Shown here: in pieces, positions 1 through 33,192 of the stretch
Position numbering within the stretch: the stretch's first letter is position 1
How the letters are laid out: every line of letters starts with the position of its first letter
Assembly (NCBI GenBank): GCA_900088475.1
Contig: FLMG01004481.1
Span: 1-33,192, forward strand
DNA length: 33,192 nucleotides
Reading direction: 5' to 3'
DNA from: Hyphochytrium catenoides
Taxonomy: Eukaryota; Protista; Hyphochytriomycota
Notes under the pieces: generated by a model
What the model saw: the letters and a program-made list of their open reading frames with translations, nothing else
What the model was told of the DNA's origin: nothing
The model's database searches: none
Made by a program: the position numbers and the translations under genes

Positions 1-38
<38 letters not shown>

Positions 39-56
39 GCTCTCTCTCGCTCTCTT
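1..56. repeat. (CT)n microsatellite
   Basis: Near-perfect TC dinucleotide run at the window start. Confidence 0.95.
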
Positions 57-431
57 TTATGTTGTGTATTTTATAAAAGACAGTAGTAGGGAGAACGCCG
101 TGACTTATCATTGCACCTCCCTATTTTCGGGAGCTGGACACAATTGCGAGAACCAGGTACAGATACTCAAAACAGTAGTAGAACACCCCAGAAACTAACG
201 CTTAACCGGAAATAGCATGTGCACCTCAACACCTCAACGCGTTTTGTACTGACAGAGCCTCATGGCCCTCTTTCCACTCCAAAATCACCGAAAATATCCC
301 AGAGGGACCAAAGACTAAGAATTGGATAAAACAGAACTAGGAGAGGGAGAAAGAGAGAATATTGAGAGAAAGAGGTGCAAGAAAGAAGAGAGTGAAGGTT
401 GAGATGACAGTGGCAGAGTGTAAGGCGTAGT

Positions 432-463
<32 letters not shown>

Positions 464-1909
464 CAGAAAGGGAGAGAGAAAGAGAGACAAGGGCATTGGG
501 AGACTAAGAGCGGATGGTCTCTATAAACCTTAGGATTCAACTGCAAAAAGGGAGCAACTCTGTGCTGGCGTGCTGCCACATCTCCTCCTTGCGCTCTTCT
601 CATCATGACGATCATCGACGACCTCCATACTTTACCGTGAGTCGTAGTGCTCTGGAGAGGACAGTGGGAGAGAGAGGCAAGAGAGAGAAAGACATAGCAA
701 AATGACAGAGAGAAGAAGAGGGCAATTGAGGACGTCTTTGCGGGGAGAGTGGCAAGGAAAGATATCCATCATGATGCTCTCACCTCCAGTGCTCTGCCGC
801 TAGGCTCCTCCTCCGAAGGGCGGCTGCTGCCCTGCTGCCGGGGAACTGACGTTTCATCCCCTTCCTTCCCTCTTCTCCAACTTCCTCTCGCTTTTGTTTC
901 CTCTTCTCGACCGTCTGTCCTTCTTAGCAACTCTTCGAGCAATATTAGGACTACTGGACGTCGTCGAAGTCGAGGGGGCGAGAGATAAGGAGGAAGGAGG
1001 AGAGAGAAAGGGGAAAGAGGAGGGAAAAGAGAACCCGGAGAGAGAAAAAAAGAGAGAGAAAGCGCAATTTGCCCGATGGCCTCAGCTCACTACTATCGTG
1101 GCTGAGAAAAGCCAAGAAGGTCTGTGGCCCGGCGCAAGTGATCTTGTCTGTCGCCCACATCCAGTGCGGAGAGGACGCCTCTGCATCGGAAGCTGGTAGA
1201 CACCGTCCGTTTCCCGGCCTTTCTCTTACTGCGGTCTCTCCTCTCCCGCTCTTTCTTTCTCTCTGTCTCTCAAACTCTCTCTCTGTCTCCCTTTCTGGCT
1301 TACAGAACGAACAGGTTCTTACACAGCCCAGTCTGATGGTATCCGTCGCCTCTGGCTTTTGATGTATCCTATCGCCTCCCTTTCTCTCTCTCTCTCTCTC
1401 ATGTCTCTCTCTCTGCGCCTCATTAGCTTGCCTATCTCCCCGTTCCAGCTCTGTCTCTGCTCCACCTACACTCTTTTGAATGGATGCGAAAAGGGTGCAT
1501 TTCTAGAAACAATATAGCGAAGGAATCCCCAATGTGTCTCTCTGTATCTCTTTCCACCCTTTTCAACCCTTCAATAGTAGAGGACCCTTGGGGTTCACTC
1601 CTCGGTGGTCTACCCTTCTTCTTCTACTCTCTCTCTCTCTCTCTCTTCTTCTCTTTTCCTTGCTATCTCTCTCTCCCGCCCCTCCGCCGCAAACTTTGGT
1701 TTTGCTCTCCGCTGTGTTCCTGTCTCCCACGAGGGGCTGGCCGTCTCCTCCGAAGTCCTCCTCACTTTGCAATCACCAGGCTATCGAACAAGCACTACCA
1801 CTTTGTTTTGACCAAGACAAGCAGGAAGCCTCCCGTCGGCTATCCCTGGTTCTCCCTCTCTCGCTAGGACAGTTATCCTTCTCTTCGTCTCTCCTGATCT
1901 AGAGATACC

Positions 1910-3109
1910 ATGGTTCGCGTCACGTCTATGATAATGCAAGGCCTGCTTATGGCAGGCCTCACACTGCTTGCCACTAAAACCGAAGCCGAGAGCCTCTTTA
2001 CACTGAGAAGGATCACCTCTGCCTCTTCCAACCCATATGAAGGCAAGCAGCAGTACGTCAACCCACGCTTTGTCAAGCACGTAGACAGCTCCATCGCCAA
2101 GGTTCCTGGCAAGGCTGATGTCCTGCGCAAGGTGCAGATTCTTCCTGTGGCCGTATGGCTGGACAACATTGCCGCCACCACGCAGATCAGAAGCTACCTG
2201 GAAGAGGCTAGACGGCAGCAGAACAACGCTGGAAAGCCCGTGGTTGTCACCTTTGTTATTTATGATCTTCCAAACCGCGACTGCGCTGCTGCTGCCTCCA
2301 ATGGAGAGCTTCTGGTCGCACAGAACGGCCTAGCGCGGTACAAGGCAGAGTACATTGATGTCATTGCCAGAGAGTTCGCCGCCTATCCTGACATCTCTAT
2401 AGCAGGCATCGTGGAGCCTGATTCTCTTCCAAACCTGGTAACCAACCTGGCAACGCCTAAGTGTGCAGAGGCTAGCCAAGCTTACAGAGATGGTGTTGTG
2501 TACACGCTGCAGAAGCTTTCTGCTCTTCCCCACGTCACTCTGTACCTTGATGCCGCTCATGAAGGCTGGCTTGGATGGCCAGACAACCGTAGTGCCTTCG
2601 CCAGACTCGTTGCTGACCTGCTTCAGAGGGCAGGAGGTCCACAGGTTATCCGCGGCTTCGCTACTAACGTTGCCAACTATAACAGCATCTCCACCTTTAC
2701 CAACGGACAGCCTGCTTATCCTATTGACTTTAACCCTGCTTGGAACGAGACCTCCTATGTCCAGCTCTTGAAGGAGTCTATGGACGCTGCGGGAATGCCT
2801 AACATGCGGTTCATCGTTGACACAAGTCGCCAGAGAGTCCTCCCTGTAGAGAACAAGAAGCTCCAGGAGTGGTGCAACATCAAGGGCGCTGGGCTGGGCC
2901 TTCGTCCTACGACTAACCCTCATCCGTTGATGGACGCGTACGTCTGGGTGAAGATCCCTGGAGAGAGTGATGGCACTTCAGATAAGAATGCAGCGCGCTT
3001 TGACTTCCACTGCGCCTCAGCAGATAGCTACCAGCCTTCTCCTGAGGCTGGAGAGTGGAACCATGAGTACTTTATGGGACTGGTGGAGAGAGCGACTCCT
3101 CCTCTTTAG
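1910..3109 (+). CDS. Secreted glycoside hydrolase family 6 cellulase (Cel6A-like cellobiohydrolase), single exon, 399 aa, no CBM
   Basis: Uninterrupted ORF with a hydrophobic signal-peptide-like N-terminus (LLMAGLTLLA..TEA). GH6 motifs in order: VIYDLPNRDCAAAASNGE, IVEPDSLPNLVTN (catalytic Asp), YLDAAHEGWLGW, GFATNVANYN, FIVDTSR, WCNIKGAGLG, DAYVWVKIPGESDG, RFDFHC, PEAGEW. Confidence 0.96.
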   Translation: MVRVTSMIMQGLLMAGLTLLATKTEAESLFTLRRITSASSNPYEGKQQYVNPRFVKHVDSSIAKVPGKADVLRKVQILPVAVWLDNIAATTQIRSYLEEARRQQNNAGKPVVVTFVIYDLPNRDCAAAASNGELLVAQNGLARYKAEYIDVIAREFAAYPDISIAGIVEPDSLPNLVTNLATPKCAEASQAYRDGVVYTLQKLSALPHVTLYLDAAHEGWLGWPDNRSAFARLVADLLQRAGGPQVIRGFATNVANYNSISTFTNGQPAYPIDFNPAWNETSYVQLLKESMDAAGMPNMRFIVDTSRQRVLPVENKKLQEWCNIKGAGLGLRPTTNPHPLMDAYVWVKIPGESDGTSDKNAARFDFHCASADSYQPSPEAGEWNHEYFMGLVERATPPL

Positions 3110-4368
3110 ATAATGGAGAAAGAGAGAGAAGGAGGACAGGTGAAGGGAGAGCAACTTTTCAAAGGAAGAGAGAGAACTCGGACCGGCATCTCTTTGCCTC
3201 TCCCCTTTTTTATATTAGACAGCCTTGATGGGCCTTCTGTCTTTCAGTTCCGATGGAGAGAAGAAGAAGAAAGAGAAATGCTGCTGCTGGGGCTTGACTG
3301 CGTGAGAGAGCAAGTCGCAACCCTCTGCCTTTATAAATGGACATCCTGTCTTTTTGTTTACAATAAAGAAGTTATTTTGAAGCACTCTCGTCCCCTCTCC
3401 CATTTCCTTTCGCTCTCTCTCTTCTCACACATATTTTTCTACACTCTTCCTTGTCTTCTTCTTCTTCTTTTCTCTGATCTCCTCTTCCTCTTATCTCTAT
3501 TACATTGACTAATGACACTTTCTCATATGACTGCTGGCGTCGGTGTAGGGCACTTACGAGCCTCCTCTACCTTATAAAATATAAAGCTACGGCCCATTTT
3601 AATGAAAACATAGCTACTGCAGGTAGTTGTTTCTGACGCAGAGAAAGAGGAAGTTAGTCTACTGGTCGCTCTCTCATGATCTGGCATTCGTCCTGGGCTT
3701 TTGCACACTGACTGTAGGAAAGAGTGGTGAGCGCTGCAGCGTCGAACTCTTACCCAGCTGTGACAATCGATCATCGCTCCCTTGTCCAAGACTATCTCTT
3801 ATCTTCTCCAGGTCGTGGCCTTTCCCTCTTTTTTACCCGATGCTATGGCTGTCTTGCCTAGAGTTTTTCTCGTCCACCCTTCTTACCCGTTCTTCCCCAT
3901 GTGTTCCTTACTGTCTTCTTTCCGACAGGTGCAATGTCTTTTCTCTCTCTCTTTGAACTCTCTCTCTCTCTCTCTCTCTCTTGCTCCCCTCAAGCTCCTC
4001 TGCCATCACTTGTCATCATCATCATCATCACTATCGCGGACTGGTCGGCCAGCGGCGGCAGCAGCAAGGGAAGGAAGCAGCCCATCCTCCTCCTCTCCCT
4101 CTCAGAGATCAAAAGTCAAAAGAAGCGTCTCTGATGCGGAACAAGAAAAACTGATTCTGGACCTGGGGGAGTTCTGGGTTTAAATGGATCCCGACCACGG
4201 ACCTCATCTATTCCTGACATTGCTATCCTTTGCGCCTATTATTTGTGATATTAAGGCATCTCTTCTGAATAGCCTAGGTAGAATCGCTGCAGCTCGTCCT
4301 CACTTTGATAGAGAGAGAGAGAGAGAGAAGGTTTGGACCAGAAAAGCATTGATTTTATGGAGAACGGT

Positions 4369-4800
4369 CCTCTCTCTCTCTTTCTCTCTCTTTCTTTCCC
4401 TGTCTCTCTTTCTCTCCTCTTTCTTTCTCTCTTTCTCTCTCTTTCTTTCTCTCTTTCTCTCTCTCTCTTTCTCTCTCTGTCTCTGTCTCTGTCTCTGTCT
4501 TGGAAAAGGTAAGGCTTTCTGTCTTCCCCCTTTTCTTTCCTCTCACTTTCTGTATTATTCTTGGCACTGTGCTCCAGCCAGCTCTCTTTCTCTCTCACTC
4601 CCTCTCTTCGCTTGGCCACCAGGTGTGCCCAGGTTTCTTATTTGTAAAGAGTGTTATGTTCCCTGTTCGGTTTGTGTTGGGTGTTGGGTGGGGCTAGGGC
4701 TTCCCTCACCCTCTTTCTCTCTCTTTTTCTCTCTCTCTCTTTCTCTTTCTCTCTCTCTTTCTCTCTCTCTTCCTCTCTCTCTCCCTCTCTCTCTTTCTTC
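4369..4800. repeat. Compound (CT)n/(CTTT)n/(CTCTGT)n pyrimidine tracts
   Basis: Long imperfect runs at about 4369-4500 and 4711-4800. Confidence 0.9.
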
Positions 4801-5610
4801 CACTAATATCTTTCAATTAAAATTATCTGTAAAATGCTACGCTAAGGAATTACTCTGTCTCTCACAATTTGCTTTCAGTTCTACTCTGTCTTGTAACTTT
4901 TGTATTCCTCCTTTTGTAAGGTGCCTTGCTCTGTCTTGCGCTGTCTCCACCTCACTCTTTGCCTCTTTTTTTCTCTTTCTCCAGTTTCTTGCTCTTTCTG
5001 AAGCTCGATTTCTGAAGCCTTGATCACCGATAGATCTTCAGAGCTCTGCCGCTTGCCTGAGCTTCAGATGGGCAGGGTCTGCATAGAGAGAGACAGGGAA
5101 AGCCGATTATTGCTGTCTCTATCTTCAGAAGTCGCCGTTCTCTAGTCAGTTTGCTCGCTGGTCTGGCGCAATTATTGCCAGCAAAGTCCTTGGAAACCGC
5201 CCAGTTCAGTAGCATCTATCTATTAACTCTCTCTCTCTCTCTCTCTCTCTCTTGCCAACGTTGAGGAGACTCACAAGACTCTTTCTTCCCTGCCAACACG
5301 TATCGGAGGACAATCTGTTTCTTTTTGGCTTCTGCCGCGGGACTTCCAGGCCAAAACCAGGATGAGAGAAGGCAGGCTTGTTGCCTACGTGGGTCGATAT
5401 ACTGTCAGCGGTTGGATAAGAATCTGATTGCTTATAAACACTTGGAAAAGGGGGAGAGATAAGAGGAGAGAGAGAGCAAAAGAGAGACACAGCTCTTCCC
5501 TTCTCCTTCCCCTTACGTTATCACCTGTTCAACTCTCTCCTCTCTGAATCCATCCAAGCCCCTCCGTCCGCCTCCAATAACAGGGGCGAGCGAGACATCC
5601 TCTGCTTCCA

Positions 5611-5902
5611 ATGACAGAGTATGAAGTTGTATGGGGCAATCAAGATCTCGGTTGCACTCTAAGAGAAGGAGGACCGGGAGGATGCCCCATCGTTGGCCGC
5701 ATCACGCGCAGAGATGCTGTTGCAGCTACGTCAGGAGTCAGAAGCGGGCACTTGCTGGTCGCCGTCAATGGCAGAGAGACGTCCCGGATTGGCTATGATA
5801 GCACGGTGGATCTGTTGAAGAATCTTCCTCGGCCAGGTAAGAAGCAGGTCCTGTGGCCCTTAGGATAATGGTCCCGACTTCTTTCTCCCTCCTGTTCTAG
5901 TG

Positions 5903-5940
<38 letters not shown>

Positions 5941-6249
5941 ACGCACTTCACTTTGCTTCCCTCTCTTGGAGTGCCTCTCTCGGGTCCGGTCTGTCGATCT
6001 CTCTTATACTGTTTGGAGCTCAGCCAAAGCTCTCTCCGTTGTGTGGAGCAGAAGCTTCTATGCGCATCCATCTCGATAGGATTGTGCGTGTTCGTTTCCT
6101 GGTCTCTTCTGAGTCATACTTCTTGCGTGAATGCCTTTGCCTGATCTCTGGCTTTAGTCTGGGTTCTGTTCTAGGTTAAGATGGAGATTATGACCTCCTT
6201 CTAATGGGTTCTCTTACTCTCTTTCCTTGGCTCTTTCTCTCTCTCCCTC

Positions 6250-6286
<37 letters not shown>

Positions 6287-8525
6287 TGCCGTCATCCTCC
6301 CTTAACTGCTGGCTGTTTCTTTAGGTGTCTTGAGATTTTTAGCTCCAGCAGGCGATGCTCCTCCAGGCAAAGCTGTCCCTCGGGACGAGTACACAGTAGT
6401 CTGGGAAGAGGGAAAGCTGGGCATTGTGTTCACGCCAGGAGGACAAGAAGTGCTAAACCTTCCTTGTGTCAAGCAGCTGACAGGTGAGGGGAAGATGAGG
6501 AGAAGGGGAAAGAGAGAGTGAGAGAGAGAGAGCAGAGTATGGTGTGAAGAGCTTGCGAATGGATGGGGCAAGGCATGACAAGCAGAGCAAGAGAACGCGG
6601 ACGAGGCGCCAGGCTGGTAAAGAGAAAGACGTCGTAGGACAGGTGTACGATGAGACGAGATGCCGAGCACGAACCTGTCATTTCATCCTCTATTGATCAC
6701 GTGGCTTTGTTTTCCTGCGTTAGCCGAACCTGACCCATGTGTCTTCCCTTTGTCGCCACTGGCTCTTTCTCTCTCTCTCTCTCCATTCGCAGGACACGGT
6801 CGCTCTGGCAGCATCGCTAGGGTAAAGCTAGGGGACTTGCTAATCTCAGTGAATCAGAACCAAGCCAGCAGGCTGGGCTACCAAGGCAGCATAGACTTGC
6901 TCAAAGTAGTTGGCAAGCCTTGCATCTTGCGCTTCAAGGTCCAGAAGTCCTTGCGCTCTGCGTCCGCAGTCACAGGGAGAATAGTCCCAGAAAATAGCAT
7001 TATTCCTCCGCGTTTCTCTGCCCCTCCAACAGTTCAAAGAGGAGGAAAGTATGGGGGCTCCAGCGCAAGAGAAGGAGAAGAGTACGACGTGGTGTGGAGA
7101 GAGGGTAACCTGGGCCTCACGCTGAAGCCCAACATCAGCAATATTCCTTTCATTAGCCGTAAGAGTGGCAACGGAGACGGAGCAGAAGGCTTTGAACTTG
7201 CTCATGAAGGCGATGAACTCATAGCAGTGAATGGAATCCGGCCCTCTCGGGACTTCTATCAGACAATGGCGATGGTCAAGTCGGCCAAGCAGTCAGGGAA
7301 GCCTGTCGTACTAAGATTTAAAGCTGGAGTAGGGGCCTCTGAGAGGCAAGGAAGTGACTCGTACCCTCGTTCTTCGCGAGGCTCGGGCTCTTCAGAAGAT
7401 TGGAAAGGCTCATCCACGTCAACAGGAGCTCTTCCCCTTCCATCCTCGGGTGCTGTGGTTGCAGGCGGCCCACAAAGTAGTATAGCCAAGCGCTTTGCGG
7501 CTGGCGTTGTACCAGACGCTCGGCTCCCTCCTCCTCCACCAGTGATTCCTCTCCCTCCTCCTGGCATGAACCCTGAAGTCTACGAGTATTTCCTTCACCA
7601 GCAAAGAGAGGCAGAAAAGAGGCTTGCACAGTATGATGAGGAACTACGCAGAGCAGCGCAAGAGAGGGAGAGATTGGCCAAGCTTCTCCAGGAGAAACAG
7701 CGGCAGGTAGCAGAGGCAGAAGATGACTATGGAAAGCAAGTGTTGGACACAGCCAAAAACATTCTCTCCTCTCCTTCTCGCATGTCAATGCTTAGCCCTG
7801 GCATTCCACCACAGGCGTCCACTCCTCTTTCTCCAGCCTCCTTAAGCAACTACGGCTCTCCTTCTGTCTCATCACCGAAGAGAAAAGGATCTGTCCCTAA
7901 GACCAGAGACCCGAAGAAGAAGGCTCTCATCAATGAGCTTCACGCTATTCTAGGCCTTCCAAAGCTAGGGCAGAAGAAGAAGTGCTCACAATGTGGGAAA
8001 GAAGAGACAGAGGAAGAGCCACTAGAGCAGGATGAGTCCGATATGCGCTGGTACTGCACAAAGTGTTTAGACGAATACTATGCAGAGCAGAGAGAGTTAG
8101 AAGAGCAATGGAGAAAGGAGCAAGAAGAGCTAGCAAGAAAGCAGAGAGAAGAGTACGAGGCTGCTTTAGCGCAAGAAGAACAAGAGGAAGCACAAGAAGC
8201 AGAAGAGGAAGTACTTCGTGAGCAAAAGCAGAAAGAGGTGGAAGATCTACAAAAGAAGCATCTTCTGGCTAAGATTGCCGCTGAGAACGCGGCGATGCAG
8301 CGGCGTATAGAGCAGGAGGAGGAGGCATTGAGCCGAGTAACCTCGGCGGCAGGAAAGATCCATGAGAACCAGTCAGAACTTACTGATGAACAGATTCTAC
8401 AACTCTCCTCTGCTATAGAGAAGGCGGAGGAGGAAGAGTTTAGTGAGGTTAGTGAGGACGAAGTAGACAGTGAAGCAGAGGGAGAGGGAGGAGAAGGAGA
8501 GCAGGATGACTCGGTTTGGCTATGA
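5611..8525 (+). CDS. Multi-PDZ scaffold protein (3 PDZ-like repeats, Pro-rich linker, coiled coils, CxxC..CxxC zinc finger, acidic tail), about 705 aa. Exons 5611-5836, 6325-6483, 6793-8525
   Basis: Three repeats of EY(E/T/D)VVW...LG...G(H/D)xL(V/I)xVN...LRF, joined in frame by two GT-AG phase-1 introns. CSQC...WYCTKC at 7983-8066; E/Q/R/K-rich coiled-coil segments. Confidence 0.85.
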
Positions 8526-9223
8526 GAGGAGTTAGACTGTGTACTAAGCGTGTCCTTTCCTCTCTTGCTCGACGTGTCCGGTCGAGATCGTCTCTCTCTC
8601 TCTCTAGCAGTAACTGTTTTCTAAAGACTATTATGTAGACCATGATCCTCCGCCTGTCATTACACGGCTGTAGGGAGGCATAACCCTCTTTTGCATCTCT
8701 CTCTCTCTGCCGGCTCGCTTCTTCTTCTCTCCATGCTTGTGATACACTTGCCGCTTGGTCGTGTCGTCTAAGCGTTCATGCGAAGAAAGTACTCTAAAGA
8801 AGTTGGCACACTTTTGTTCTATCCTCATCTCTGCCGTTATCGACCTGCTTCCTCTCCATCCACGCTATTTAACTCTCTCCTTTTCTCCCATGCGTCCGGT
8901 TTTCCGACCCACAATCGCTACTGAATAGTCATACGCCGGTACGGTCGACCTCCACTTTATTAGCCAGGTTATCATCCTCATGCAGCCGTTAGGACGGCCG
9001 AAAACATGGGTGGATGCCCGCTGAACGATTGCTGATCGGACGCCGAGGGTTCCACGAGGAGGAAGAAGGGCTCTACCGCGGTAGGAGCATTAGAGGGACT
9101 ATTGCGACTTTGCTATAGATTCTTGGCGAGCTAGCTGGGACATGTAGGGGGCAACACGGGCGAAAACGATAAGAGAGAGGAGAAGGAGGGCTGCTGACAC
9201 TCAAGTTACACGGCAATGCAGTC

Positions 9224-10725
9224 CTATCGCACAAGCCATTTGCCTCCAGTTGAGTCTGTGTCTTTGTCCACAGCCTTGAGGTTCTGCACCATTTCGAGAT
9301 ACTTCCTCTGAGCACTGGAGGATAGCTCTTTCTGTCTCTTCGCTTCCTGCTCCTCTTTCTTCTTTTTAGCCGCCTCTTTCTCCTTCTTTTTCTGAAGCGC
9401 GGCAGCTAGTCTCTGTTGCAAGAGATCATTGTGCTTTGGCTGTGAGTCTACCTCCTCCGCCGCCGCCGAGACCGCGGTCTCCCTTTCTCCGTTGCTTCCC
9501 TTCTTGACAGGAAGTTCTGTTGGAGAGGCGTCACCCTCGCGTTTCCTAGATTGTATGGGCCTTCATGGTGAGATAGAGAAGGTACTTCTAGCAGAAGAGC
9601 TCAATAGCAGAAGGAGGTGCACAGAAAGGCAGTCTGTCAATAAAGAGCAGCCTGGGCATGTGAGGATGGAAAGGAAGTAGGAAGCAGGCGTACGGAGATG
9701 GCGAGAGCCATTTAGAAATGATTGAAGTGACGGAGAGCGAGCCATATCCACGCTCTATCGCGCTAGAGGCAAGCGAGAGCCGGCTGGAAGGTATCTGCAC
9801 CTCTTTTGTCCACTATTGGGACTTGATGATCTGTCAGGTCGGCTTGATGACGCCAGACTCGATGCGGGAGGCGCAACCGCGTCCACATTCTTCTTTGGCT
9901 TGTCTAAAGAGGAAGAAGAGGATGCTGACGGTCCCTCCACCCGAGCTGCTTCTCTAGGTGCTACCGGGGTCGCTCCTTGTCGCTGCAGAGCTAAAAACTA
10001 CTCCAAGAACGGTCAGAGACGAAGTCGGTGCAGAGAAGAATGGGGATGGCTAAGTGAAAGGAGAAACTAGTAGAGAGAGAGCGCCTTCCTGATGTTCCGG
10101 GTGAGCGTTCGTATCGGCTGCGTGGTTCTAAAATCTTAAGCTCGAACAACACGGATCCGTAAGAAAGAGGAGGAAGCCAACCTTTGCCATAAAGCTGCCG
10201 TCATTTGAGAAGAGTTCTTGAGCTGGGGCAGGCGGAGCTGGTGGGACTGCTGCTGGTGGTGCGTTAGAGGCCGAAGAAGGAGATGCGGAAGTGTCCCTCG
10301 TGCCAGCGGGAGGAGTGGCAGGCTTCTCACTTTCTGGTCGATTCCACGAGCATTCTCCAGTCTTGATGTTCATGAAATAAACCCGCTAGATAGCAAAGGA
10401 GGAACCGATGGAGACCCATGTCAATAACAGGAACCGATGGAGACGGAGTGGAATGGCAAGCATTGGAGCAAGGGGCAGGCCAAGGGATAAGAAAATTGAT
10501 AGACCCTAGGTATAAATAGCGCCGGAGCGCCAGTTGATAAAGGCTCGGAAGCTCTAAGAGTACGTGTAGAGCGTAAGGCAGGGCGACTTATGCAAGAATG
10601 GAGCTGCCTCAGCCCCATAAAAGGGCAACAGGATCAAAGAATGGAAGCAAACCAAAATTGCGTACCCCATCGCCAGTCCGCCTCTCCTCCCAGCCCGCCT
10701 TTGATGGCTGAGATTTGCCAGCCAT
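9224..10725 (-). CDS. WW-domain protein with TRIR/C19orf43-like motifs, about 260 aa. Exons 10725-10666, 10385-10182, 9997-9801, 9545-9224
   Basis: Splicing reconstitutes a WW domain (GWEERRTGDG|RVYFMNIKTGECSWNRP). Then LFSNDGSFMAK|FL, resembling the FANDGSFLELF motif of TRIR as I recall it, and C-terminal KYLEMVQNLKAVDKDTDSTGGKWLVR, resembling TRIR's KYMAEVKKYK...RPLVK. All three introns are GT-AG with matching phases. Gene model is firmer than the TRIR assignment. Confidence 0.75.
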
Positions 10726-11578
10726 TCCTGCTTCCTAGCTGTACGTCCCACTTTCCAGATGCCGAAGGTCTCAGTTGAGAAGTCTAACTTAAGCTCAGCT
10801 TGTCATACAGCACGTCTAAGGGCCATGTAACGTGCTTTCATCGGCAAGCGGCGGCCAGAAATGGCAATAGTCTCTGTCTTCAGTCTTCAAGGCAGATGCA
10901 GAAGGCACAGAATGTGACAGAGCCAGAGCTTTCCATAGAAATGTAGTGGAAAACTCACCACTATCGAGAGACAGACGGTGAAGTAGATGCGGTATAAATC
11001 TAACGAGATGCGTTTAAGACTCGTTAGGTGCTGTAAAAGGACCAAGTCAGAGATACAAAGACACAAGACAGAGTGACACCAAGTTACTTGGGCACGGGCA
11101 AATTATTGATTATCATGAGGATCTCGCAAGTCCTGATTTAAATCAGAAGCTCCCAAGGGATCAGCTGTCTGTTGTACAGTAATTCCAGATCGTGCATAAG
11201 GACCATAGTATCATAGATAACACAGAATATTTGTAGCCCATCGGGCAGAATTCTGAATGGATGGCGATTCTCAATAGTTGGAGCTCCAAAATCTTCATCT
11301 GCCGCCAATCTTCATCATCATCGGATCTCTCCGAGGACCATCGCCTACAGCTGGATGCAAAGGCACCAGACACGGTCTTATACGCGCCATGCAGGAGGCA
11401 CTTAACAGAGTGAGGGTCTTTCTTCTTCCCTGCGTGTGAACCCCACTCTCTGAGAGGCTGAGCAATGGACGCATGCCTCTGACCATCAAGAACAGCAAGC
11501 CTCGCCTATTCTACTCTTTCGCCTTCCGGAATTAGGGAGTGGACCCTGTGAGAACCGTGACTGCATATAGTACGAAAG
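10726..11578. promoter_or_regulatory. Divergent intergenic region between the WW/TRIR-like gene and NUP107
   Basis: Inferred from head-to-head gene orientation only; no specific promoter element identified. Confidence 0.45.
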
Positions 11579-14500
11579 ATGAGTGGCACAGCGGCTCAAG
11601 GATTCTTCACCTCGCCCTCATCCCCGCCTAGTGGTGGAGAGGATCGATGGAATGTAGAGAGTTTCGATCCAAGCGGTGCCAACACTGGTAAGTACAGCTT
11701 ATCACCCGATCTTGTGACCTTCTATCGTGTAAGACTGCTATATCGGCAGAAGTCTCATGGAGGGCTTGGCCTGGGGAGCGGTCGGACTTGATGTCTCGTG
11801 CAGATCGCGCCCTCCTCTCACTCTCCGCTCTGGCTGACACCGTGCAGACACCCTATGGCATGGGTGCGCGAGGGCCCACCATAGCAAGCGGAAAAGGTGA
11901 TGGAGCCGTACTTTTCTTTCTCTCGTTTTTCCTCTGTTTCCTCAACTGGCATGACTCTCTTACACTTGCCCTGGCCTGCGCAAACATCTTCTCCCCCTCT
12001 CGCTCTCTCGTTGCGCTAACCGTAATGCTCCTTGAATAGAAGAAAATAAGCAGGACGAGCTAGAGCGAACCGAGCAGTATAGCGAGATATCTATAGCAAA
12101 CCGCAACCTCATGCACATTCGCGTCCACCTTCCAAATGGCGCTAGTATCTATGAGGATATTGATCCTAGAACGGACACTGTGGCTGATCTGAAGGCCAGA
12201 GTGTGCAAGCGAGAGAGGTGGCTGAAGGCACCCAGCCAGGTCAAGGGCTTCGACGTTGCTCTTTCGTGTCCAACGCCCTATTTTCTTACTCCATCTTGAC
12301 ATACTCCTTGGCTTGCTCTTGTCTGAATACACTCTCTCTTTCTCTTTGTTTCTTGTCTCTCTCTCGTTCCCTGTGTGTCTCTTCTTTCTCCTGCCCTGTA
12401 ACATCGCCAGCTAATCGTGTGTTATTGAAGTCTTGACTTCTGTATCTATTCCTATCGCCAAACCTTTGGCATTCCTTCGTGTCTCTTCCCCACAGCTGAT
12501 ACTTTTTTTTGCTGTGCCCTGTACCTTATGGTTCACAGCTGCTAGTAGTATACAATGGCCTACCAGTCCAGGATGACTGGCTTGTCTACGACTGCGGGGT
12601 TCAGAAGGATGGCACAGTCCATCTCGTGTTCCGAAGCGCGTGGAGGGGTGGGAAGGGTTACCCAGGAGAGAGAGTTGGTGCAAACAGCAGTTTTTCTCTT
12701 CGAACACCGTCCTTCGATGTCGGTGACGAGTCTCTCGTAGGCCCGGATGTGGGTGCCGCAGGAACCAGTTTCTCTCTCTCTCGTATCTCACTCAACGAAG
12801 GCCCTTCTTTTTATCCGGGAGGAGGGAGAGATGGAGAAGATAGCACTTTCCTAGCGGAGGAGAGACGGTCTTTACTTCCTGAGGCCTCAAACTGGACAGC
12901 TGCAAGCTGGGGCGGGAGAGGTTGGGCGGAAGAGGTTGCCTTTCACGAGATCTTGAAGAAGGAGATGGAGATGGTGTCACAAGAAGGAGGAGGAGAAGCA
13001 GAGGAGAGGCCCATTACGGAGAATCTTCTTTCTTTCTATCAGGAGATTTGTGATAAACAGATCAGTCAACTAAGAGAGGCAGCAACAGGCAAGAAGGCAG
13101 TCAAGAAGCTAAAAGAGCTTGTTCAAGAGAGAAACACATGGGACCTCTTAGCCCGGCTGGAGGATCTTGCCCTTAGACAACAGAAGAGATCTTCCGCCAT
13201 GGAAGAAGAAGAGGAAGAAGAAGTCATGCTTAAAGGGACAGAACAGGATGCTCTTGACCGTCTATTGACTCGAAGCGAGCTTCTGCAACTGTACACCACT
13301 GTCCTTCAATGGCTTGAGAGCATAGCAGCGGAACAGGTCGAGTACAAGGAACTAGGTACGTAATTCTGTTCCTTGTCCGTCCCTCGTCCTTTCACCGTCG
13401 TGAGAGTGCACCTTCTCTCTTCAGGGACTGCACCTCTTGCTTCGATTTATGTGAGTCCTGTTCTTCGTAGTCCTCCTGCTTCCCTCTTGCACACATACTG
13501 CACCTCTGACAATTTTGTATCAACCACAGACATGGACGGTAGCTCCAGTCTCTCGGCTTGGCCTGAGACTTTACGTGTCTTAAAATCCAACAGAGCCAGT
13601 GGAGGAATGATTAAAGCTTTGGATCCTGATGCTCCTACTAGGGATGGTGGACGCCTTGCCCCAGATGATGACGAGAGCGAAGAAGAGCTTCTGAGGACGC
13701 TCTGGTCTTTTCTTAGGGCAGGAGAGGTGCAAAGGGCCATCCTATACTGCAAAGAAAGAGGTCAACACTGGAGGGCAGCCACTCTAGGTGGAGGCAACCC
13801 TTGCGCGGCGCAGATGGGGCTGCACGACGAGAACGGATGTCAGGTGGTGTTCGAAGACCAACCGGAAGATGTTCAGCTCCTCATCTCCCAAGGAGTAGTT
13901 CCTCCTTCCTGTTCTATGCTACTGAAGCGTTGGGGCAACCCTTATCGATTTCTTTGGAAGAGCTTGTGCTGGCGGTTCTCTTTGAGAGGAGCCAAGGAGA
14001 AGCGAGTCACAGGATCCGCTTCTACACTTTCGGAGGAGTACGAGAGACTAATCTACGCCGCCTTATCGTGCAACCTTCGTATTCTACTTTCTTCTCCTCT
14101 ATCTAGCACTTGGGAAGACCACTGTTGGGCGCTCTTTCGCTGCGCACTTGAGAGAAAGCTTGATGAACACCTTTGGAACCATTGGAAGCTTAAGGGCTCG
14201 CTTTCTCTCTTCCGAGCAGGACCCAAGTCTTCGTCGTCTGCTCAAGAGGTCCTAAGAAACACTGAAGATGCCCTACATCTCACTCCAGAGAGTATATTCC
14301 AGCGACTTAGTGACGACGCAAACGAAGAGCTGAGGAAAGAAGGTCAAAGCTTACTTAGAAAGGTACAAGGCGCTCTCATCCAAGGTCAGAGAGAGGAAAT
14401 GATACTTGATATCGTCTATCCAGCCATTGCAACGATAGATCCAGTTCTCTCCGAGGAAGGAGCTCTGGAAAGATCTAGAAAGAGACAGCGACCTGTTGAT

Positions 14501-16167
14501 CATGGCATCTGGGAGCTCTCTCTTGACGAAGAGCGAGAGGAAGTGGGGCTTCTCTCTTCGTCATCTGACTCCGGCTCTCTCACCGCCGGCACACTTCGCT
14601 TCTTGGCGCATCTCTGTCTATATGTCCGACCCCTGCCTGATGGCTCCAACCCTTGCGACGAGGCTGTCTGGCAGGTTGTCAAGGCGTACATTAGACACCT
14701 CGTAAAACAGGGACAGACTGACCTCGTTGCGTTCTATGTGGCTACTCTGCCCTCTCAAGGGAGGGTGCATGTATATTCCCAGGTCTGCGCCCGTATCCTC
14801 TCTTCCTCATCTAGGCAGCGATGTTTAGAGCTAGCCAACGCCTTTTTCACTCCTGACGAGATAGCGCAAATCACAAAGATGGCGGTAGAAGAGGTGCGAC
14901 TGGGCGAGGGAGGAGCGGGAGACAATGCCAGGAGAAAAGAGGAGGACAGGCCACGCCAAGGCATAACGAGAGAGGAAGAGGACATCGCTGTGGATGAAGT
15001 GAAACTTTCTTCCCTCGAGTGGCTCATCGCCTTCCCAGAGCATAGGGAAGAAGCCCTACTGCAAAGCAATCTTCTCATTCGGGATCTCATCCGCGAGGAT
15101 AAACTGTCTTCTGCCATCAAGACTCTTGAGATGCTACCTCCAGACTCATTAGATATAATAAGCGCACACTCCCAAGCCAGGAGAGACAGAGGTCTGGACG
15201 AAGAGAGAGACTCTTTATCTCGTGGAGCCATCAAGGAGCATCTCTGCTGGCAAGCTTATCTCCATGCTACACAGAAATACCTTTCTTGGCACTCTTTCAT
15301 TGCTCTTGCGAAGCAGCGGAGAGGGGGAATGGTGAGAATCGACGACAGGGAACAGGCTGCAGAGTTATTGCGACAGAGTGTTCAGGAGACCGTGACAGCA
15401 ATCAAGGCAGTGCTGGAGTTTGAGAGTGGCTGGTTAGTAGGAGTTGGGCTTGCAGAGCGAGAAGAGGATGACTGGGCGTCAGATTTGAGGAGACTCTGCC
15501 TGCCACCGCTTGTCAACTATCTCCACCAGGTGAGAGCGGTTCAGGCTGTCTTTGGATCCCTTTGTGTCCATTGATGGCTTCTCAATGTGGCTTTTCATAT
15601 CCAGCAGCTCCTTACTCGTAGCGCTTTCACTGCCTCTTTTAGCTTTTTAGCTTCTCACATGCTCTTCATAGCGCTCTTTCTGTCCGTTGCCACTGACTAA
15701 TCCTCCTCTTACTGTCTTAGCCCTTGGGTGTGTATCTATACGTTAGTCGCCGCTGGACCCTTCGCTTTCTTCGTTTATCAACTTCTTCCTTCTTCCATCT
15801 CATTAAACTGGGAGGCAAGACGTTGATCTTTATGTCTTTTTAAGTTCCCCCCTCCTTATCCTTCTCGATTCCCAATGCCGACCCTGTGTGCTGACATCTT
15901 GCTTTGTCACTCTATGCCCTTGGTCCCTATCAGGTCTATGTTGAGAGTGCAACGCTTCTTCTTTCCATAGATTCGTCAAATGCAGTCTTTTGTGAACTCG
16001 CTCTCTCATTCTTCAAAAGTAGCCTGAAGGTCGCGGATCTCGTTGCTTCTTCTCAGTGGAGAATTGACGTGGCAATGGCACCGGAGGAAGTGAGGAAGCT
16101 TTTAGACTCCCTCACAGTCAGCGCAATGGCGCTGTTGCACTTAGAGAACAGCATACAGTTGGCTTAA
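11579..16167 (+). CDS. NUP107: Nuclear pore complex protein Nup107 (Nup84) with an N-terminal ubiquitin-like domain. Exons 11579-11687, 11804-11896, 12040-12239, 12539-13355, 13530-15529, 15934-16167 (about 1150 aa); about 1059 aa if it starts at ATG 12111
   Basis: Nup107 motifs: ERNTWDLL, LDPDAPTR, LLRTLWSFLRAG, CKERGQHWRAATLGG, GNPYRFLWK, YERLIYAAL, TWEDHCWA, LRFLAHLCL, LVAFYVATLP, AIKEHLCWQAYL, LRRLCLP. All intron phases are consistent. The first two exons rest only on splice signals (GTAAGT at 11688, CTAAC branch at 12016, AG at 12038-9) and open frame, so they are less certain. Confidence 0.92.
12111..12652 (+). other. Ubiquitin-like domain (81 aa, split by intron 12240-12538) ending in RGG, in frame with Nup107
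   Basis: MHIRVHLPNGASIYEDIDPRTDTVADLKARVCKRERWLKAPSQ|LLVVYNGLPVQDDWLVYDCGVQKDGTVHLVFRSAWRGG aligns end to end with ubiquitin (MQIFV...DTIENVKAKI...[36 protein letters not shown]). Confidence 0.88.
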
Positions 16168-16904
16168 GTCTTGTCTGCTTACGATCTGGCGTCTGTTGAT
16201 GTCTCGCAGTCAACTTTAAGACCCCAAACTTTCCTTCTTCCACCCCAATGGCCGCTCTCCCATACAGCCTTCAACTCTGCAGAAATAAATTGGTAATGGT
16301 CGTCCGGCCACATCTTTTCTAAGAACGAGACATCAAAGGAACAGCGCCGCCCGCTAGTCCCTCTTATTTTGCTGATCATCTGAAGTCCCCCTTGTCACGT
16401 TCTCTGTCAACCCTCCGGCTGTCAATTGAGATGTACTAGGAGCATGCTGCTCCTGATGAAGGTGGTGGGGAAGAGAGCAAAGCATCACTATCTACTAGGA
16501 TAAAACATGATGATGGCGGAACTACTGCGAATACTCATCTCTCATACAGCTCCCTTTCTCTTTCTGTCTTATCCTTTCATAGGTGTGATCGATATACCAT
16601 CATTCTTCTTCATGTTCTCAGACCATTCTTCCTGCTTATCATCACTATCGGGCTGGTAATACGAAAAAGCGCCGACGTGAAGAGCATGCCTGGATTCTCG
16701 ACTCCCCAGGTACATAGAATAACCGTGATGGCATCGCTTTGTATGGCCTCATGAAAACTTGCTTAACACATCTTGACGTTGAGCTCCTTCATAAAGTCCT
16801 TGAGCGGAAGGAGAAGGAAAAGAAAAGTCCGTCTAGGACGACCATGCTGTGGATTTTATGCGCAAGCAGCGACGAGTAAAGATGATGAAAACGATGATCT
16901 TCTC

Positions 16905-16946
16905 TTTGATGAAGATTTTGGCAGATTTGATGAAGATTTCTGCAGA
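16905..16946. repeat. 21-bp tandem duplication
   Basis: tttgatgaagattttggcaga followed by tttgatgaagatttctgcaga, then a degenerate third copy. Confidence 0.8.
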
Positions 16947-17341
16947 TTTGCTGTTGAAGATGGAAGGATCTGGATCTCAGATCTATTAACTGATAACTAG
17001 AGGTATGATAACCTTGGCTTTTGAAATCTGTATTGTAATTGTCTCTCCCATGTTCGGTGTTGTAGTACTTGATAGTATGCTGGTGGTGGTTGAGCTGTGG
17101 TGTGGCTATGGAAGTATCTTGCCCCTCAAATTCTGCTCCCATTTACATGTCTCCTCTGCTCTTCCTCATCCTAGCACTGAGATACGTATAGAATGATGAT
17201 ATCTCATAATGACTCTGTCTCTCTTGCTCTCCACCATTAATTGTCTCCTGTCTCCTGTCAGTCCCGCTGTCTTCCACTTCCGCCGCTCCAGGCAACCGAA
17301 GTGCTGTACCGCAGCCTCAACCTGTCGCCACGCGTGAGCTG

Positions 17342-17342
<1 letters not shown>

Positions 17343-17409
<67 letters not shown>

Positions 17410-17652
17410 TCATTGTTTCTCTAGGATTGTCCCTCTCAGTGGCCCTTCTCTTTCTCTCTATCACCCTTTTTCTCTGTCTCTACCGTGCTCTTTCTTTCCA
17501 GTGTGTATTCTCTCTCTTCCCTCTCCTGTTCATCTCTCCCTCTCTCTCTTTCTCTCTCTCTCTTTCTCACACTCTCTCTTTCTCTTTCTCTCCTTTTCTC
17601 TCCGCTTCCGCGTTCCTCTCTCACTCGTTTCCCTCTCTCTCTCTCTCCCTCC
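17343..17652. repeat. Long compound (CT)n tract upstream of the BFR1-like gene
   Basis: About 300 bp that is almost entirely pyrimidine, in CT repeats. Confidence 0.92.
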
Positions 17653-18005
17653 CTCACTCCGGGACAGTGGTGCATCTCATCTCTCTCCACTGTTTTCTCT
17701 AAAGCTCAGTCAGACTGAGTCACCTTCGGATCTGAACTGTCTCTACTTTGTCTCTTCTTTTGGGAGAGACAGCGATAGCGTTTTCCTCGCTACGATTGAG
17801 ACAACAGCACAAGGTACGGCTGAGCCTTCACTTATAACGGACGCTAATCTACCGAGAAGAGAGAGAGAGAGAAAGAGAGGACTCTTCGTCTGGCGTTCAG
17901 GTTCGCGCTAAGTGCACCGAGTCTTCACTCTCACTCCGCGTTTCTCTCCTTTTGTCTCCCCCTTTCTGACCTGGTCAAGGACTTGCCCTAGAACATTTAA
18001 GCGTC

Positions 18006-21000
18006 ATGGCGGAGCCAGCAGACCAGCAGCCTGAGGTGGTGGAGGAGACTCCCGTCACCGAGGAGGAAGGTAAACGACAGCAGAAAGGTTCAGGCAGTTA
18101 GACGCCAGCAGCAGGAAGAGCTAACACGCCTCCTCTCACTTTTGATTCGCACAGTCCCTGCAGGGGAGACTCCTCCCGCCATTGACGTCTCGAAGCCTCC
18201 TCAGCGCGTTCCGAAGCCAGACAAGGCAGAGCTAGAGGCTAAGATCAAGGAGGTTGATGATGCGATTGCAGTCCTTGAGGAGAAGAGGGTACATACCTTG
18301 TGTTTGTCCGCGTCAGGCTTTATGAAAAAGTAACGACGCGGTGTTTGGCTATGTTTCTGTAGAGCAAGATCAAGGCTCAGCTTGATGCCAAGCAGGCCAG
18401 CAGACAGGGCGTCCAGGTATAGAATCGCTACAGCGATGACTTGCTTGTCTGATCTACTCCTCTTTCCCTCTCTCCTTCTCTCTCTGTCTCTCTCTCTCTC
18501 TCTTTCCCTTGCCGCTTGCTGCCTTCATTTCTACCCCTGTGATCTACCTTCACCTACGTAAGATATGGGGCTTTTTGTCAATGGGGCCGCTCCATGCTGC
18601 TTTCCCTGGAAACTGTCCCTCTGTATTCGCTTTCGTTCTCTATGAGCCGCTTTTGCTCTTGGTCCTCTCTAAAGATTGTTGCTTCTGACAGTCCTCTTCT
18701 TGATGTCATCTTGTAGGGCCAAGTCCAAGCTGCTCGTGATGAGATGAACCGCCTCAGAGCAGAGTTCAACCGTTTGAGAGAGGAGAGAGCCAAGATCTTT
18801 GCGGAGAGAGATGCGGTCAAGAATGCAATCAACAAGAAGTCTGCCAGCGCCAAGGGAATGAAGAGTGACGTGCGGTTCCACTCTCTCGCCGACATTGAGG
18901 CGGAGATTCGCAGACTGGAGACGAAGCAGAATACTGAGTCCATGTCCATCAACCAGGAGAAGCAGCTTCTCAAGGAGATTGAGTCTCTTAAGCAGTCGAA
19001 GAAGGTGAACTTCATGACGCCCTCTCTTCTCCCAGACATTCCAAGCTTCAGTCGTGTTTCGTAATGGGCCATATGAACTGCTGCTTCTTGGCTTCTCCTC
19101 GTGTCTGTTGGCTCATTATATCACATGCCCAGGTCGTTGCTGCCCTTGCTAGCCAGGAGGAAGCAATCAAGGCTGAAAAGGACAAGTCCAAGGACATCAA
19201 CACTCGCATTGATGAGAAGAACAAGGAGCTAGATGAGGTTAGACTCACCACATCCTCCTCCTACTCTTCCCTCCTCAGCAAGTGCTATCGGGTGTTCCGT
19301 TGTCTATTTCCTTGCCATTGGTCACGTTGCCGCCTGCACCCTATAAGCTATGTGTCTAGTCAGTCTTCGCCAACATCTTCAGACATTGATCTCTGTACAT
19401 GTTTCATGAACCATCTCTCTTGCCGGTGTATAGGTGAATGCTCTTATTGCTGCCCAGAAAAAGATTCTGGAAGAGTTCTCTGCTGCCCAGCCACCAAAGG
19501 AGGAGACGCCTAAGCTAATAGCCGAGAGAGACGCCATCAAGAAGGAGATCGATGCCAAGTATACCGAGAAGAGAGAGCTCAAGAAGGAGTGGAAGGAGAA
19601 GAATGATGAGTATTACAACTATATGCGGGCTCTGAGAGCTTATAAGAATGAGCTCAGGAGACTTGACTATGAGAGGAGAAAGGAGGAAAGAGAGGCCAGG
19701 ATGAGGTTAGTAGGGATATCACGTGGTGGCACAACAGCGAGGCTGTCCGTTTTTCACGTCCTGTCTCATGTGTGCTGCCTCTTGGATCTCCTTCTACTAC
19801 TCTGCGTTCCCACGCTCACTCTTCTTCATTTGTTTAGCTCTTGTCTCATCCCTTGCCGGTTTCTGGACCGTTGCTTCTGCTTCTTGGTTGTTTGCTCTTT
19901 CGTTTGCCGTTAGTTCATGGCCGTCTCTCCTGTTGCCTAGCGCTATGCCGATGAGGCCAATGGAGCTTCTGTTTGTTCTAAACCGACTCAAAGCCTTGCC
20001 TCAATCTTCCCCTCTCCTTCCTGTCCGTTCCAGCAGCTATTGCTAGGCACCCTGAGGTTGTGCTCTCTCTGTCGCCTCATGCTCTCTATCCTCGAGCCGC
20101 GTGCCTTTGCTCCACCACTTCGTCCTCTCCTCACCATTGACATTGCTGTCTCTCTTCTTCTGCTGCTGCGCCTCGCTCGGTATAGGGAGTTCGAGGCGGA
20201 GGAGGCTAAGAAGATCCCTTATGAGGAAGAAATGGCTCTCTGTGACAACCTTGTGTCCTACCTTCAAGCTGCTTTCCTCTCCTCCGAGTCCACCGCTTCG
20301 GACTCCAAGCCAGCTGGCGATAAGAAGCCCGCCATCGCCGGAAAGGTGGAAGAGGGTTGGACCGTGTTGAAGAGAGAGGAAGAGGACTTCATGGTCATGG
20401 GTGGGGCGAAGAAGAAGGGAGGAAAGGTAAGCTGCCTTCTTTCCTAGAAGGAACTCTCTTTCTGTGCTACTCTTCCGTCTTAGTGCCTGTCTGGCTCGCT
20501 CTCTACGTCGTTTTGGCATCCCTCTCTTCGAAGTGACGTTATCAAAGCATCCAAGTAGAGTATGTGGGAATTCTCTAACCTCTCTCTCTTTCTCCGTTTT
20601 GCGTTTGCAGAAGAAGAAGGGAGGGAAGAAAGACGAGAAGTCTGGCACCATCACGCACACGCTGGACATCATTTCTTCCTTCTCTCTCCTTGAGCTCAAT
20701 CCGCCTCCTACCCGCGCGGCCGTGGAGAAGTCTATTGAGGAGCTGAAGAACAAGAAGGAGCACTTCAAGACCTTGCCTCGACCAGAGAAAAAGAAGAAGG
20801 AGGAGGTAGAGGAGAACGCTGCGACCGAGGGAGAGGCACCAAGGTACTATCGCCTTTCCTCGGTCCCTGGATCCTCTAGTGCTTGCACCACCTCGCTTTC
20901 TATGGGCCGTCCTTAGGCATAGGTTTTCTCTATCTTTTCGCTCTTTATAAATCTGTTTGGAAGGCCGATTCCATCTTTCCACTATGCTGTTCTCCTCTTT

Positions 21001-21229
21001 GGTTAATCTCTATCCCTTTCTGTCTCTGCTTCTCGTCTGCAGCTCCCCTAAGAAAGGCAATAACAAGAAAGCCAACAAGAAGAGCTTCAAGCCTGACGAG
21101 GGAGACTTCCCTACTCTTGGAGGAAATGTGGGCACTGCTGCTCCTGCCATTGGCGTCTATGCCAAGCCGTCCGCTGGAGATTATGAGGAAGTTGGAGACG
21201 AGGAGGCTGGTTACGTAGCAGAGGAATAA
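18006..21229 (+). CDS. BFR1 / proton pump-interactor (PPI)-like coiled-coil protein, about 525 aa. Exons 18006-18069, 18155-18288, 18363-18416, 18717-19004, 19133-19237, 19434-19705, 20186-20426, 20611-20843, 21043-21229
   Basis: Nine exons join in frame through GT-AG introns. Long K/E coiled coil with KPDK, IEAEIRRLE...SMSINQEKQLLKEI, PYEEEMALCDNLVSYL and HTLDIISSFSLLELNPP...SIEELKNKKEHF, characteristic of the Bfr1/PPI family. Confidence 0.85.
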
Positions 21230-21380
21230 GAGAGACCACTGGGAAGAGAGTGAGAAAAGGGAACAAAAGGAAAGAAAGGAGAAGAGAGAGAGAGTATAGA
21301 GGTTTGGATAGAGGAAGAACGGGCACACTTACATGCTTCTATCGCAACCCGCGCCACAACTTCCTTTATCCTTCCTCCTG

Positions 21381-21470
21381 CTCTTTCTCCTGGGGTTAGA
21401 GAAGAAGAGTAGGTGCACCTCCTCTCCCTTCTCTAGATCCCTCTCTCTCCTGGGGTTAGAGAAGAAAAGT
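21381..21470. repeat. 30-bp direct repeat, two copies with a 60-bp period
   Basis: ctctttctcctggggttagagaagaagagt (21381-21410) and ctctctctcctggggttagagaagaaaagt (21441-21470); 2 mismatches. Confidence 0.9.
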
Positions 21471-21922
21471 TGAGAAGTCCTTTGGCAGTGCACTCCTATG
21501 AGTAGCTCTGCTTTTGTAAATTCATTACTCTTAATAATGGGAAAGGGAGAGGACAAAGACTATCGATCCAGCATTGTGTTTGTTGCCTTCATGAAGCTCC
21601 CTCTCACATCTACCCCTCGCCTTTATAAACTGGAGTCTCTTATCAACTTCGTATTTCTCTCTCTTCTCTACTACCTTCTCTCTTGGCGCGCCGCCTCTAG
21701 GGACGCTTTCTGAAAGTTGGTGACCGTAGATTGAGACGCTACAACCTTAGGCCGAGCTTGAAGGACGGCTTATTCTTTGACCGATAACACTATCGAGCTG
21801 AAGGACTCTGTCCCTCGTCAATGATCAGCTTAATGCTCCGCTTTCCTCTCAGATCTCTCTGTCTCTGTTGCTGCATCTTTCTCAGTCTTATGTACTATGC
21901 GATATCTTGACCTTTGGTCTTT

Positions 21923-24831
21923 TTATCGAGGGGCTGGAACCTCCATCGCAAGATACCTGTGAGCCAGCATACTTCTGTCTGCACAGAGAAACTCCGTCCA
22001 GTTCCGGATGAATCCTCTGTCAAAGGGGTTCAGATAGAAGCCGTTTTGATCCTTCATATACTCGTACTTGTCCTTGTTAAATGTCTCGTTCACCGTGATG
22101 TTTCTTGATATGTTGCTCGTCTGGATAATCAGGAGGATGAGCGTCGGGATGCCGAAGATAACGGAGAGAAGGAGAAGCCCTATCTGTGCAGCGATGCGGC
22201 ACTCAGAGAGAGCGCACCACTCTACGAACTCGCTATCAGAAAGAGGAGAGAGGATGGTCTGGCTGAGAAGAGAGCCGTAAAGAGACTGAGATGAAGAGAG
22301 AGGTTTCTCCCGAACGTTCTGAAAGAAAACAGCGATGAGAGAAGATATCATCAGCGCCATCTCCACCACGAAGAGAAAGCAGAAGAAGACAAATTGCCGA
22401 TGATTGAAGAGGCCAACGCAATTGCTGATCCATCTAGTTGAGAGCAGACCGTGAGCAGGATTCCCAAAAGATTATGCGCGCCAGTCCCGAGACGGTAGCA
22501 CAGCGCAGAAGGGAAAGGAGAAGCAGGTCAGTTCTATGTGGGAGCAAGAAGAATATATACAGGGTGGAGACCTCGTCAGGGGCCAAGAGAAGCACACTGC
22601 CAGATTGGCTATGGCAGAGCAGCAGATGGCAGAGGGGAGTCAAAGGGTAGATGCAATAGATAAATGAGCTCAAAGAGGACACTTCCTGTCGTTTGAAGGC
22701 ATCAAGGGCTCTGGAATATAAAGAGAGAAGGTGCAGCATTACTTACGGGCAATGGTGGTCGAAGCGGTGCACACATCGTCCACAGGAGTGACAATGCTTC
22801 ATTCTAGCAGTCTTCTTTATCCTGCAACTCGGACAAGGAAGCGGTCCCTCCTCGGACGCCAATAACTCTTCAAAGACCAACGGATCGCCTTTGGGAATGT
22901 AGCCTGGGCTCGTTAGCCATACCGACGTATAGCTCCCGGCTACCATCAGAGAGAGACACAGGGCTAGAATCTCAACCGTGTTCAAAGAGAGCAAGAGAGT
23001 CCCTTCCAGCACACTAGCGAGGAAAGGCAGCACAAATACAAGCCAGAGAAAGACTCCCAGGGAGAAGAATGAGAAGAAGAAAAGGACTGTTAGTCTCTTC
23101 TCTGAAGCTTCAGCCATCAACCTATCACTTCTGCCGTTCTTCAGAGCCTGCGTTGTGCTCTCAGATCCTGAAGCTTTACTTAAGTCTAGCGCTGTCCTCC
23201 CCAAGCTGTCCCTTATATGCACAGGAGCGCCCTCTAGCACTAACTGTTTGGCGAGAAAAGCATCGCCTAAGGTACAGGCGAGCATCAGCGGTGTCTGACC
23301 CTATGGCAGCAGAGGCAGAAGTGGAGAGAGGAAGATCGTAAGGTAGTGGAGGACAATCGGGAGCAACCGCGTGAAAGGGGATTCATAGAGGGCAAAGAGC
23401 TAAACGGCTGAGTCATTATGGCCTCCGAGAGCAAAGGAGAATGCTGGCAAAGAGTGCGAGGGACACATTGAAAGCAGGATACAGGCAACTAGAAAGTACG
23501 ATGGCGAATCAAGGCTCATAAAAGAGAACTTGCAGCACGGGGATACCTGCCGTACAAGCTCTCTTCCCCCACAGATTTAACCGTCTCTCTCCTCTTCCTC
23601 TCTCTTTCATTTGTCTCTCTCTTCTCTCTCTCTCTTCTCTTTATTGCGATTTTATTTGTGCTGCTAAGCCTACCTGCGCGTCCTGCAATGTCTGATCTGC
23701 CCCTGATGCCACGAGAAGCATGGCAGTGTAATGAAAGCCCTCGAAGACGGCCCAGTGAAGAGGCGTGGCTCCTCTCTTGTCTTGCATGTTGACATCTGCC
23801 CCATAGCGGACAAGGACAGCTATAATGGCTGGGTTATCAGAACTGGAAGCGTAGTGAAGCGGTGTCATGCCAATCGAGTCCGTAGACGAGTGAGACGCTC
23901 CTGCCTGGAGATAGCCAGCGTGATGAGGAATCAGAAAAGAGATGAGTAAACGAAGAGAGAAGGTGGAGAGAGAAAATAAAGGGAACTAAAGGAGAGAGAG
24001 TTAGAAGTAAATAAAGAGAGAGAGAGCGAGGGGAGAGAGAGCCAGAGAGGAAAAGAGAGAGAGAAGAGGAGAGAGAGTCCTCAATGACCGCAGTCAGTCA
24101 AGGTCCAGGTCCAGGGCGAGAGGAGAGGGTAAAAATAAGCTTAGACAAGCGATGAGTTAACATACTTCCAGCAGCAGTCTGCAGAGAGAGAAGGAGGAGC
24201 AGAGCATGAGCGCAGTGGCTGCTCCTTTCCCATAATTAGCCTTCGCTTCCAGAACAGCCTTCAGCTCATCAGAGGACAGAACCTCCTTGGCCAGGGAGAC
24301 TAGATACCGTGCGACACTCTGCTGGTCATAGTAGCACGCTAGCTGCAAACCTAAGAGATAGAGTGGAGTTGAGGGAGAGAAAGAAGNNNNNNNNNNNNNN
24401 NNNNNNNNNNNNNNNNNNNNAAAGAGAGAGAGCAAAAGAGAAACAAGAGGCTTTCACGCCTCACCTGTGAGTGTATCTGTCCCTCTGCTGTGCAGCAGAA
24501 GCTTCAGATTAAGCTTCCGATAGCTTTCTTCCTCTAGCACTCCTCCTACCTCCTCCCCGAGCTTCTCTCTCCTGAGCTCCGTCACCACTGCCTCCACAGA
24601 CTCTCTGTCCCCATACTTGCAGCCTCGAAGGAACTTATCTAGTGAGGCGCTGTACTTTCTTCTGAAGACGGCAAGTTGGACCTCTGTCACGCTAGAGGGA
24701 GAGAGAAGATTCGAGGAGGGAGAGGAGTAAGTGGCAGGAGCAGGAGAGACGGGAGAGAAGGAGTGAAGCAAGGGAGAGGCTTCATCCACTTTCACAGGTT
24801 GACTGCCCTTCCCAGGAGTTGCCGTTCTCAT
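21923..24831 (-). CDS. Ankyrin-repeat DHHC protein S-acyltransferase (Akr1/ZDHHC17/TIP1-like), about 615 aa. Exons 24831-24465, 24350-24166, 23904-23674, 23300-22747, 22433-21923
   Basis: Ankyrin repeats (GMTPLHYA, GATPLHWA, GQTPLMLA, GRTALDL), hydrophobic TM segments, and the DHHC Cys-rich domain CPSCRIKKTARMKHCHSCGRCVHRFDHHCP|WISNCVGLFNHRQF spliced across a phase-2 intron. TTxE-like NITVNE and NPFDRG..RNW motifs follow. Confidence 0.95.
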
Positions 24832-25533
24832 GGTACTGGAAGAGAGAGAGAGTGAGAGCTCNNNNNNNNNNNNNNNNNNNNNNNNNNNNNNNNNNNNNNN
24901 NNAGAGAGAGAGAGAGGGAGTGAGAGGGAGAGAGAGAGGAACAGAGAGAGGGAGAAACAGCAGGAGAGAGAGAGCAAGAAGCTTGCTATCGCTTCTAAAT
25001 GAAGGGAGAGGGCGATCAATGGCCGCGTGCTCCCAGGAGGCAAGAGCTATGCAAGAAGAAATGCGGAGCCCTCGCGACACTCAATGTTGATACTTCTTGT
25101 CCGGGCTCCCTGTCTCTTCTGCTTCTCTCCCATTCTCTCTCTCTCCTCTCTCTCCCTTCTCTCTCTTCTCTCTCTCTCCCCTTTCCCTCTCTCTCTCTCT
25201 CTCTAATTGAAATCGCTAAAAGATCCTGCCTATTCCGCCCTGTAGGATCTATCCAATCCGAAAGTAATTCCTGGATCCCTCTCGCCAGGTTTCGGATAAA
25301 GCCCTTCTGTCAATACGGAATATTTAGGTATGCAGGAAATTATATTCGTGTTTGGCGATCTAAGTTGGGATCTACGGGAGTTGAAGATCAGAAGCAGATG
25401 TCTTCGCTTCCCAATTTTGCTGCCTCTCTCTTGTATGTCTCTTTTTCTCTCTCTCTCTCTCTCTCTNNNNNNNNNNNNNNNNNNNNNNNNNNNNNNNNNN
25501 NNNNNNNNNNNNNNNNNNNNNNNNNNNNNNNNN
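24387..25533. other. Three assembly gaps or masked runs: 24387-24420, 24862-24902, 25467-25533
   Basis: N runs, each within a GA/CT tract and all outside the inferred exons. Confidence 0.95.
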
Positions 25534-25803
25534 TCTCTCTCTCTCGCTCTCTCGCTCTCTCCCTTCCTTTGCTCTTACCTCGCTTCTCTCTTACCCCGCT
25601 CCATCCCACTCCCTCTCGCTCACTCCCTGCGTCTCCTCGCAATAACCTTTCACATGCCCGCCAACGAGAAGATCATGCTCTTGTGCTCTCTCTCTCTTTC
25701 GCCCTCTATCACTGTTTCCCCTGTACACTGTGGCTTCTCTGATGGCTGATGGCTGAAAGGGCGTGGACGAGAAAATAGAGGGAGAGAGTGACTTGCGAAG
25801 GAG
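24832..25803. promoter_or_regulatory. Divergent intergenic region between the DHHC gene and the TIGR04282-like gene
   Basis: Head-to-head orientation. Tracts switch from GA-rich (about 24840-24980) to CT-rich (from about 25110), consistent with two outward-facing 5' leaders. Contains two N gaps. Confidence 0.5.
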
Positions 25804-28544
25804 ATGACTTCCTCGTCCTTCACTCTTGTCCTAGGTAAAAGCCCTGGCGGAGGAATACGATGGCCGTTTCCTGCACGTTAGCTCTTGCAAAGCAATGCTA
25901 TTTTTATCTCTCTCTCTCTTCTCTCTGTTGCTCCCTCTTTTCTACTAGTTTCTTTTTTCCTGCCTCTCTACCTCCTACGCGTGATCAGAACGTGCTGCAC
26001 CAGATCTCAATCCCAATCTTTCTCTCTCTGTTTTTTCGCACTTCCTAGTGGCCAAAGTGCCAACTGCTGGAGCTTCGAAGACGAGGCTGATCCCGCGCAT
26101 CGGCGATCACCTGGCCGCTGGCCTGGCAAGAGCTCTGCTATTGGATCTGTTGGTCAGCCTGGGTAGCTGTGTAAGTCTGACGGAGCTCGTGGGCAAATGT
26201 GAGAGAGAGGAGCTAAGAAAGAAGAGACCTACAGAAAGGAAAAGGAGAGAGCTCACCTAAGGAGAGCAGAGACAAAGACAAGGATGTGAAGTGACCAAAG
26301 AATGACAGGGGGAAGGTGCATGGATAGAGAAAAGGGCAAGAAGAGAGAGGAAGTCGAGAGCAACCAAGAGAGACGCACAAAAACGAGAAGAGACAGACGC
26401 GACACAAGAGGAGAAGGAGAGAGACGCAATGCACGGAAGGATATATATATAGAGAGAGAGAGAGAAAGAGAGAGAGAGAGGGGGGAGAGAGACAGATCGA
26501 GAGAGAGGGAGAAAGAGCGCGGGGACGGTACAGGGAATATCTGTCATATTAGGAAGAAGAACCCTAGGCACCTGCCAGACTTCCTTCCAACAGCGCCTGT
26601 CTTTGAGGCTCAACCTTTTCTCTCCTCTTTCTTCATTGTCACTCTCTTTCCTAGTCTCACAACTCTTCTCATCACACTATACTGACTTCCTACGGACTCT
26701 TTCTCTCCCTCTCCCTTTGCATCTCTCTCTCTCACTTCCCCACACTATCCGTATATCTAAGCCCTACCGTTGCCCTTGAAGTCTCTTGCTGTCTATCTCT
26801 GATTGATCATTTGCCGTCAGTCTCTCTTCATCTCCTAATAGTAACCTCCTACCCTTCTTAACGTGCCTCCAGCCTCTGCTGAAGAGTGAGAAGGTCAACC
26901 TAGTTCTCCTCTTTGCCCCATTGGAAAAGGAGGAGATGGCAAGGGAGCTTCTTGAGGTCTGCGTCTCTCTCTCTTCAGAAGGCAATCTGCCTAGTGCTAG
27001 CCTTCCTTGTACGCGGCTACTGCTTCCAGCATCATTCTCAGTTCTCTCTTCTCTCTTTGTCACAGTGATCCGTTGTCGGTCGGTAACCTAACAGCAGCAT
27101 CTTCTAACCCCAAATGGACTCTCTCCACTCTCTCTTTCTCCATCTGTCTCTCAGTCTCGCTCTCGCTCTCTCTCTTTCCACCTTCCTTCCTTACTTTGTT
27201 CCTTGGCCAGTTCCTATGTCTCTGATTCGTCTCATTTCCTGGTTGAATGGCAGGAATGTGGCCCTACCGTTAGGGAAAGGTGGACCTTGAGCCCCATCCA
27301 GCAGCGAAAGGTAAGTGAGGATAAGGAGGGGAAGGGCGGAACCGAAGGAACATCGCATCTCTCGTCGGACCTGGGAGAGATACTGGGACGAGCCTTCGTT
27401 GATCTTCGTAGCCGCTTCAGGTCTCTGGCCTTTGACCAGTTGTCTCAATACATCCGTCACCTCTCATCCTATCTTACCATCGTGTCATTCGCTTGGCATA
27501 TCAAGGTCTTCATCTTCTTGTCCTCAGCAATGCGTCTCTGTCTCTCGATTCCTCAATTCTCTCTCTCCCAATTCCTGCCAAGATCCTCTCTGTATGTTCT
27601 TACAATAACAATCTATCTCTACTGCGCAGCGGGGCTGTCGGCTTTATTGGGATGGACTGTCCGTTTCTCTCTTCTGAGCCTCTCCTGCAAGGGCGGCAAC
27701 ATGCAATGGCTGGAAGCGCGTATCTCTGTCCAGGTCTGGACCTTCATTACTTCTTCCTTAGCGCTGTATCTCTCAATGTTCCCCGCTAGAGCCTCTTGTC
27801 TCCTCGTATCAGGAGCCATTTGTATTGAGCTTCTAACTACTCATGACGTTCCTCTGCTCTTCTACCTCGCATTTTTCTCTTTCTGACGCCAACCAAGAAA
27901 TACTTGTGGCCTTGGATTCTCACCAGCCTCTCCCCTCTGCAGCATTAGATGGCGGCTACGTGTACCTTGCTCTCCCTTATTCGTGCCCTCCATCAGTCTT
28001 CGAAGGCATACCTTGGTCCTCGGCCCGCACTGCAGCCGTGCAGAGAGAAAAGGTGGAGCAGGAAGGGTTGCCAATCGTCCTGGGACCCTCCTTCATTGAC
28101 TTTGACGAGTACAGCGATCTAGAGTTATTCCTTCGCTCTCTCACATCCCCCGAGGACAGGGTCAGTACCTGCCAATTCCCTACTTCCTCCCTAACACGTC
28201 TCTTCTCTCTTCCTTGGCAATCTTCCACTTATCCAAGCCATGTGCTGCTGCTGTCCTTTCACATCGCTCTGTATTTTCTTAACTTCCTTTCCTATTATCA
28301 GCCCTCCTCTTGCCTCCATCTCGACTGTTCTCCGTCCTTCCCACCGTTCACATGCAGTCAGAAGACGCCGTTTCTTACCATAGAGTTAGAATCTGCGCTT
28401 TGCGGACCTTGCATATCTTACACTCTTCCCGACGTCAATCTTACCCTGTTCACGTGAGGCTTTCCCTACTGGATTCAGGAGTTGTTTGTTCACGGGTACC
28501 CGCGAGTCACAGACGTGCTGAGAGCAGTCGGCTTTGAGATCTAA
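25804..28544 (+). CDS. TIGR04282 / DUF2064 family GT-A-fold transferase (arsenosugar-cluster-associated transferase 1), about 263 aa. Exons 25804-25834, 26049-26170, 26873-26956, 27254-27420, 27630-27733, 27943-28160, 28479-28544
   Basis: Spliced product carries the family motifs in order: LVLVAKVPTAGASKTRLIP...AAGLARALLLDLL, SDLGEILGRAF, FIGMDCP, LCPALDGGYVYL, FEGIPWSS, DFDEYSDL. All six introns are GT-AG and in phase (792 nt total). The last exon is least certain. Confidence 0.88.
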
Positions 28545-28988
28545 GAGGCCTTCTCCTCTTTCACTAGAGCTTATGACGTGGCAAAAGGTAATCAGGTGCG
28601 AAGATAGATGGTGGCAGAGAAAGGTCCTAGAGATGTAAGGAAGAGGTAGAAGTATGCCAACAAAATGGCTGCAGTATGACCACGTACAGAGCAAGAGGAG
28701 AGAAGACAGATGTTGGGGAGAACAGAGCGCGAACGCAGCCACGCAGCGACGTGCAGGAAGCTGCCTCACCAGCAACAGACGCTATCAGTCCTAAGAGAGG
28801 GGCTATTTCTCAAATTGACTTCGTCCTGCTTGTCCAGCTGTCCATAACGCAAAACATCTACATAGCCAGAACTTGCGGCTCGACTGAGACAGCAGCCAGC
28901 GGTCGAAAGAGCTAATATATACTGAGCGCAGGACAGAGCTAGAAGGGACATGAATATATTACCATAGCTAATTAGAAGTAACGCAGAG

Positions 28989-30289
28989 CTATGGAGATTT
29001 GCCATAGTACATGCGGTAGATGTCATCTGCGCTATATCCCAGATAAGCGTAGGATATCACAAAGATCTGGTTGAGAAAGGTGTTCAGCAAGACCCCGTTC
29101 TTCACCCAGCGTCGAGGAGAACAGGGCGAGGTAGGGTCTAGGATAACAATGCGCTTGCCCTGCAAATTAAGAGACCTTACTGAGAAAAGGGTTTGAAGGG
29201 GAGAAAAAGAAGAAGCAACGCCTCCTAGAATACAGTCTGAAGCCAAAGCCGGTGTACTAAGTGGGAGAGAGAACGAGAGAGATAGCTGAGTACAGCAGAA
29301 AAAGACCAAATGATGCGTACGAGGGTAGTGAGAGAGTTAAAAGAGATAGCACAAGGATTCTTCGAGGGCCAAGTAACATCTGTTCTAGGAAAAGTGATAG
29401 CTAATGCAATCATAGAGGGAGCACACCCTCACAGCTAACCTCAGCCACGGCAGCCTTCCTGCTCTTGGCCACAAGCTCGAAGTCCTCCATCATTACCGTC
29501 TCCGGGTATCCACCTAGCGCGTGGAAGTCCTCCGCTCGATAGCACAGGCCCTGGAATGCGCAGCACCGTGATGCAAAGTTGGTTATCACAGAGATTGAAG
29601 GTCGAGTGGGGCTTGCTTTGCTCTAGAGAAAGCCCAGAGCTCGGCGGTATATGCTTGTTGTGACCCTTGTCTCGCTCCCTCTCTCTCGCGCGCGCTCTCT
29701 GTGTCTCTCCTCTCTCTCTCTCCCTTCGTCTTTCCCTCCTGCGATCTTCTAACGCTGCACAAGATGCCTTGGCTCTCTGCAACTCCTTCTTTCGTGACTC
29801 TTCGCCCCGCTGGACTCCGGGTCAATCCCTGTAACAATGGCTATCAACCTACCTGGTCTCCATAGGGTAACTGATACATCCTCGCCCTGAAGTTAGCACA
29901 GGCAGTCATAACCTCAATCGCTGTTGGGGGCTCCTCTCCAGGAGAAAGAGCCGAGAGGTTGACATCAAAGGAGAATGCCGTTGCGTACACTTCTGGGCGT
30001 GAGAAAGCAGCAAAGATGTGCTCGTCATAGTGCTGAGGAAGAAGAGCATCTGAATGAAGAAAGAGGAGAAATTCTCCTTTGGCTCTCCTCGCTCCTTCAT
30101 TGAGTGCCATTCCTCTTCCCGAGGCCGTTCGAATCACGCTGGGGAAGTTACTGGTCAATGGTGCGGTGTGCCTTGTCCGCCTCCCTCAAAAGTTTCGGAG
30201 CAACCCATGCAGTGGTGCATTATGTCTTGCTCTTCCCTTTCCTCAATTCATTCCCTTGCGGTTGTGACGCTGGCCCATTCAGCCTTGGC

Positions 30290-30323
<34 letters not shown>

Positions 30324-32027
30324 TAATCTCTCTCTCTCTCACACTCTCTCTCTCCCTCTTCTGCCTCGCTTTGTTGCGCTTTCCCTGTCATGGGATCCTC
30401 TCTTCGCGAGAACTACCTCTGGGTTTCTCTCACAATCTTGTCATTGTTTGCATGTTCACTTCGGTTTCGAGCCCTCTTCCGGCATTATCCTACAACATCT
30501 TCCTCCTATGGTTACCTTTTCTCCATCCTGGTAATAAATTCTTTGGCAACTCTCTCTGTCCCGTCAGAGCTTCCAGCATCCACAATGATTAGCTCAACGT
30601 CGTCAGGAGAGCCCTTGAGCAGTGGGAGAGATATAAGAGAGAGGTAGAACATGAGAGAGAGACAGAGAGAGAGGGAACAAAAAAGGGAATAGAAATTCAG
30701 CGCGAGAGAGAGAGAGAAGAGAGAGAGACGGGGAGAGAAAAGGGGACAAAGAGTGACATAAATAAAGAAACAGAGAGAGGTAGAGAGAAAAGAGAAAGAG
30801 AGAGCTAAAGATATACTGAGAGAGAAAAAGGGATACAGAGAACAAAAAGAAATTTAGCATGGCAGAGGAAGAACAAGAGCAGAAGAGAAAGAGAGCGCGC
30901 CGAGTAGAAGACAGGAAAGAGTGTGGATTTTATAGAGCACAAGTGCTAACGAGGTGACAACAGCCCAGAGAGAGGCCCGCAAGAGAGAGAAAGCAAAAGA
31001 TGGCACCCTGATGAAAGGAGGATCGCCTCTTTCAGGTGAGCTATGCAGCTTCTTTGCAGCTAGAGAGAAGGAGTATAAAGAGAGGCCAAAGAGGAGTGTG
31101 AAGCTCACTTTCACGCCCTTCTCAACACTAGCAAGTGTCACTTGGATCGACTCTTCTTCATTGTGAGCTGAGGGGACAGAGAGTCAGAGAAACGGAGGAA
31201 AGCCAGTAGAAAGGAGAGAAAGGACAACCAAGCGGAGCAGAGATAGAGCCAGCAAAGACTTCGAAAGGATTGAAACACCGAGAAAGAGAGAAAGGCAGAT
31301 CCCCAAGTGAGAGAAAGACCAACACTGAGCGGGCAGGGGAGGAAAGGGAAACAGAAAGAGAGAGTCAAGAGAGACAGGGAGAGAGAGATGAATAGCTGGG
31401 GAGAACGAAAGGAGAGAAGTAAAACAGGCTGTCTAGAGGTAGAAAGACCAAACTATATAATGAAATGTCCAGGGAGAGAGAGGAAGAAAGGAAGAGAAAG
31501 AGAAAGAAAGAGAGAGAGAGATAAATAAGGTAAGCAGGTTCTAGAACAGAGCGCAAGAAAGGGACAAAAGACCCTGAGACCGACAGAGGAAGAGAGAGAA
31601 AGAGAGAGAGAAGCAAGACGAAGAGTCTTGTAGGTGGTAAGATCTCACAGAGGAGGAGAAAGATCTTGCATGAGTTGGAGAGGAGGAGATAGGGGATACC
31701 GAGGACGATGATGGAAAGTTTCTTCTGATAGCCCTTTCTCTTCTCTCTCTTCTCTCCTTCCGTCGAGGGAAGAGAGCTGGCTGCCTGCAGGGCAAGGCTT
31801 TGCTTGCTCTTAGAGTTTCTCCGGAGAAGAAGAAGGTATCCGGTCGTGCTCAGCGCCAGTCCAAAGAGACAGACTGCCCATACTCCCACGTAAGTGAGGA
31901 AGATCCATACGTGCTCTATGTTCTCCCTTCCTGAGGGCCAAAAGGTGATCAGCCGCTCCTTCAGAGAAGAGAGGAGCGATGCTGTCCGCTTCGCATAGTG
32001 AACGACAAGAGACTCTCCGGAGGTCAT
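28989..32027 (-). CDS. TIGR04283 family GT2 glycosyltransferase (arsenosugar-cluster-associated transferase 2) with N-terminal TM anchor, about 354 aa. Exons 32027-31700, 31167-31109, 30613-30516, 30150-29853, 29550-29440, 29159-28989
   Basis: Generic GT2 motifs KLSIIVLAHNEE, ELIIVDAGSSDGT, GRGMALNEGARRAKGEFLLFLHSD. TIGR04283-type motifs NFRARMYQLPYGDQ|GL, F..LGGYP...MMEDFELV, SPRRWVKNGV..NT..N, YLG......Y..YY. Intron phases are consistent (1065 nt); the exon-4 acceptor could alternatively start the exon at 30138. Confidence 0.88.
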
Positions 32028-32380
32028 GAATCGCAAGATCCTTGAAGCTGGGAAGAGAGAGAGAGAGAGAGAGAGACGGGGAAAGGAAACAAGAGAAGAA
32101 GAGAAGAGAGAGAGAGACACACACACAGGGAGAGAGAGAAGAGAAACGAGATGAGGTGATCGACGAGTCTCCTGAATGAATGGTGCTCTGGCAGGATGGC
32201 AGCAGATGGAAGCCAACGTGGCGATGCAAAGATTTTAGAGAAAGGTGGCAATGGTTCAGGAGAGAACTCCAGACCACTATGAGAGAGAGAGGAAAGAGAG
32301 GCTTGTTCCTCATGGGCTCATGGGCACCAGAGAGAGACGCAGAGAAGGGAGGGAGGAGGAAGACGGGAGGGGGAGAGATG

Positions 32381-32397
32381 AGAGAGAGAGAGAAAGA

Positions 32398-32444
<47 letters not shown>

Positions 32445-32463
32445 TGAGAGAGAGAGAGAGAGA
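32381..32463. repeat. (GA)n microsatellite upstream of the minus-strand GT2 gene
   Basis: Near-perfect AG run. Confidence 0.92.
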
Positions 32464-33071
32464 CAAGATTCTCAAGTGAGAACATCTATCCAAAAAGATT
32501 CTATTTTGTAACTTCAATTACCCAAAAGTAGCCCAATTCGGGTCAGTAACCGAATCTAGAACCAAGGGAAAGCCCAAGTCTTCCAATCAATTGACGAAGT
32601 CTCCCTTTATTTAGAGTTTCTTATTTCTTTATTATCGTTTCTACAAGTTCTGAAATCGGTTGTCATCCCCAAACCTGGAAAGGTGCTGATAATGCTTGCT
32701 CCTCTCCAGTCCCTGCTGCTAGTCTTCAGAGTGCTCGGTCTTCCCAAAGATCATGGTCTCATCTTAGGAGAGCGCAATAAGCCATGTCCTCAGCGGCTTA
32801 TTATTATCAATCGATGTCCAGAGACCCGATGAAGGAAATTGAACGTCTCCATCTCAGGTGGTAATTGGCATTCCCCCTCAGCAAATGGAAAGGGGTATAC
32901 CCTAGTAATAGGGGACGTTGTCAGCAAGCGGCCAACAGCTTTTTTTGTTTCTCCCGGACATTGAGGCAAAGACGGTAGCGAGAATTCCAGTGGATCGGTT
33001 ATCTGTAAGATTTGTTTCCACGTGTTGCGCTATTTTTACCTCTTCCTCTGGTCTATACTGCTTCCTGTTCC

Positions 33072-33192
33072 TCATCGCTCCTCAGTAGGGCGTGGTCTGG
33101 GTACCAAAATTATCTCTTGCTTGAACCCCTCATCGTCCCTCAGTCGCCTGCTCTTGTGCTTCTTCTGTCGCTTTCTCTTGAGCTCCTCATCA
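33072..33192 (-). CDS. Possible 3' end of a gene entering from the right edge of the window; product unknown
   Basis: Open frame DEELKRKRQKKHKSRRLRDDEGFKQEIILVPRPRPTEER* runs off the window edge. It has an NLS-like basic stretch but no recognisable domain. Confidence 0.3.
   Translation of the reverse strand, partial: DEELKRKRQKKHKSRRLRDDEGFKQEIILVPRPRPTEER

What the first reader, a model, noticed from the sequence alone, without database searches (positions are those of the whole stretch)
12111..12661. Nup107 fused to a ubiquitin-like domain ending RGG|KG: possible DUB-processed nucleoporin precursor
Seen: a complete ubiquitin fold ends ...TVHLVFRSAWRGG at 12652 and continues as KGYPG into Nup107 within the same exon. 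The Ubl-Nup107 junction therefore does not depend on a predicted splice. Known: Sde2 (GG|KGG) and FAU (GG|KVH) are Ubl-fusion precursors cut after the diglycine to expose an N-terminal Lys. Canonical human, yeast and plant Nup107/Nup84 have no Ubl, and Nup98/96 use a different autoprotease. Inference: mature Nup107 may be released by a deubiquitinase and start with Lys, an N-degron residue, linking Y-complex assembly to processing or turnover. The released Ubl-GG could also be a new conjugatable modifier. The tail is two residues longer than ubiquitin's (FRSAWRGG vs LRLRGG), hinting at a dedicated protease or an uncleaved domain.
Basis: partly seen in the sequence, partly recalled or inferred. 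Interest (0 to 1): 0.85.

Follow-up and report, generated by a model that had tools for sequence, protein, structure and literature searches.

The report
Ubiquitin-like domain built into Nup107
This protist's nuclear-pore scaffold protein Nup107 carries a real ubiquitin-like domain that all water moulds (oomycetes) share and no paper I found describes, but only this genome keeps the "RGG" end, so the domain is more likely a permanent part of the protein than a piece that gets cut off.

Summary
On the + strand, 12111-12239 and 12539-12652, joined across a 299-nt GT..AG intron, encode an 81-aa segment. It aligns end to end with ubiquitin (26/76 identical) and ends RGG at 12652. The same exon runs on through KGYPGER and a Gly/Ser/Glu-rich linker into Nup107 (PF04121, E 8.7e-106).

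Two points change the picture. First, the domain is internal. My six-exon, 1168-aa model puts it at residues 110-190, behind a short helix motif that the whole family shares. Second, the helix-Ubl-linker-Nup107 layout occurs in every oomycete order sampled and in three unnamed lineages, two of them read here as intronless genes. None of 16 orthologues has GG at this position: 12 have no GG within 22 residues and 4 have it 11-15 residues out.

The tail here is two residues longer than ubiquitin's and has Ala where ubiquitin has Arg72.

Best reading (0.65): a permanent Ubl docking module on a flexible Nup107 arm, with RGG a relic of its ubiquitin ancestor. Cleavage in this lineage stays possible (about 0.2).

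No RNA run was listed, so the splices rest on comparison alone. I found no paper describing this architecture. Other notes of this scan report ubiquitin-fusion genes elsewhere in this genome; I did not test them.

The parts
11579..11687 (+). Tentative exon 1 (ATG; MSGTAAQGFFTSPSSPP...SGANT; donor GTAAGT at 11688; ends in phase 1)
   Evidence: ORF and splice signals. It is phase-compatible with the next exon and the full model has no internal stop. There is no family similarity and no RNA. An alternative start at ATG 11791 inside exon 2 is equally possible.
11750..11896 (+). Exon 2 (147 nt, phase 1 at both ends), carrying the family's N-terminal helix motif
   Evidence: Acceptor cag at 11747-11749 and donor gtgatg at 11897.
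11782..11838 (+). Conserved N-terminal helix motif SDLMSRADRALLSLSALAD (oomycetes: QRLIDSADQSLSLLASLGD)
   Evidence: It was the only regex hit in 9001-12240 in the three + strand frames. It aligns with the motif in all family members. AF2 predicts a helix in the Achlya orthologue, residues 3-24, pLDDT 68-79.
12040..12239 (+). Exon 3: acidic pre-Ubl segment (12040-12110) and the N-terminal half of the Ubl (12111-12239; beta1-beta2-alpha1)
   Evidence: Acceptor ag at 12038-12039 and donor gtcaag at 12240. It aligns with LLEPVV..SV..GLLHVKGVFPDQS.E.VDVDPR.TT..DLK..LC..R of oomycetes.
12240..12538 (+). Predicted 299-nt intron that splits the Ubl (phase 0, GT..AG, pyrimidine-rich 3' end; in-frame stop at 12297-12299 if retained)
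   Evidence: Splicing gives a continuous alignment to ubiquitin across the junction (Q43|L44) and to the family. There is no transcript evidence.
12539..12652 (+). C-terminal half of the Ubl (beta3-beta4-3/10-beta5) and tail FRSAWRGG; protein residues 153-190
   Evidence: The Pfam ubiquitin match to profile positions 41-70 is below cutoff. The family profile hits ubiquitin and parkin Ubl in the PDB.
12653..13111 (+). Lys191 and a Gly/Ser/Glu-rich, probably disordered linker (KGYPGER...), holding further GG/RGG-like runs and a SISSI-like motif
   Evidence: Composition is G 12.9%, E 12.9%, S 12.1%. The equivalent tails in the AF2 models of orthologues have low pLDDT, under 50 in P0001 and 54-62 in P0043.
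13112..13355 (+). Start of the Nup107 helical domain, in the same exon as the Ubl C-half; donor gtacgt at 13356
   Evidence: PF04121 profile positions 2-75, E 1e-07.
13530..15529 (+). Exon 5: main body of Nup107/Nup84
   Evidence: PF04121 E 8.7e-106, profile positions 89-667. It is 27-31% identical to oomycete Nup107. Acceptor cag at 13527-13529 and donor gtgaga at 15530.
15934..16167 (+). Exon 6: C-terminal helices and the TAA stop (16165-16167)
   Evidence: Acceptor cag at 15931-15933. The sequence VYVESATLLL...VADLVASS parallels oomycete IQLESAK...VADVVADE. The six exons total 3507 nt and encode 1168 aa with one terminal stop.

Best explanation
The gene encodes a Nup107/Nup84 scaffold nucleoporin. 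Its N-terminal arm has a fixed layout: a short amphipathic helix, an acidic spacer, a ubiquitin-like beta-grasp domain, a disordered linker, then the alpha-solenoid.

The Ubl derives from a whole ubiquitin unit (Met1 to Gly76) that entered Nup107 before this lineage, the oomycetes and at least one further unnamed lineage diverged. In most or all of these organisms it is an integral domain that is not removed. I infer that it works as a permanent ubiquitin-like handle on a flexible tether at the outer ring of the pore. That handle would recruit a ubiquitin/Ubl-binding partner, such as a proteasome receptor or a DUB/SUMO-protease-type factor.

The RGG followed by Lys in this genome is most simply a relic of ubiquitin's C-terminus. 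It survives in the slowest-evolving copy and has been made a poor DUB substrate by a two-residue insertion and loss of the Arg72 equivalent.

Shown: domain identity, fold at family level, architecture, conservation pattern. Inferred: no cleavage here, and the docking function.
For: - Nup107 identity: PF04121 E 8.7e-106.
- Ubl by sequence: end-to-end alignment to ubiquitin, 26/76 identical. The family profile hits di-ubiquitin and parkin Ubl in the PDB at about 1e-5.
- Ubl by fold: AF2 models of two orthologues give beta-beta-alpha-beta-beta-3/10-beta, with pLDDT about 90 over the Achlya domain. The best Foldseek matches are SUMO, ubiquitin and parkin Ubl, TM by target 0.76-0.85.
- Family-wide architecture: an exhaustive profile search of 1.84 billion proteins found single N-terminal matches only in Nup107-type proteins of Phytophthora, Peronospora, Peronosclerospora, Pythium, Globisporangium, Albugo, Achlya and Aphanomyces, plus three unnamed lineages. 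All other listed hits had two or more matched stretches, as polyubiquitin-type repeats do; those I read were polyubiquitin.
- Two orthologues are single uninterrupted ORFs, so the fusion is not a splice-prediction artefact.
- The N-helix motif and the pre-Ubl segment are present in-frame upstream in the window.
- GG is absent or displaced in all 16 orthologues.
- The window's copy is by far the most ubiquitin-like (BLOSUM62 local score 100 against 25-57), which fits a retained relic.
- Positions equivalent to ubiquitin's hydrophobic patch stay hydrophobic or His across the family: I44 becomes V/M/F/I/Y, H68 becomes H/Y/Q, V70 becomes V/I/L/T/F.
- The SDE2 study shows that the Arg72-equivalent and the GG are essential for USP5 cleavage (PMC13572447). 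Here that position, five residues before the cut, is Ala.
- Proteasomes are known to tether at nuclear pores (PMC5748218). This is context only.
Against: - This genome alone keeps a hydrophobic-Arg-Gly-Gly tail close to ubiquitin's register (GG starts 7 residues after the beta5 core; ubiquitin 5). It also keeps Met at the ubiquitin Met1 position. That could reflect continued recognition by ubiquitin-processing enzymes rather than slow drift.
- Divergent Ubls such as Sde2 and FUBI are cleaved.
- From memory, the last five residues (AWRGG) resemble NEDD8's ALRGG, and SUMO's tail is only one residue shorter than this one.
- There is no protein or RNA evidence either way.
- The window's own Ubl was not modelled, because it is split by an intron and I did not type sequences.
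- The docking-module function and its partner are pure inference.
Confidence: 0.65

Rival explanations
1. Lineage-specific processing. In this organism a deubiquitinase or Ubl-specific protease cuts after Gly190. That releases a 190-aa helix-Ubl-GG fragment and a Nup107 that starts with Lys191.
For: The RGG|KG lies directly at the end of an end-to-end ubiquitin-like domain. The P4 Trp (hydrophobic), P3 Arg and P2-P1 Gly-Gly mirror ubiquitin's L73-R74-G75-G76. The ubiquitin hydrophobic-patch equivalents are kept (V47, H71, V73 in Ubl numbering). Sde2 and FUBI are precedents with Lys after GG (PMC13572447, PMC8354635). Other notes of this scan report ubiquitin-fusion genes in the same genome; these are untested leads.
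Against: No orthologue conserves the GG, whereas processed Ubl fusions conserve it. The tail is two residues longer than ubiquitin's, and P5 is Ala instead of the Arg72 equivalent, which is essential for SDE2 cleavage. Cleavage would detach the family-conserved N-helix, which in the GG-less orthologues necessarily stays attached to Nup107. The linker is Gly-rich, with further GG/GGR/GRG runs, and chance alone gives about 8% for a GG near this offset.
Confidence: 0.2
2. Gene-model artefact. The Ubl-coding exons are not part of the Nup107 mRNA: transcripts start or splice in downstream of 12652, or the 12240-12538 intron is retained and truncates the product.
For: No RNA run was listed and only DNA runs could be laid. 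The donor gtcaag at 12240 is weaker than the gene's other donors. The intron holds an in-frame stop.
Against: The Ubl C-half and the Nup107 start share one exon with no stop between them. All six exons join in frame to a 1168-aa protein. That protein is collinear, element by element, with orthologues of about 875-1120 aa. Two orthologous genes are intronless ORFs with the same layout.
Confidence: 0.05
3. The RGG is neither a cleavage site nor a ubiquitin relic. It is simply one of several RGG/RG-type glycine-arginine motifs of a disordered linker, for example for arginine methylation or RNA or karyopherin contacts, and it happens to abut the Ubl.
For: The linker holds GGGR (246-249), WGGRGW (276-281) and GGG (302-304), with 12.9% Gly. 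Shuffling gives about 8% for a GG at this offset.
Against: The match extends beyond GG to the hydrophobic-Arg-Gly-Gly pattern. It sits at the end of a domain that aligns with ubiquitin from Met1 onward. MAFFT also aligns it with the R(xx)GG of some Phytophthora tails.
Confidence: 0.1

Closest known systems
Canonical Nup107 (human) / Nup84 (yeast), Y-complex scaffold nucleoporins, Pfam PF04121
   Same: Full-length match to the Nup84_Nup100 profile, positions 2-75 and 89-667 of 717, with the invariant WRAA.L.GG and RWGNP.R.LWK blocks.
   Different: It carries a helix-Ubl-linker arm of about 330 residues in front of the solenoid. Two non-Ubl Nup107s seen here have no such domain: a metagenomic one, whose N-terminus I read, and one from Mortierella, which is only 797 aa with PF04121 as its sole precomputed domain.
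Oomycete 'Nuclear pore complex protein' entries (e.g. Phytophthora infestans, Albugo laibachii F0WN26, Aphanomyces astaci W4FLV3)
   Same: Same order of elements (N-helix, Ubl, Ser-rich linker, RPEE motif, Nup107). The Ubl is 31-39% identical and the solenoid 27-31% identical.
   Different: They lack GG at the end of the Ubl. Their Ubl is much less ubiquitin-like. The two orthologous genes read here are intronless, whereas this gene has five introns. Their Ubl is not annotated, because the Pfam ubiquitin match stays below cutoff.
Sde2/SDE2 (Ubl-GG|KGG precursor cut by Ubp5/Ubp15 or USP5)
   Same: A divergent Ubl followed by GG, then Lys-Gly.
   Different: In SDE2 the Ubl is N-terminal, the GGKGG motif is the most conserved part of the protein, and the tail has ubiquitin's register with the essential Arg73. 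Here the Ubl is internal, GG is unique to one lineage, the tail is 2 residues longer and P5 is Ala.
FUBI-eS30 (FAU) and ubiquitin-ribosomal protein fusions (UBA52, RPS27A)
   Same: A ubiquitin-type domain encoded in frame ahead of a structural protein of a large assembly. FUBI also has GG|K (PMC8354635).
   Different: Those Ubls start the polypeptide, and their removal is obligatory and conserved. That is not seen here.
Integral Ubl-domain proteins (Rad23, Dsk2/ubiquilin, parkin, BAG family, Esc2/Rad60 SUMO-like domains)
   Same: A beta-grasp Ubl kept inside a larger protein with no conserved GG. The profile's best single-domain PDB hit is parkin Ubl. Rad23, ubiquilin, BAG4 and Esc2 appear among the structural or profile matches.
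   Different: None of these is a nucleoporin. The partner of this Ubl is unknown.
Nup98-Nup96 precursor
   Same: A nucleoporin made as a longer precursor.
   Different: Nup98-Nup96 uses an autoproteolytic domain of its own fold (established knowledge). No such domain is present here; only the ubiquitin-family and PF04121 matches were found.

Membership tests
Nup107/Nup84 (PF04121) | Significant full-length match to the Nup84_Nup100 profile | tested here: met
   E 8.7e-106, 355 bits against a cutoff of 22.5, profile positions 89-667. A further match, E 1e-07, covers positions 2-75 in the preceding exon.
Nup107/Nup84 (PF04121) | Groups with recognised Nup107 orthologues | tested here: met
   The best database hits are oomycete Nup107 proteins, E 6e-73. 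In an ML tree the window sits with the Ubl-bearing Nup107s (support 86/97), outside the oomycete clade. Branches are long and only two outgroups were used.
Ubiquitin-like beta-grasp domain | Sequence similarity to ubiquitin-family domains | tested here: met
   26/76 identities end to end. The family profile against PDB gives parkin Ubl 1.2e-05 and di-ubiquitin 2.5e-05. Pfam PF00240 alone is below cutoff, 12-17 bits against 25.4.
Ubiquitin-like beta-grasp domain | beta-beta-alpha-beta-beta-(3/10)-beta fold | tested here: met
   AF2 models of two orthologues (P0001 with mean pLDDT 69; P0043 with domain pLDDT about 90) and Foldseek TM by target of 0.76-0.85 to SUMO1, ubiquitin and parkin Ubl. The window's own segment was not modelled; it inherits the fold by homology.
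Cleaved Ub/Ubl-fusion precursors (UBA52, RPS27A, FAU, Sde2) | Gly-Gly at the C-terminal end of the Ubl, followed directly by the mature protein | tested here: met
   RGG at 12644-12652, then Lys.
Cleaved Ub/Ubl-fusion precursors (UBA52, RPS27A, FAU, Sde2) | The GG cleavage motif is conserved among orthologues | tested here: not met
   None of 16 orthologues has GG at this offset. Twelve have none within 22 residues.
Cleaved Ub/Ubl-fusion precursors (UBA52, RPS27A, FAU, Sde2) | Ubiquitin-register tail with Arg at P5 and a hydrophobic residue at P4 | tested here: not met
   The tail is 2 residues longer than ubiquitin's. P5 is Ala and P4 is Trp. The Arg72-equivalent is essential in SDE2.
Cleaved Ub/Ubl-fusion precursors (UBA52, RPS27A, FAU, Sde2) | The Ubl forms the N-terminus of the precursor | tested here: not met
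   Conserved in-frame coding sequence and a family N-helix lie upstream, so the Ubl is residues 110-190 of the model. Polyubiquitin shows that internal units can still be cut, so this point is weaker than the others.
Cleaved Ub/Ubl-fusion precursors (UBA52, RPS27A, FAU, Sde2) | Demonstrated endoproteolytic release | not testable with these tools
   This needs protein-level data.
Integral (type-2) Ubl-domain proteins | The Ubl fold is retained within a larger protein across orthologues without a conserved GG | tested here: met
Integral (type-2) Ubl-domain proteins | The Ubl binds a ubiquitin/Ubl receptor | not testable with these tools
   Only the retention of hydrophobic-patch positions was seen.

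The most novel reading that the evidence does not exclude
The family began as a true ubiquitin-fusion nucleoporin. This deep-branching relative of the oomycetes still processes it. A protease cuts after Gly190 and yields Lys191-Nup107, whose N-terminal Lys could couple the stability of unassembled Nup107 to the N-degron pathway. It also yields a helix-Ubl-GG fragment that might be conjugatable. The oomycetes later froze the domain in place by losing the GG.
Probability: 0.2. Interest if true: 0.8.

Novelty: new variant of a known kind. Interest (0 to 1): 0.5.

Why it matters
The outer-ring Y-complex is usually regarded as one of the most conserved parts of the nuclear pore. A ubiquitin-derived domain fixed in one of its core members across a whole eukaryotic group is a clear lineage-specific addition. 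That group includes Phytophthora, downy mildews, Albugo, Aphanomyces and Pythium insidiosum.

The domain escapes standard annotation, because the Pfam ubiquitin match stays below cutoff. I found no paper on it in three searches.

It offers a concrete, testable link between the pore scaffold and the ubiquitin/SUMO/proteasome machinery. This genome holds the least-diverged copy, which still looks like ubiquitin from Met1 to Gly76. That makes it the best place to ask whether the fusion started as a cleaved precursor.

Tried and rejected
- **RNA evidence.** The RNA-run search listed none. The 'any' search gave three DNA runs and three tiny unrelated ones. Laying them showed even coverage of introns and no joints, so they say nothing about splicing.
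- **Metagenome scan with a Nup107 alignment.** It returned one locus, an ordinary Nup107 without a Ubl. It served only as a comparator.
- **Two protein searches that led nowhere.** The profile A2 returned only a Mortierella Nup107. The region-restricted query returned nothing. I could therefore not check ochrophyte or labyrinthulid Nup107s directly. Absence of the Ubl there is not shown.
- **ESM Atlas search.** It confirmed only the Nup107 family.
- **Alternative donor at 12255** (GFD|gttgct, adding VKGFD). I rejected it because the signal is poor and the fit to ubiquitin is no better.
- **Alternative short intron 13356-13424.** I rejected it in favour of 13356-13529, which matches the spacing in the oomycete alignment.
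- **UIM reading of the N-helix.** I considered it and dropped it. The spacing is A-x-x-S, not A-x-x-x-S (from memory of the UIM consensus).
- **Model of the window's own Ubl.** I did not run it. The segment is split by an intron and has no single reference, and I did not type it in.
- **Relative position of N-helix and Ubl.** The AF2 model of N-helix plus Ubl gave a low pTM (0.47), so nothing can be said about whether the helix docks on the Ubl.
Full report
**What is in the sequence.**

The + strand between 11.5 and 16.2 kb carries a spliced eukaryotic gene. Pfam places its body firmly in the Nup84/Nup107 family. The large exon matches profile positions 89-667 of 717 at E 8.7e-106. The last 75 codons of the preceding exon match positions 2-75 at E 1e-07.

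That preceding exon (12539-13355) opens with LLVVYNGLPVQDDWLVYDCGVQKDGTVHLVFRSAWRGG. The Gly-Gly codons lie at 12647-12652, and the exon runs on as KGYPGER without a stop. The exon before it ends ...MHIRVHLPNGASIYEDIDPRTDTVADLKARVCKRERWLKAPSQ at 12239.

Joining 12239 to 12539 removes a 299-nt GT..AG intron in phase 0. The result is an 81-aa segment that aligns with ubiquitin from Met1 to Gly76, with 26 identities. The only gaps are two residues in the alpha1-beta3 loop, one after Pro19, and two in the tail.

**Transcript evidence.**

None could be obtained. No RNA run was listed. The three runs that hold the locus are genomic: depth is even across exons and introns and there are no joints. All splice junctions below rest on signals, reading frame and comparison with relatives.

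**Gene model.**

Six exons join in frame:

| Exon | Coordinates |
|---|---|
| 1 | 11579-11687 |
| 2 | 11750-11896 |
| 3 | 12040-12239 |
| 4 | 12539-13355 |
| 5 | 13530-15529 |
| 6 | 15934-16167 |

Together they make 3507 nt and encode 1168 aa with a single terminal stop. The Ubl is residues 110-190 and the Lys after GG is residue 191.

Exon 1 is tentative. It has no family similarity, and an alternative start at ATG 11791 is possible.

Exon 2 is well supported. It holds SDLMSRADRALLSLSALAD, the counterpart of QRLIDSADQSLSLLASLGD found near the N-terminus of every relative. It was the only hit to that pattern in 9001-12240 in the three + strand frames. The 24 codons of exon 3 that precede Met110 also align with the relatives' pre-Ubl segment.

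So ATG 12111 is an internal Met that corresponds to ubiquitin's Met1. It is not the start of the protein.

**Relatives.**

The closest database proteins are oomycete 'nuclear pore complex proteins' of about 1030-1110 aa, roughly 30% identical over the solenoid. Reading them showed the same segment in front of Nup107. It aligns with the window's two half-domains and is 31-39% identical to the spliced window Ubl.

I then searched a profile of this segment exhaustively against 1.84 billion representative proteins. Single, near-full-length matches came only from the N-terminal part of eight proteins. All other listed hits had two or more matched stretches, as polyubiquitin-type repeats do, and those I read were polyubiquitin. 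Four of the eight that I read in full carry the Nup107 sequence blocks, two of them with PF04121 on record.

Source names place the family in these orders:
- Peronosporales: Phytophthora, Peronospora, Peronosclerospora.
- Pythiales: Pythium insidiosum, Globisporangium.
- Albuginales: Albugo laibachii.
- Saprolegniales: Achlya, Aphanomyces.

Three more come from unnamed sources. Two of those genes are single uninterrupted ORFs that encode helix, Ubl and Nup107 together. The fusion is therefore not a product of splice prediction.

In an ML tree of the solenoid, the Ubl-bearing proteins group together against two Ubl-less Nup107s. The window lies outside the oomycete clade, unresolved against the two unnamed lineages. 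Branches are long and outgroups few, so this is only indicative.

**Fold.**

- The family profile finds parkin Ubl (1.2e-05) and di-ubiquitin (2.5e-05) among PDB sequences.
- AF2 models of two orthologues give the beta-grasp order of elements. pLDDT is about 90 across the Achlya domain, and the tail after beta5 is disordered.
- Foldseek's best matches are SUMO1, ubiquitin and parkin Ubl, with TM by target of 0.76-0.85.
- The Pfam ubiquitin model stays below its cutoff in every member, and the precomputed Pfam annotation of these proteins lists only PF04121. This explains why the domain has gone unannotated.

**Is it a cleaved precursor?**

*Arguments against:*
- Conservation. In 16 orthologues with an alignable beta5, 12 have no GG within 22 residues. 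Four (Peronospora belbahrii and three Phytophthora species) have RGG or PGG 11-15 residues away. None has it at the window's offset of 7; ubiquitin's is 5. Processed Ubl fusions keep the motif: in SDE2 the GGKGG is the best-conserved part of the protein (PMC13572447).
- Tail chemistry. The same paper shows that mutating the diglycine impairs USP5 cleavage. L70A and R73A, the counterparts of ubiquitin L69 and R72, abolish it. In the window the residue five positions before the cut is Ala, and the fold-equivalent Arg sits two residues further back.
- The N-helix. Cleavage would separate the family-conserved N-helix from Nup107. In the GG-less relatives the helix necessarily stays attached.
- Composition. 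The linker is glycine-rich and has further GG, GGR and GRG runs. Composition alone gives about 8% for a GG at this distance.

*Arguments for:*
- The window's copy is far more ubiquitin-like than any other, with a BLOSUM62 score of 100 against 25-57. It alone aligns from Met1 to Gly76.
- Trp-Arg-Gly-Gly mirrors ubiquitin's Leu-Arg-Gly-Gly.
- The hydrophobic-patch equivalents are kept.
- Divergent Ubls such as Sde2 and FUBI are cleaved.

**Reading.**

I read the RGG as a relic of the ubiquitin unit from which the domain arose. It is preserved in the slowest-evolving lineage. I take the domain to be integral (0.65). Cleavage in this lineage remains a live minority possibility (0.2).

**How it probably works (inferred).**

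The arm is a helix, a spacer, the Ubl and about 140 residues of disordered linker in front of the solenoid. Nup107's N-terminal region projects from the Y-complex (established knowledge of Y-complex structure). A Ubl on such a tether resembles the integral Ubl domains of Rad23, ubiquilin, parkin or the SUMO-like domains of Esc2, which recruit receptors rather than being conjugated.

Hydrophobic or His residues persist across the family at the positions of ubiquitin I44, H68 and V70. That fits binding to a ubiquitin-binding module.

Proteasomes are known to be tethered at pores by unidentified tethers (PMC5748218). That is one candidate partner. SUMO or ubiquitin proteases at the pore are another. 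Nothing here tests this.

**Novelty.**

Three literature searches found no description of a Ubl in Nup107/Nup84 in any organism. The library does not cover all journals. The finding is best described as a lineage-wide variant architecture of a known nucleoporin, first seen here through its least-diverged copy. It is not a new processing system.

Other notes of this scan report ubiquitin-fusion genes (SF3A2, DRC2) elsewhere in this genome and call the organism a close relative of oomycetes. I did not test the former. The tree agrees loosely with the latter.

Noticed in passing
window 1910-3109 (+): An intact 399-aa ORF is a glycoside hydrolase family 6 (cellulase/cellobiohydrolase) protein, Pfam E 6e-104.
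   Followed up: partly
window 21926-23285 (-): Two minus-strand ORF pieces match the two halves of the DHHC palmitoyltransferase profile (E 3e-05 and 1.2e-09). They are probably exons of one zDHHC gene.
   Followed up: partly
window 17160-17720: A long CT/GA-rich low-complexity tract lies just downstream of the Nup107 gene. It gives SLSLSL and RERERE pseudo-ORFs on both strands, with a strong negative GC and AT skew at 17001-18000.
   Followed up: no
window 11492-15960 (e.g. 12127 A>G, 12229 C>G, 12999 C>T, 13079 G>A): The DNA runs carry many single-base differences from the window across this gene, either heterozygosity or strain differences. By my reading of the codons, two fall in the Ubl N-half (His115Arg, Ala149Gly) and none in the RGG tail.
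   Followed up: partly
window 11989-12349: One contig of run X2 joins 12349 back to 11989 with 13 other letters between, and loose ends sit at 12009 and 12332. This is probably an assembly break in the CT-rich intron sequence rather than a rearrangement.
   Followed up: no
window 18142-21300 (+): A run of + strand ORF pieces is rich in Lys/Glu coiled-coil sequence (MNRLRAEFNRLREERAKIF......EKRELKKEWKEKNDEYYNYMRALRAYKNELRRLDYERRKEE). It has no Pfam match and looks like a multi-exon coiled-coil gene next to Nup107.
   Followed up: no
oomycete orthologues, 11-20 residues after the Ubl (e.g. P0004, P0006, P0008, P0012): A loosely conserved GLF.G[RK] / SLFGA motif, reminiscent of a single degenerate FG/GLFG nucleoporin motif, follows the Ubl in many oomycete Nup107s. 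A SISSI.S.Y motif follows further on. The window has FSLSRISL at the latter place.
   Followed up: no
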